Of a DNA stretch of 64,000 nt, positions 1 to 64,000 are shown one piece after another (within the stretch, counting starts at the first letter, position 1; every line of letters starts with the position of its first letter). The stretch covers positions 224,001-288,000 of the forward strand of contig CAVXYC010000032.1 in the NCBI GenBank assembly GCA_963765765.1, given 5' to 3'. The notes beneath the pieces are model-generated. The model was not told where the DNA came from, did no database searches, and saw only the letters and a program-made list of their open reading frames with translations. The DNA comes from an uncultured Chloroflexia bacterium. GTDB taxonomy: Bacteria > Chloroflexota > UBA6077 > JACCZL01. Made by a program: the position numbers and the translations under genes.

Positions 1-190
1 CTGGCGAGGCTTGCTCGTGGCCCGAGTTGGTGTCTAAGACATGCGCGGACCGAACGCTCGGGACTTCCCGGGCGGCCTGCGCACGGTCATTCGTTCGTGT
101 TGCTCAAGCTGCTGCCAGTTGGACCACGGGTTTGCCCGCTGCGCGGCTCAGGCGGCTCAACCGCACCAGGTTGTAAGCGGTCATTTGCGG

Positions 191-955
191 ATGGTGAAGC
201 GACACCGCCTCATCACCTTCTTTGTCCTGGCCTACGCGCTCTCGTGGTGGGAGTGGCCACTTCACGCCGTCGGCCTGTTCCCCGGTCCCATCTTCCCCTG
301 GGGACCGATGATCGCCGCCTTCATCATCCTGGCACTGACCAAGGGCAAGGCCGGGGTGAAGGCCCTCCTGCGATCGATGGTGCAGTGGCGAGCGGGGCTC
401 AACTGGTACGCCGTGGCGTTAGGACTCCCCGCCGTGCTGTATCTGGCCGCGGTATGCCTCAACGTGCTGCTCGGCGCCCCCATTCCCACCTCGGCCCAGT
501 TGTCCGTCCCCTGGTACATGCTCGTGCTGGCCTTTCCCCTCACGATCCTCGAGGGTGGCGCGCTGGAGGAGCCAGGCTGGCGTGGCTATGCGCTGCCACG
601 ACTGCTCGCTCACCGCTCGGCTCTCGCGGCCAGCCTGATCTTGGGCGCGGTGCACGCCGGCTGGCATCTGCCGCTGTATGCCGCCACCCCCGCCAACTTG
701 GCCTTAATCCCGCTGGTCATCGGCTGGTCGGTCCTGTTCACCTGGCTGTTTAACGGGACGAACGGGAGCGTGTTACTCGCGATCTTGTTCCACGGCTCGC
801 TCAACACCCTGGCGGGGCTGCTCCAGCCGATGTTCTCGGGAGAGGACGCCGTCCGGTTGTTGTGGCTGCTTGCAGCAGCGTTCTGCGTGGCGGCCGTCGT
901 GGTGGCGCTTGCCGCGGGGCCGGAGCTCTCGCGCAGGCCGTCCCCCCACACTTAG
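191..955 (+). CDS. CPBP (CAAX/Abi) family intramembrane metalloprotease
   Basis: Multi-TM ORF with EEPGWRG, WHLP and HGSLN motifs; ATG at 191 preferred over the ORF-track start at 41. Confidence 0.9.
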   Translation: MVKRHRLITFFVLAYALSWWEWPLHAVGLFPGPIFPWGPMIAAFIILALTKGKAGVKALLRSMVQWRAGLNWYAVALGLPAVLYLAAVCLNVLLGAPIPTSAQLSVPWYMLVLAFPLTILEGGALEEPGWRGYALPRLLAHRSALAASLILGAVHAGWHLPLYAATPANLALIPLVIGWSVLFTWLFNGTNGSVLLAILFHGSLNTLAGLLQPMFSGEDAVRLLWLLAAAFCVAAVVVALAAGPELSRRPSPHT

Positions 956-1142
956 CATCGGTCCGACCAGTGCGTACATCCTCAACGACGACCCAAACAT
1001 ACCCCAGGAGGTTGTGGATGCTGGCTGCTACGCCGTTGTCTCAGGCCTCCTTGGTTCGCGGGCAACCGCTTTGACGAGTCGCCGCTGGGTGACCCGCCGG
1101 TAGCAGAACAGGATCAGTGCCCAAAACGGTGCCCGGAATCGG

Positions 1143-1295
1143 GCAGGCTGTTGAAAAAGTCGCTTGTAATTCTGCAGTGAGCTTCAAGTCGTCATTGATA
1201 GAGCCGCAAACGGCTGAATCCGGGCCTCCGAGGGCCTCTTGCCCTTCGAATCGACGGTCATGAGCATGCGGCTGAGGAGTTTTTCAACAGCCTGC
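1143..1295. mobile_element. MITE-like element with 16-bp perfect terminal inverted repeats
   Basis: GCAGGCTGTTGAAAAA (1143-1158) and TTTTTCAACAGCCTGC (1280-1295), no coding capacity; ends resemble IS5/IS1182-type TIRs. Confidence 0.7.
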
Positions 1296-1453
1296 TAGAG
1301 GCCACGATGCCCTGGGTGTTCAGCGGATCAGGCAGCCGATTCCAGGGTGCACCGCCAATGTTCGAAACGGAACGTACGCCGCCAACCCGATGTGGTCTAC
1401 ACTATCGCGCGATGCATCCCGCCGATGGTCCAGGTGAGGCCGAAGCCGTCCAG

Positions 1454-1832
1454 ATGGGGCGCAAGCACATCCTGGCGGTGAACGGCTCCAGCGAATTCCT
1501 CGAGTTCGTCCGCGTGCTGTTTGAGCAAGAGCGTTACAACGTCCACGACGAACTTCGTCCCGCGCACGGACGCGATGATCGCCGCGCTCCAACCGGACCT
1601 GGTCATCGTGGATATCGTCCTGGGCCATCAAATGGGGTGGGATCTGCTCGAAAGCCTGCACCGCGAGGTCGTGACCAGGGACATCCCCTTGCTGCTCACA
1701 TCCACCGATCCTCGGATGCTGGCTCGGGCCCAAGCGGACGAGGCCCGCTACGGGCAGCATCAGGTGATTGCGAAGCCGATGGATGTCGATGAGCTGCTGG
1801 GCACGGTCTCGGAGATCATCGGCGCAGCGTGA
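1454..1832 (+). CDS. Stand-alone response regulator receiver (frameshifted near 1543)
   Basis: MGRKHILAVNG...RYNV joins TTTNFVP...PDLVIVDI...IAKPMD in another frame. Confidence 0.8.
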
Positions 1833-1994
1833 GCGGGGGTGGATGGACGGCGGGCGCCTTCCTGCGGACACTCCATCGCCGTAGACAAGGAAACCCAGCG
1901 CCCCGAGCTGTTCCGCTTCGACGATTTGGAGATCATCGACTCCAGCAGGATGAGCTCCCGATAGAGTCTGGGCGCTCATGACCGACGCACGGCG

Positions 1995-2390
1995 TCAGGT
2001 CGGTGGGGGGCCCAGCGGCTCGAGACCCTCGAGCATGCGGTGCACCTGCTCGTGGTGCTGCTCTTCGAGCACCGCCTCCTCTTCGATGCGCGCCGCGGTG
2101 GCTTCGTTACCGCGTTCACGCGACCAGGCGGCGAGCTTTCGGGCCAGGGCGGCATTCTCGGCCAGGGCGCGAGCGGCAGACACAACGGCGGCGTTGCGGG
2201 CCTCGCAGTGGGCGATCCACAGCGCGAGCGCCTCATACGCGTGGCCGATCCGACATTCGAAGGCGGGGTCGGTTCCGTCCTCGCGCTCCCACAGGGCGCC
2301 GCCGCAGCGGGGGCAGACGTAGCCGCTCGGTGCCCCAGGTGGCTCGACGCGGTGCCCATTGCTGCGCGGGTGGGGCGCGGGATCGCTCAT
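1995..2390 (-). CDS. Stand-alone protein resembling the C-terminal extension of CheB-like proteins (CxxC...CxxGH plus helical tail)
   Basis: PSGYVCPRCGGALWE...FECRIGHAY...AARALAENAALARKLA. Confidence 0.7.
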   Translation of the reverse strand: MSDPAPHPRSNGHRVEPPGAPSGYVCPRCGGALWEREDGTDPAFECRIGHAYEALALWIAHCEARNAAVVSAARALAENAALARKLAAWSRERGNEATAARIEEEAVLEEQHHEQVHRMLEGLEPLGPPPT

Positions 2391-2510
2391 GCGGCGAGCC
2401 GCCGAGCACTTTTTGTACCCGAACCTGACGAACGTGCCAATCTCAGCGCTGCAGGGAGAAAAACGTGCATCTCTGCACGGGGGCTGACGATTGCGTTCGT
2501 TCCGAGAATG

Positions 2511-2653
2511 GGGCAGCTGTTAAAAAAGTCCATTGGCATCCTGCCACGGGACCGGAAATGAACTGTGGAGGCCACCAATAGAGGGTCCGAGCGCCCATCC
2601 CGGGGTAAATCCGAGCCGTGGTCACCGACTCGCGGGGTTTTTCAACAAGCTCC
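2511..2653. mobile_element. Degenerate MITE related to 1143-1295
   Basis: GGGCAGCTGTTAAAAAAGTCC ... GGGGTTTTTCAACAAGCTCCC; similar size and ends. Confidence 0.5.
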
Positions 2654-2730
2654 CCGCGAGCTCGTGGCGCTGACCCTTCAGGATGGAAGGCATCGCGTAC
2701 GTAGCGAAACTCGTTCCGATACCGTCAGGA

Positions 2731-3681
2731 TCAACAGGGTGATCCCTGTTCCGGAGTCCCCTCGGGGCCATGTCCCGTCATGCCGCCCTCAGCTCGATCG
2801 TCCGCACGCTCGCCGGTCTCGGGTCGGCGCCCGATGATCGAGCCCCGCCACCGCTCCCGATTGCCCGCCTCGTCCGCCGCCTCCTCGTCCGGTGCGTCCG
2901 AGCGGTAGAGGCCGTGCTCGACCACCCAGACCCCGATCTGAGTCCGGTTCCGGAGCTCCAGCCGTTTTAAAATCGCCTCGATATGGTTAGCGACGGTGCC
3001 GGTCACCAGCACCAGCCGCTCGGCGATCTCGTCGTTGCTGAGCCCCTCGGCGATACACGCCGCAATCTCCTGCTGCCGACGGGTGATCCGCGCCAACTCA
3101 TTCGAGGCTTCTTGTCGGCCGCGTCGGATGGCCTCCCGGGTGGCCTGCTCGAACAGGTCAGCCCGCTGGATTACCAACCCGATCCAACCGGCGACGGCCG
3201 TGAGAAATCGAACGTCGGCCTCGGTGAAGGCCTCGGGACGCACCGAGACGGCGGAGAGCACGCCGCGTCGGGCCTCGCGGACATCGATCGGCACGCTGAT
3301 CTCGCTGCGCACCCCCAGGCCCTCGATCATCCCGCGCAGCTGCTCGGGATCCTGATCCGCGTGGCCGGTGGAGTACGGCTCCCCGGTGCGAAAGACCTTC
3401 ACCACCGCGCCGCCGTTGGCCAGCGGCTGGCGATCCATCCCAATCTGATGCTGGCGCACCCCCACCTCGGTGGTGCTCGTGCCGAGCGCCACCAGGGTCT
3501 CATTCTGGGCCCCATAGAGGAACACGTCGACCTTGTCGGCCCGGAGCGGCTCGGTGATCAGATCGCACGCCTCGATCAGCGCCCCGCGGAGATCCGGGCT
3601 CTGGATGGTCAACACGCGCTGGAGGGTCTCCAGCAGGCGGCGGTCGGCCTCGAAGGCACGACCGGCATCGGGCATCGTCAT
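2731..3681 (-). CDS. GAF domain-LuxR HTH transcriptional regulator (paralog 1)
   Basis: ADKVDVFLY...GVRSEISVPI GAF; ITRRQQEIAACIAEGLSNDEIA...GTVANH HTH. Confidence 0.9.
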   Translation of the reverse strand: MTMPDAGRAFEADRRLLETLQRVLTIQSPDLRGALIEACDLITEPLRADKVDVFLYGAQNETLVALGTSTTEVGVRQHQIGMDRQPLANGGAVVKVFRTGEPYSTGHADQDPEQLRGMIEGLGVRSEISVPIDVREARRGVLSAVSVRPEAFTEADVRFLTAVAGWIGLVIQRADLFEQATREAIRRGRQEASNELARITRRQQEIAACIAEGLSNDEIAERLVLVTGTVANHIEAILKRLELRNRTQIGVWVVEHGLYRSDAPDEEAADEAGNRERWRGSIIGRRPETGERADDRAEGGMTGHGPEGTPEQGSPC

Positions 3682-4343
3682 ACGCCGACTCCAGCTGCGA
3701 ACTTGGCAGCTCCGTCGGCAGGGACGAAAGAAAGAATGGGCCGGGTCGATCGACCCGGCGCAAGCGCGCCAAACGAGCGCGCCAGCGAAACGTACCAGTA
3801 CCCCCAGTGTACCGGTTCGGCGGCCGCATGCACGTCGAGTTGAGCGCCTTGCGCCGAAGATGTGCAGATGCGCACGGGTGGAGCGGCACCGGGCGAACCC
3901 GGGTTACGGGTCGCTCGTAGCGACGCGAGCCAAACATGGGATTCCTGTGACCGCTCTGTGGGAACCCCAGATTCCGATAACCCGCCTTCCCAGACGGTCG
4001 CTCGGCCGCGTTGTTCCCTCTTTCCGCACCCAGTGACTCCTGAGAACGCGCGATGTCGCTGATCCCAATCAGTCATCGGCGCGCCGACGGTTACCCGGCT
4101 TATCCCGGCCGGTTTGCGGCAATTCACCAGTCAGCCCGACCGGATCCTGCGGATCGGCTATCTTGGTTCGGGCCGTGCGGACCGGATGGCGGCGCCACCA
4201 GCGTGCCGGCGAGATCGTCACGCCCGATCGTGGTCCTGGCTCCGTCTCCCGTGTGATCAGCTCGCCACCACATAGCACTGTTCCGCGACGCCGAGCGAAT
4301 CAAGCGCCGAGACATCGCCCGGACGGTTGGAGCCCCGCCGGTG

Positions 4344-4710
4344 CTACTCGCGCTCCTTTGGGAGCAACCAGTGGGCGATGAGCGCTTCCATAGCGTCCAG
4401 GTCGAACGGCTTGGCGATGAACGCGTCGGCTCCCGCCCCGTCTGTTTCACGGGGCCCCATGGAGCTCATCAGAATCACTGGGATGCCCCCGGTGTCGGTG
4501 GTGGCCTTCAGGCGCCGGGCAGAGCTCCACACCGGTCAGGACCGGCATCATCATGTCCGTGACCACCAAATCCGGCCGCTCCCTCTCGATCACCGCGAGC
4601 GCATCAGCGCCGTGCACGGCCTTGAGTATCCGGTGACCGGCGTCCGTCAGCATCTGGACCAGAACGTCGCGCACGGGCTCCTCGTCATCGACGATCAGGA
4701 TTGTGGCCAC
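4344..4710 (-). CDS. Response regulator receiver (frameshifted near 4520)
   Basis: ILIVDDE...VVTDMMMP + RRLKA...FIAKPFDL; start overlaps end of the KaiC-like gene. Confidence 0.85.
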
Positions 4711-6196
4711 TCCGCCCCCCCGCTGGCACCGGGTTGCACGTCGGCCGCAGGCTTGCCAGACAAGCGCGGGAGTCCCGTGAGTAGACCTTCTCCGAGGGGC
4801 GCCGGACCCAGGAGCTCAATGCCCCGGCCCGGGGTGATCGTCAGCTCGTAGATGGCGGGATCATAGGCCGAAAAGCGCATTTTGAAGATCGAGAATACCC
4901 GATGCATCCGACCGTGGTACTCGGCCTGCCGGAGAAGCAGGAGATTCTCCGCGAGCAGCGAGAGCGGCGTCCCGGCCAGCTCGAGCTGGGGTCCCATGAT
5001 CACGGGCAGATCCAGCGTCAGATAGCTCGTGACGTCTCGCCCACGCAGGTAACTGACCAGCGCGGACAGAAAGTCGGGGATGCGACTCGAGAAGCTCAGT
5101 CCGCGCTCGACCTCCGCCACGGAGTCAATTACCAGCCGCCGAACGCCGCGGCGTTCGACATCCTCGACCAGCACCGCGGCGATGGTGTCCGCCTCCAAAT
5201 CATAGCCCGGCAGCACCAGGATGCGGGCCTGACCCGCTGTCTGGGCCGCGCCCAGGTCCATGCCGTACGCCCGCGCTTTCTCCTCGAGCTGCGCTGCGCC
5301 TTCCATGAATCCCAGATACAACACGGCTCCTGCCGGCGGATGCCTTCGGCCAGGAGATGCAGTCCGAGCGTGGTTTTCCCCACGCCCGGGCTGCCGGCAA
5401 CCAGCGTGATCGTCCCCGCGTTCAGGCCTCCATCCATCAGCGCGTCCAGGTCGGCGATCCCGAAGGCCGCCCGGTCCGCGTTCCAGGCCGGCTCGGTGGC
5501 CGTGACCACGGATTCAAACCGCGGGAAGATGACGATGCCGCTATCATCGATCACGAACGGATGGTCCCCGCCGAGCGGCCGCGAGCCCCGCGCTTTGAAG
5601 ACTTCGAGGGTCCGGCGCTGGCGGCTCTCCGAGCGCTCGCGACGTAGCACCACGATCATGTCGCAGACCGTCAACTCGGGATAGCGATGTGATTCTTCCG
5701 GGTCCCCCTCGACCAGAACCAGGGTCGTCATTCCCAGGATCGCCAGTTTCGCGCCCAGCGAGTACAGAAAATGCGCCGCCGCCTGATCGTCGCCCAGAAA
5801 GCCGCGCATACTCCGAAAGCCGTCGAGAATCACCAGCGACGCGCGCTGCTGCCGCGCCGTCGCGATGATCGCCTCTTCGGTCTCATCCACCCCTTGCCGC
5901 AACAGGTCGGGTAGGCTGGCTAATTGGAACTGTTCACCAATCACGTTCGGCTCGAAGAAGCTGAGTCCGTGGTTGTGGGCAAGGAGCTTCTCATGCGTCT
6001 CCGAGTAGCCGGTGAGGTACAGCACCGGTGCCCCCCGCGAGGCGGCGTGGAAGGCGATCTGCTGGCCGAGCACGGTCTTGCCGCTGCCCGGGGCGCCGAT
6101 GACCATGGCGATCGATCCCCGGAGAATCCCGCCCCCGAGAATGCGGTCCAGGTTCGGGACGCCCGTTTCGAGCATGTCAATCGGGGCGTCCCCCAT
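4695..6196 (-). CDS. KaiC/RAD55-like double-domain RecA-family ATPase (frameshifted near 5320)
   Basis: TGVPNLDRILGGG, Walker A GAPGSGKT and GSPGVGKT, K-x-R motifs (KARGS, KMRFS), RRLVIDS Walker B. Confidence 0.9.
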
Positions 6197-6494
6197 CAAT
6201 CAATCCTGTCCTGCCTCAGCGGCCCCGCCGTCCGTGCGGTGACGGGGACCGTGGGCCACTCGGGTGGAACCCGTTGGTGCACGCAGTATGCCGGAAGAAT
6301 TATGTCGGCATTCGTCCCCTTCTCTCCACCATCGAGCGTGAGCCTGGAAGACCTGCCTCAGCTACGCTGCGCTTCGCTCATGCAGGAGTAAGGGAGTGGG
6401 GCTGGCTGCCCCAATGACTGTCAAGGTTTCGCCTGCTTCGCTTCGCTACGCCCCTGTGGGTGAGCAGTCATTCCCCGTGCGTCGGCTTACTATC

Positions 6495-6515
6495 AGGGTT
6501 TTGTCCCAAAACCCT
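6495..6515. promoter_or_regulatory. Perfect palindrome, possible operator or hairpin
   Basis: AGGGTTTTG-tcc-CAAAACCCT upstream of the KaiC-like gene. Confidence 0.35.
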
Positions 6516-6584
6516 ATCCTATGATGCTCGGGGAGGAAATACGCCGTGGCCAAACTAAGCGTTGTCGGTCCTGATGCTCGGGAG

Positions 6585-6727
6585 CTGCGGCCAGACCTGG
6601 CATTGGCGACATCGTTCTGGGCCACCAGGTCGGCTGGGATCTGCTGGAAAGCCTGCACCGCGACAGCGTGACCCGTGACATCCCCGTGCTGCTCACATCG
6701 ACGGAGCCGCGCATGCTGGCTCGGGCC
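6585..6727 (+). pseudogene. Fragment of a receiver gene paralogous to 1454-1832
   Basis: Encodes DIVLGHQVGWDLLESLHRDSVTRDIPVLLTSTEPRMLARA versus DIVLGHQMGWDLLESLHREVVTRDIPLLLTSTDPRMLARA; N- and C-termini missing. Confidence 0.8.
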
Positions 6728-6795
6728 GTGCGATTGGGACTCTGCGGCTAACACGGTCCAGTGCCCCGTCAATCATCGCCGATGGTCGCCCGAGA

Positions 6796-7077
6796 TCAGC
6801 GAGCTGAGCGGCGAGGCGTAGTGCCTTCCGATCTCGTGGCAGCCGGTTCGCGGTCGGCCAGCTTGGCACGCAGCCAGCGGAACAACGCGGTGCCATCGCC
6901 GTCCGTATATCCGGCAGCCCGATACTCCGCTCGGAGCTGGTCCAAGATGGGAGCCGCGGCCAATCGCAGCGCTCCGACGGCCTCTTCCGACGGGCTCCGC
7001 TCAACATTGTGAAGCGCCACCCGGAATCGCTCGATCAAGGAGTCTCTGTCCTGGTCGTTCGTTCTAGGGATGCTCAT
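6796..7077 (-). CDS. Hypothetical protein
   Basis: Helical ORF with LRAEYRAAGYTDGDGTALFRWL; plausible composition. Confidence 0.55.
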   Translation of the reverse strand: MSIPRTNDQDRDSLIERFRVALHNVERSPSEEAVGALRLAAAPILDQLRAEYRAAGYTDGDGTALFRWLRAKLADREPAATRSEGTTPRRSAR

Positions 7078-7517
7078 CCGCCACCCGTCCCACCGCATGC
7101 TGCGCGCTGTGCTTTAAGTATCTGTCCGAACGGTGCGTCTGGATAGATGCACGGATGCATAGAATGTGCACGCAGATACGAAAGTGGCAGGGAAGAATCT
7201 CGGTCGAGAGAGGTTTAGGACACCACCCCACCCCGTGCCGGGCCATTCCCGTCCCGCTGTGACAAAGATGCACGGTCTGGTGGTGTGTTTCGCTCAGCGG
7301 CGTGGGTGGTCCATTGCGTTCCCTTCCGTGTGCATCACGCTGGGCACAAGTGCTGTGAGCTGACGAAGGATGACCGTCTGACCCGACTGCGCGTTGAACG
7401 TGTAGGTCATAGACAGTGGGGCCGCGATGTCGTGATCGTTGACCACCCGATCCGGCTTACTCGCGCCTAGAAGCTCGGTCCACTCGCTCGTCGCCTATTT
7501 GCTCAACGGACTAGCGT

Positions 7518-7760
7518 TTACCGGAAGTGAGGCAGAACCTCCCGCTCATAGAACTGGAAGAATCCTTCCTGGTCCGGGCCTACCTGATCAACGTGGACAC
7601 GATCGTAGCCGGCATCCAGGCACTTCTGGATCGCGGTGACATGCTGCTCAGGATCAGGACCGCAGGTCACGATCTCCGCGATCTGATCTTCTGTGACAAG
7701 CTGCGTCGCCTGCTCGTAGTGGCGGGGTAACGGCAGTTCCTGGCCAAGTTGCCCACCTAT
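7518..7760 (-). pseudogene. C-terminal fragment of LLM-class F420-dependent oxidoreductase
   Basis: QELPLPRHYEQA...CGPDPEQH...AGYDRVHVDQVGPDQEGFFQFYEREVLP; N-terminus absent. Confidence 0.75.
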
Positions 7761-7887
7761 TAATTGCAAATCCCGGATCTATTCGGAAAAGGGAAGATCT
7801 ATGTCGCCGAAACGGTCCTTTTTTGGCATGGTCGCTGCGCTTGCGCCGAATCGGTAAGCCCGCGGAAACCCGAACGAGAGACGATTA

Positions 7888-8295
7888 ATGAATCGATTCT
7901 GGCGCGACTACAACCTGAGCATCGTACTGGCGGTTCTGTTTCTTGTGAGCTGGATTCTCCAGACCTGGATGGGCTGGGTGGAGTTCGTATCGCAGCAGGA
8001 GGCACATAGCCAGACCGCCGCCGTCTTCGGCTCGGATGGCTACATCTGGCAATGGGGTCAATCGACCTTTGAGAACTGGCAGTCTGAGTTTCTTCAGCTT
8101 CTAACCTTTGTCTATCTCACCAGCGTCTTCGTTCATCGCGGCAGTCACGAATCCAAAGACAGCGATGAAGCGATGCAGCGACTTCTGGAGAAGATTGACC
8201 AGCGGCTTGCTCGGCTGGAGCAGGATGGCGTCGCCAGCGGGGACTCAGGGCAAGTTGTAGAAGCAGCACGCGCCGCGGCGCTACGCAGACGTTAG
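7888..8295 (+). CDS. DUF6766-like membrane protein
   Basis: YNLSIVL TM, TFENWQSEFLQ and GSHESKD motifs. Confidence 0.8.
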   Translation: MNRFWRDYNLSIVLAVLFLVSWILQTWMGWVEFVSQQEAHSQTAAVFGSDGYIWQWGQSTFENWQSEFLQLLTFVYLTSVFVHRGSHESKDSDEAMQRLLEKIDQRLARLEQDGVASGDSGQVVEAARAAALRRR

Positions 8296-8498
8296 ACCGA
8301 ACCCCGGGGAGCGATAAAATGACCAGGTCTATCGCTCCCCAACTGGCGGGACGACTAGAGAGTGTGGGCCGTTCAGGCTATCTGCCACGAGTGCCTCTGT
8401 CGGGGCTCTAATATTCGTTAAACTCGTCTCTTGCACTCGTCAAACGTCGCGTCGGATATGGTGTATTAGGCGATGCCGTCATCCGCGGAGGCTGGCGA

Positions 8499-9362
8499 AT
8501 GAGGAGCAGACAGGAAGTTCGAGACCAGTGGAGCTCGCTTCGTAGCGAGATCGAGACTCAGTGGGAGCGTGCGCAACAACTTCAAGAGAGCTCCCTGGCG
8601 ATCCGAAGAAACTATCGTTCAGTTCAGAACACGCTTCCCCGGCTGCTGGAGATTTCCCAGCACGAGCTTGGCCCGGCGCTGTCCGAGGCGGCCGATATTC
8701 TTACTGAAGTGTTTGAATGCGAAGGCGTCGACTTCTTCCTTCATGACCCCACCACGGTGTGCCTTGTAGCCATCGGATCGAGCCACACACCCATCGCTCA
8801 GCGGCAGCGACAGCTTGGCCTGGATCGTTTGCAGGTCAAAGAGCCGAGCAGGGTCGTTGAGGTATTTCGCTCCGGATTGTCACGCCTGGATGGGAACGTA
8901 GACGAGGACTTATACGAGCATTCGGGTATTGCCGCGCAGCTCGGCGTACGGAGCTCGATGACCTGTCGTATCGAGTCGTCCGGAAGCTATCCGGGCGTCG
9001 TCCGGGCAATATGCACACGGACGAATGCCTTCAACGTGCGCGACCTGCGTGTTCTGGAATCGGTGGCCCGTTGGGCAGGGCTTTTCGTTCAGGCGGCCTC
9101 GGCTACGGATGGACGCGCGTCGCTGGATGCGAGCGATTCGCCGGTTCTCACGCCCGTCTTTAGCAATCCGCTCACGCGTCGACAGCAAGAGCTCGCCCTG
9201 CTGGTTGCCCAGGGACTTTCAAATGCTGAGATAGCGGATGCGCTGGTACTCAAACCCGGCACCGTGGCCAATCATGTAGCGGGGATACTCAAACGGTTGA
9301 ATGTTCGGAACCGGGCTCAAGTAGCCATTTGGGCGACGAAGCATCTCAGCTCGGCGCGCTGA
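8499..9362 (+). CDS. GAF domain-LuxR HTH regulator (paralog 2, most diverged)
   Basis: GVDFFLHD...LGLDRL...GVRS...RDLRVLESVARW; LTRRQQE...PGTVANH; GGAGG RBS. Confidence 0.85.
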   Translation: MRSRQEVRDQWSSLRSEIETQWERAQQLQESSLAIRRNYRSVQNTLPRLLEISQHELGPALSEAADILTEVFECEGVDFFLHDPTTVCLVAIGSSHTPIAQRQRQLGLDRLQVKEPSRVVEVFRSGLSRLDGNVDEDLYEHSGIAAQLGVRSSMTCRIESSGSYPGVVRAICTRTNAFNVRDLRVLESVARWAGLFVQAASATDGRASLDASDSPVLTPVFSNPLTRRQQELALLVAQGLSNAEIADALVLKPGTVANHVAGILKRLNVRNRAQVAIWATKHLSSAR

Positions 9363-9439
9363 AGCTTGTGTGACCCGAACAGATTACACATCAGGCCGCT
9401 TCGTTTTCAGCTTTAGCGAAGCGTCATGACCGTCGCACT

Positions 9440-9516
9440 GTAGAGCGGGCCCCGTGCCCGCGAGTCAACGGCTTGCGGCCGGTTTAGAGACTCGCGGGCA
9501 CGAAGGCCCGCTCTAC
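9440..9516. repeat. GTAG-family REP doublet (REPIN-like)
   Basis: GTAGA-GCGGGC-CCCGT-GCCCGC and an inverted copy GTAGA-GCGGGC-CTTCGT-GCCCGC; lies between convergent genes. Confidence 0.7.
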
Positions 9517-9635
9517 GACAGCCCAATCGGGACACATCACGCTGGTCATGTCCCAGGAGACCACGTTCATTAGAAAGACGATGGATAACAATGCGTTCGA
9601 CGCAGGAATTCCCGCGGTGTTTGCGTCGGTGCTGA

Positions 9636-9857
9636 TTAGTTAGCGGTTAGCTCATCGATGGTGCAGCTTAGCTGTTCCGGTGGGTCGTAGCCCCATGAGG
9701 GACCATAGCTCGATGCTTTGCCCGCTGGCGCGGAATCCATCTCAACCCGGTACAGAATAGTGCCCCCTTCGGACTCGATACCGATCACCTGTCCAGCTTG
9801 CTGCTCATCTTCAATGTAGACCCGATCACCAATGATCGGGGACCACTCATCGTCCAT
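9636..9857 (-). CDS. Small hypothetical protein, SH3/KOW-like beta pattern
   Basis: IGDRVYI...GQVIGI...YRVEMD; AAAGGAGA RBS. Confidence 0.6.
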   Translation of the reverse strand: MDDEWSPIIGDRVYIEDEQQAGQVIGIESEGGTILYRVEMDSAPAGKASSYGPSWGYDPPEQLSCTIDELTAN

Positions 9858-9957
9858 GATTGCGTCTCCTTTGAGATGCACCCACAACGTCCCTCGCCTT
9901 CCCGTGGCGGTGCTCCGGGCTGGTCAGGTCTGTGGCGCGACGCACGGAACGTGGTCT

Positions 9958-10161
9958 TCAGATGGGCGCCGTGCGTCGGCTCAGACCTAAAAGGCCGTGG
10001 CATAATTCGTGCCCAGGTTGCGAGCGGTCACAGCTCCACGTTCTCGCGCACATCTGGCAGGTGACCTCGCCGACCGATCCATCGTGAATCAACATGGAGC
10101 CGTGGCAATGATCGCAAGAGCCGGGAATCAGCGACGTCCCGAGCATGGACTCATCAGGCAT
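9958..10161 (-). CDS. Small putative zinc-ribbon protein
   Basis: CDHC...CQMC motif; G-rich RBS. Confidence 0.45.
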   Translation of the reverse strand: MPDESMLGTSLIPGSCDHCHGSMLIHDGSVGEVTCQMCARTWSCDRSQPGHELCHGLLGLSRRTAPI

Positions 10162-10194
10162 AGGTACATACCCCCTCGTGGTTGGTGGCTCGAA

Positions 10195-10539
10195 TCAAGC
10201 AGACAATGGTTGAGCTGATAATTGCCGGGCTCCTGCGACCCACGTGCCGTTTCGAATAGCGCTGCACATCTCGGTAAAGAGCGCAAATACGCCCGCATCG
10301 TCCGTGCAGCCCACGAGCTCCGCCGAACTGATGGCCGGGCCATACGATCCCTGCACGTAGGGATTCAGCGTGAGATCGCGGCGCTCAGAGCTCAGGTATG
10401 AAATACCCGCGATGATGCCGCGGTCCAGCAGGCTGGATCGCTGACTGCTGTCGAAGTGCGCCGATCGGCCATCCAGCCGTAGCTCCAGGGCGCAGCGACC
10501 TCGTCGATCCTGCACCCACTCCACATTGGTGATATTCAC
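10195..10539 (-). CDS. Hypothetical protein
   Basis: 114-aa ORF with AGGAG RBS before GTG. Confidence 0.55.
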   Translation of the reverse strand: MNITNVEWVQDRRGRCALELRLDGRSAHFDSSQRSSLLDRGIIAGISYLSSERRDLTLNPYVQGSYGPAISSAELVGCTDDAGVFALFTEMCSAIRNGTWVAGARQLSAQPLSA

Positions 10540-10615
10540 GTTCTCACTCCTACAACCAGCCCATCGCTTTACGGGCGGCGTTCACAGGCGTTCGTCGTTC
10601 GTTAGGAGAAGCGGC

Positions 10616-10753
10616 TCAGCCTGGCTTCCTTACCATCCCTTCCTGACGCGCACGCTCTTCGTGTGGTCGGAGTCCGTGCTTGCCAATCTTCGGGGCAGCC
10701 TTCTTCTTCTGCGCCGTCTTGCCATTGTCGCGGCCCTTGGCTTTATCACCCAT
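10616..10753 (-). CDS. Small Lys-rich protein (45 aa), absent from ORF track
   Basis: MGDKAKGRDNGKTAQKKKAAPKIGKHGLRPHEERARQEGMVRKPG with AAGGAG RBS. Confidence 0.6.
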   Translation of the reverse strand: MGDKAKGRDNGKTAQKKKAAPKIGKHGLRPHEERARQEGMVRKPG

Positions 10754-10851
10754 GGGATTGCTCCTTGACGCTCATTGCGTTCGATTCGTCGGTCAATTGA
10801 GAAGAGCCCTGCCTGCCCGCGCGGGTTCGGGAGAGGCTCGCAATGGTTGGA

Positions 10852-11664
10852 CTACACCGGCACCGGACCTGGCGCGGAGGTACGACCATTGACTCGTTCC
10901 CCAGGATCCAAGAATCCGGCCAGCAGGTCCACTGGCAATGGGAAAACGATGGTGGAATTCTTCTCCGCGGCAATCTCGGTCAGCGTCTGCAGGTAGCGAA
11001 GCTGGAGTGCCGATGGCTGACCACCGATGACATGGGCTGCTGCCGCGAGCTGCTGGGACGCTTCGAACTCGCCCTGCGCGTGAATCACCTTGGCGCGCTT
11101 CTCCCGCTCGGCTTCCGCCTGACGCGCCATTGCCCGCTGCATCGTCTGGGGCAGCTCCACGTCGCGCACCTCCACGGCACTGACCTTAATCCCCCAGCTA
11201 TCGGTCTGCTCGTCGATGATCTGCTGAAGCCGCAGGTTAATGCGGTCTCGCTCGGATAGGAGCTGGTCCAGATCAGATTGGCCGAGGACGCTTCGCAGTG
11301 TGGTCTGAGCGATCAATGAGGTGGCGCGGATGTAGTCAAGCACCTGGACGATCGCTCGCTGTGGATCAACAACCTTGAAATACACCACGGCATTGACCTT
11401 TACCGTGACGTTGTCCTGAGTGATCGCTTCCTGCGACGGCACGTCCAGCGTGATCACCCGCAGATCGACCTTCTGCATACGCTCAATGACGGGGATGAGC
11501 AGAATCAAGCCGGGTCCCCGTGCGCCAACCAGACGGCCGAGTCGGAAGACCACGCCGCGCTCGTACTCCTGGACGATCTTAACGGCGGAGCTGAGCATGA
11601 CGAAGAAGGTGGCCGCCACGACGATGACCAGGATGAGATTGCTACTGAGAAGCTGATCGAGCAT
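10852..11664 (-). CDS. SPFH/slipin (stomatin-like) protein
   Basis: [42 protein letters not shown]. Confidence 0.95.
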
Positions 11665-11812
11665 GGTGAGCCTCCTACCGCACGGTCGGCAGGCCCATCG
11701 ACGGGGAACCGGCCGGAATCCTGGTGACTCGACCGGTTTCGCAGTTCGCTCCACCCAACGTTCTAGCGATCCGGAGGGACGCGCGGGGCTTCTCAGCGCC
11801 TGAGACGCTGAT

Positions 11813-11877
11813 ATGGTAGCACAATCACATCATTGCTCCCACTCCTTGATGGCGTGCCCATCGCATTGTGCTAACAT
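11813..11877. promoter_or_regulatory. Mirror-image extended -10 elements / inverted repeat for divergent slipin and XRE genes
   Basis: ATGGTAGCACAAT (11813) and ATTGTGCTAACAT (11865); one mismatch; each reads TGTGCTA(C/A)CAT. Confidence 0.4.
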
Positions 11878-11907
11878 GGTGTTGAACTATCCCATGAAAG
11901 GCAACTC

Positions 11908-12159
11908 GTGACCTTTGCTGAGAATCTTCGACGACAGCGGATCGAGCACTTTCTATCGCAGAGCGAGCTCGCCCGCCGCGCCGGAATTCACGCGGTGACG
12001 ATCACTCGGCTAGAGGTAGGTACGACGGTTCCTTCGATGCGGACGGTGCGAGCGCTCGCTGAAGCGTTGGGAATCGAGCCACTTGACCTGGCTGCTCCCG
12101 AGGAGGTTGCGGAGGCGCGCCGGATCGGCGGTGTCCCGAACCGCCGTGCCAACGATTGA
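11908..12159 (+). CDS. XRE family helix-turn-helix regulator
   Basis: LSQSELARRAGIHAVTITRLEVG...P...TVRALAEAL. Confidence 0.9.
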   Translation: MTFAENLRRQRIEHFLSQSELARRAGIHAVTITRLEVGTTVPSMRTVRALAEALGIEPLDLAAPEEVAEARRIGGVPNRRAND

Positions 12160-12294
12160 TTGGACGAACGGAATGGCGGCACCGCAACCCAACGCGGCAA
12201 ATGAACGCCAAACAGCCTGGCAATCGAATACACAATGGGCGCCGTAATACGCGGTGTGCGATAAAGCCTCCCAGGGGAGCGGAAAGGACGTGTC

Positions 12295-12507
12295 ATGAAA
12301 ACGTGTCAGTCACGGGTAGGAAGCGCCTGTACTCAGGAGGCAACGTGGAAGCAAGAAGTGCGCATCGGAGATAAGCCGACAGGACGCCTGCTCTATTTTT
12401 CGTATTGGTGCGACGAGCACGCGGCGCGCATCGCAAAGCGCCGTGAAACGGAATTCATCACACCGGCAGCGATGACGCGACTGGCGGAGACGACCGAGGT
12501 TTCGTAA
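12295..12507 (+). CDS. Small hypothetical protein with C-x7-C...CxxH
   Basis: AAGGA RBS; possible Zn ligands. Confidence 0.5.
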   Translation: MKTCQSRVGSACTQEATWKQEVRIGDKPTGRLLYFSYWCDEHAARIAKRRETEFITPAAMTRLAETTEVS

Positions 12508-12634
12508 CGTCCGCGCCGGTCAGTTCGCCCGACGGACTAGACGAGCAACCGGACTATCCCTTCTATGATCGAGTCGATCAGGCCGCCATGCGAGAAGTCG
12601 CCGGCGATCAACGCAGGAAACAAGGACAGGAAAC

Positions 12635-12895
12635 ATGGCTATGACACTGAAAGATCGAGTAGAGGAAGCTCTCGAGAGCACCGGTATCCCTCGCGCAGGA
12701 GAGCAGCAGCGCGGGTGGCTCTCTGAATCTCGGCGACCCAATGTGCGACTGTACTGGGGATACGGCGAGCCGGTCATGAAGACCGCGGCGGCGCGCAGCT
12801 ATCTTTCACAGTGCTCTAACGTGCTTACCCGTGCGGGTTTCCAGGTGCGTGAGCCAGCGAAAGAAGACGGCACGTATATCGAGATACACGGGTAG
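12635..12895 (+). CDS. Hypothetical protein
   Basis: 86-aa ORF with AGGA RBS. Confidence 0.55.
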   Translation: MAMTLKDRVEEALESTGIPRAGEQQRGWLSESRRPNVRLYWGYGEPVMKTAAARSYLSQCSNVLTRAGFQVREPAKEDGTYIEIHG

Positions 12896-13101
12896 CAGCA
12901 CACGTTCCCTGATGGGGAACCGCTCGCTGGCGCTCCGGCACGCCTCGTGCCGAGCATTATGTTCCGTTGGGCATATGGTATGGTAATAGCACCGGCATGT
13001 TTCGCTAGCCCGTTCGCCGGGCTTGGCGCCGACCTCCTCAAAGAGGGTATCGGTCTCATCTCTTTCGTCCACGCTGACGAGGCCTGCCAAATACGTGCAG
13101 G

Positions 13102-13926
13102 GTGACGCCGATGTCCAACAATCCGGGATCTTCCAATCCGGGAACTTCGCCTTTTGTTGACGATGACCGACTCCTGGAGACGATCCAGCAGCTCCTGATC
13201 CTTACGGGGATCGAGCTAGGCCCCACGCTGGATCAAGCATCAACGTTAGTCGCTCGCGCCTGTGATGCTGACAAAGTCGACGTATTCATGTACGAGGCGG
13301 ACAAAGATAGCCTGGTTGCCCTGGGGACTAGCGATACTCCGATGGGCCAGAAGCAGCATGCCCTGGGTCTTGAACGGTTTCCCCGCGCCAATGCCGGGCC
13401 GCTGACTCGTGTCCTTGACTCAGGTGATCCTTATCTCACCGGCCACGCGGAGGATGACCCGAGTCAGCCACGCGGCGTGGTCGAGGAGCTGGGCGTTCGC
13501 AGCCAGGTGGACGTACCGCTCGAAGTGAACGGCGAGCGACGGGGTGTGCTGGCGGTGGTAAGCGCCAATCCGGACAAGTTCACTCAACGCGATCAGCGCT
13601 TTCTGCAGGCCGTGGCCGCATGGATCGGATTGATGATCCACCGAGCGCAGCTTATTGAGGAGCGCACAGTCGAGGCTGGCCGCCAGGGACGGCGTGATGC
13701 CGGCGACGAGGTGGCGCGCATCACCCGCCGACAACAAGAGGTGGCCGCGTGTATCGCGGAGGGGCTGACCAACGAGGAGATCGCTGAGCGGCTCACATTG
13801 ACGCCGGGCACCGTGGCCAACCACGTAGAGGGCATTCTGCGACGCCTGTCATTGCGTAATCGCACGAGTCTCGCCACCTGGGCGGTCGAGCGGGGAATCT
13901 ATCGATCCGGTTGGACCGAGGAGTAA
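13102..13926 (+). CDS. GAF domain-LuxR HTH regulator (paralog 3)
   Basis: DDDRLLETIQQLL...ADKVDVFMYEADKDSLVALGTSDTPMG...PGTVANH. Confidence 0.9.
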   Translation: MTPMSNNPGSSNPGTSPFVDDDRLLETIQQLLILTGIELGPTLDQASTLVARACDADKVDVFMYEADKDSLVALGTSDTPMGQKQHALGLERFPRANAGPLTRVLDSGDPYLTGHAEDDPSQPRGVVEELGVRSQVDVPLEVNGERRGVLAVVSANPDKFTQRDQRFLQAVAAWIGLMIHRAQLIEERTVEAGRQGRRDAGDEVARITRRQQEVAACIAEGLTNEEIAERLTLTPGTVANHVEGILRRLSLRNRTSLATWAVERGIYRSGWTEE

Positions 13927-14063
13927 ATCGAGAGTGCAGTGCGCGGGACCTGCTGTTGTGGCAGCGACAACTGAGCTTTCCCCGGCTTAGCTACTCCGAT
14001 CGGATTTACGATCGCGGGTGTCCGGTACAGGCACACTCGAGCTCGCCGATCAGGCACCGCGTC

Positions 14064-14519
14064 TCAGGCGTTTGAAGTAGCGGGCAATCTCGGCTCTTCG
14101 AGCACCGAGTCTGAAGGATGACGCGCCCCTCTGTGGACGAGCGAGTCGACCGTCTCCAGTAGTACATCCAGGTCAAACGGGATAGCGATGGTTCTCAAGA
14201 CTCGCGAGCCTGGCCTGGCCTGTGGGCGATCGGGATAATGGAGAGCCGTGGAGCAGATGAGGATAGGCAGATCGTCCAGTCGACGGTCTCGCTCCACCAT
14301 CCGCAGTAGATCATGACCCGGGAAGCCTGAGGGCCCTGGAGTGACAATTAACAGCGCTGGCTCCCGCGTCTCGAGCACCTCGATGGCCTCAGCGTCTCTC
14401 GAGCACAAAATTGTGCCGTAGCCGGCAAGCATCAGCGCCCGCGCAAAGAGTTCCCGGAGCGCCGCGTCGTCATTCACGACAAGCACCGTCTCGGGCCCTT
14501 GTGCATCCATTGCGATCAT
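14064..14519 (-). CDS. Atypical (pseudo)receiver domain protein
   Basis: VLVVNDD...PALLIVTPG (Asp replaced by Thr)...IAIPFDL (Lys replaced). Confidence 0.75.
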   Translation of the reverse strand: MIAMDAQGPETVLVVNDDAALRELFARALMLAGYGTILCSRDAEAIEVLETREPALLIVTPGPSGFPGHDLLRMVERDRRLDDLPILICSTALHYPDRPQARPGSRVLRTIAIPFDLDVLLETVDSLVHRGARHPSDSVLEEPRLPATSNA

Positions 14520-14673
14520 TAGAATGACAACTCCGCCACAATTATTGCAGCGGATCACCGAGCTGCCATCGGTAGTTCTGCACAATTGGCACGGATGGCT
14601 AAAGGAATCTCAACTCACGAAGACGAGCAAGCTCCACGACGAGGTCAGGACGACGAGATCACGCGAAAAGGCT

Positions 14674-15090
14674 TCAGCTCAACGGCACTGAGTCAGTGAA
14701 CATTCCCTGGGGAGCTGGTTTGCGCAGGTCACGCACTGCCGTCAAGGATCGCACCGTTGCAAGCAGCTGATCTGCATCGAAGGGTTTTTGCAGACATGCA
14801 GCCGCTCCCATGGTACTCGCCTGCTGCCGCGCGTCGTTCGCGGCGGAGAGCACGATGACCGGAATAGGAGCGAGGTGCGCATCACGGAGCTGCTCGGTGC
14901 GGAAGCCTCTCCCGTCGAGGACCGGCATCATCAGATCCAGAAGGATGACGGCCGGCTGCCAGTCACTGAGGATCTCGAGCGCTATTCGCCCATTGCTTGC
15001 CGTGCGAACTTCGTAACCGTCCTGATCGAGCACGATCTCCAGAACCTCGCGAATGGATGGATCGTCGTCAACGACGAGCGCCCGCATCAC
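14674..15090 (-). CDS. Response regulator receiver (canonical)
   Basis: LVVDDD, ILLDLMMP, QKPFD. Confidence 0.92.
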   Translation of the reverse strand: MMRALVVDDDPSIREVLEIVLDQDGYEVRTASNGRIALEILSDWQPAVILLDLMMPVLDGRGFRTEQLRDAHLAPIPVIVLSAANDARQQASTMGAAACLQKPFDADQLLATVRSLTAVRDLRKPAPQGMFTDSVPLS

Positions 15091-15455
15091 GCGAGCACGG
15101 CTCGCAGGCGTCGAAAGTCCTCGAGAAGTGCCAGTCGACGTGCGCCCACTGCTGGATTGAGCCGATCCGCCGGCGCGAGATTCGAGTAGTGGTCCAGATC
15201 GGCCAGCATGATCTGAACCGTGCGTGAGGCGGGCCAGTCGGCCGTGCCATAACCGAGATCAACTGGGGCTGCATCCCTCAGGCCGCCCTTCGTGAGTCGG
15301 TCTCGCAGGCCGGCAATCCAGGCCGTCAGCCTCGGTTCAGACGGCTCCTCGACGGCAATCCATTCCTTGGCGGAGAATTCGGTCGGCACGCGTGTTCCCC
15401 TGCGGTGGACCGCGCTGGGCGTCTCGCGCGATGAATTCAAATGTGATTCGGCCAT
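15087..15455 (-). CDS. Hypothetical protein
   Basis: Stop overlaps start of the receiver gene; plausible helical protein. Confidence 0.55.
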   Translation of the reverse strand: MAESHLNSSRETPSAVHRRGTRVPTEFSAKEWIAVEEPSEPRLTAWIAGLRDRLTKGGLRDAAPVDLGYGTADWPASRTVQIMLADLDHYSNLAPADRLNPAVGARRLALLEDFRRLRAVLA

Positions 15456-15620
15456 CAGGGATGAGCGGACATGGTAGCTCGGAGTACCAAAATTCCCGTG
15501 CCGCAGAGGCGCCAACCTCCCGCTGCAACGGCCGTTTCTACAATCATACACAGTATCGGCACCGAGAACGTATGCATACATGCATACGACCAAAGGCGTT
15601 ACGGTGACGACCTGTCGGAG

Positions 15621-16421
15621 CTAGCTATTCTCTTCCGAATCCGAGCCGTACACACCATGCTCAACGGCCCACGTGGCGATTTGCGTCCTGTTTTTAAGCC
15701 CGAGGCGGCGGAGAATAGCCTCAACGTGGTTGGCAACCGTGCCCGGTACGACCTCGAGCTGCGATGCAATCTCCTCATTGCTGAGTCCAGCGGCGATGGC
15801 GGCAGCAACCTCTCGCTGGCGGATCGTTAACCGGGCCAGCTCGTCGACGACCGCTCGTCGGGCTTTTCGAGCGGCTTCCCCAGCGATGGTGTCGACAAGC
15901 TCTGCACGGTGTGCCACCATCCCGACCCACCGAGCCACCGCCTCCAGGAAGCGGAGATCACGCTCATCGAAACGAGCGGGCGTATCAGCCATGGCTGCCA
16001 GGACACCGCGAGGCTGGTTAGCCACGGCCATGGGACAGAGGATCTCGCTTCGGACACCTAGCCCCTCGGTGATGCCCCGCAGCTCTTCCGGGTCCCGTTG
16101 CGCCTCAGTACTGAGATACGATGCACCGCTTTGATAGACGGCAACTGCACGACCGCCGTTGGCCAGCGGCTGACGGTCCAGTCCGATTTCGGCCTGGTGG
16201 CGACCCATCGGCGTATCGCTACTTCCAACGGCGACAAGGCTGGAGATCTCCGGCTGATACAGGAAGATATCAACCTTGTCTGCCCCAAGGGCGTCGGCGA
16301 CAAGCGTGGAAGCCTCTCCAAGAGCCGGTTTCAACTCCGGTTCTGAGATATCCAGGAGGCGTTCGAGTGTAGTCAGCAGGCGACTGTCAGCCTGTGGCGC
16401 GGAAAACGGAGATTCGCCCAT
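15621..16421 (-). CDS. GAF domain-LuxR HTH regulator (paralog 4)
   Basis: ADKVDIFLY...GSSDTPMG...GLDRQPLANGG...PGTVANH; AGGAG RBS. Confidence 0.9.
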   Translation of the reverse strand: MGESPFSAPQADSRLLTTLERLLDISEPELKPALGEASTLVADALGADKVDIFLYQPEISSLVAVGSSDTPMGRHQAEIGLDRQPLANGGRAVAVYQSGASYLSTEAQRDPEELRGITEGLGVRSEILCPMAVANQPRGVLAAMADTPARFDERDLRFLEAVARWVGMVAHRAELVDTIAGEAARKARRAVVDELARLTIRQREVAAAIAAGLSNEEIASQLEVVPGTVANHVEAILRRLGLKNRTQIATWAVEHGVYGSDSEENS

Positions 16422-16864
16422 GGCTAGCTCCTGCCCTTGACTGGGCAGGTCTCGTCAGCGAGGACGAAGAATTGAAACCGAGGCGATTTGCCCGGGTGCC
16501 ATGCCCGACGAGCGGGCCGGCGAAACGTGCCTGTACGGAGAAGTATACGCGACTTAGTGGCATACATTTCGCATAGAGACGACAAGGGCATCGCTCGAGC
16601 CAGTGCATCGCCTCAGGTCATTCGTTACCGATGACGCACCTGGCACGTTCCCTGCAGGGGCGCAACTCCGCGCACGGAGAGATATCGTCACCTGAAATGA
16701 GCTGAATGCGCTCGCCGATGAGCTTAACGTGCCTATGACCTGGGAGAGTTTGTCGGAATCGGCACGCAGGTTACTGGCCCTTGTCGACTCTCGGTGACAG
16801 GCATGATCCAAAGCTGCCTCATTACAGCGTAGCAACGCCACATGTGGCGGGAAGCGAGCTGATA

Positions 16865-17662
16865 TTGACACAGTCCCTGGTCCGATCGAATGATGACGAC
16901 CGCCTGCTGGAAACACTTCAGCAGCTCCTCAGTCTGGCGACGATTGATCTGCGATCCACGCTGGCACAGGCATCCACTGTCGTTGCCGACGCCCTGGGGG
17001 CGGATAAGGTTGATGTATTTCTCTACGAGGCGGACAAGGACAGCCTGGTGGCGCTGGGCACCAGCGACACCCCGATGGGTCACCAGCAGCACGCTCTGGG
17101 TCTGGACCGCTTTCCGCGCGCCAATGCCGGGCCGATCAACGACGTGTTCGAGACGGGGCAGCCCTACCACACCGGTCATGCCGATCAGGACCCGACGCAG
17201 CCCCGCGGCGTAGTCGACGCCCTCGGCGTTCGGAGTCAGCTCGATGTGGCTCTTGACGTGAACGGCAAACGGCGCGGAGTACTGAGCGCGGTGAGCGCCC
17301 AGCCTGACCGATTCACCGAGCGGGATTTGCGCTTCCTTGAAGCTGTGGCAGCCTGGATCGGCCTGCTGACCCACCGGGCGGAGCTGGTCGAGGAGGGCGC
17401 TCGCGAGGCCGGCCGCCAGGGCCGGCGCGAGGCGTCAGAGGAAGTGGCCCGCCTGACTCGTCGTCAACAGGAAGTGGCCGCCTGCGTGGCGGAAGGACTC
17501 ACCAACGACGAAATTGCCGAGCGGCTCGTGGTAACGCCCGGTACGGTGGCCAACCACATGGAGGACATTCTTCGCCGACTTCAGCTAAAAAACCGGTCGA
17601 GCCTGGCGACCTGGGCGGTGGAGCATGGCCTGTATCGCTCAAACTGGGACGATGACGAGTGA
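16865..17662 (+). CDS. GAF domain-LuxR HTH regulator (paralog 5)
   Basis: Closely similar to paralog 3; start uncertain (TTG 16865 or upstream). Confidence 0.9.
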   Translation: MTQSLVRSNDDDRLLETLQQLLSLATIDLRSTLAQASTVVADALGADKVDVFLYEADKDSLVALGTSDTPMGHQQHALGLDRFPRANAGPINDVFETGQPYHTGHADQDPTQPRGVVDALGVRSQLDVALDVNGKRRGVLSAVSAQPDRFTERDLRFLEAVAAWIGLLTHRAELVEEGAREAGRQGRREASEEVARLTRRQQEVAACVAEGLTNDEIAERLVVTPGTVANHMEDILRRLQLKNRSSLATWAVEHGLYRSNWDDDE

Positions 17663-17805
17663 ATCAGCCCTGTTCAGTCAATTGGCTCGGCACGCGGGAC
17701 CACCGACAGGATGTCAGCCGTCCGGGGTTCGGCGGCGATGTGTGAATGAGAGACCGAGCGGCGTGCTAGCATCGTCGTGCCCTGTGTTTCGCTGGGCCAA
17801 CGTAT

Positions 17806-18355
17806 ATGCGAGTAGTGTTTCTTTACGGGCCACCGGGCGTGGGCAAGCTCACCGTGGGCACTGCGCTATCCGCGGTGACCGGCATCAAGCTCGTCCACAA
17901 CCATCTCTCGGTCAACCTTGCTTCGGCGCTCTTTCCATTTCAATCTGCACCCTGGCGTCGGCTGCTGCGCCAGATACGGCGAGACGTCCTGGCGGAGGCT
18001 ACGAAGGAGGATGTTGACCTCATCGTGACAGGGAATTACGCTGGCGATCCCATTGGGGCAGAAGGATGGCGTCTGATCCTGGATCCCGTCCGGGCAGGTG
18101 GCGGGCAGGTCTTGTCTGTCCAGCTTGTGTGCGATCGCCAGGAGCTGGACATCCGAGTCCAAAACGAGTCCCGACGGGTGTACGAGAAGCTTATGGACCC
18201 CGCGGTGCTGGCCGTCGATCGCTGAGCGATCTGGATTATTTGCATCGTTACCATTCCAGCCACTGCTGAAACTCGATACGACGCGGCTCTCGCCGGCGGA
18301 AGCGGCCGCCGCGATCGCTGAGCACTACGACCTTTCGGGCCGCCTGAGCACCTGA
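17806..18355 (+). CDS. P-loop small-molecule kinase / AAA family (frameshifted near 18220)
   Basis: GPPGVGKLT Walker A, HNH motif; C-terminus LKLDTTRLSPAEAAAAI in another frame. Confidence 0.8.
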
Positions 18356-18393
18356 TTCCGCGCGAACCGCGATGCCTATACTGCGCCACATCA

Positions 18394-18429
18394 GAGCGGC
18401 TCCCTCTCCCCTGGGAGAGGGAGCCGCTC
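18394..18429. terminator. 17-bp perfect hairpin between convergent kinase genes
   Basis: GAGCGGCTCCCTCTCCC-ct-GGGAGAGGGAGCCGCTC. Confidence 0.55.
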
Positions 18430-18958
18430 AAGCTTCAAGCGAAATCAGCCATCGTTCAACTTCTGCCGCTAGTTCATCTGTCTGACGGTGAGCCGTTTCC
18501 ACGATGAGATGCGGGTCCACAATCGCGTAAGCCATCTCCGGCAGCATGCGCGTTCTCGCCGCTTCGAAATCATCCCAGGTGGTGACGTGGTGGGCCGGCA
18601 GGGCGAGCAATCGGCGCGCCATGATCCGCGCTCGAATTACCTCCTCGTCGGCGCAGCTGCATTCGACGATGGCGATGGTCGCACCAGTCTCGGCGGCGAT
18701 GCTGCGTGCCAGGTCGTAGACCCAGCCAAAGGTAAAGGGGCTATCGCAGATGACGCTAAAACCCTGAAGAAGCTGCCGACGGGCGATACGGAGCATCACC
18801 TCGTACGCCAGCCGACCTGAGTCTGGGGCACGCAGATCGATGACGTCCTTGACGTCATCCTTGTCGATCAGCGGCCAGTCCATTCGCAGACCGAGTGCGC
18901 GGCTCAGCGCGCTCTTGCCGCTACCCGGCAATCCGCGCATCAAGACAAGCCAGGGCAT
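18428..18958 (-). CDS. AAA_33-like P-loop kinase
   Basis: MRGLPGSGKS, IDKDD, VICDSP. Confidence 0.85.
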   Translation of the reverse strand: MPWLVLMRGLPGSGKSALSRALGLRMDWPLIDKDDVKDVIDLRAPDSGRLAYEVMLRIARRQLLQGFSVICDSPFTFGWVYDLARSIAAETGATIAIVECSCADEEVIRARIMARRLLALPAHHVTTWDDFEAARTRMLPEMAYAIVDPHLIVETAHRQTDELAAEVERWLISLEA

Positions 18959-19297
18959 TTGGCCCGATTGTACTGGTCTTACTGTGCACCGCGTCTCTCT
19001 GCCCACGAGTCTCCCGGCGTTCGGGCGCGGACCTCTGTCACCGTCACTCGAGGTGCAAGCGATTTGACCGCCCTTGGCGTAGTGCCGATGACGAAGGTTG
19101 AGGCGGTGAATCTGAGTGCCGTTCGGGAAATGCCGGCGAAATCGGGGGGATCGCTATTCTGGACGAGTCCACGGTTACGAACGACAACGATTTTGATATC
19201 GGCTGCTTTGATCCGAATGGGAACAACGTTGGAAAAGGGCTAAAAACTCAGCTCCTCATCATCAAATCGGATACCCCGCTGCTCCAGGAGTAAGCCC

Positions 19298-19391
19298 GTT
19301 CCTAGTGCGCATGTATTCCGCCATGCTTCAGCGAATTCCTCGAATCAGGCAGTTTGTTAGAAAACCGGCGGAATACATGCGCACTAGGAAC
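19298..19391. repeat. 25-bp perfect inverted repeat (MITE/REP-like)
   Basis: GTTCCTAGTGCGCATGTATTCCGCC ... GGCGGAATACATGCGCACTAGGAAC. Confidence 0.7.
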
Positions 19392-19508
19392 AGAGTTTCG
19401 CGTCTCCGGTAGCAGTAAGTGCTTGCCATAATATGCATTTCCGCAGATGTCGATTGCGAGCAGAGTCAACATAATGGTTCCACAAGTATTCGTCGATAAG
19501 GACTGTCA

Positions 19509-19937
19509 TTGCTTTCAACGCCGTCCGGAACGGTTCTCATTGTCGAATACGACGATGCCGTTCTAGAACTCTTTACCCAAGTGCTGGGGACCGCCGGTTA
19601 CGCGGCGATCCCTTGCTCTGACGATGAGCAAGCCATTGAGCTCCTCCAGGACTCCGTACCAAACCTTCTCGTGCTCAACCCCGGCCCAGCGGGCCTAAGT
19701 CAGGAATTTGTGCAGGCAATAGACGACGATCCGCGACTCAGTGATCTGCCCATCCTGATCTGCGCCACATCGCCGCGGCACCTCGAGCGCTCCCAATGGC
19801 GCCATTCGCGCCAGTGGGGGACCGTCTCGAAGCCGTTCGACCTGCCCGCACTTCTTAATGTCGTCGACTCGCTCGCGAGCCGCTCGCCCCAGAGCTCAGG
19901 AGCGGAGTACTCCAGCTCATACATGAGCGCCAACTAA
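19509..19937 (+). CDS. Atypical (pseudo)receiver, paralog of 14064-14519
   Basis: PNLLVLNPG (Asp replaced by Asn), RLSDLPILIC, SKPFDL. Confidence 0.75.
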   Translation: MLSTPSGTVLIVEYDDAVLELFTQVLGTAGYAAIPCSDDEQAIELLQDSVPNLLVLNPGPAGLSQEFVQAIDDDPRLSDLPILICATSPRHLERSQWRHSRQWGTVSKPFDLPALLNVVDSLASRSPQSSGAEYSSSYMSAN

Positions 19938-19967
19938 CAAAGCGGCTCGGGCCAGGCCGATCCACCA

Positions 19968-21413
19968 CTATGCCGCGGATGATTCCGCATGTGGTGCTCG
20001 ACCGAATCGGCCCGGTCTCCGATCAAACGGAGACCGACCGATCGCGCGCCAGCGCTGCACTACCAGCACTAGCGTCACGGAGAGCAGTCCGAGAGCGAGC
20101 GGCCGAAGCACGAGCTCCATTGCCCAGTCGCGGCCTTGAAGTGCAAGGTGCCCGACGGGATATTCGATCCAGCGCGCCGCGTTGGCGGCGATCAGACGTG
20201 TCTCCTGGCGCGCCATGTCCGTGAAGGTGGCATCGTATGGATAGACGCCGGCGGCGTGGATGTATTCAGCCGAGCGCGTGAGATGAGCCGCGGCCCATTG
20301 CTCAGCAGGCGCGGCCACGGTGGCGGCTGGCTGACCCGGAATGAGCATTCGATCGAGCTTGGACACCGACGCAAGGTCGTGGCGAGGCACGAGGTCAAGA
20401 CCATGCTGTGTGCGGATGATGGTCCGCTCTGCGCCAATGGTCAGGACGTCGGTGGCCAGGGCACGCGGGTACGTGTCCGTAACCGAGCTCAGCTCAATCT
20501 CACTCACTCCCGGGTAGAGAAAGAGGCCAATGTGCGTGCGCCCGAAGCGGAACACGTTCGGTAACGTAACCGTGTCGCTATCAGACGGAACTTCCCAGGT
20601 TGGGTCGTCCAAATAGCGCGTGTGCGGGTAACCGACTCGCTCAGCGGTTGCATCGGCGACGGCTCGACCAAGGAGACGTTCCAGCGTGTAGAGCGTGGCA
20701 TCGACTCCGGAAGTGACTCCGGCAGACGAAATGAAGCGACCATCATCGACGTAGCGGAGCCCGCGGACCCAATTCACCTCTGGATGGGTCTTTTCCACCA
20801 CCGTCAAGGTCGTGTGGTGCGACGTGGCCGAATGCCCATCCAGAATTCCAGAGTCTGCCACCATTTGCGCTCCGCCGCAGATCGACAGGATGACAGTCTG
20901 ATCGCCGGGGCGCTCCCGCAGCCAGCTCAGCACGGCGGCGTCCGCCGCGTTGGTGAACGGAATGTACGGGACGACGACCAGATCTGGAGCCTGACCAATC
21001 TGCTGGTCGTACTCAGCGAACGAAAAGTGCGGCACGAGGTCCACAGGCGCGCAGCACTGCTGGAGCGGCACTGGCATCAGTGGAGAGAGCTGCCGCTCCG
21101 GCGCAACGACATAGACGTTGAATGCGTCAGAGGCTGCGAGCACTTCATACGGACCGAGAAGGTCGCTGACCTCCGTACCGGCGTTGCCCGCCACGATCAG
21201 CGCGGTACGCTTTGCTGGGTCGTGGGTTGGGGATGCCGGCAGGGCCTCATCGATAGCGGGCGGCGATTGGAGCGGGTTCTGGGACACCACACCCAGAATG
21301 GATACCACGAGGGCTAGTAACGATGGGAGAAGAAAGACGAGCACGAGCGCCAGCGGCTTCACGAGAGGACGGGCGCGACGAGCGATCGATCGGCGAATGT
21401 TCATGAGAATCAA
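19968..21413 (-). CDS. Membrane-anchored double DJ-1/PfpI family protein
   Basis: N- and C-terminal TMs, EVSDLLGPYEV, LSICGGA, ISSAGVTSGVD. Confidence 0.88.
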   Translation of the reverse strand: MILMNIRRSIARRARPLVKPLALVLVFLLPSLLALVVSILGVVSQNPLQSPPAIDEALPASPTHDPAKRTALIVAGNAGTEVSDLLGPYEVLAASDAFNVYVVAPERQLSPLMPVPLQQCCAPVDLVPHFSFAEYDQQIGQAPDLVVVPYIPFTNAADAAVLSWLRERPGDQTVILSICGGAQMVADSGILDGHSATSHHTTLTVVEKTHPEVNWVRGLRYVDDGRFISSAGVTSGVDATLYTLERLLGRAVADATAERVGYPHTRYLDDPTWEVPSDSDTVTLPNVFRFGRTHIGLFLYPGVSEIELSSVTDTYPRALATDVLTIGAERTIIRTQHGLDLVPRHDLASVSKLDRMLIPGQPAATVAAPAEQWAAAHLTRSAEYIHAAGVYPYDATFTDMARQETRLIAANAARWIEYPVGHLALQGRDWAMELVLRPLALGLLSVTLVLVVQRWRAIGRSPFDRRPGRFGRAPHAESSAA

Positions 21414-21491
21414 ACTCCGTATTTAGATTCAAAAGGTACGTGCATAGTGTTTCGTCCCGGCTGAGCCGGGACATCGGAGACATGGTGGAAT

Positions 21492-21517
21492 TGACGTTCA
21501 CGATTCGCTGAACGTCA
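21492..21517. promoter_or_regulatory. Inverted repeat, candidate NarL-type operator
   Basis: TGACGTTCA-N8-TGAACGTCA between divergent DJ-1 and kinase genes. Confidence 0.45.
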
Positions 21518-21597
21518 CTCCAACAAATGTCGAATCCGGCTCAGGCGCGTCCTGGGGGCTGGAGTGCCCGACAGCAGATCAGCCGCTACACTGAGTT

Positions 21598-22806
21598 ATG
21601 TCTGCCTCACCCGCGGAAGAGCGTGGGAGGGTCGTCGATGCGTATCCGGACGGCCTTGGGTCGGAAGTCACAGCGTTGCTGGACGCGGCTCGCGATCTCG
21701 CCTCGACACTCGAGCAGCGGCCGCTTCTGGAGCTGCTTCTGGATCACCTCAGCAGGCTCGTTGACTACACGGGCACGGCCATTTTGAGCCTCAGCGAAGC
21801 AGGTGACTCTCTAGCCTTCGCCCACATGCGCGGTCCGGCCTCGTTCACCTGGGAGCAGGCCCGCCAGATCACGTATTCGGTGGCCGACTTCGGTCCACCC
21901 TGGGACAGGCTCTGCCAGGAGGAGCCCATTGTTATCGCGGACATTCAGGATGAGACTCTCGAAGCGATGACATTTCGCCGTATGGTGGGCGAGAGCGATC
22001 TAAGTACCACCTACGCGTTCATCCGCTCGGCGATGTGGATACCACTGGTTGTGCGTGAACGAATCATCGGGCTGCTTTCGATCACCAATAGCACCCCCCA
22101 CGTCTACGGCCCTCGGGACGCCGCGCTAGCGTTGGCCATCGCTCGGCAGGCGGCAGTGGCAATGGAGAACGCGCGACTCCATGAGCGCGCCCGCCAGGCC
22201 GCGGTCCTGGAGGAGCGACAGCGGCTGGCACGTGAGCTGCACGATTCAGTCACCCAGTCGCTTTACGGAATCTCCTTGTATGCCGAGGCGGCCGCCCGAG
22301 CACTGGCCGATGGCGAGCTTGATCCGCTGCGGAACACACTGCACGAGATTCGTGAGACAACGCAGGAAGCGCTGGGCGAGATGCGCCTCCTGTTGTTCGA
22401 TCTTCGGCCGCCCTTGCTGGAGGAGCAGGGTCTTGCTGATGCTTTACACTCGCGGCTGCGATCCGTGGAGACGCGCTCGGGGCTGGTCGCTGAGCTGCAC
22501 GCCGAGAACGCGGAGCGACTATCTGCGGCCATGGAGCAGGAGCTGTATCGCCTGGCCCAGGAGGCATTGAATAATGTGTTGAAGCACGCGCATGCGGCTC
22601 GGGTTGAAGTGCGGCTGAATATCGCGGGAGACCGGGCCACCCTGGAGATCGTGGACGATGGCGTCGGCTTCGAACCGGGCTTGCGAGGTGGCAACGGCTT
22701 TGGTCTAGCTGGCATGCGCGAGCGCGCCGAGCGACTCGGCGGGACATTACGGGTTGAAAGCGCACCGGGAGCAGGCACACGCGTTCACGTCGAGATACCG
22801 CGATGA
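21598..22806 (+). CDS. GAF-HisKA_3 (NarX-like) sensor histidine kinase
   Basis: EERQRLARELHDSVTQ, QEALNNVLKHA, DDGVGF, GLAGMRER. Confidence 0.95.
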   Translation: MSASPAEERGRVVDAYPDGLGSEVTALLDAARDLASTLEQRPLLELLLDHLSRLVDYTGTAILSLSEAGDSLAFAHMRGPASFTWEQARQITYSVADFGPPWDRLCQEEPIVIADIQDETLEAMTFRRMVGESDLSTTYAFIRSAMWIPLVVRERIIGLLSITNSTPHVYGPRDAALALAIARQAAVAMENARLHERARQAAVLEERQRLARELHDSVTQSLYGISLYAEAAARALADGELDPLRNTLHEIRETTQEALGEMRLLLFDLRPPLLEEQGLADALHSRLRSVETRSGLVAELHAENAERLSAAMEQELYRLAQEALNNVLKHAHAARVEVRLNIAGDRATLEIVDDGVGFEPGLRGGNGFGLAGMRERAERLGGTLRVESAPGAGTRVHVEIPR

Positions 22807-23488
22807 ACGCTAGTGAGGCAGATCCGATCAGGGTGATCCTGGTGGACGATCACGCGGTCGTTCGAAAGGGTCTGTGCGCTCTGCTGGAGCGGTACCGTGA
22901 CATCGAAGTGGTCGGTGAGGCCGAGAGTGGTGAGCGTGCTGTCCAGCTTGCGGACCAGCTCCGTCCAGACGTCATCCTGATGGACCTCGAGATGCCCGGT
23001 ATTGGCGGCATCGAGGCAATTCGACAGATCAGCGGTCAGCACTCGTCCGTAAAAATCGTGGCGCTGACGAGCCACGCCGCCGAGGAAGATGTCTTCCCGG
23101 CGCTCAAGGCCGGCGCGCTCGGCTACATCCTGAAGCACTCCGCTCCCGACGACGTGCTTGGGGCCATCCGGCGGGCCCACCAGGGGGAGCCCGCGCTGCA
23201 CCCGTCTATCGCGCGCATGATGCTGCAGGAGCTACACCATCCGCCTCAGCCTCGTCAGACGCTGACCACCGACCTCTCTCAGAACGCGAGCTCGAGGTCC
23301 TTCGGCTCCTGGCTCGAGGGATGAGTAATCAAGAGATCGCCGACACCCTCGTGGTCGGCGAAGCTACCGTCCGCAGCCATGTGAGCGCCATCCTGCGCAA
23401 GCTGCAGCTCGCGAGTCGAACGCAGGCCGCGCTCTACGCCCTGCGCGAAGGCCTCGCCTCCCTCGGTGACGCCGATCTGGCGCGCTGA
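22803..23488 (+). CDS. NarL/LuxR family response regulator (frameshifted near 23275)
   Basis: VDDHAVVR...ILMDLEMP; [23 protein letters not shown]...SRTQAALYA in another frame. Confidence 0.9.
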
Positions 23489-23543
23489 AGATTCGAGCAG
23501 CATGGGGAATGCATCCAGGCTCCTTGATCAATGGTTTGATTTC

Positions 23544-23660
23544 CATCCTCGGCCTCCCTGTCATCCTGGAGCGCAGCGAAGGATCTTATCGGAGTCCTGT
23601 GCTCAGGACTCCGGCTAAGATCCTTCGCTGCGCTCCAGGATGACAGGGAGGCCGAGGATG
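23544..23660. repeat. 45-bp perfect inverted repeat with TGTCATCCT..GCGCAGCGAAGGATCT REP-type core
   Basis: Arms 23544-23588 and 23616-23660, with inner hairpin CGGAGTCCTG/CAGGACTCCG. Confidence 0.8.
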
Positions 23661-23960
23661 CCCTCGAGCCGCCGGCGGTATGGAGATCTACGCGCTGGAC
23701 CAGGTTGCGTACGGACGCATGAATGCAGAAGTCGAGCGACAGTAGGGCACTCATGAATGGCACAAATCCGCCAGAGTCACCGCGGGCCCGCCACGTCTCA
23801 TGGCAGGCCCGCGGCTCTTTTCTAGAGTATGACACTAGTCGCTCTGGTCCTTGGCAGGTCATGCTTACTGACAATTTATTGCTCTCCAGGCATCCACCAC
23901 CCGGAGCGTGATGCCTCCTGGAGACGCCGGGGAAACCGGCGCTCCAGGGCATCGTGGGGA

Positions 23961-25139
23961 TTACCCCCAGCGAGGCTGCTCGCCCAAGCCAATTCCCAGC
24001 GTGGTCTTGCCGACGATCTCGTGCACAAGTGCCGAGTTCGCGGGGTGGAAGCCACCGGCGCGCACGTCTCGGTACAGTCGTTCAAGCTCGCTCGCCTTGA
24101 ACATTCCGGATCCACCCGACACGTCCATCGCCAGATCCACCACTCGTTTGGCGGACTCAACGGCGTGGTACTTGGCCGAAACGATCTTGGATGGCCACTG
24201 CGCTCCGTGGTCCACGCCCTCGGACCAGTCCCGAGCGACGCTGTCAAGGTGCGGGCCCGCGGCATCGATCTCTAGCGTCATCTCGGCGAACTGGTGCTGG
24301 ACCTCAGGGTGATAGGCCATGGTTCGCGAGACGGCCAGAGACTTTTTGGTACTCACGGATGTCACTGCGAGATCTCGGGCACGAAGAGCGATGGCGTGAT
24401 AGATGTTCCCGAAGTTCAAGAGGGCCCAGGCAAACAGCGCTCCGACGAACGGATCAAGACCACCAGCCGGAACGCGTCGAGCGATGTACCGATCGGGAAC
24501 GAACGCGCCGCTCAGTATGGTGTCATCGCTTCGGGTGGCACGCATGCCAAGCGTGTCCCAGGTTTCCTTGATCTCATAGCCCTCAGAGCTGCGCGGCAAG
24601 AAGCCGTGAATGACCGTGGGGTGCTCGGGATCCGACGTATCCATTCCGTGGATTCCCAGGCGGGTCCAGACTGGAGTCATGCTGCCGAACATCTTGCGGC
24701 CAGTAAAACGATAACCGCCTTCTACGCGCTCCGCCGATGATGTGGAGAGCAGGACCGGCAGATCGTTCCCGGCCTCGCCATGGCCCGCGGCGAATACTTC
24801 GCCGCGTACGGTCTCCTCGAGCAGCCAGGTAAGCGACGCGTCGCCCATCCGATAGAGGTCTGCCGCGATGCCTGTCCAGTACAGGTGCATGTTGATGGCA
24901 AGCGCCGTGGCCGGCGCGCGATAAGCGAGGCGTCGCTGCTCGTGCGCCACCTCGGCCAGAGACAGGCCGTGGCCGCCGAACTCTCGCGGCACGGCAAGAA
25001 GCAGGTAGCCCGCCTCTTTCAACTCCTCGAAATCTTCGGTGAAGAAGCGATTCTCGCGGTCATAGCCACGAGCGCGTTGACCGCATCGGTCAATGAGACT
25101 GTCGGTCAGAACGGTTGTCGAAGGTGTAGCAATAGCCAT
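23961..25139 (-). CDS. Acyl-CoA dehydrogenase family protein
   Basis: FTGRKMFGS, WDTLGMRATRSD, LERLYRDVRAG. Confidence 0.92.
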   Translation of the reverse strand: MAIATPSTTVLTDSLIDRCGQRARGYDRENRFFTEDFEELKEAGYLLLAVPREFGGHGLSLAEVAHEQRRLAYRAPATALAINMHLYWTGIAADLYRMGDASLTWLLEETVRGEVFAAGHGEAGNDLPVLLSTSSAERVEGGYRFTGRKMFGSMTPVWTRLGIHGMDTSDPEHPTVIHGFLPRSSEGYEIKETWDTLGMRATRSDDTILSGAFVPDRYIARRVPAGGLDPFVGALFAWALLNFGNIYHAIALRARDLAVTSVSTKKSLAVSRTMAYHPEVQHQFAEMTLEIDAAGPHLDSVARDWSEGVDHGAQWPSKIVSAKYHAVESAKRVVDLAMDVSGGSGMFKASELERLYRDVRAGGFHPANSALVHEIVGKTTLGIGLGEQPRWG

Positions 25140-25223
25140 GATGATCCTTCCTGGCTTTGAACTTGCTTGGCGGGGCCCTGTGCCTCGTCCACTGCAAGTC
25201 TCTGCCTGCCAGGATCACCAGCC

Positions 25224-25241
25224 ATCACGGGAACCCGTGAT
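25224..25241. promoter_or_regulatory. Palindromic operator candidate upstream of the acyl-CoA dehydrogenase
   Basis: ATCACGGG-aa-CCCGTGAT, partial second copy near 25311; next to a LuxR-HTH STAND gene. Confidence 0.5.
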
Positions 25242-25365
25242 TTGGGACCACTATTCTGGGCGTCCATCCGCTCCCTCGCCCCCTGGAAGAGGGTGGGCCG
25301 ACATCCCCTATCACGGAACCCTCACCCCAGCCCTCTCCCAAGGGGCGAGGGGGCCGAGCTGGACC

Positions 25366-28294
25366 TCAGCTCAAGCCGTGCTGGACGGCGTATGCGGTGG
25401 CTTCGGCGCGGCCGCGAGCGCCGATCTTCTGGTAGACGTGCGTGATGTGCCGCTCAACGGTGTTGACGCTGATAATCAGCTTATCGGCGATCTCCTGGGT
25501 GGTGCGACCGGATGCGATGAGCCCCAGGACCTCGATCTCTCGCGTGGTTAGACCGTCAGGATGCGTCACGGACAAGTACGGCTGGCTCGAGCCGTGAGAT
25601 TGCGGCGAGTCGGCGGGGTGAATCGCCAGGGCCTCCTCCGCAACCTCGTCCATCGACATCTTGCGCCCAATGATCCGCTCCGCCTGGAAACGCTCTTCGC
25701 CAAGGGAGCCGCGGATCGTATCCGACGCTGGACCGAGTACCGACTCCACCAGTGGAATAGGCCGAATGCTCACTGCCTCGCTCAAGGCGCTCAAGGCGCC
25801 TGACAATCTAGCCGCGCGCTCGATATCGCCCACCGCCACCGCTAGCGCCACAAACTGCGCCACGAGATTGCCCAGGAGCCAGCCGGCGTCCAGACCGCGA
25901 TAGTACTGGAGCGCCTCGCCAAGCCGTTCCCGCGTGGCCGGATAGTCACCTTCCGCGAAGTCAATCAGTCCGATCAGCGAGAGGATCGTTCCGGCGCCCT
26001 CCCGGAAGTCAATGCGGCGGCGGATGGTCAGGCTGTCCTCATACAGGCGCCGGGCATTCGCGTACCGGCCCTGAATTTGGTCTGCCAGGCCAAGGAGATG
26101 GAGCGCCCAGCCTTCCAACCACTCGTCCTGGATGTCGTGCGCCAGACCCAGACTCTGACGGCCGAAGTCTCGTGCGCAGTCAGCATCTCCCTCGATATAA
26201 CAAACGCGACCCAGGAGATGAAGCGCCCAGCCGGCCCACCATCCCTGGTCCAGGTTTCGAGAGAGAGCAAGCGCATCCTCCAGCAACGGCCGCGCCGCGC
26301 GCGTGTCTTGCTGGATGTGGGCGAGCCGGCCTGCACCAGCCAGGGCTTTGACGCGTGTGAGCGATGCATCATCGGTCTGGCTCAATGCGCGCGCCAGCCA
26401 GCGACGCGCCTCTCCGATGTGCGATCGGTTGTACCAGTACCAGGAAAGCGCGCCGCTCAGGCGTAGAGCCAGATGGGGATCACCCTCTGGGGTAAGGCTC
26501 CATTCCAGTGCCGCGCGTAGATTGTTGCGCTCTGACTCCAGGCGATCCAGCCAGTGAGCCTGCTCTGGACCCCGCAACAGAGGCTCAGCCTCCTCTGCAA
26601 GGGCCAGGAAATACTCGGCATGCCATCGGTGTATGATCGCGAGCTCACCGTTGAGAGCCAGGCTTTCCAGACCGTATTCGCGAATGGTCTCGAGCATTGC
26701 GTACCGAGGCTCGCCGGTCGGATCGTGCATGGGCCTGAGCAAGCTTTTGGCAAGCAACGAGTCGATGCCGTCCAACGCATCGACATCCAGTGGAGTAGCT
26801 GCCGCCGTCAATACCTGGCAGGCAGCTTCTGCGGCTTCGATCGTGCAACCGCCAACGAACACGGAGAGTCGGCGGAAGAACGCTTGCTCCTGCGGATCCA
26901 GGAGGTCGTAGCTCCAGGCGATCGTATCGCGAAGCGTCTGCTGCCGCGCCGGCTGGTCGCGCGGGCCGCCCGTCAGAAGTTGTAGTGACGGTGCGCTTGC
27001 CGGCAACGACAACCTCGCCAGCATCGCCGAGGGTGACAACAAGCGCGCCCGAGCCGCCGCAAGCTCGATGGCGAGCGGCAAGCCATCGAGACGATGACAG
27101 ATCTCCGCGACATCCGAGGCATTGGTCTCCGTCAGCGCGAAATCGGCCCGAACTGCCTGGGCACGCTCTACAAAGAGTCGGATGGATTCATACGTCCTGA
27201 GCGCGGCGACGCCATCCTTCGCACTCGCCAGCGGCTCACGCGGTGGTACTGCAAGCGACGGCACTTCATACTCGCGCTCGCCCGACAAGCGAAGCGCCAC
27301 GCGACTCGTCACCAGCAGCTTGAGACGGTCCGAGGCGCTCAGGATATCCGCGAGCTGCGGCCCCGCGTCGATGATCTGCTCGAGATTGTCCAGGACGATC
27401 AAGATCTCGCGATCACGGAGATGCTGCTTCAGCGTGTCGAGCGACTCAGGCCCACCGTCGATTGCCACGGCGAGCTCCCGACCGATGGTGGGCGCAACCA
27501 GGTCAGGGTCGCGAATCGGGGCGAGCCTGACGAAGTACACGCCATCGTCGAAGTCGTCCACCACATCCGCTGGCAACCTGAGCAGCCAGGCGCGTTTTGC
27601 CGATGCCTCCTGGCCCGATCAGCGTGACCAGCCCCGCGTCTGGCCGAAGCAGTAGCGCGCGAATCTCGGCGATCTCTCGCTCACGGCCTACCAGTGCGCC
27701 TCGCGACGTTGGCAGATGCCGAAGACGCGTATCCGGTCCCTCGAGCGGCGGAAAGTCTTCAGGAAGATCGGACGTCGAGAGCTGGAACACACCCTCCGGC
27801 TGCCTCAAGTCGCGAAGACGGTGAACTCCCAAATCGCGGAGTACGGCCCCATTCGGAATCGACTCTCGCACAAGGCTCTCGCTGGCTTCGGAAAGCAGGA
27901 TTTGGCCACCGTGCCCCAGGCCACGGATGCGGGCGCAGCGGTTGACCGCCGCCCCGTAATAGTCGCCGTCTCTGAGATTTGCCTCACCGGTATGGATGGC
28001 GATGCGCGCCTTTATCGGCTGGGGAGTGGGCCACGACTCCGCGGCGAAAGCTCGCTGGATGGAGAGCGCCGCGGAAGCCGCGGATATGGCGCCAGCGAAC
28101 ACGGCGAAGCGGCTGTCACCTTCACCGCGCGGGCGGATATGCACGCCGCCATGATCCCGGACGGCCGCCTCGAACAGGGCATCGTGAGAAACGAGGGCGA
28201 GACGCATCGAATCGGGAGCCTGGTCCCATAGGGCAGTGCTGCCCTCGATATCAGTAAGGAGAAAAGTGACCGTACCCGTTGGCAGATCTGCCAT
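25366..28294 (-). CDS. Adenylate/guanylate cyclase-like + STAND ATPase + TPR + LuxR HTH regulator (frameshifted near 27575)
   Basis: TFLLTDIEGST, GEGDS, GPGGIGKTRLA, LDNLEQ, LDGLPLAIELAA, LTTREIEVL. Confidence 0.9.
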
Positions 28295-28625
28295 GACGGC
28301 TGTTCCTAGTCAGTGCGGGCCGGTAGCGCCTGATGGTGAATCTCGGTGATTGGCAGGATACCACTCCCTGGCCGTCAGCGAGAGGGCCGAGCGCATTTGA
28401 TCACTAGAACCGCGAGGATAGTTTGCGAATTCCCCAACAGCATGGTCTACGGCGATCAATCGAGTCGGTGGGGCGCAGCGTTGGCCTTTCTATTGTAAGC
28501 GCGCGGGGGTTATCACCAATCGCGGCATCTGTGGGGCGCTCAGCGGGTCCCCTCGAACAGCCGCGTCTCCGAAGAGCACGCGGCTGCGTGCGTATGGCCC
28601 TGAGCTCGCGCAACGAGATACCTGG

Positions 28626-29177
28626 CTACTGTTCGAAGGCCAGCGACAACTCCCCCGGGGCGTCCACAGGGACGCCGGGCGCCGGATGCTGCAGACGCAC
28701 GCGCGCATCGGCGGCGGCGTTGATGGCGACAAACGACCAGTTGAGTCGCGCGAGCTTGGCCTCGGCCTCCGCGCGCGTCTGCCCGATCACATCGGGAGCG
28801 ACCAGACCTTCACTGACGGTAACGCGCACCACGCGCTCCTCGCCCACGTGCCAGCCGGCGACCGGTGACTGCTGGATGATGACGCCGCGGCCATACTGCT
28901 CACTGGGGCGCTGGCCCAGGACTCGCACTGAGATTTCGGCCAACTCTGCTCGATCCTGCACCGTCGCAGCGTCCAGCCCAATAAGGTTGGGGACGCTATG
29001 GGCGAATTGGCGCGCCGGGTTCGGCAGATCGCTGAAGAAATGCGCAATTGCCAGCGTTATCACCGTAAAGATGATCGTTGATAGTGTGATGACTATCGCT
29101 GATTCGTAGGGGCTCGCGCCGGCGGGACGATGTCTGAAGCTCCGCACGGGTTGCGAATGTCGTAGCGAGGTGCTCAT
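28626..29177 (-). CDS. PASTA domain membrane protein
   Basis: TM followed by VPNLIG...QQSP...VTVSEG and PDVIG...QHPAPG repeats. Confidence 0.75.
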   Translation of the reverse strand: MSTSLRHSQPVRSFRHRPAGASPYESAIVITLSTIIFTVITLAIAHFFSDLPNPARQFAHSVPNLIGLDAATVQDRAELAEISVRVLGQRPSEQYGRGVIIQQSPVAGWHVGEERVVRVTVSEGLVAPDVIGQTRAEAEAKLARLNWSFVAINAAADARVRLQHPAPGVPVDAPGELSLAFEQ

Positions 29178-29860
29178 CGTTGACCCTCAATGAAATGCGC
29201 GACGCGCAGTTCGAAGCTCGATGATCTGTCCCCATCCGCGAAGCAAGCCATCTGGATCCTCCCAGCCGCCCAATAAGGCACAACCTAGACCGAAAACCAG
29301 CCGAGACACGGGTACGTTGCTCCAAGCGGGTTCCTCGCTGTCGCCAAAACGGTGCAATCAACTCGTGGTGCGGTTGGGACAGTGGCGCACCAATGGCCCA
29401 CGAGAATCGCCCCGGGTCGCGGACAGAAACTCTATCTCCACTCGAACCAGGCCCGATGCTTGAGGCTCTCCCGAACGAACCGTTTGCTCGAGCAGCTTCC
29501 GGTTTCGCATCTCACCCTTTACGCTAGCTGTCCCGGTGCCGTCCGGGACTTGCGAAGAGCTGAAGGATTACGGACAATTTTGTTACGACGGGCCTGATAC
29601 GAAGTTCGAGGACGGACATTTTTCATCAGGTCACGCCCCGGACGAGGGAAGTTAGTCTTAGGACAGGCCCGTACGGAGCGTGGCACGTGGGATACTTGAT
29701 CGCGTCTTCACGACCATCAGGCCGTCGTTGAATGGACACGAGCGTGGCCCGACTTCCTTAGCCGAAATGTCAAATGCCACGTCTGTCGGACCCGTCGGCT
29801 TCGGTGACCGCGATCCGGCGACCTTACTCTCGCGGGAGAGCCAATGATGTGGCCACGGTG

Positions 29861-30035
29861 GCGACGAGCCGCTCAAGCTCACACCGACGGAGTACCGGCT
29901 GCTGTGCACACTGGCCAGCCGACCCGACCAGGTGCTCTCGCGCCAGGAGCTGACCGAGGCACTCTGGGGTTACTACGATGTGGGCGTGAGCCGCTCACTC
30001 GACGTGCACATCCATTCGGCTGCGGTGCAAGCTAA
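29861..30035 (+). pseudogene. OmpR-type winged-helix fragment
   Basis: LKLTPTEYRLLCTLASRPDQVLSRQELTEALWG...SLDVHI; no receiver domain. Confidence 0.65.
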
Positions 30036-30137
30036 ATGCCTGCGCAGTGGCAGCCCGGATATTCTTTGCGCGGGCTCGGCTTCAAGATCGCGCGAACCTG
30101 AACCGTCGACTGGAATAATCCCGAACCGCGGAAACTT

Positions 30138-31394
30138 TTAAGCCGGCGCGCGGGTACTTGGCGCGTTCGCCAATGGTAAAGAGACAGTGAACGTCGTCCC
30201 ATGTCCAGGTGTGCTTTGAACCAAGAGTCCGCCGCCGTGCGCCTCGACAATCCCCCGGACGATATGCAATCCCAGCCCCGTGCCCTTTGGCGCGTCTCCG
30301 GAACCTTCGGCTACCAGCCTGACGTGCGGCTCGAATATCGACTCGATGCGGTCCGCCGGGATGCCGGGTCCTTCATCACTCACAGTCATACACGCTTGCG
30401 AGCCTTCGGACAACACGCGTACTCGGATTGCTCCAGTCGGAGCGTATTTGACGGCATTCTCAAGGAGGTTCGAGACCACCTGGGCAATGCGTTCTGGGTC
30501 GCCCATCACGAGCAGTGCGTCCGGGGAATCAAAGTGGAACACTTGCCCGTTGTAGCGGGCCCGCGCTACCTCTATTTCCTCCTGGACAACTTCCACAAGG
30601 TCAACCACGTGTTGATGCATGTCGAACCGACCCGCCGCGACTCGCGCGGCATCGGTTAGGTCTTCCACGAGGCGCGCGACTCGCCGCGCTTCCGAGATAA
30701 TGACGGTTCGCGCCCGCGCTTGCCGCTCCTGAGACACTTTTGTCCTGCCCAGGAGCTCCGCGTAGCCAGTGATGGCTGTGAGCGGCCCCATCAGCTCGTG
30801 CGCGACCATCGAGACAAACTCGTCACGCTCGCGATTGGCCTCCTCTAATTGGGCGAGGGCGTCATTGAGTGCGGCCCGTGAGGCCTGTTCCCTACCAAAA
30901 AGCTCTGCCTTCGTCTGATTCGCGGCACGCAGCTCATCTGCGCGCTGCTGTACGCAATCAGCTAATTCCGCGGCGTGTCGCTCCAGGAATGATTTCTCCT
31001 CTTGCACCTGGCGGCTGAGGCGATGCAGCTGAATCGCATGACTCAAGGAAGCCACAAAGTAGTCACGGTCGATAGGCTTCTGAATGTAATCGTGTGCACC
31101 GCCGCGCAATGCTTCAATTGCCAGGTCGTGCTCACCATGGCCCGTGATTAGCAAGACTGGAGCGTCCGGCCGAAGCTTACGAATCTCGGCCAGAAGTTGG
31201 AGGCCGTCCATGCCGGGCATCTTGATATCAACGACGATTGCATCGTAGTCCGTGGCAGCGATGCGATCGAGTGCCAGTGTCGCCGAATCGCACGTATCCA
31301 CGGCTGCCTGCTCCATACGCAGACGAAGAGTCTCAGACAATGCTTCCAGCAGTACCGTGTCGTCGTCAACGAGGACAATTCGGGTTTGATTCAT
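30138..31394 (-). CDS. Hybrid REC-HisKA-HATPase sensor kinase
   Basis: VLVDDD, DIKMP, MVAHELMGPL, NLLENAVKY, DEGPGI, GTGLGL. Confidence 0.93.
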   Translation of the reverse strand: MNQTRIVLVDDDTVLLEALSETLRLRMEQAAVDTCDSATLALDRIAATDYDAIVVDIKMPGMDGLQLLAEIRKLRPDAPVLLITGHGEHDLAIEALRGGAHDYIQKPIDRDYFVASLSHAIQLHRLSRQVQEEKSFLERHAAELADCVQQRADELRAANQTKAELFGREQASRAALNDALAQLEEANRERDEFVSMVAHELMGPLTAITGYAELLGRTKVSQERQARARTVIISEARRVARLVEDLTDAARVAAGRFDMHQHVVDLVEVVQEEIEVARARYNGQVFHFDSPDALLVMGDPERIAQVVSNLLENAVKYAPTGAIRVRVLSEGSQACMTVSDEGPGIPADRIESIFEPHVRLVAEGSGDAPKGTGLGLHIVRGIVEAHGGGLLVQSTPGHGTTFTVSLPLANAPSTRAPA

Positions 31395-32557
31395 GCCAGT
31401 GCTTGCACGGGCTGTTCTGCGTCGGACAGCGGGAGCTCGATGACGAAGGCGACACCTTCACCGGGATGGTTGTCAATGCGAATTGTCCCTTGATGATCAT
31501 GGACGATTCCGTAAGTGATGGAAAGTCCCAAGCCAGTCCCCTCGCCGACTTCCTTTGTTGTGAAGAACGGATCGAACACACGCTGCTCGATTTCTGGAGA
31601 GATCCCGTGGCCAGAGTCACGTACAGACAGCAATACCTTCCCGTCTTCCACGCCGGAAGCGATAACGATGAGCTTACGCGTCTGGTCGGTCAGCACATCT
31701 CGTGCGTTGGTCAGTAGATTAAGAATCACTTGCTCCAACTGGATGGAGTTGCCGATCACGATTGGGTTCTCGGGGGAAAGGCTCAGTTGCGTTGTAATGT
31801 CTCGAAGCCGCAGCTGCTCTTGTATTAAGGAGAGCGCGCTCTCGATCACTCCATTCACCGACACAGCCTCCCGGCTTACCGGCGTCGCACGTCCGAACGT
31901 GCGAAGGTGGGAGATGATCTGCGCTGACTTATTGACCTGCTCCATGGCGCGTCGCAGATCGCGCGTGATGCGCTCCTTGTCTGGGTTGCCTAGCTCGATG
32001 AGATCGATGACGTTGCCAATAAAGAGACCGATATTGTTGAGCGGATTGTTCAGCTCATGTGCAACGCCTGTGGTCAGCTCACCGAGCGTAGCGAGCTTGC
32101 CGGCCTGAACCAACTGCTCTTGCTTGTCTCGTAGCTCCTGCTCCCGACGCTGGACCTCCACGGTGGTGTCGCGCAAATCGCCCATGATGTGAATCATGGC
32201 TTTACGGCTCGCTTCAAGGCGCAGGTTTGACTGATGGGAGTCCTGCAAGATATGCAAAATTGCCCTTCGAGTATTGTCAAGACGTTCGGTCTGAAGCGCC
32301 AACCTCCTGCGATCACTCTCATAGTCGCTGAGGATGTGAAGCATCGCCTTGCGCTGGTGGGCTAGCCGCTTATTCGCCTCGTTCAGGTCGCAGATGATGT
32401 GAAGCATGGCGCGGCGAATTTCCGCGCTTTTGCGTTGCTGCTCAGCCATCTTTTCGGCTTGGTCACTGAGCTGCTCATACGCGACGCGAAGCTGCTCTAG
32501 CTCGTTGCTATGACCGCTGTATTCCACGAGGGTGGTGGAACGCGCGGCACCCATCAC
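31391..32557 (-). CDS. NtrB-type histidine kinase with repeated N-terminal helices and no sensor domain
   Basis: GVAHELNNPL, NLLTNARD, FDPFFTTK, GTGLGL; four R(R/K)A(M/I)(L/I)HIxxD repeats. Confidence 0.92.
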   Translation of the reverse strand: MMGAARSTTLVEYSGHSNELEQLRVAYEQLSDQAEKMAEQQRKSAEIRRAMLHIICDLNEANKRLAHQRKAMLHILSDYESDRRRLALQTERLDNTRRAILHILQDSHQSNLRLEASRKAMIHIMGDLRDTTVEVQRREQELRDKQEQLVQAGKLATLGELTTGVAHELNNPLNNIGLFIGNVIDLIELGNPDKERITRDLRRAMEQVNKSAQIISHLRTFGRATPVSREAVSVNGVIESALSLIQEQLRLRDITTQLSLSPENPIVIGNSIQLEQVILNLLTNARDVLTDQTRKLIVIASGVEDGKVLLSVRDSGHGISPEIEQRVFDPFFTTKEVGEGTGLGLSITYGIVHDHQGTIRIDNHPGEGVAFVIELPLSDAEQPVQALA

Positions 32558-33531
32558 GTTCGTCCCGAACCCTGCGCCCGGACAGAATCAGCCCTATTTT
32601 GAAATCGCTCCACTTCCTTCTGGAGCTTCTCCACCTCTTTCTCTAGCGCGATCATCTTGAGCTCGCGACCCACGACGACCTCTTCAAATTTTTCAAGGTC
32701 GAGAATTTTCTCCTGCAGCTCAGCCTTTGATTCCTCAAGGTCACGTACGACTTTTTCGTAGGCGCGCATATCGCGAAGGATGCCGATCGCGCCGATGACG
32801 TTCCCATCCGGGTCGCGTAGCGCCGAGGCGTTGAGCGTGGTAGGGATGACCTCGCCGGAGGCGCTGCGAGGGTTCAGCCCCGCGTTGCGGGTGACGCCTC
32901 GCTCGACCACCTCGCGCAGCGCGGCGGTGAACTCTCTGGCCTCCTCCGCGCTGATGAAGCGCGAGAGCGACTGCTCCAGCAACTCGTCGGGCCGGAATCC
33001 GAGAAGCTCGGAGACCGCGTCATTGGCCTGGAGAATCTTGCCCTCCAGATCCGATACGAACACCGGGTCCGGGGCATTCTTGATCAGGCTCTCGGCGTAG
33101 GCCCGCGCCTTGTCTAACTCTCGCATGTCGCGGAGAATGCCGATCGCGCCAATGACGTTCCCGTCCGGGTCGCGTAATGCCGAGGCATTGAGCGTGGTGG
33201 GGATGACCTCGTCGGAGGCGCTCCGGGGGTTGAGCACCGCGTTGCGAGTGACGCCTCGCTCGACCACCTCGCGCAGCGCGGCGGTGAACTCTCTGGCCTC
33301 CTCCGCGCTGATAAAGCGCGAGAGCGACTGCTCCAGCAACTCGTCAGGGCGGAAGCCGAGAAGCTCGGAGACCGCGTCATTGGCCTGGAGAATCTTGCCC
33401 TCCAGATCCGATACGAACACCGGATCCGGAGCGTTGGCAATGATGATGTCCGCGGCAAGCCATTCGCTCGGTCCGGGACTGTTGTCGCGTTTGCTTGACG
33501 GGCTCGTCTGCGACGGAAGGTCCTGGAACAT
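32554..33531 (-). CDS. PAS-PAS protein with C-terminal GRELKM coiled coil
   Basis: Two nearly identical PAS/PAC repeats (357-nt period); GGAGG RBS before ATG 33531. Confidence 0.9.
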   Translation of the reverse strand: MFQDLPSQTSPSSKRDNSPGPSEWLAADIIIANAPDPVFVSDLEGKILQANDAVSELLGFRPDELLEQSLSRFISAEEAREFTAALREVVERGVTRNAVLNPRSASDEVIPTTLNASALRDPDGNVIGAIGILRDMRELDKARAYAESLIKNAPDPVFVSDLEGKILQANDAVSELLGFRPDELLEQSLSRFISAEEAREFTAALREVVERGVTRNAGLNPRSASGEVIPTTLNASALRDPDGNVIGAIGILRDMRAYEKVVRDLEESKAELQEKILDLEKFEEVVVGRELKMIALEKEVEKLQKEVERFQNRADSVRAQGSGRT

Positions 33532-34026
33532 GGGCGTCCTCCGGAAATAGAGGCCAATGGGCTCAGATTTCGACGCGGGACTGCCGGACCAGGTGCGAGT
33601 CACCGGAGACTTTGGAAACCAACCGATCCCAGTTCGCGATTCGCGGAACGCAATTCGCGGGCCAGTAATGGGATTTTCTTGGGCCAACCCGGGCGTGGGG
33701 AGGCTCGGCTGGAGCTCGTGCAGATCCCCGCGTGGCTCCCCCCAGCGGCGCTGCGCGTGTAAATTGCGCGGGAGGAGAAGCAGGCCGTCACTGCCGTTAG
33801 CCGCGATCAGCGTCTCTAATCCCATCGTAACGAAGCCGTTCGAAATCCTTTCTTCCTCCGTAAGTCGCGGACGACATCGGGACAGTTAACGTAAATGGTG
33901 GAGCGACTCCCCGAAGCCGTGCTCGCGGAGCAGCTCCAACGTAATGGTTCTGCTCGTTGTGAAGTGATCAGGGAGCGGTCCAGCTTACCGGCAAACTCGG
34001 TACTGACGGGAGCGATTCTGGAAATC

Positions 34027-35269
34027 ATGGCCGAAACAGCAGCGAGCGAACGGCAGGATCAGCGGCGCCTCGAGTCGGTTAAGTCGACCGCCCAGGAAAG
34101 GACGACCTCGGCGACCGATAAAGGCAATTCGATTGCTAAGCACCTCGAGCGGTACGCTGTCTTCCGCGTGCTCGAGAGCGTCTTTCTCGGCGCTCGCAAA
34201 GACCGGCTCACCAATCACGCGGCCGCGATGACGTATTACGCGCTCTTCGCGCTCTTCCCCCTGCTCTTGCTCTTCATGTCCCTGGCAGGCCTGGCGCTAC
34301 AGAGCAACGAATCGGCCCGGGAGCAGATCCTCGGGCTCGTGGTTGGACTGCTCCCGCAGGGTCAGGAGCAGCTCCGAGAGGTGATCGCGGGTGTAATCGA
34401 CGCGAAGGGCGTTGCGGCCGGCGTGGGCATCCTCACTCTCTTGTGGAGCGCCCTCGGCTGGTTCCAGGTCATCGACACGAACGTGAACCAGATCTGGGGA
34501 GTCGACAAGCCACGCTCGTTCATCAAATCCAAGCTCTTCGCGCTCGCTATGGTGGCTGCCATCGGTGGCGTAGCCGCCCTCAGCTGGGGAGCCACTGTGG
34601 CGGTTGGGCTCCTCGGCGCATTTACGGACCTCCTCCCCGGGGCCGCGATGCTGTGGCAGATGGCGGTCTCGGCGATTGGCGTACTGACAATGACCGCGGC
34701 GTTCCTGGTCCTGTTTCGCTATACGCCACGGCGGACCATCGAGCTCGCGGACGTGTGGCCGGCCGCGCTGGTGACGGCGCTGGTGTGGGAGATGAGCCGG
34801 CGTGTGCTCGCGTTCTACCTCGAGCGGAACAACATGATCAGTGGATACGGACCGATCGGCGCGGCCATGGCGCTGGTTTTCTGGCTCTATATGGCCTGCA
34901 TCATATTGCTCCTGGGCGCGGAGCTGGCGTACGCGGTTGCCAAGGAGCGGCGGCGCATTGGTCCGCACGAGGAGATGCAATTGGTAGCGCCGGCCGGTGA
35001 GCAGGCGACGCCTAAGTTTGCTCCCCAGGTCGGAGCCGGATTCGACAATCCCGACGCCCGCGAGCCGATCTTACCCGGAGCGTCGATGGTCTCGGGTCAT
35101 CCGTCGGGACCCGATCGACTCCCGCCCCAGCGGTGAGCTCCCCGCAGTGAGAGACAGTGGACTCGTGAAGACGCTGCTATGGACCGGTCTCAGCGCCGGG
35201 GCGCACGCGCTCGTGGGTCTACTGGCGCGGCACTTCACCGTGGCCGTGTGGCAGCGAAATGACAGGTGA
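34027..35269 (+). CDS. YihY/BrkB family membrane protein, probably with a frameshifted C-terminal helix
   Basis: AAAMTYYALFALFP, YGPIGA, LLLGAE; ORF stops at 35136 but the KTLLWTGLSAG tail follows in another frame. Confidence 0.85.
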
Positions 35270-35699
35270 ACGCCCGCCCACGACCATCTGACTCCACGTA
35301 TCGATCGTGCACCTGTCACGGCAGGCCGGTACAGACTGGGCAAGTTTTAAATGAGGTGGTCGCCGCGCCGGATCTTGCCGGCATCGGACGGTTGGCCCGA
35401 TCGTGGAAGCACGACGACGCTCCCGATGGCACCGGCGGCGGTGGTTGGCCAGGCCTGGGCCCGCGCGGCCATCGCGAGCTGTCCGGACGACCGGACACGC
35501 ACGTATGATCTGGGGCACCAACGGGGCTTAAATCGCTCGCGCCCGGGGCGGTCGACGGTGGGCCAGTGGCGGCGGCTATTGGACCAAGTGGGCCGGGGCA
35601 GCCATCGACCTGTAGCCATATCGCCGCGCTCCCTGGGGCGGGTTGACTGGAGTGACTTCGCGAAGTATGCTCGCGGCATTCCGCGATGGAGGCACCGCG

Positions 35700-36758
35700 A
35701 TGGCCATTGACGATGCGAAGCTAAATGCATTCATGGGCCAGGTGGTTGGTGACATGGGCGCCACAATGAGCGCCATTCTCGTGGACATCGGTGACAAGCT
35801 GGGCTTGTACCGTGCGATGGCGGATTCTCGTCCCGTTACTTCGGTCGAGTTGGCCGAGCGGACTGGCACGGCCGAGCGTTACGTCCGTGAGTGGCTGTCC
35901 AATCAGGCTGCCGGAGGATACGTCTCCTACGACGCGGCATCTGGAACCTTCTCGCTCCCTCCAGAGCAGGCGTTGGCACTTGCCACGGAAGGGAGTCCAG
36001 CCTTCGTGCCGGGCGCGTTTCAGATCATCGCATCGCTGTTTCGCGACGAGGCGAAGATTCTCGAGGCATTTCGAACTGGAGAAGGCGTAGGCTGGCACGA
36101 GCACGACTCTGAGCTCTTTATCGGAACGGAGCGTTTCTTCCGGCCCGGCTACAACGCGAACCTGGTCAATAACTGGGTTCCGTCGCTGGACGGAGTGGAG
36201 GCGAAGCTGCTCGCTGGCGCCCGCGTCGCGGACGTCGGCTGTGGTCTCGGCGCGTCAATCATCATCCTGGCCCAGGCCTACCCGAGCTCGACGTTCGTTG
36301 GGTTCGACTATCACGATCGATCCATCGAGCTGGCGCGCGAGCGCGCAGCGGATGCTGGCGTGGGAGATCACGTGAAGTTTGAGGTTGCCACGGCCAAGAC
36401 TTACCCAGGGAAAGATTACGACCTGGTGGCTTTCTTCGACAGCCTGCATGACATGGGTGACCCCGTTGGCGCCGCTAAGCACGTACGTGAGTCGCTGGCG
36501 GCGGATGGCACCTGGCTCCTGGTTGAGCCATTTGCCAACGATCGGCTTGAAGACAATCTCAACCCGGTGGGTTGCGTTTACTATGGCGGTTCGACGATGA
36601 TTTGCACTCCGAACTCGCTAAGTCAGGAAGTCGGCCTTGCGCTCGGCTCACAGGCCGGTGAAGGCCGTCTGCGTGATGTCGCCCTTCAGGCTGGGTTCCG
36701 CCACTTCCGGCGCGCCACCGAGACGCCCTTCAACGCGGTGTTCGAGGCACGTCCGTAA
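35700..36758 (+). CDS. SAM-dependent methyltransferase with N-terminal winged helix
   Basis: GDKLGLY, ERYVREWL, VADVGCGLG, FDSLHDMGDP. Confidence 0.92.
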   Translation: MAIDDAKLNAFMGQVVGDMGATMSAILVDIGDKLGLYRAMADSRPVTSVELAERTGTAERYVREWLSNQAAGGYVSYDAASGTFSLPPEQALALATEGSPAFVPGAFQIIASLFRDEAKILEAFRTGEGVGWHEHDSELFIGTERFFRPGYNANLVNNWVPSLDGVEAKLLAGARVADVGCGLGASIIILAQAYPSSTFVGFDYHDRSIELARERAADAGVGDHVKFEVATAKTYPGKDYDLVAFFDSLHDMGDPVGAAKHVRESLAADGTWLLVEPFANDRLEDNLNPVGCVYYGGSTMICTPNSLSQEVGLALGSQAGEGRLRDVALQAGFRHFRRATETPFNAVFEARP

Positions 36759-36942
36759 GCCTTCCAAGCCTCCGACGATTCAGTGTCTGTAGCCTACTCT
36801 CGCTGGAACCGCTCCAAGTGTGTGCCAGTTGACGAAGGTGCGGTCTCTTTCATGGATTGCGCCTGAAAGGGCCACGATCCTCGACGCCACCGAGGAATCC
36901 GCGCATCAGGCATAGGTCGCGTTCCCGCAAAGGTGTGACGAG

Positions 36943-37042
36943 CAATACGGTTTAGTTAACGACTCGATGGGGTCGTCGTGAGCAGAACAAGCCACCGGTC
37001 GGGATGCCACCGGTCCATTGGCGCCTTAACTAAACGGTATTG
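36943..37042. mobile_element. 100-bp MITE with IS4-like ends and apparent target duplication
   Basis: CAATACGGTTTAGTTAA / TTAACTAAACGGTATTG (one mismatch); GGTGTGACG on both flanks. Confidence 0.7.
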
Positions 37043-37123
37043 GGTGTGACGCTGGTTCGGTAACTGTGCGCGGGCGCTCCACCGCAGCCAGCTTTGGGTT
37101 GCGCATCCGTCACTCCTGTGGTA

Positions 37124-37140
37124 AGTTAACGCTGTTAACT
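37124..37140. promoter_or_regulatory. TetR operator candidate overlapping the promoter
   Basis: AGTTAAC-gct-GTTAACT about 30 nt upstream of the tetR-family start. Confidence 0.55.
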
Positions 37141-37169
37141 ACAGAGTACAGCAGGAACTCTGGCTGTTT

Positions 37170-37889
37170 ATGAGTACCGCGGTGAATGATATGCAGGGCG
37201 ACGAACGCGTGACAGACTGGCATCCCTTGTCCCCAAGCGAGCGGCGACGGCGAAACCGGCAGGAGATGCTGGACGCGATTCTGCAAATCGCTCGCCAGAT
37301 CATGCGCGAGGAAGGGGTGGCCGCGCTCAGTCTGCGCGAGCTAGCCCGGCGGCTACGCTTCACCGTCCAGGCCCTCTACAAGTACTACCCCAGCAAGGCG
37401 GCTCTCTACGATGCGCTGTTCCAGGACGGAATACGTACCTTCGCCACGTACTGGGACAGCGCCATGCGGAGCCGCGACTCCTTCTGGGATAAGCTCGCGG
37501 CCGGGCTCGAGGCCAGCATGCGCTTCGCCCACGATCATCCCGAGCTGAACGAGCTTACGTTCTCCCGTCCCGTACCTGGCTTTGTGCCATCGGAAGAGAG
37601 TATGCGGGACAGCCAAAGGCTGCTTCAGGAGCTCGACCTGATCATCGAGGAGGCCGTCGCTCGCGGCGAGCTCAGGTCCGACGTTTCGCCAACTGATGTC
37701 CGCGACCTCTTTCTGGCCATGCTCGACGGGCTGACTCGCCAGCATGTAGCAAACGAACCAGACACACCGATCGGATCGGGCCGCTACGGCGGGCTGGTCC
37801 CGGCCGCGATCGCCGTCTTCCGCGCCGCGTGGCAATCTGAGAGTCCCGTGACGGGCTCGCCGGGACTAAAGGAGGTAAGGCACACCTGA
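37170..37889 (+). CDS. TetR/AcrR family regulator
   Basis: GVAALSLRELARRL...ALYKYYPSKAALY. Confidence 0.9.
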   Translation: MSTAVNDMQGDERVTDWHPLSPSERRRRNRQEMLDAILQIARQIMREEGVAALSLRELARRLRFTVQALYKYYPSKAALYDALFQDGIRTFATYWDSAMRSRDSFWDKLAAGLEASMRFAHDHPELNELTFSRPVPGFVPSEESMRDSQRLLQELDLIIEEAVARGELRSDVSPTDVRDLFLAMLDGLTRQHVANEPDTPIGSGRYGGLVPAAIAVFRAAWQSESPVTGSPGLKEVRHT

Positions 37890-37953
37890 CCCACTGAGCA
37901 ACCATCCGGGGTACGGATCAGCGAAGCTGACGACCCTGAGCAAGGAGAAAATC

Positions 37954-38388
37954 ATGCCCTCGGTCACACTTCCCAAACTGCACCACATCGCGCTCACCGT
38001 GACGGATCTCGAGGCCAGCACGGCCTGGTACCAGCGAGTCTTCGAGATTGCACCGGTGATGGAGGAAGCCCATGAAGGCGGCTGGCAGAGGCTGCTTGCC
38101 GACAAGGAGATGCAGTTCATCATCGTGCTGCATCGTCACGACGTGAACCAGGGAGAGGCATTCTCGGAGCGACGGACCGGTCTCGATCACTTCGGTATGG
38201 CAGTTTCTTCCCGCGCCGAGCTCGAAGCGTGGCAGGCGCATCTGGAAGAGATTGGCGTGGCGCGGGCGGCGGCGGCAGATCGTCCGTTGACTCAATCCCC
38301 CATTGCCGACACGCCTTACGGCTGCATTCTGGTCTTCCGCGATCCCGACAACATCCAGCTCGAGATGTATTCCCCGCCGAACACCTGA
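37954..38388 (+). CDS. VOC/glyoxalase family protein
   Basis: HHIALTVTDL, GLDHFG, FRDPDNIQLE. Confidence 0.92.
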   Translation: MPSVTLPKLHHIALTVTDLEASTAWYQRVFEIAPVMEEAHEGGWQRLLADKEMQFIIVLHRHDVNQGEAFSERRTGLDHFGMAVSSRAELEAWQAHLEEIGVARAAAADRPLTQSPIADTPYGCILVFRDPDNIQLEMYSPPNT

Positions 38389-39640
38389 TGGAGAACGGGG
38401 CCGAGAAAGCCGTCCTTCCAGCGAGCGACGAGAGTCCGTCTTCCGACACTCACGCTCCCCGGCTTGGCCGCGCCGAGCTCAACAGGGTTGTGCAACGAGC
38501 ACTGAACAGCGGGACCGCCCAGGTCGATGACTGGGCGGTCTGCCCGCTGACATACGACTACACCAGTCCTATCACGGCTGGGATCTATCGCGTGACCGGA
38601 ACGGCGCGCGATGCTGAGGGCGCATCTCGTGGTCGCTCGTGCTTAAAGTGGTCCGCTCGGCAGCCGGTGTCACGATGCCGAACGGCGAGGTCGTGCCGCG
38701 GGATCTTCCGGACGGACCTGCGTTTTTCGGGTATTGGAAGCGGGAGCCACTGGCATACGGAGCAGGCCTGACGGAGGATCTCCCCGGTGGCATGATCGCG
38801 CCCCGCTGCTATGGGCTGAGTGAGCAGCCAGACGGCACCGTCTGGCTGTGGTTGGAGGAGATCGCGGCTGCACCACAGGCGCGCTGGACGCGTGAGCGCT
38901 GCGGACTGGCCGCGCGCACCCTGGGCAGATTCAACGGTGCGTACCTCTCAGGGCGGCCCGTGCCCCTCCAGCCGTGGCTGGATAGAGGCTGGCTGCGCTC
39001 CTGGTTGGGTATCCGCTGCGCCGGCATGATCGATGAGATTCGGCGGGCCGACACCTGGGATCATCCCCTGATGCGTGCCGCGGTCCCCCAGCCGTTCATC
39101 GATCGGGTGTTGCGCCTGTGGGTCGATCGAGACCTGTTTCTGGACGGGCTAGATCAGCTGCCATACACGTTCTGCCACCGAGATGCGTTCCGGTCGAACC
39201 TCTTAGCGTGCTGGGAAGTCGATCGCCAGGAGCAAGTCACGGCGATCGACTGGGCCTACGCCGGCCTCGGGCCCGTGGGTGAGGAGATAGCGCCACTGAT
39301 CGTCGCTGCTCCGGCCGGCGATGGAGCGGAGCTTGCGCCCTGGAACGTGGAATCGACGGTTTTCGACAGCTACGTCCTGGGACTATCGGAAGCCGGTTGG
39401 CGCGGCGAAGCCGCGAGTGTACGATTCGGCTTCGCGGCTTCCGCGGCCCTCCGGTATCTGTTTATGAGCGTGGCAGAGATGTTGAGCAACGTAGAGGACG
39501 AGGCCCAATGCGCTTCGATCGAGCAACGGCGGGGGCAACCCATTGCACAGGTCATGGAGCAGCATGCGGCCCTCGTTGACTTCTTACTCGACCTGGCCGA
39601 TGAGGCGCGCGCGTTGCTGCCAAGGGTCACCGCCATTTAG
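38388..39640 (+). CDS. Aminoglycoside phosphotransferase-like kinase (frameshifted near 38625)
   Basis: TGATG coupling to the VOC gene; LKVV, YWKRE, FCHRDAFRSN, AIDW. Confidence 0.8.
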
Positions 39641-39844
39641 GCAACGGCGGCATAACCCACGAGCCCGGAGTCCAATCTCGCTGCAAACTCGGGCGCAGTC
39701 ACTGAGGCAGTCGATCCTTGCTTGGCGGATCGACTCACGACTCGGCCTTGACATTGCTGTCCAGTCGAGGCTACCTTCGGCACGGTCGCGCAGTTACTAC
39801 CGCGGCCCACGACTCCCTCCGAGTTGAGGTGTTGCTGGCAGGTT

Positions 39845-40977
39845 ATGCACATTCCCTCCTCTGTTCGATGGATAATGCCGTTTGCCCTGGCGATGACGCT
39901 GCTCACCGCCGGGCTGCCCACCATGTCTGCCCCAGCCGCGAGCGCCGCCGGGACCATTGCAAGTCCGTTCTCCGAGGGCCAGTCGGTCCGGATCATTCAA
40001 GGCTACAACGGCGGAAGTCACCGGGGACGCAGCCAGTATGGGCTGGATCTGGTACTCGCGGATGGCGGCACGAGTGGTGCTACCGTCGTCTCGCCCATTG
40101 AGGGCTCCGTAACCTGGGCACAGGGGCCGGGCGCTTCAAACGGCTGTATAGCCGTTACGCTCCGCGACAGCAGCTACAGCGTCATGCTTTGTCACTTGAT
40201 CCTTGAGCGCGGCTATCGCCCAGGCGAAGCGATCGCCCGCGGCCAGCAACTGGGGACGGTCGGGCCGGCCGGCAGCGTCGGCAACAACGGCGCACCGCAC
40301 GTCCATCTTGAGCTCCACCGCGGCCGCGGTGCGAACAGTCCTGTTCCATTCAGCGAGCCCGATGGCTTGCCGCTGGAGGGCGTGCACCTGCCCGCGTCCG
40401 GAGCGTCCGGCGAGCATACGGGCCGGCGCCGGTCGGCCGGGCCGCGACAGCGGCGAGGCAGGGTGGAGCTTCCCTCGAGGCGCAGTCACAGACGGCGCTC
40501 CGTTCGATCACCCCGCCGACGTCAGACGTCGGCGGTCGGTCGCCGCGGTCAGTGCAATTGGCGCCGGCCCCAGCGGTGGTTCGGGCGGCGGTCGTCCGCG
40601 GGACGGGATCGTGCCTGAATGTGCGTGAGCGTGCGGCGGCGGACGCACGGATCGTTGAGTGTCTACCGGAGGGCGCTGAGGTACCGCTTGAGTCGGTGCG
40701 AGGCGGGGTCGAAGGCTGGCGTCAGATCGAGACAAAAGGCTGGGCCGTGAGCGAGTACCTCAAGCCAACCCGCGCCGTGGTGGCTCGCACGGACGGCTGT
40801 CTGAACGTGCGCGAACGTCCGTCGGTCGGTGCTCCCGTTATCGGCTGCCTCGCCGAGGGCGCGGCGGTCAGCATCGCCGAGGGACCGACACCCGGCGATT
40901 CGATCACCTGGTACAGAATCGAGCGAGTCCAACCGCTCGAGAGGGGCGGCTGGGTCGGGGGACAGTACCTGGACTAG
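39845..40977 (+). CDS. Secreted M23 peptidase with two SH3b-like domains (frameshifted ~40430-40550)
   Basis: Signal peptide, H...YGLD and HVH; CLNVRE repeats ending in GW. Confidence 0.75.
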
Positions 40978-41238
40978 CGGAGCCAATAGGCGAGAGTCAC
41001 CTGAGCAAGGTTCGTCGATGTGCTCGCGTGCGCATCCCTCGGTGAGCAGGATCCCGATGGACCTGGACCAACACCCCGGAAGCTTGTAGGCCTGGTCAAT
41101 GACGGACTGAGGGTAAACTTACCGAGCGGCCACGAGCCGTCCGCCTCCATGCGTCCCGAGGCAGACATGGAGACATGGCGATCCCGCCAGCCGTCGCAAC
41201 CATTCGCGTCGTTCTGCGTCGATATAAACTAGCATCCT

Positions 41239-43076
41239 ATGCAGGCCATCCCGATCACAACGTTCCACCACCCGCCGCCGAGGCGGGCGGCGCGGTTGCT
41301 TACGCTGGCGGGGACCCTCGGCCTGCTACTCATTCCGTTGTTCGTGATCCTCCGCCACGACACGGCCCTCCCCTGATCCTACCGCCCGACGAGTCGGGCG
41401 CCGCCGTGACGGATGAGGAGATGCCGACGGCGGCGTTGCATGAATTTGAATCAGCGTCACAGCCACCCAGACCGCGCCATGGATTTCTCGCTGGACGCAG
41501 CCCAGAGGGGCTCTCCCTACACGTGCTGCGGTACATCCCAGTGATCGTTGAGGTTGGGCATGAGGTCGGGGTAGATCCCGCGACACTGGCGGCGCTGATG
41601 GAAGTTGAAAGCTCCGGCGAGGAGGCCATCTCACCGGCGGGCGCACTAGGACTCATGCAAGTAATGCCGGACAAGCTCTACCCCGGGGACGATCCCTTCG
41701 ACCCTTCGACGAACATCCGGCGTGCAGCGCAGCTCGTCCAGCGGCTCAGCGCAAGCTGGAAGGGCGATCTGGCCGCCGTGGCCGGCTCCTACTTTGGAGC
41801 CGTGGACAATCATGGCTTCGTAACCGAGGCTTCGGATGGGATCGTGACCGGAAGCCAGTACGTGAGCCGCTTTGCCGAGGCGTACGAGCGCTGGGCCAGT
41901 GCACTCGGGCAATCCACCCAGCCGGTGATGATCCAGACTCGCGCGCCGGCGTCCCCGATCTTGCGTTACACCGTCCAGCCGGGCGACTCTGCGCGCGGGC
42001 TGGCCGCGCGCTACGGCATCAGCCTGGCCACCCTTGCCGCCGCGAACGAGCTCAGCGATCCAGACATACTACAGGTGGGTCAGGAGCTGCGGATCCCAAG
42101 CCTGGACGGCGTGCTTCACTCCGTACAATCGGGCGAGAGCCTATCGCAGCTTGCCGAGCGCTACGGAGTTTCGATCAGCAGCCTGCTTGAGGCGAATCGC
42201 CTGGTCGGCGAGCTGCAGGCCGGTGCGCTGCTGGTGGTGCCCGGCGCGGCGCCGGCATGGCCCGCCGAGCCGACCGCGGCTGAACCAGCACCGCCGCCGC
42301 CCCCACCCGTACCGGCTGCACCGCGTCGCGTCTCCAGCGCGCCGCCTCCTCCAGTAACCGCCCGCCACGTAGCCATTCTGGATGAGGCTTCGGGTGAGCT
42401 CCTATACGGCCAGGACGAGCACAACCGCGTCGCACCGGCGAGCATTACCAAGATCGCTACTACCCTGGTAGCCCTGGAACGAGAGCCTGACCTCGAGAAG
42501 CGAATCCGGGTAACGATCAGCGGCTCAGCTATGGCGGCGCGCGACGGCTCCTCCATCATGGGCCTCGAGCCCGGCCGCCAGGTGTCACTGACGACGCTGC
42601 TCTACGGGATGATGCTGCCGAGTGGCAACGACGCCGCCGAGCAGGTAGCCCTTTCTCTGGCCGGCTCACGCCAGACCTACGTCGGCTGGATGAACGACAC
42701 CGTGACCCAGCTTGGTCTCCAGGACACCCACTTCGTCAACCCCAGCGGGATGGACGCATCAGGCCACTACTCGAGCGCGCATGACATGGCGCTGCTCGGA
42801 CGGACCGCGATGCGCAACGAGACCTTCCGCCAGCTGGCCGGCGCCTCGACCTACCGCGGCGATGGCTACAGCCTGAGCACTCTCAACCGCCTGATCGGCG
42901 CCTACCCCGGCGTCGACGGTATTAAGGTCGGCCTCACGCGCCAGGCAGGCCGGACCATCGTTGCCTCAGCCACACGCGACGGCCACCGGGTCCACGTCAG
43001 CCTGTTGCGGAGCCAGGACACACCAAGCGATAGCACCGCCCTCTTCGAGTGGGTCTGGCGCACCTTCCGCTGGTAA
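41239..43076 (+). CDS. TM-SLT lytic transglycosylase-LysM x2-D-Ala-D-Ala carboxypeptidase (S11) fusion (frameshift near 41370)
   Basis: VESSG/GLMQVMP SLT; YTVQPGDS and HSVQSGES LysM; SITK, SGN, KVG motifs; N-terminal TM LLTLAGTLGLLLIPLFVIL in an upstream frame. Confidence 0.85.
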
Positions 43077-43252
43077 CCGCTTTCTCGCACCAACCCAATG
43101 ACCGGAAAGATGGGTGACGGCAAGTCCCCCGAAGTCTCACCGAGCGCACGATAACCTCGTCCGCCGAGCTCGGGCGTGACAGCCCTGGACATGCTGAAGG
43201 CCCGCCTCCCACGGGAGCGCGGTGGCCGACCGAAAGCCCCGCGCCGCCGTCC

Positions 43253-44824
43253 TCAGCGCACAAGTCTGTAGACGATGGCACGGCCGACTGTCTCCTGGCG
43301 GTCGATTCGGGCTGTGGTGAACCCCGTGAGCGTGGATTGGGCGGCTCGCTGCGGGCGGCAATTGGACACCTCACAGACGACAAAGACCTGACCAGTCGGC
43401 AACGAAGGCTCCACTGGTTCGTCGCCGTAGAGAGAGATGTGAAACGCGTAGGCTGCCTCGTAGCTGCGATCCGAGACCACCAGGAGGTGAAACGGCTGCC
43501 CGTCGGCATGCGCATGCATGAACCGGGCGACCGCCTCGGCGTGCGCAAGATCTCGGTCTGGCGGGTTGAGCAGCGGGCTGCCGAAGAGGTGAGCGAGCAC
43601 GAGCGCGCAGGTAAGCACAACTGCACTAGTCCGACCAAGCGTCCCGACCGCTCTGGAGTGATCCGACCCCGCGCGCCACAGCCAGGCGACAAGCGCTCCG
43701 AAAAGCAGGTATGCGGCCGGGGCCAGGGCCGCGAGGTAGTGGTCGTGCAGGGTGATGGGGGTCGCCGCGAACCCGAGCACGCCTGTGGCCAGCCAGAAGG
43801 CCAGCACGGTGAGCGCCCAGCCCCCATGCGAGCCGGGCAGGCTTCGCCCGCGCAGCAGTAACGGGATCAGTAGGCAGATTGCGGCCACGGTTGTCAGGAC
43901 GGGATTTTCTGAGGCGAGATGCTTGCCCACGAGGATCCGGCCATAGATGTCCAGCGCGCGCGGCGCAAAGCCCGCCGGGCCGCCATCGGCCGCAGCATCG
44001 GCAACTGCGTCGGTAGCTGCATCGCTTTGAGCAAGGAGCGTCACGAGCGGCAGCAAGATGGCGAGGAACACCGCGATCGAGATCGCGGACCAGCGGAAGA
44101 ACGCCCCGCGGGCCGCGTGTCCCGATCTGCCCGCTCCGGCCCGAAGCTCCAGGAACCAGGCCATGGCCGCCGCCGGCAGAGCAAGGACGGCGGCGTAATG
44201 AAGGTGGAGCGCGACGGCAAGAAGGATTGCCGCCGGAAGGTACCAACGTGGATTAGAGTCACGGTGGGCCCGGAAAATCGCCCAAACCGCCAGCAACGCG
44301 AAGAAGGGAAGCAAATTAGGATTCCAGGCAGTGCGCGCACTAACGATGCCGATGGCCGAAACCGCATACACCAGAGCGCTCGTGACTGCCGCTGTCCGGC
44401 CAAACCAGGTGCGTGCCAGTGCGTAGACCAGTCCCACGCTGGCCACGCCCAGGACGGCTACCATGCCAGCGCCCGCGACCGGGCTGAGCCAGAAGAGACC
44501 CATCGGTATAGCCAGCACGTAGTAGTACGCCGGGCTGAAGTGAAGCCCTGCCAATGTGGTGGGCGGGCCAACAAGCGGGAGCGCGCCGGCGGTGAGCATG
44601 CGCTTGACCTGAAGCGCGTCCCGTCCCTGGTCTCCCAGGAACGTCAGGTATTCCTCGAGCCGCCAGAATCTCAGGGCGGCTGCGATCGCCAGGATCACGA
44701 GGCAGGCCAGCAGGTCGATATGACGGCGTGCCTGCTGGGCATGGTTAACAGCCCTGGCCCGGGAAGAGGCCGAAGCGCCCGCACTGCCGTAGTAGCCGCT
44801 GGTGACCCGCAAAGGGGCGCTCAT
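43253..44824 (-). CDS. ArnT/PMT-like (GT39-type) membrane glycosyltransferase
   Basis: LRF...FLGDQGRD, PLVGP, WNPN; multi-TM. Confidence 0.85.
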   Translation of the reverse strand: MSAPLRVTSGYYGSAGASASSRARAVNHAQQARRHIDLLACLVILAIAAALRFWRLEEYLTFLGDQGRDALQVKRMLTAGALPLVGPPTTLAGLHFSPAYYYVLAIPMGLFWLSPVAGAGMVAVLGVASVGLVYALARTWFGRTAAVTSALVYAVSAIGIVSARTAWNPNLLPFFALLAVWAIFRAHRDSNPRWYLPAAILLAVALHLHYAAVLALPAAAMAWFLELRAGAGRSGHAARGAFFRWSAISIAVFLAILLPLVTLLAQSDAATDAVADAAADGGPAGFAPRALDIYGRILVGKHLASENPVLTTVAAICLLIPLLLRGRSLPGSHGGWALTVLAFWLATGVLGFAATPITLHDHYLAALAPAAYLLFGALVAWLWRAGSDHSRAVGTLGRTSAVVLTCALVLAHLFGSPLLNPPDRDLAHAEAVARFMHAHADGQPFHLLVVSDRSYEAAYAFHISLYGDEPVEPSLPTGQVFVVCEVSNCRPQRAAQSTLTGFTTARIDRQETVGRAIVYRLVR

Positions 44825-45282
44825 CTAGTGCTCAGGACGCGACACGCGTCTTAGCTGTTTGTCGATCCGAGGCATGAGTCTCCATTGGCGCGTCGAGCGA
44901 ACGCTGTCCGGGTTGGTGTCGCGTGGGGAAACATAAGAATCGCGTGGGCCGTCGTCGCACCACCCGTACCCAGCGGCATATTTACCAAACCGTTGTTCGC
45001 TAAGACGTTGGGGCGAGGGGCGCTTGAAACACCTGGAAAAGTGTCCCACATCCGGACCAGGGATGAGTCACCGGGTACGACCCGATCAGGCGATTCAGGT
45101 TGCCGACGGCATCAAGATCGGGCGCACCCGGGCAGGCGGGTCGAACGATCGGCGCATCGGCCGCGCGTGAGGCCACCGGAGTTCGAGAGTCTGCTGCGCA
45201 GCCGGAACCGACGCCGACGGCACTGCGCTCCTGGATTAGCTGTGGCGTAGCCCTAGATGCCCGATAGCCCACCTTGTTGGCC

Positions 45283-45981
45283 TCAAGCATCCGTACGGCG
45301 GACGGTCAACACACACCGCTCCAGAGCGTCGACCAGCTGTTCAGGGTGGGCAAGGAACGGGCAGTGACCGCCTGGGATCTCGATCGGCTCCACGCCCAGC
45401 CGATCCCGAGCGGCTCGCCGCGCCCACGCGGGAGTGGCCGTCCGGTCGTCGGCGCATAGGATGTACTCACTGGGAACCTCGGGCCACGCACGCAGCGGCG
45501 TCACTTCACTGCCGAGCGCTCCGGGTTCAGGACGCAGCCGATGAAAGGCCTCGCGTGCAACATCAGGTGGACAATCGTGAAACAAGAAGCTGGCCGCCAC
45601 TGCTTCACTTTCCCAGAAAGGCGCCTGGGCGGTGAACATCTCGGGATTGAACATGTCGGGCTCGCTGGCGACCTGGTCAACCACGCTCTGGCCAGGTCGG
45701 GGCAGCAGCGAGTGGAGGAACACCATCTTCGTCACCGGCCTCTGCGCCGCAACCAGCGGGATGATCAAGCCCGCGATGGAATGTCCGACTAACACCAGCT
45801 CATCGATGGCACCGAAGTCTCGCGTGATCGCCTCGGCGCAGCGAGCCGCACCGGCCGCAAGGTCATCCGTCGTGAGATCCGTGGTTACGCCTCTGTGGCC
45901 GCGCGCCACCAGCTCCGGTGTCACCCGGTCCCAGCACCACGCGCCGAATCCGCCGCCATGAACTAAGCCGAACGTACTCAT
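45283..45981 (-). CDS. Alpha/beta hydrolase
   Basis: LVHGGGFGAWCW, GHSIAG, GGHCPF. Confidence 0.9.
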   Translation of the reverse strand: MSTFGLVHGGGFGAWCWDRVTPELVARGHRGVTTDLTTDDLAAGAARCAEAITRDFGAIDELVLVGHSIAGLIIPLVAAQRPVTKMVFLHSLLPRPGQSVVDQVASEPDMFNPEMFTAQAPFWESEAVAASFLFHDCPPDVAREAFHRLRPEPGALGSEVTPLRAWPEVPSEYILCADDRTATPAWARRAARDRLGVEPIEIPGGHCPFLAHPEQLVDALERCVLTVRRTDA

Positions 45982-46344
45982 CTGGTAGCTCCATCAGTGA
46001 GTGTCACGTGAGTGGCGTGCTCATGCCGGTAATTGTCATATAGGTGAGGGTGAGGGGATGTAGATGCCGCTGCTCATTGCGTCGCCGAGTCCAGGCGAAT
46101 GATTGGCATCGCTTTCTTGTGCGGGCTGTCGGTGCGTGGAGTCAGCATCCGAGTCAGTGGAGCCACAGTACCTCTCCTGCGTCCACGCCCCGCCGGGCTG
46201 AAGCACTCCTGGACGAAGCGCTTCGCGCGCAGCTAGGCGGACGGCCAAGGTTTTCATTCTCGGAGGCGATGCATCGCCTCGTGAGAACTCCACCGAAGCC
46301 GCCCAACCGTACCTGGGCCGCTGGTAGTAACGTGATGTCCTGCC

Positions 46345-47092
46345 CTACCGCACCCCCACCGGCGAGCTGAGCAGCCGCCGCATCATCTCGTTCAGATCCC
46401 GCAACGCCTGGCGGCCGTCGGCTGTGAAGCTCGAGCCGTGCATCACCGCAAACGTCGATGGCTCAAGGTCGGCCAGCCCGTAGAGGATCTGCTCGGTCTG
46501 TGTTGAGTACGGGAGGTAGTTGGCCAGCGGCCCGGCTTGAAAGCTGGCCAGCGATTGCTCGGCGCGGTCCAGCACGCTGCCATGGAACAGTGGCTCGTTA
46601 TCGCCGAGCTGGTGGAACAGGTCGGAGCACAGCAGCGTGCGCGTCGTCTCATCGAAGAGCATTCCTGCCTCCCAGCAGTGCGGGACGTGCGGGGTCAGGC
46701 GGAAGCGGAACCGGTGCGCGCCCGTGACGAGCTCTTCGTCTTGCACCATTCCGCGGGCCGCGGTTGGCGAAGTCGTTGACGCTCACCAGCGCGCCCACCA
46801 GGCTACAGACCGGCTCAGCGTTCGGCGCTACCTCCAGCCAGTCGTTCAGCGAGCCGCACTCGTCGGCCTCGTAGTGACTGAACGAGATCCAGCGGATCTG
46901 CGCCGGATCGAGCACGCGGGCCACTGCGTCACGCACCAGCGGGAACATGCTTCGGCTGGCGGTGTGGAACAGCAGCGGCTCGTCATCTTTGACCAGGAAC
47001 TGACAAAACGGGAAGTCGACCTCAGGCACGTAGGTAGCGATGCGGTAGATGTCAGGAGCGACTTCGTCGACCGTGGTAGAGAGCGGCATCAT
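46345..47092 (-). CDS. MBL-fold metallo-hydrolase (FprA-like N-domain; frameshift near 46755)
   Basis: [27 protein letters not shown]. Confidence 0.85.
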
Positions 47093-47161
47093 GGAACCTC
47101 GCAACTCAGTGATCAGTCGTGTACACTAACTGTATCGGCAGTCTAACGCAGTGGGAGATGA

Positions 47162-47923
47162 ATGTCAATACTCAGTGAGCACGAATGTTCACCGACTGAT
47201 GAAATTGGTTTGCAGACTGAGCCGGCCGCGGACGCATCGCCTCTGCAGTCTTCCGCCGCCGTGCCCGCCCGCAAGCTCCGCCTCAAGGCTCGTGCCGAGC
47301 GGATGGGCGAGACCCGCAAGCGGATTGCCCGCGCCACCTACGAGCTCCACGCCTCGGTCGGCCCGGCGCGTACCACCATCAGTGCCATCGCCGAGCGCGC
47401 CGGCGTCCAGCGGCTCACCGTGTACAAGCACTTCCCGCATGAGCGTGATATTTTCCAGGCCTGCACCACCTATCACCTGGAGCTCGACCCCCCGCCCGAT
47501 CCGGCTAGATGGCAACAGATCGTCGATCCCGAACAGCGGCTCCGCCTGGCCCTGGCCGAGCTGTACCCTTACTACCGCCGTAACGAGACGCTATTTGCCA
47601 ATACCGGGCGCGACATAGCGCTGGTCCTGGAACAGATGGACGGCGCGCCGCCGGCCGGGCTGCGGGCGTTCATGGACCTACCATCCCAGCTGCACGCCGC
47701 GCTCGCCGTTGGCTGGTCGGAAGACGACCAACAGGCGACGCTCCGCAACGCGGCGCTCGCGCTAGCGATCGACTTCGCCACCTGGCGCACGCTGGCGCGT
47801 GGTCAGCACCTCGAGGATGCTCAGGCCGTCGAGCTCATGGTCGCTCTAGTCACCTGCGCTCGGCGCGAGCTGATCTGCGACACCTCTAGGGCCCCGAAAA
47901 AGCGTCGACGGACTTCCGTTTAG
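47162..47923 (+). CDS. TetR family regulator divergent from the MBL gene
   Basis: TTISAIAERAGVQRLTVYKHFP. Confidence 0.88.
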   Translation: MSILSEHECSPTDEIGLQTEPAADASPLQSSAAVPARKLRLKARAERMGETRKRIARATYELHASVGPARTTISAIAERAGVQRLTVYKHFPHERDIFQACTTYHLELDPPPDPARWQQIVDPEQRLRLALAELYPYYRRNETLFANTGRDIALVLEQMDGAPPAGLRAFMDLPSQLHAALAVGWSEDDQQATLRNAALALAIDFATWRTLARGQHLEDAQAVELMVALVTCARRELICDTSRAPKKRRRTSV

Positions 47924-48021
47924 GCATTCCGCTGAGACTGCTGACCCCGCAATCCCGTCGCCACCCCGACTTCTAGAGACCTCTGAAAAGAAGCTCACTG
48001 TGGCGATAGAGGGCAGTAGCT

Positions 48022-49088
48022 GTGCCGAGCCGCTCATATTTCCACCGTCTGCGGTTGAGAAATATCCAGGCCCTAGGCGCTTTGGGGCGTCTGCCGCTGA
48101 GTCCCTCGCAGTTTCAAGTAGGCCGGTCTGCAACTTACCTACGGGAGTTCCTGGAAGTATGGATGTACCGGGTCCCGGTTTCGGCACGCGCTAATCTCAT
48201 CGGACGGCTGCGTGATCGAAACGACATCAACCATCGCGCCGCTAAATACGAGTTGCTGCTATACGCGTTCTGGCGGATCGCGGTTACCATGTCAACCTAA
48301 ATGAGCCAGTCGGGGTTGGAGATGCTGATCTTCTGGTTTCGAACGGAGCCAATTTTCTAATTGAAGTTGCCACGGTGTTTCCCGATCCAGAGGAGGAGCG
48401 GCGTTACCGTCATTTACACGACATCTGCGCCGCCATCGACGGGCTCCGTGACGATGAGTTCGTCGCGGAGGTCGATGCTAACTACGGATGGCCACCGGTC
48501 AACCTTACTCCGCGAGCCGCCAAGCGGGACGTGCGCGACTATCTGGAACGCGTGAAGCGCGATGAGGTTTCCCCGCAATCAGGCGTCAGGCTCGGAAAGG
48601 TGACCGTGAGATTATTACCCGCCTACCTGTCTGACGGATTTGTTGGAGCAATCAGTTACCCGGTCGAGTGGCGTAGTACACCAGAGCAAGCGCGGTCCGC
48701 CGTGGAGAAAAAGGTGCAGAAATTCAAGTCCATTAAACACTCGGGGCAGCCGCTTGTTGTGGCCTTATGTGATGGTGGGCTACACCAAAATTTTCATCAG
48801 GCGATTGATCGAGTGCTGTTCGGCTCTCCTGGCGTGATGACCATGCGAAACGATGACCGAGTCATTAGTCGGGGAGTGCGCTCGTCAGAAGGGTTCTTCG
48901 GTCCGACGGGAGCGAGCACTCGATTGAGCGCGGTGCTCGGCTGCTCGTATCAAATGACGACTCGTAGCATTGAACTACGCATGAGGGTCTGGCATAACCC
49001 ACGCGCGCTCGTCCCGATAGCGATCGCTGAGTTCGAGCCGCTGCCACAGTTGGCCACATTCCGTACGGCGTCCGGGACAAAGTATTGA
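48022..49088 (+). CDS. Hypothetical protein, possible PD-(D/E)xK-like fold (frameshift near 48270)
   Basis: HRAAKYELLL then GDADLLV...FLIEVATV; visibly lower GC than the flanks; start uncertain. Confidence 0.5.
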
Positions 49089-49324
49089 AATGGACGAAAG
49101 AGGACCGCCGGTCTTGTTCGGCTACGGATCTGACGGAGCCCTCTCGCCTAAAGTTCGCTGACTCAATTTCGTTAATCCGGCGTTTACGCTCAAAATTGCC
49201 TTAACTTGTTCGCGGAGGCCAAATGACCATCTCGTCCGGCCGATTAAGCCACGCCGAGCAAGCTCTCCGGAGTGAACCGGATCAGCCGTTGGGTCCTCCT
49301 GCGCCGTAGCACCGCCACGCACCG

Positions 49325-49405
49325 CACGTGGTAACTCTGCAATATCGGACTGTCAACGCTGTGACAGCCTGTTCCAGAGGCTGAGCAAAAGCTGTTCCCT
49401 TATCG
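49325..49405. repeat. Diverged direct repeat, copy 1 (copy 2 at ~54378-54457)
   Basis: CTGTCAAcGCTGTGACAGC..GTTCCAGAG...GAGC.AAAGCTGT shared by both copies. Confidence 0.6.
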
Positions 49406-49473
49406 TTGTCGAGAAAGACAGCTTTGGAAATGCAATTGTCGAGAAGCACTGGCCTAACCGGCAGATCGTCCCG

Positions 49474-50574
49474 TCATCTAGCGCCCCGTACTGACTCAGC
49501 GAGCAGTTCCGCCAGGGGCTTTACGAATTCCGCCTCGTTATCCCAATAATTGTGTGCCGACAATCCGCTCGCCTCAACCCGGGCAACGTTGTCAACCTCA
49601 CAGTCCTCGATTCGGGCCGAGGACACCACACCGGTTTCCGGGTCGACGGCTCGGTACAGGCCGATTGTGTCGGGCTCGTTGACTGGCCGGGATCCCGGTC
49701 GCCACCACTTGGGCGGCGCCAGTGGGTCGGCCACCGGATCACGCTGGTCCCAGAAATTGACCCAGCGCCCGATCTCCGCCAGGCAGCCGATGTCGCGACC
49801 CCAGTAGAACAGCGCCGAGTACTTGCGCAGCGGGCTACCGGCGGTAACGATGAGGCGCACCTTGGGTGCGATGAACGGCGGCAGTTGCCGCAGGACGTCA
49901 AAGGCGAGCACCGTACCCTGGCTATGGGCATTGATGATGACGCTATCCACATCATCGCGAGAGCAGATCCGCAGCAGTGCCTCTCGGATGAATCCATGGA
50001 CGCGCTCGCGCAGGTCGTTTCGGGAGATGTAGGTCGTGACGTCATCTTCAAGTTGCCGAAGTGTCGCCAGGAACTCGGGTCCCACCACGGTCAATGCGTC
50101 CTAACGGACACGCAGGCTGGGGGACGATGCCCGACCGTCCTGAGCTGGGCGTCGCATGGTCGCCCGCGCATCCACGATGGCCATCCGCAGCAGCTCCGGG
50201 AAGGAGGCATACTGAGGGAGCGAGAACAGGGCCTTCGCCAGTGCGTCTATTGTGCTGCCTGGATGGCGGCGACGGGTGTCCTGCAAACGTGAGTACACCA
50301 GAGCCACATGGGCGATGCGCCCCTGTCCGTCAGTCAGATGCGCTCCGAGGTGTCGACAACGCGTTCCGGACGCGAGGCCCATTGGCCCACCCGTCGGAGG
50401 CCCTCCTCGATCTGGTGTGATGCGGGCGGCCGTTCGCTGGCGACATAGACGGACCATTCTGACCGCGCCGGCACGCTTGCGATGGGGATCATCGCCGAGA
50501 AGGGACGCGTCGAGATAGTGGCTCAGCCGCTCGTGTAGCGTATCGGCATATTCGGGTGGTCTACCGGGCGCCAT
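49474..50574 (-). CDS. Alpha/beta hydrolase-like protein, frameshifted or degraded 5' part
   Basis: AHSQG, TAGSPL, NFWDQRDPVA, AHNYW. Confidence 0.65.
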
Positions 50575-50666
50575 GAGCGGGCACCACTGGACACCGCGTG
50601 TGGACTTTCTGTTAACCTACGAATCCTTTTTCGATGGGCGAGGCTGCAGCGCGTTGAGCGCTGTGC

Positions 50667-53600
50667 GTGAACGGGCGCGCCGCATCGAGGCATGGCGCGT
50701 GCGGAATTCGCAGAGGAGCCTCGTCAGTGACCAGCGGAACAGCGGTGCGGTGGGGGACCACCTGGGTCCGTAGGAGTCTTCGTCCCGGAGCGGTGCTCGG
50801 CTTGCTGGTGGCGCTTGGTTTCAACCAGCCAACCGCGATCGCGGCTCGAGATCTCTCTGGCACGGGCAGCAGCGGGTTCGAGGCCTCGGTACGCGCGCCA
50901 ATCTGGGCGGACACCAAACCCGATCCCACCAAGGCGTCTGCAAAGGTCGGAAGCAACGCCGCGCAGCCGACCGCCACAGCCCCCAAGCCGACCGCCACGT
51001 CGCAGCGAGCGACGGCGACTCCACAGGCAACCGCCACGGCACCGAAGTCCACAGCCACGACCGTGCTGCCCACGGCCACATCCGTGAAGGCGACCGCCAC
51101 ACAGTTCCCAACAACCGGGACGGTGGGAACGGCACCGATTTCAGCGGCCGCCGATGGCGCGACCGCAACTCCAACGAGGGCAGGGAGCCAGTCGGCCACC
51201 ACCGGGACCTCCACGCCCGGAGGAGGGTCCGCCGAGTCCTCGACACCGACGAAGGAGCCCTTGCCGTCGGCGTCGCCGCCAAGCCCGACACGGACGGCTA
51301 CCCCGCGCACATCCAATGCCTCGCGCTCGTCATCGTCGGACGGCTCCTCGTCGTCGGAGAAACGGCCGCGCGAGTCCACCGCCACCCCGAGCCCGACAAA
51401 TATCGTGCAGGCTATTGCCACACCCACGTCTCAGCCCCCCACGGCAATGCCGAGCCGTTCCCCGACCGCCCCACCGGTGCCCACGATCTCGCCGAGCCCT
51501 TCCGCCCAGGAGACGGACCTCGATGATCCGGCCTCCGAAACTGTCGGCATGTCAGCGAGCCAGGAGGTGGACGCCGGGCCGGCGCTCGTCATCGCGCCGT
51601 TTAGAGGCGCGTCAGTCGCGAGTATTGGTCCCGTTTACGGCCCCGCGTCCTGCCTGCGCGCGTTCACTTACTGGGAGCCGCTGGAAGCTGCGGCCCAGGC
51701 CGCTGGAATCCCGCCGGAGATCATGGGCGCGCTCCTCGTGGTCGAAGGGTCCGGCGAGCGGGCGGTCTCACCGGCGGGGGCCATGGGGCTGATGCAGCTT
51801 ATGCCCGACAAGTTCCGTCCGGACGATGACCCCTTCCACGTGCCAACGAACCTCCGCCGGGCCGCTGAATTCATCGGCCGCCTGAACGCGCGCTATGGTA
51901 GCGGCGAACAGATCGCTGCCGCGTATTTCGGCGCAATCGACGGGGCGGGGAACATCACCGGCGCCTCGGACGGCAACGTCGATGGCTTTGAGTATGTGCG
52001 CCGCTTTCAGGCGGCGCAGAGCTGCTTACTGGCGGGGCTGGGAGTGCCGGGCGCCGAGGTGGGCCTGCTGGTGTCGCCACTCGGCATACCGCTCAACCGC
52101 GCCAACATATCATTCGGCTTCCTGGACGATTATGGCTCAGCTCTAGCCCGCCTTATCCGCGGGCCAATCGACGTGGCCCGCTACGGGACTCTCCACTTCG
52201 CCTGGGATCTCATTGTGCCGGGCGCTCAGAATAATGGCCGCGGGTCACCAGTGTTCGCCCCGGTTGACGGTACGATCATCCGGACCAGCGACCCCGTCGG
52301 AGGCCCGAACGGAATCTGGATCGAGAACACCGGATCGGACCTCCGCGTACGGCTCATGCACATGGACGCGTTAGCGCCCGCCATCGCTACTGGCACGCGA
52401 GTCCAGGCGGGGCAATGGGTTGGCGTCCTCGGTGGTCAGGGCACCGAGGATTTCCCGCACCTGCACGTGTCGTTCGAGCGGCTCTCAACCGGCGAACGGA
52501 TCGATCCGGCGCGATTCTATTTCCGGCCCAATCCGGAGATGCCCATGCCCACCGCAGGGGCGGCCTATCGATCCGCCGCGACAACCCCGCTCGCTGTCAC
52601 ACACACGGTCACGCAAAACTTGAGCATCCCGACGAACGGCGACATCGAACGTCTCGCGGTCGACGGCGAAGTCCTCGTCTGGTCCGCCGTGGAGGGTGGC
52701 AACCGCCGGGTGCGCGCGCTGGACATTGGAACAGGCTGGACGTTCTCACCGGGAGATCCGTCGCCGGCGAGCAGTTTTCGCCGGTTGTTAGCGGCGAGCG
52801 CCTCATGTGGCTCGACACCCGCGAGTCCTGGGCCGGCGGCAAGGGCCGAGCGGACTCAACGATTGCCGACGTCTATCTGTTCGATCTCGCAACCGGGACC
52901 GAGCGTCGACTCACTTCGGTTCCGGGCAAGTACACCAGTCTCGCCGTGGGCAGAGGGACTGCAGCCTGGGTAAGCCAGGCGGGCGACCTGCAGACGCTGC
53001 ACGTTATCGACCTCGGGAGCGGGCGCGACGCCGTGGTGGACTGGAGCTTTAGCCGCATCGAATCCGTGACGATGGCCGAAGACTCGGTCATCTACGCGGT
53101 AGTGCCGGATCAGGAAACCACTTCGGGCGAACTGGAGATCCGCCAATACACGATCTCGACGGCGGGCACCGCTGTCCTCCACAGAGGCCGAGTTGGGCGC
53201 CTTTCCGGGGACGGACACATCGTGGTGTGGGAGGAACCGACTCCAACGAACTTAGGCAGCGTCATCCGCTCCCTCGATATCCGAACGGGCCAGCTTCAAA
53301 CCGGCGTTCCTGAGCCGACGGTCCGTGGCGGCATGTCGATCTCGGGTGGCACGTTGCTCTGGCAAGAAGCACAGCCCGATGGATCAAGGTCGCTGGTCCT
53401 GCGCGGCCTCACTTCCGCCTCGACGACCCGTCTCGCTGACGGGACGCTGGACATGAAGGTCGCGGCCGCGCTAGGCCACGGAACGCTGGCCTGGAAGACA
53501 GAGTCGGGAGATCTCGGTGTTGCGCGGCTCCCGGCGTGGGACATCGAGGGCGGTCAATTCTTCTCCGAATTGGACCGAGGACAGAGACTGATCGGGAGCC

Positions 53601-54186
53601 TCGGGTACCGCATCGCCGACGATGGGGGAATCCCGATGTGGAGCGAATTCCTGCGACTCGGCGGCGAGGCGGTCCTGGGTCGCCCGGTGACCGACCGGGT
53701 GCAGCTCGCGGACGGCCAGGTGTATCAAGTGACCGAGCGAGCGCTCCTCCAGTGGAATCCAGTCCGTGGCCGCGCGGAGCTCGTCAACGTCCTGGACGCC
53801 CTGTCCGGTGCGGGCCAGGACGGCCAACTTCACAGCCGCTGGCAGATTCCTCCGCAGATGCCGCCGGAGGATGGCGGCGACCCGGTCCGTGCTCGCGAGA
53901 CTCGGCTCGAATGGCTCACCGATCCTGCCATTCGGGCGGCCTTCTTGGCCCCCCGGTGGGGGCACCTGTGTCTGGGTGGGACACTGAGGCGGCCATTGCC
54001 CGGTACGGCCTGCCGACGTCGCCCCCCGAAGATTTCGGCCCCTTCGTCGCCCAGCGCTTCCAGCGAGCGGTACTGCAACACTGGAACCCGTCCATACCCG
54101 GCGCCCAGGAGAACCCAGTGACACTGGTTGATATCGGCCTACTGTTCCGCGAGCTCATCTCCAACGGCAGCGTCGCCAACGAATAG
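50667..54186 (+). CDS. Large secreted protein: Thr/Ser/Pro linker-SLT-M23-beta-propeller-like repeats-C-terminal cell-surface repeats (frameshifts ~52755, ~53960)
   Basis: VEGSG/GLMQLMP SLT; HFAWD/HLH M23; WLDTR...DVYLFDL repeats; FLRLGG..LGRP and YGLP...QRFQRAVLQ repeats. Confidence 0.75.
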
Positions 54187-54377
54187 ATTTAGTCGAATCA
54201 ATCACCCGGGCAGCGACCTGGGGGTCGGTGCGCGGAGTAATTCCACCAGAGGGCGGCGAACAGCAGAAGCACGTCATTCGACTGACCGTAAGCGTGCAGC
54301 GTCGAATTAGGATGCCCGGAGGGCACTGCTGAAACCTGGCCGCACTTAACTAGCCCCGCGGTACTGACACGCACTCG

Positions 54378-54457
54378 ACGTGATACGTCTGCGGTATCCG
54401 GCTGTCAATGCTGTGACAGCGAGTTCCAGAGATCGAGCGAAAGCTGTCCACTCATCG
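54378..54457. repeat. Diverged direct repeat, copy 2
   Basis: Aligns by eye with 49325-49405. Confidence 0.6.
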
Positions 54458-55039
54458 ATCGAGATATCCAAGGTCAACGAGTTGCTGACAGCCTAGTAGA
54501 CATGGTGGATCGAATGGGTAATCTGGTTTGCTTTGATCTGGCTAAGTACCCGGAGCTGGCGGCCCAGGGCGCACTCGCATGCAGCAACCCCTCCCACGTG
54601 GCATCGGGGGCAAGTCGGTGCAGCAACCACTCATCAAGCGAGTGGCGGCGCAGCCCGAGGCTCGGCACCTGGACAGCTTCATGACCAGCTCCGCCTATCG
54701 CGACCACGCGGACTTCTGAGCGCGGAATGTCGTCGGTCTGCTGAGCCCATACGGGCCACGATAGGCGCTTGCGACCGGCCACCGGTCGCCGTGATGACCG
54801 CGCAGGCTATACGTGCACCGGCTCGCTGACAAGGGTCGCGTTGACGCGCCCCTCCGGTGGCACCCCGGCCCACCTGGATGGCGTTTGCCGGTACGCGCCT
54901 CCCGTCCTGATCTGGTGACCGACGACGCTTGCGTCTCGTCGGGGGCTGTCTGCTACACTGCGCCGGCCGCGGCACGATGAATGACCGACCGCGGTGCTCC
55001 CGTTGAGAGACAATGCCACCGCGTCGATCGGGGGAATCC

Positions 55040-57872
55040 ATGCGCGTCAGTGCGTGGCGCTACCGTGGGCCGCTGCTGGTCGCCGCCCTCCTGCTCGTGC
55101 TTTCGTTGTTGCCGCTCCACGAGGAACCTGGCCCCGCCCGCGCCCAGGAGCGTGAACAAGTCCAGGACCGGGCCGAGAAGCAGGGGGACCTCGAGCGCGC
55201 GCTGCGGAATGGCGGAATTTCCACCAACCGGCTGATCGTCGTCTACGCCCAGGCCGTCCCGCCCGATCACCCGGACCGTCTCCGCGCCCGTCAGCGCGCC
55301 GGCGGCCGATTGCTGCTGGCCGATGTGGCGCTCCAGCAGGATCTGATTCGCCTCGCCGGCGATGATGCCGTCGCGGCGGCGGCGGAGATCAGGGCCTACC
55401 CCGGCGTGCTCGACGCGCTCCCGGACTCCGTGGTCCGGGCCGACCTGCTCACCAACGACCCGCGCCTGGGCGAGGCCTACGGCCTGGCCAGGATCCGCGC
55501 CCCGGCCGCCTGGGACATTACCCAGGGCCACGGTGCGGCGGTGGCCGTGGTGGACAGTGGGATCCATACCGGCCATCCCGACCTGGCCGGCAAGGTGGAC
55601 CAGGAGGAGAATTTCTCTCCCAGCCCGACGCTCGACGACCTGTCCGACCACGGCACCCGCGTGGCCGGGACGATCGCCGCGGCCGCGAACAACGGCGTCG
55701 GCGCGGCGGGCGTGGCACCCGGGGCAACGCTCCTCAACGTGAAGGTGCTGGGCGATAGTGGGACCGGTTTCTCGTCCGACGTCAACCGAGGCATCAAGTG
55801 GGCCGCGGAGCGGGGCGCGCGCGTCATCAATCTGAGCCTGAGCTCGGCCAGCGGCTGCGGCACCGATCGACAGCAGGCCGTCGACTACGCCTGGCACCAG
55901 GGGGCAGTGGTGATCGCCTCGGCCGGTAATGGCGCTTCGGCGGGTGCGACCTCGCCGGCAAGCTGCCGCAACGCGATCGCGGTTGCCGCCACCGACGCGA
56001 ATGACGCGACGGCCGCCTTCTCGAACTACGGGGACGGCGTGGACTTAGCCGCGCCCGGCGTCGACATCCTCGCCCCGGTCAACCCGAGGCTGAACGGCGG
56101 TGCCGAGTACGCGCTCGGCAGCGGGACTTCGCTGGCCGCGGCGCACGTCTCCGGGGCGGCCGCGCTGATCTGGTCGACGCGCTACGGGACGGCACCCGCC
56201 GCGGTGCGAGAGCGGCTCTTCAATGGTGCCGACGAGATCGGTGGGAGCCGGAGCCTGTGGGCGCGCGGGCGGGTTAACGCCGCCGGCTCCGTGGCGGGAG
56301 CCTCAGCCACGCAGGCGCCGACGAGCACGCCCATCCCGACCGACGGGGGGCCCACGGCCACGCCACTCCCCCGGCCGCCGTTCGATCCGTCCGCTGAGCA
56401 AGAGGAGCCACCGGAGGAGGAGCTGCAAGCCGCCGTCTCCGCGATCTGCCCGAGCCGCTTCACCGTGAACGCGTCCGGTAGCGCGCTGAAGCTCGCGTAC
56501 TGCACAGACTCGGGCCGGTCGCTCGACACGCCCAACGAAGCGATCAGCCGGGCCGTCGTCGTCATCCACGGGAGCAGCCGCAACGCGGACGACTACTACA
56601 GCTACGTCAGGAACTCGGCCGCTGCCATCGGCGTGGCGGGCAACACGCTGGTCGTCGCCCCCCAATATCTGTACGAAGAGGACATCAACGCGTTCAAGAC
56701 GGCGAGCCAGCCGCTCAGCGACCTCCTCTACTGGGATGGCGGGTGGCGTGAGGGCGAGAACTCCCGCGACACCGCCAAGAATGATCGGCCTGCAACGATC
56801 AGCTCCTTCGCCGCGGCGGATCAGATCATCGACCGGCTCGCCAATCGGAATTACTTCCCGAATCTCCAGAACATCGTGGTTGCCGGACACTCGGCCGGCG
56901 GACAATTCACCAACCGCTTCGTCGCCGCCAGCGGGGCCGAGCCGTGCGGGGGTTACTCGTCGCTACGTGCCCATGAACCCCTCCTCCTGGCTCTACTTCA
57001 ACAAGGAGCGCCGTGTCGGCAACACGCTCGACCAGTTCGCCATCCCGACGTCCGCCGAGCAGCAAGACTGCTCGACGTTCAATAACTACAAATTCGGCCT
57101 CGATAACCTGGCGCCGTATCCGTACGTCGCCACTGTCGGTATCGAACGGCTCAAGGACCGCTTTGCGTCACGGAACATTGCCTACCTACTGGGCGAGCGG
57201 GATAACGCGAACACAAACTCCCTGGACACCGGGTGCGAGGCCGAGCTCCAGGGCGATTACCGGCTCGACCGCGGGAATCGCTACTACAACTTCGTCGGGC
57301 ACTTCTTCGGCTCGTCCGTGTACGACCGACACGTGAAGGAGATCGTCCCGGGCGTCGCGCACGACGGGAATGCGATGATCAACTCCGCCGCCGGCCGCAG
57401 GTACCTCTTCGACCACGGCCTGGCCGCGACCCCGACCCTCACGCCCACCGGCACGCTGACACCAACACCCGCCATGACCCTGACCGCCTCGCCCACCCCA
57501 ACGGTGAGTTCGACGCCAACCGGCACACTCGCGCCGATCGCGACAGCGACGGTCACCCCGCCGACGCCCACGTCAACGGCGCCGAGGAGCGTTATCCTGA
57601 CGGCGCCGACGGGTCTCACGGCGACCGCGGTCTCGCCCGGCCAGATCGACCTGGCCTGGTCGGACAACTCCGCCAGCGAGGACGGCTTCGAGATCGAGCG
57701 TTCGACGGACGGGCGAACCTTCCAGTCGATTGGCATGGTGGGGACGAACGTCGAGACTTACTCGGATATGGGCCTTGCCGGGAACACCTGGTACCGCTAC
57801 CGCGTGCGTGCTTTTAGCGCAGCCGGCCCATCCGCCTACTCGAACACGGCCAGGGAGAAGACGCCCAGGTAG
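55040..57872 (+). CDS. S8 subtilisin-like protease fused to alpha/beta hydrolase and FN3 (frameshift near 56945)
   Basis: VAVVDSG, DHGTRVAG, SGTSLA; IHGSSRNA and GHSAGGQ; APTGLTA...W.DNS..E.GF.IERS...YRVRA FN3. Confidence 0.85.
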
Positions 57873-58411
57873 CATCGCCACGCCGAACCTATGCACCCGT
57901 CGGCCAAAGTGAGGGCAACGGGAGCTCGGGAACCTTCAGCTCGGGTAAATCATCCAAGGCCCTTAGGGAAGGAGCGGCCCAGAATCGTCTCGGGATCGCC
58001 GTTTCCCTATTAGGTCGGGCAGCTGGTTCGATGCCTGCTGCGCCAGTCGGAAGTGAGCTGCCGTTCCGCCGACTCCCAATGCCGAGAACTCGGCCGTCTC
58101 CCCTCCAGACGGACTCGAAGAGCAACAGGCTGCCCTCTTGCGACTCAGGTCGAACCCCTGGATTCCTGCCGGATCCGTTGCCTATCTGGTCGGTGACTGC
58201 GCCGAGGCCCTCAGCGTTGGCCGAAGGCCAACTCGACCCCGTAACCCGGGCCCGCATGGAACTGCTCCTGCATGACTTGGAGCGCGTGCGTCAACAGGTG
58301 GACGCTTAGCGCATCGCGCCGCGGGCTGCGGATGTGATCTCCGGATCCAGTTACGGTGGCTGGTGCGAATCCTGCTCTTGGATCGATTCAGCAACCCCGG
58401 AGGAGACCTGC

Positions 58412-59560
58412 ATGACGCTGCCCGGTCCGCTGCATCTGATTACGGAGTCGTTCAGGGAGTGGCAGAAGGACAAGGCGTCACGCCTGGCCGCTGCGCTCGC
58501 CTATTACACCGCGTTTTCCATCGCTCCGATGTTGTTGCTCATCATCACCATTGCGGGGATGGTGCTGGGTGAGGAGGCCGCTCAGGGGACGATCTTCGCG
58601 CAGCTCCAGGGACTCCTGGGGCCCGAGGTGGCCGGCTTTCTCCAGTCGGCCGTGGCGCACTCGCGCGAGCCGGGAGCCAACGCAATCTCCGCCGTCATCG
58701 GACTCGCCACCTTGGTCTGGAGCTCGTCGAATGTCTTTGGTCAGCTCCAGGATGCACTGAACACCATCTGGGAGGTGCAGCCAAAACCCGCCGGCATTGT
58801 CGGCTCTGTCAAACGCCGCATTGTGCCCCTCTCCATGGTCCTGGGAATTGGTTTCATCCTGCTGGTCTCACTGGCGCTCAGCGCCGGATTGTCGGCTGTG
58901 AGCGCATTCATGGGTGATGTATTGCCGGGATCCGCGCTCCTCTGGCAGATCGTGAACAACGTGCTCTCCTTCGCCGTCGTGACGCTGCTCTTCGCGGCCA
59001 TCTACAAGGTGTTGCCCGACGCCGAGATCCGCTGGAGCGACGTCTGGATTGGCGCGGTGGTGACATCGGTGCTGTTCGTCATTGGCAAGGCAGTCATCGG
59101 TCTGTATCTCGGGCACGCCAGCGTCGGATCCACCTACGGGGCCGCCGGCTCACTCCTGGTGTTCCTGGTGTGGGTGTATTACGCGGCGCAAATCCTGTTC
59201 TTCGGGGCGGAGTTCACGCAGGTCTACGCGCGCACGCGGGGCTCTCGAATCGTGCCGAGCGCGGATGCCGAGCCGCTGACCGCCGAAGCCCGCGGCGAGC
59301 AGGGGATGGCCGCCAGGGAGGACCCCGCCACCGCCGCCACCAAGCCGGTGCACCCAACGATCGCCGCCCCGCCCAGGTCCGTGAGCCGGATGGATGCCCC
59401 CGAGGCGCGACGCCATGGCGGGCGGGACGCTGGTCCGATCAAGAAGCTACTCTGGACCGGCGTCTCCGCCGCGTCAATGGCCTTCACCGGCCTCATCGCT
59501 CAGAAAGCGACCTGCGCGCTCTGGTCGAGCGTCGTCCACGAGCCTCCGCCTGACCGGTAA
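58412..59560 (+). CDS. YihY/BrkB family membrane protein with C-terminal amphipathic tail
   Basis: AAALAYYTAFSIAP, YGAAGS, FFGAEF; GGAGGA RBS. Confidence 0.92.
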   Translation: MTLPGPLHLITESFREWQKDKASRLAAALAYYTAFSIAPMLLLIITIAGMVLGEEAAQGTIFAQLQGLLGPEVAGFLQSAVAHSREPGANAISAVIGLATLVWSSSNVFGQLQDALNTIWEVQPKPAGIVGSVKRRIVPLSMVLGIGFILLVSLALSAGLSAVSAFMGDVLPGSALLWQIVNNVLSFAVVTLLFAAIYKVLPDAEIRWSDVWIGAVVTSVLFVIGKAVIGLYLGHASVGSTYGAAGSLLVFLVWVYYAAQILFFGAEFTQVYARTRGSRIVPSADAEPLTAEARGEQGMAAREDPATAATKPVHPTIAAPPRSVSRMDAPEARRHGGRDAGPIKKLLWTGVSAASMAFTGLIAQKATCALWSSVVHEPPPDR

Positions 59561-59605
59561 GTCTCGGGTCGCGTTCGATCACAACGCCGCTTCGAGTTCT
59601 GAGAC

Positions 59606-59848
59606 GTGGCGGCGAACATGATCGTGTTGGACCTGCCGAACGTGATCGTGTTGGACCTGATGATGCCGGAGGTGGATGGCTGGGAGTTCCGCTGTCGGCA
59701 GCTGACGAGTCCGAGCGCCGACGTACCGGTCGTGATTCTGTCCGCGGCTCGGGAGCAGCGGCTCGAAATGCTGCGTCCGGCGGCGGTTGTCTCGAAGCCA
59801 TTCGAATTACTCGCCCTTCTGGATACCGTCGAGGCTCTCGCCCGCTGA
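59606..59848 (+). pseudogene. N-terminally truncated receiver domain with a 24-nt tandem duplication
   Basis: IVLDLMMP...SKPFE; CGAACaTGATCGTGTTGGACCTG repeated at 59613 and 59637. Confidence 0.65.
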
Positions 59849-60025
59849 TGAGTCCAAGACGCCAGACGGCGAGTGGGCGAGCCTATCCCGACGTCCCTGC
59901 CCGATCCCAGAACCTGCGGTTCCTGTAACCCCCATTCTTATCGGCCTGGGCGAGCCAACCCGGGGTGCTCGACTTGCCCCAGGCCCGCCGCTGCGTCACA
60001 ATGCCGGCCGAAGGAGGGCTGAGCC

Positions 60026-60835
60026 ATGGGCGAGCACGTACGCGCCGACGACCTCGACATCTGGACCGAGCAGGTCGGCGCGGGCCCGGACGTCCTGCTG
60101 ATCGGAGGCCTGGGCGACACCGTCGAGTCGTGGCAGTTTCAGCTCGACGGGCTCGCCGACCGCTATCGCCTGACCGCCTTCGACAATCGCGGGGCGGGAC
60201 GAACCGCCATGCCAAGCGGGCCCGTCTCGGTGGAGATGATGGCCGATGACGCGGCCGGGGTCCTGCGAGCGCTGGCGATCCCCGCCGCCCACATCGCCGG
60301 CTTCTCGGGAGGGAGCATCGTCGCCCAGGAGCTCGCGCTCCGCCACCCAGAACTCGTACGCAGCCTCGTCCTGCAGAGCACCTGGCCGGTGCTGGATCCC
60401 TATTTCCGCACGTGGCTCCGGTTCCTCCGCTGGCTGGTCGAGGTCGCCCCGAGCGAGCGCGCGTTCCTGGAGGGGTTCTACCTCGACATCTACACCCCGC
60501 GGGCGCACAACGACGGCACCGTCGACCGGTTCATCGAAGAGATGCTCGCCTTCCCGCACAAGCAGTCGACCGAGGACGTGCAGCGCTACATGGACGCGTT
60601 CGTCGACCACGACACGACCGACCGCCTCCCCGAGATCGCCGCCCCGACGCTCGTGCTCGCCGGCGGGCGGGACGTCACAAGTCGTCCCGCGCTCGGCCGC
60701 GCGGTCGCCGAGCTGATCCCCGGCGCCCGCTTTGAAGTGCTGGAGGAGGAGGCGCACCAGCCCTTCCAGGAGATCCCGGACGCGTGGAACGCGCGCGTCG
60801 ACGCCTTCTGGCGGGAGGTCGAAGCGCGGGCCTGA
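60026..60835 (+). CDS. Alpha/beta hydrolase
   Basis: FDNRGAG, GFSGG, AHQPF; AAGGAGG RBS. Confidence 0.92.
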   Translation: MGEHVRADDLDIWTEQVGAGPDVLLIGGLGDTVESWQFQLDGLADRYRLTAFDNRGAGRTAMPSGPVSVEMMADDAAGVLRALAIPAAHIAGFSGGSIVAQELALRHPELVRSLVLQSTWPVLDPYFRTWLRFLRWLVEVAPSERAFLEGFYLDIYTPRAHNDGTVDRFIEEMLAFPHKQSTEDVQRYMDAFVDHDTTDRLPEIAAPTLVLAGGRDVTSRPALGRAVAELIPGARFEVLEEEAHQPFQEIPDAWNARVDAFWREVEARA

Positions 60836-61014
60836 GCCGCACCGGGCGGGAGCCGCGCAGACGCTGCCGCGGGCCACGAGGTACGCGAACGGCACGCCCT
60901 TCCTCTCGACGCCCTCTTCTGTGGATGAGCTCTTCCCACCTCTCCGGTGTGTCCGGGGGCGCTGGTCTCACGGATCTCGCCGGTCACGGTGGCTGTGGCA
61001 CTCGTCAGCGCGGT

Positions 61015-62391
61015 TTACCCAATCAAGCCCCGCCGCGACCGGAAGAGATTGCCCGGATCGTAGTGCTTCTTGACCGCGACGAGCCGCGCCAGGTTCTCGC
61101 CGTAGGCGGACGCCGTCGCATGAGCGTCATCCGGGTCCTCGAAGTTCATGTACGACCCGCCAGTCGAGAACGGCGCCAGCCGCTCGCCCACCTCGCGCGC
61201 CCAGGTGACGTTCGCCGTGTCCGCGGCCGGATCGTCCCAGTTCGACTCGATGCCGATGAGCCAGGGGGCGCCCCGCTGCCCGGCGGCCGCGTCGGCCGGC
61301 CCGTGGCGGTCGATTTCGCCGCCCAGCCGCCAGAGGTCGAGGCTGGTCAGCGGCGACGGTCGACGCAGCGCCAGCTCCATGAGCGTCTCGAGCGCCGGGT
61401 CGGGCAGGTCGCGGAGGTAGCTGGAGCGCCAGTAGTAGCGGCGGCCCCGCGGGTAGTCCTCGTCGAAGAGCACCGACTGCGCCCGGACGTAGGGCATCGG
61501 GCCGCTGAGGTCGCCGAGGACGGTCCCGAGCGATTGCAGCGGTTGCGTCATCTGCTCGCCTTCGGCCACCGATCCGACATATGGTCCGACGATCACCACG
61601 AAGGGCTCGCCCCACGCCGCGCGCGGGAAAGCCTCCAGCTCGGGGACGGTCCAGCAGACGCACAGCGCCCCGAAGCCTTCCGGTGCGGTCGCGGCAAACT
61701 CGCGGAAGCCCTGCATCACCCGTTTGGCCTCGACCCACGGATAGCCCAGGAAGCTCACCCAGACATCCGGACCCAGCGGATGGGCCCGGTACTCGAACGA
61801 CGTCACCACGCCGAGGTCCCAGCCGCCGCCGCGGAGCGCCCAGAGCAGGTCCGCGTTCGCATTCGTGCTCGCGTGGATGAGCCGGCCGTCCGCGGTCACG
61901 ACATCCGCCGACAGGAGGTTGTCACAGCTCAGACCATGCTTGCGTCGCAGCCAGCCGAGCCCACCGGCGAGCGTCAACCCGGCGACACCGGTCTCCGACA
62001 CGACCCCGAGCGGCACGGCCAGACCAAAGGCCTGCGTCTCCCGATCGAGGTCGCGGAGCAGGGCGCCGCCCTCGCAGCGCACCGTGGCCGTCGACGGGTC
62101 GACCCGAACCGACCGCATCCGGGCGAGGTCAATGACGAGCCCGCCGTCGACGACCGAGGAGCCGGCGACGTGGTGCCCGCCCCCGCGCACCGATACCGCG
62201 AGTCCCTGCTCGCGCGCGTAGTTCACGGCGTCGACCACGTCCGCGACGCCCTGGCACTGCACGATCAGCGCCGGCGTCTTGTCGATGACACCGTTCCAGA
62301 CCATCCGGGCCTCGTTGTAGGTCGCATCGCCGGGCGCGATCGCGGCGCCGCGAAGGCGAGACAGCAAGCGTGTCAGTGCTTCGTGATCCAT
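61015..62391 (-). CDS. FAD-binding oxidoreductase (BBE-like)
   Basis: RGGGHHVAG, GLTLAGGLG, YMNF, KKHYDPGNLF. Confidence 0.93.
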   Translation of the reverse strand: MDHEALTRLLSRLRGAAIAPGDATYNEARMVWNGVIDKTPALIVQCQGVADVVDAVNYAREQGLAVSVRGGGHHVAGSSVVDGGLVIDLARMRSVRVDPSTATVRCEGGALLRDLDRETQAFGLAVPLGVVSETGVAGLTLAGGLGWLRRKHGLSCDNLLSADVVTADGRLIHASTNANADLLWALRGGGWDLGVVTSFEYRAHPLGPDVWVSFLGYPWVEAKRVMQGFREFAATAPEGFGALCVCWTVPELEAFPRAAWGEPFVVIVGPYVGSVAEGEQMTQPLQSLGTVLGDLSGPMPYVRAQSVLFDEDYPRGRRYYWRSSYLRDLPDPALETLMELALRRPSPLTSLDLWRLGGEIDRHGPADAAAGQRGAPWLIGIESNWDDPAADTANVTWAREVGERLAPFSTGGSYMNFEDPDDAHATASAYGENLARLVAVKKHYDPGNLFRSRRGLIG

Positions 62392-62742
62392 GTCCCTCAC
62401 CGCACTTTCCGGAGCTCCGCGAGCTGCTGCCCGAGCCGGCCGAATTCGGGCGCGGGGATGCCGCGGGCATCGGGAGCCGCCGCCGGTGTCCCCGCCGACC
62501 GCCTCCCGGCCATAGTCTGCCAGCATGCATGGCGGGAGTCCAGCGTAGGGTAGACCCGTGCCGCGCCAGCGCGATCGTCCCGATCCTCGGCCACCGGGTC
62601 GGAGGGCCTGCCGGCCCGGGGAATTCCCCGGGCCGATCCCCGTTGGCGGTCCGCGCGGGGCGTACTAGACTGGACACGACGGATGCGTCATGCGCGAACG
62701 GTCCGTCGGAGTTCGATCCGCGATCCCAGAGGGAGGATCCCC

Positions 62743-63581
62743 ATGCCCGCACGACCGACCGCTCCGCAACCTCGATTCGCGACCACGCGCCTTGGGACGG
62801 GCCCGCTCGTGCACTACGCCGAGCAGGGCGACCCGAGCGGCGAGGTGCTGCTGTTCATTCACGGCTGGCCCGACTCGTGGTTCTCGTTCAGCCGCGTCCT
62901 GTCGCTGCTGCCGGCCGCGTACCACGCCTACGCCCTGGACCAGCGCGGCTTCGGCGACTCGGAGCGTCCGACCGGCGGCTACACGATCGACCAGTACGCC
63001 GGTGACGTGGTGGCCTTCCTGGATGCGGTCGAGGTGGAGCAGGCCACCCTGGTGGGACATTCCTTCGGGACCTTCGTCGCGCGACGGGTAGCCGAGACGT
63101 GTCCGGAGCGCGGTCACTCGATTGGTGCTCATCGCCTCCGCCATCACGCCGGTCAACACCGTGTTATTGGAAGTCCAAGAGGTCGCTGCGGCCGCTGGCC
63201 GACCCCCTCCCGCTGGAGTTCGTGCGCGAGTTCCAGGCCAGCACGCTGCACCGGCCCGTCCCGGACGAATTCTTCGAGAGGCTCGTGGCCGAGAGCCAGA
63301 AGGCACCGGCGCGCGTCTGGCGGGAGGCGTTCGATGGCTTGCTCGCATGCGACGACGCGGGCGAGCTCGGACGGATCGCGGCGCCGACGCTCCTCCTCTG
63401 GGGTGAGCAGGATGCGCTCTTCCCGGGTGAGGCTGGGCAGAGCGCCCTGGCGGCCGCGATCCCGGGCGCCCGGCTGACGGTCTACCGGGACACGGGGCAC
63501 TCGCCCAACTGGGAGCGCCCGGAGCGGGTCGCTCCGGACCTGGAGGCGTTTCTCGGCGGGACGCCGTCCCCGCCAGGTTAA
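62743..63581 (+). CDS. Alpha/beta hydrolase (frameshifts near 63110-63180)
   Basis: FIHGWPDS, DQRGFGDS, GHSFG, WGEQD, GHSPNWE. Confidence 0.85.
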
Positions 63582-63629
63582 GCGGGGCACACCACGGCAA
63601 CCGATAAACGAAATCTAATTGAGGTAGTG

Positions 63630-64000
63630 ATGATGGCGAAAACAATTGTCGTTCCCGTAGACGGGTCGGAACTTGGTGAGCGCGCAATACCTTGGGCGTC
63701 GCAGCTCGCACGACAGCTTGGGCTTTCCGTCACCCTGGTGCGGGTCGTTCCCTGGCCCGACATTCCCGCGAGCGAATTCGGCGGGTACATATCTCCGGAG
63801 ACCTACGACCAGGTCATCGCGGCGGAGCAGGAAACGGCACGCGAATACCTGGACCGGCTCCAGTCCCAATGGAGCAAGGATGGATTGACCGTTTTGACGG
63901 TGATCCGTCATGGCAAGGCTACCGAAGGCATCCATGATGTGGCGGACGAGCTCGGTGCCTACGCAATCGCGATGGCGAGCCACGGGCGCGGTGGTTTTCA
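63630..64000 (+). CDS. Universal stress protein (runs off window end)
   Basis: TIVVPVDGSE...IAMASHGRGG; GAGG RBS. Confidence 0.9.
   Translation, partial: MMAKTIVVPVDGSELGERAIPWASQLARQLGLSVTLVRVVPWPDIPASEFGGYISPETYDQVIAAEQETAREYLDRLQSQWSKDGLTVLTVIRHGKATEGIHDVADELGAYAIAMASHGRGGF

Follow-up and report, generated by a model that had tools for sequence, protein, structure and literature searches.

A sensor protein without a kinase and a kinase without a sensor adjoin in a three-gene cluster of an uncultured Chloroflexia bacterium. Each carries its own highly conserved helix motif. In nearly all cases the two occur side by side or in the same genome, and this near-constant pairing makes it probable that they form a single signalling kinase. 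The cluster lies on the minus strand of the window, the 64,000-nucleotide stretch of DNA that was analysed. Gene structure, motifs, conservation, co-occurrence across genomes and natural fusions of the two proteins are direct observations.

Gene cluster and protein architecture

Open reading frame calls gave a minus-strand cluster of three genes with 4-nt overlaps of stop and start codons. The gene 1/gene 2 junction reads GTGATG, where the TGA stop shares 4 nt with a start at GTG, or 1 nt with a start at ATG, and the gene 2/gene 3 junction reads ATGA with a 4-nt overlap. Both junctions bear out the overlapping codons noticed in the sequence-only reading, and the 4-nt overlaps suggest translational coupling. 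A search of the cluster's minus strand for promoter-like and terminator-like sites gave none.

Gene 1 (32554..33531, minus strand) encodes a PAS-PAS sensor protein without a kinase, which has 325 aa when translation starts at the ATG at 33531. GGAGGA precedes this ATG, and the open frame reaches 33825, corresponding to a 423-aa frame. Pfam identified two PAS domains and no other family (PAS 135 bits and PAS_4 123 bits, two stretches each), confirming the earlier description of a PAS protein without an output domain. PAS domain 1 (PAS_4) and PAS domain 2 (PAS) span 33115..33435 and 32767..33093 on the minus strand, residues 131–237 and 245–353 of the 423-aa frame, respectively. The two domains are the units of a 357-nt tandem duplication with 300 nt at 94% identity, and in translation both Cys and His are absent from the PAS units.

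Gene 2 (31391..32557, minus strand, 388 aa) encodes a sensor-less HisKA/HATPase_c histidine kinase. Pfam scored HisKA at 28.1 bits (cutoff 26.9, residues 158–224) and HATPase_c at 84.5 bits (cutoff 26.4, residues 270–378). The H-box HELNNP contains H167, which is invariant in 101 aligned kinases, as are N280, N284, D314, G316, G318, G340 and G344. With a DHp domain carrying the H-box and a GHKL ATPase domain, gene 2 is a class I (HisKA-type) histidine kinase. For residues 1–155, Pfam and NCBIfam give no family, and there is no input domain in the same polypeptide.

Gene 3 (30138..31394, minus strand, 418 aa) encodes a REC-HisKA-HATPase_c protein (Pfam Response_reg, HisKA and HATPase_c) and is the likely cognate receiver of gene 2. 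A REC domain directly follows the repeat kinase in 66 of 74 loci, with varying output domains. A conserved REC with a variable output fits a cognate receiver role, which supports the relay function proposed earlier for the third gene. NCBIfam scored gene 3 against LvrA at 147.4 bits (cutoff 1200) and gene 2 against LvrB at 130.6 bits (cutoff 500), both below cutoff; LvrB was absent among the 25 best NCBIfam rows for gene 3 (of 173 families at E ≤ 0.01). An LvrA/LvrB-type hybrid kinase identity for genes 2 and 3 was rejected because the scores are far under the curated cutoffs.

Tail helix of the sensor and repeat coil of the kinase

The sensor carries a C-terminal tail helix of about 57 residues (32593..32763, minus strand), followed by about 12 non-conserved residues. 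An alignment of 58 tails defined its conserved core, KFEEVVVGRELKMIALEKE (32635..32691, minus strand), in which F26, R33 and E34 are invariant and L23, E24, V31, G32, L35, K36 and M37 are conserved in at least 90% of the tails. The protein had been read as ending at EKEV; in fact, 25 residues remain before the stop. In the window's sensor, the distance from the Gly of GRELKM to the stop is 38 residues, so that the pattern F-x3-[VAL]-x-G-R-E-x-[KR]-M-I-x-L falls within about 25–60 residues of the stop. Among the best 150 representatives, the Gly-to-stop distance had a median of 30 in the 137 core-matching tails, and the core was at most 45 residues from the C-terminal end in 118 of the 150. Tails stopped 22–46 residues past the Gly in nearly all of the best 80 loci. 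Register analysis gave ordinary a/d heptads after the core and a broken heptad pattern within it, where a Gly and a V-V-V run are found. Other roles for the tail would be self-dimerisation, through the heptads after the core, or binding to the DHp or ATPase domain.

One locus with the tail was found in the window's genome. Among 38,255 stop-to-stop segments of at least 80 aa, 18 match a loose six-residue GRE pattern, and the surrounding helix context is present in one of these 18, gene 1 alone. Searching the same genome with the alignment of the whole protein (A4) returned mostly PAS domain matches, while its tail positions returned the known locus only, plus one weak match (E 0.012).

The N-terminal coiled coil of the kinase covers approximately residues 20–157 (about 130 residues; 32087..32500, minus strand), as judged from register analysis and the model of a natural fusion. 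A single heptad frame extends from about residue 27 to 143 and runs into the DHp helix. Within it lie four repeats on the minus strand, RRAMLHIICD (32387..32416, residues 48–57), RKAMLHILSD (32324..32353, residues 69–78), RRAILHILQD (32240..32269, residues 97–106) and RKAMIHIMGD (32177..32206, residues 118–127). The earlier claim of a sensor-less kinase with four RxAxLHIxxD motifs thus holds, with starts at 48, 69, 97 and 118 and spacings of 21, 28 and 21 residues. The repeat pattern matches one of the 38,255 segments of the genome, four times, and chance is excluded as the source of the motifs. The motif residues are invariant across the 101 aligned kinases, including H53, H74, H102 and H123 and D57, D78, D106 and D127. 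In each of these motifs, or knots, positions g, a, b, d and e are hydrophobic, and the a and d positions between knots are often polar. Since hydrophobic residues of the knots also occupy b, e and g, they would be exposed on a two-stranded coil. Net charge is −4 for the window's tail (80 tails average −4.2) and +3 for the window's repeat region (71 regions average +2.0), and this opposite charge gives weak support to docking.

Pfam and NCBIfam contain no family for the tail helix or the kinase coil, and a literature search of titles and abstracts found no description of either motif. Queried with the tail profile and the kinase N-terminus, the sequences of solved structures yielded generic coiled coils only (E ≥ 0.045), and an ESM Atlas search with the kinase N-terminus returned only unnamed clusters, below 0.9. 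Of 4915 candidates from a search with the kinase N-terminal coil, 4636 passed E ≤ 1e-3; the 120 of these 4636 that were listed are mostly about 385 aa long and 64–88% identical to the query over the coil part.

Pairing of tail and kinase across genomes

Co-occurrence was assessed in a host-phylum sample of 401 genomes, with coil carriers taken at E ≤ 1.7e-34. The kinase coil was present in 23 of the 401 genomes, and the tail lay directly upstream in 23 of 23. Setting the window's own locus aside, the tail was in frame in 20 of 22 loci and frameshifted in the other two. The co-occurring genomes span seven families, and most of the loci are from close relatives and non-independent. A profile scan of genome contigs with the tail confirmed 537 loci. 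The best 80 of these, from many phyla, included 75 with a downstream ORF having 2–4 repeats and an H-box; of the remaining five, two run off the contig and three have no downstream repeat kinase. Ktedonobacter racemifer DSM 44963 is a cultured carrier of the locus.

Two of the three loci without an adjoining kinase (L102 and L104, from Nitrospiraceae MAGs) encode REC-PAS-tail proteins, and their genomes hold a four-repeat kinase elsewhere that has no tail gene upstream. The tail and kinase genes are apart yet both present, so the two modules accompany each other without being linked. These two MAGs contain 9 and 11 matches to the tail, respectively, and one repeat kinase each; seven Nitrospiraceae tail proteins that were examined are of the REC-PAS, MEDS-GAF and PAS types. 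A distant pair with 27–30% identity (G065) consists of a tail followed by a kinase in which the motif Q-R-A-x-L-N-I-L-D-D recurs five times at intervals of 21 residues. In 77 complete pairs, the count of PAS units (0–4) showed no relation to the count of repeats (2–4), and one PAS unit per repeat was rejected. A check on co-occurrence had been called for, and with 23 of 23 in the phylum, 75 of 80 adjacent, unlinked co-occurrence and fusions, the motifs are not independent of each other. The suggestion that one kinase integrates several sensors is not supported in the window's genome, since only one tail and one kinase were found there. Elsewhere one kinase may still serve several sensors, since the two Nitrospiraceae MAGs have several tails.

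Kinase-less sensors with a G-R-E tail form a far larger class, of which the tail described here is a part; judged by sequence, the tail is a portable module. Gene 1 falls into this class, having no output domain and an R-x-A-x-L-[HN]-I kinase with four copies of the motif directly downstream. Relatives of a more distant tail were sensor-only in 23 of 23 cases, with PAS, GAF, HAMP, SBP_bac_3, dCache, PocR and REC domains. In metagenomes, the H-box was absent from 78 of 78 tail ORFs, and the motif started 28–63 residues before the stop in 77 of 78. These 78 loci contain 24 same-strand downstream kinases, of which 11 have a motif of the A-x-L-N-x-x-E/D-D type N-terminal to the H-box; in 9 of these 11 it precedes the His by exactly 31 residues. 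Three further downstream kinases show a variant of the motif by eye, bringing the wider family to 11–14 of 24; the kinases with the motif favour docking, and the limited proportion weighs against it. In the window's genome the same motif occurs in 1 of 28 kinase-like ORFs, gene 2. The partner-type motif is also found inside the sensor-only proteins P0283 and P0278, so it is not exclusive to kinases.

Six longer forms of the repeat kinase were found, compared with 4636 stand-alone forms. Two of these, P0126 and P0127, are natural fusions consisting of a PAS array, the tail, a linker of about 45 residues and the repeat kinase. AlphaFold2 modelled P0127 from a mixed alignment as a helix at 373–437, a disordered stretch at 438–451 and a helix at 452–589, with a mean pLDDT of 81.6 and a pTM of 0.39; the output came without contact data. 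The helix at 373–437 is the tail equivalent and the continuous helix at 452–589 the equivalent of the kinase coil. Because the linker is modelled as disordered between two long helices, signalling in the fusion would also need tertiary contact and not a continuous helix. A complex prediction with two copies of kinase residues 1–240 and two of the 69-residue tail, run with alignments and without controls, gave a score of 0.00, which weighs neither towards binding nor against it.

Proposed assembly, alternatives and known systems

We consider it somewhat better than an even bet that the cluster is a translationally coupled three-gene cassette whose sensor and kinase assemble non-covalently, the tail helix packing on the knots and thereby setting H167 autophosphorylation and transfer to the gene 3 REC domain. 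The PAS-array sensor and the kinase core are separate polypeptides that would form a non-covalent complex. The sole non-PAS element of the sensor is the helix of about 57 residues with the near-invariant core F-x3-V-x-G-R-E-L-K-M-I-x-L-E-K-E, and the sole non-catalytic element of the kinase is the coil with its four knots between polar a/d stretches. Packing of the tail on one or more knots may alter how stable the signalling helix is, or its register, and in this way control the autophosphorylation of H167. The REC domain of gene 3 would receive the phosphate from H167 and would control that protein's own kinase. What we infer is that the two proteins dock, where and in what ratio they do so, and which way the regulation runs.

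An unlikely alternative is that the tail is the sensor's own dimerisation helix, similar to J-alpha in short LOV proteins, with any kinase contact made via PAS surfaces or the DHp/ATPase domains and the repeats serving as a stalk. The regular heptads after the core, the modelling of the tail as one long helix and the roughly 10 of 24 wider-family downstream kinases without the partner motif agree with this, but the core, with its Gly and V-V-V heptad break, is near-invariant across phyla and unrelated sensor architectures, a constraint exceeding what dimerisation usually needs. The pairing is also near-obligate, though only the coil marks the window-subfamily kinases from others. Another account, which we hold to be improbable, makes the kinase coil itself the sensor, with four His-x3-Asp pairs on one helix face detecting pH or metal and the PAS protein as an accessory modulator. 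The invariance of all four His and four Asp in the 101 kinases points in this direction, as do the polar a and d positions between knots, suggestive of a marginally stable coil; the substitution of Asn for His in the G065 pair and the wider family, with the architecture kept, points away from it.

Small anti-kinase proteins are the inhibitor model for a highly improbable reading, in which the tail would imitate the first DHp helix without its His and insert into or cap the DHp bundle. To the eye, F-x5-G-R-E-L-K-M in the core looks like an H-box in which Arg replaces His, but the spacing from Phe to R/H is off by one and Pfam HisKA has no match on the tail. A pseudo-DHp tail was rejected because the tail and kinase alignments showed no similarity when compared profile to profile (probability 1.2%). 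Finally, it is barely credible that a frameshift or stop has interrupted a single PAS-kinase gene, which would make the split a pseudogene or an artefact. Six longer fused forms exist and frameshifts occur at some loci (L015, L023 and L028), yet split genes are the norm (4636 stand-alone against 6 long forms, and 75 of 80 loci) and several of the long forms, such as P0122 and P0124, look frameshifted themselves. The 4-nt overlaps suggestive of coupling, and tails that end 22–46 residues past the Gly nearly everywhere, likewise argue against a broken gene.

Beyond the preferred reading of tail packing on knots, the G-R-E tail and the R-x-A-x-L-[HN]-I motif might form a general plug and socket, in which any plug-ending sensor or receiver would attach in trans to a socket-bearing kinase. 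Three to five sockets in tandem, all in one heptad frame, would then make a multi-port hub kinase, serving one PAS sensor here and 9 and 11 tails in the Nitrospiraceae MAGs; we offer this tentatively and regard it as rather doubtful. An output-less PAS protein and an input-less kinase are annotation dead ends when two-component systems are read gene by gene. If the two motifs do match as docking partners, sequence alone could assign kinases to thousands of sensors and receivers that lack an output, multi-sensor integration on one kinase would become testable, and a small portable handle would become available for synthetic sensor-kinase combinations. The window offers a clean experimental entry, with two soluble proteins, one-to-one pairing and a kinase consisting only of a socket array and a catalytic core. 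The natural fusions serve as a comparison, and cultured carriers such as K. racemifer exist.

Stand-alone sensors for separate kinases include H-NOX with its kinase and periplasmic binding proteins with LuxQ/TorS-type kinases. Like the present pair, these are separate polypeptides, usually from adjoining genes, with a sensor lacking enzymatic output. Each of those systems has its own globular interface, whereas here one helical tail is common to unrelated sensors and a short helix motif lies on the signalling helix of the kinase, so that the pair looks like a generic plug and socket and not a system-specific interface. In chemoreceptor-CheW-CheA arrays, many sensors feed one kinase, which could match the two Nitrospiraceae MAGs; here, however, there is no CheW-like adaptor and there are no methylation helices, the kinase is of class I HisKA type and the window's genome has one sensor. 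In examples of split kinases, the break lies inside the kinase core, between the phosphoacceptor and catalytic parts, whereas HisKA and HATPase_c are whole in gene 2 and the break falls between sensor and kinase. The divided-core class was rejected for gene 2 on this basis. Split histidine kinases and Hik36-Hik43 have the function of one kinase distributed over two polypeptides (PMC3591291, PMC7656254), as is also so here.

Short LOV and short PAS proteins consist of a PAS core and a C-terminal helix without an effector domain (PMC4335406, PMC4416707, PMC5314338), as does gene 1. The flavin-binding cysteine of short LOV proteins has no counterpart in gene 1, whose tail has its own conserved core and a conserved kinase partner gene; a short LOV identity was rejected because the adduct-forming cysteine is absent from the PAS units. 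LvrB is a REC-controlled histidine kinase (PMC13269768), and the direct fusion of an N-terminal receiver to HisKA and HATPase_c in LvrB-type proteins is the same in gene 3. The docking domains of modular polyketide and non-ribosomal peptide synthases are short terminal helical regions that order how the products of consecutive genes assemble non-covalently (PMC9113145). These join the C-terminus of one subunit to the N-terminus of the next, as proposed here; the proteins are unrelated, and in the present case the putative docking would involve a socket repeated three to five times in a coiled coil.

Gene layout of the cassette

The cassette at 30138-33531 of the window consists of three minus-strand genes. 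Gene 1 (32554..33531, -) encodes the PAS-PAS sensor and starts at an ATG preceded by GGAGGA, its frame being open upstream to 33825. The kinase gene, gene 2 (31391..32557, -), starts at a GTG overlapping the gene 1 TGA (GTGATG), and gene 3 (30138..31394, -), an ORF with REC-HisKA-HATPase_c domains by Pfam, begins in an ATGA overlap. No promoter-like or terminator-like site was found on the minus strand inside the cluster. Two PAS domains were the only Pfam content of gene 1. Gene 2 carries HATPase_c and a HisKA domain of 28.1 bits (cutoff 26.9), and its residues 1-155 matched no Pfam or NCBIfam family. This region holds the repeats RRAMLHIICD, RKAMLHILSD, RRAILHILQD, and RKAMIHIMGD, which start at residues 48, 69, 97, and 118, respectively (spacing 21, 28, and 21 residues). 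The arrangement described in the sequence-only reading, three overlapping genes with an output-less PAS protein and a sensor-less four-repeat kinase, was confirmed. That reading also placed the tail core at the very end of the PAS protein. However, the tail after the second PAS comprises 69 residues, and its core, KFEEVVVGRELKMIALEKE, lies 25 residues upstream of the gene 1 stop.

The PAS pair of gene 1 (32765-33421, -) forms a tandem duplication of 357 nt, of which 300 nt show 94% nucleotide identity. Homologues of gene 1 contain 0-4 PAS units by motif count (mode 3), and this variable number suggests repeated duplication or concerted evolution within the gene. The translated PAS units of gene 1 offer the usual cofactors neither Cys nor His.

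Downstream of the cassette, 28626-29177 (-) encodes a small protein with one PASTA domain, an N-terminal hydrophobic stretch, and no kinase domain. At 25366-28294 (-), a cyclase and AAA_16 ORF (27503..28294) overlaps a TPR and LuxR/GerE ORF (25366..27576) in a different frame; these look like one large cyclase-ATPase-TPR-LuxR regulator split by a frameshift or sequencing error. The divergent neighbors are a YihY/BrkB-family membrane protein (33895-35136, +) and a winged-HTH and methyltransferase protein (HTH_65 with Methyltransf_31; 35643-36758, +), neither of which showed a link to the cassette in other loci.

Conservation and co-occurrence of tail and repeats

Among the 38,255 stop-to-stop segments of the window's genome, the repeat pattern had four matches, all in the gene 2 kinase. 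GRELKM-type tails were counted as the sequence-only reading had suggested: the six-residue GRE pattern occurred in 18 segments, and only gene 1 had the helix context. A tail profile built from 58 tails likewise gave one match in this genome. Across these tails, F26, R33, and E34 never vary, and conservation is at least 90% at L23, E24, V31, G32, L35, K36, and M37. Each repeat keeps its R, A, H, and D without exception in 101 aligned kinases.

A search of 4915 candidates with the N-terminal 155 residues of gene 2 gave matches in 4636 proteins (E ≤ 1e-3). The 120 coil matches listed were mostly about 385 aa long, with 64-88% identity to the query across the N-terminal part. Of 401 phylum genomes, 23 (the window's included) carried the coil at E ≤ 1.7e-34, with one strong copy each. 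Within this sample, one genome codes for a protein with 100% identity to a Dehalogenimonas protein; the phylum is therefore presumably Chloroflexota. The tail profile matched 25 of the same 401 genomes (E ≤ 3.3e-10), including all 23 coil carriers, although most loci come from close relatives and the co-occurring genomes span only seven families. Besides the window's own locus, 20 of 22 had a tail ORF directly upstream and in frame. At L015 (in G138, a single-contig genome) and L023 (in G339), the tail lies in another frame than the PAS body, which suggests sensor genes frameshifted beside an intact kinase. The distribution is patchy: within the window's own family, one of the five other genomes has the coil.

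An exhaustive tail search returned 354 representative clusters. Among the best 150 of these representatives, the core lay at most 45 residues from the C-terminus in 118, was internal in 19, and was variant in 13; among the 137 with a match to the core pattern, the median core-to-C-terminus distance was 30. Several internal-core representatives run on into repeats. In species-representative genomes, a scan for the tail confirmed 537 loci. The best 80 of them span Chloroflexota, Actinomycetota, Armatimonadota, Acidobacteriota, Gemmatimonadota, Planctomycetota, Nitrospirota, Methylomirabilota, and others, with Ktedonobacter racemifer DSM 44963, K. robiniae, Ktedonosporobacter rubrisoli, and Dictyobacter kobayashii among the Chloroflexota carriers. 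At 75 of these 80 loci, the tail gene is followed by an ORF that has an H-box and 2-4 repeats; two others ran off the contig end and three had no repeat kinase. Together with the tail in every coil genome, this bears out the co-occurrence of the two motifs. Repeat spacings in the downstream kinases were 21/28/21, 28/21, 21/21, and 21/49 or 49/21, each of them a multiple of seven, and the repeat count does not track the number of PAS units. Across these phyla, identity was 80-90% for the sensor and 54-71% for the kinase. This cross-phylum identity and the patchy distribution together point to horizontal transfer under strong constraint.

A REC domain followed the kinase at 20 of 22 phylum loci (the sequence ends at L012, and L020 had no REC within the 830 nt examined) and at 66 of 74 loci of the species-representative scan. 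Among loci, REC identity is as high as 70%. The output attached to it is HisKA-HATPase_c in the window and in Ktedonobacteria, and PAS-HisKA-HATPase_c, SpoIIE-HATPase_c_2, or sigma-54 AAA+ with HTH_8 elsewhere. The proposed relay through gene 3 is reasonable because REC is conserved after the kinase while the output differs, the pattern expected if this REC were the cognate receiver of the gene 2 kinase.

Fused, unlinked, and divergent forms

Six longer proteins matched the coil. In P0126 and P0127, a PAS array is followed by the tail, a low-complexity linker of about 45 residues, the repeats, and the kinase. P0122 and P0124 look frameshifted, and P0123 is a membrane HAMP sensor joined directly to repeats without a tail; some fusions may be assembly errors. 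In an AlphaFold2 model of P0127 (mean pLDDT 81.6, pTM 0.39), the tail forms one helix (373-437), residues 438-451 are disordered, and a continuous helix (452-589) runs from the repeats into the DHp. The fused tail and repeat helices are therefore predicted to be non-continuous, so that a signal would have to cross a tertiary contact. A distant pair in G065, at 27-30% identity, keeps the design of sensor-tail then repeat-kinase, with the tail core G-R-E-L-K-M-I-E-L-K and five Q-R-A-x-L-N-I-L-D-D motifs 21 residues apart.

The three best-80 loci without an adjacent repeat kinase are L099, a disrupted copy, and L102 and L104, REC-PAS-tail proteins of Nitrospiraceae MAGs that adjoin a peptidase gene. 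The L102 and L104 genomes encode a four-repeat kinase elsewhere. An unrelated oxidoreductase-like gene precedes it, and its upstream region has no tail gene; tail and repeat kinase therefore co-occur even when unlinked. These two MAGs had 9 and 11 tail matches (E 1e-27 to 1e-8) and one strong repeat kinase each, a count in which the 155-residue query could overlook kinases whose motif is diverged or present only once. Seven of the MAG tail proteins were examined (four REC-PAS, one MEDS-GAF, two PAS): all lack an H-box, their tails lie 23-31 residues from the stop, and no kinase occurs within their 1.5-kb flanks. Integration of several sensors by one kinase, as the sequence-only reading envisaged, is unsupported in the window's genome, where there is one tail for four sites; a multi-sensor hub may exist elsewhere, for example in these two MAGs. 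L102, L104, L222, L225, L226, and L230 (MAGs G401 and G402) are receivers ending in a tail (REC-PAS-tail), and by eye the L102 and L104 REC resembles that of gene 3. If the tail docks on the kinase, such proteins would provide feedback from a phosphorylated receiver to the kinase.

A related tail ends a PocR/PAS protein of G150. The next genes there encode a V4R-domain protein and a HAMP kinase that has one motif, R-K-A-M-L-N-I-L-E-D-L, ahead of the DHp. All 23 relatives of this tail were sensor-only proteins (PAS, GAF, HAMP, SBP_bac_3, dCache, PocR, or REC) with the tail C-terminal. Of 78 metagenome tail ORFs, none had an H-box, and in 77 the core starts 28-63 residues before the stop. Among 37 loci with at least 2.5 kb of downstream sequence, 24 had a same-strand kinase starting within 3 kb. 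A partner-type motif preceded the H-box in 11 of these 24 kinases, in nine cases at a distance of exactly 31 residues from the His, and three more had a variant motif by eye; in comparison, one of 28 kinase-like ORFs of the window's genome has it, gene 2 itself. Tail and motif go together almost without exception in the window's subfamily, and in part of the wider class (11-14 of 24). The motif also forms an inter-domain linker within two sensor-only proteins (P0278 and P0283).

In the wider family, tail sensor and motif-bearing kinase are often separated by a small gene. At the G150 locus (L139, 1688-2227, +), it encodes a 179-aa V4R-domain protein, and sensor-kinase gaps of 512-661 nt recur at L147, L158, L177, and L186; the intervening gene may be a third component. 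The kinases without the partner motif at L168, L195, L198, L205, and L210 share a repeated Q-N-x-E-L-E-type coiled-coil motif after GAF and before the DHp, which may be a second kind of linker.

Proposed docking mechanism and relation to known systems

Sensor and kinase are very likely one functional unit. As a mechanism, tail docking on the repeats is the best-supported candidate, one that we favor by a modest degree. Heptad analysis placed kinase residues 27-143 in essentially one register. Positions g, a, b, d, and e of each repeat, or knot, are hydrophobic (A-M-L-x-I-I/L), and polar residues occupy many a/d positions between knots (A61, Q68, D82, Q89, T96, S107, S110, S117, T131, R138, and K145). 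Because only a and d would be buried in a two-stranded coil, each knot would presumably expose a hydrophobic patch, with the conserved Arg pair, the His, and the Asp on its flanks. In a matching way, the hydrophobic core of the tail is broad (F, V-V-V, L, M-I) and surrounds a conserved Gly, which interrupts the heptads before regular ones follow. Net charges are mildly opposite, at -4 for the tail and +3 for the repeats (homologue means -4.2 and +2.0). Packing of the tail on the knots could alter the stability or register of the helix leading into H167.

The same tail could be a plain dimerization helix, or it could bind the DHp and leave the repeats uninvolved. The coil itself could also act as a pH or metal sensor through its His-x3-Asp pairs, and the invariance of these pairs agrees with such a role, but the His is replaced by Asn in distant relatives.

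The tail and repeat modules are absent from Pfam and NCBIfam, sequence searches of solved structures gave no relative of either helix module, and titles and abstracts in the literature gave no description of the tail or repeat motifs. Stand-alone sensors that control a neighboring kinase are a known kind. A generic helical plug carried by sensors of many architectures, with a matching socket on the kinase signaling helix, would be new, and so would the tandem socket array of the window's subfamily.
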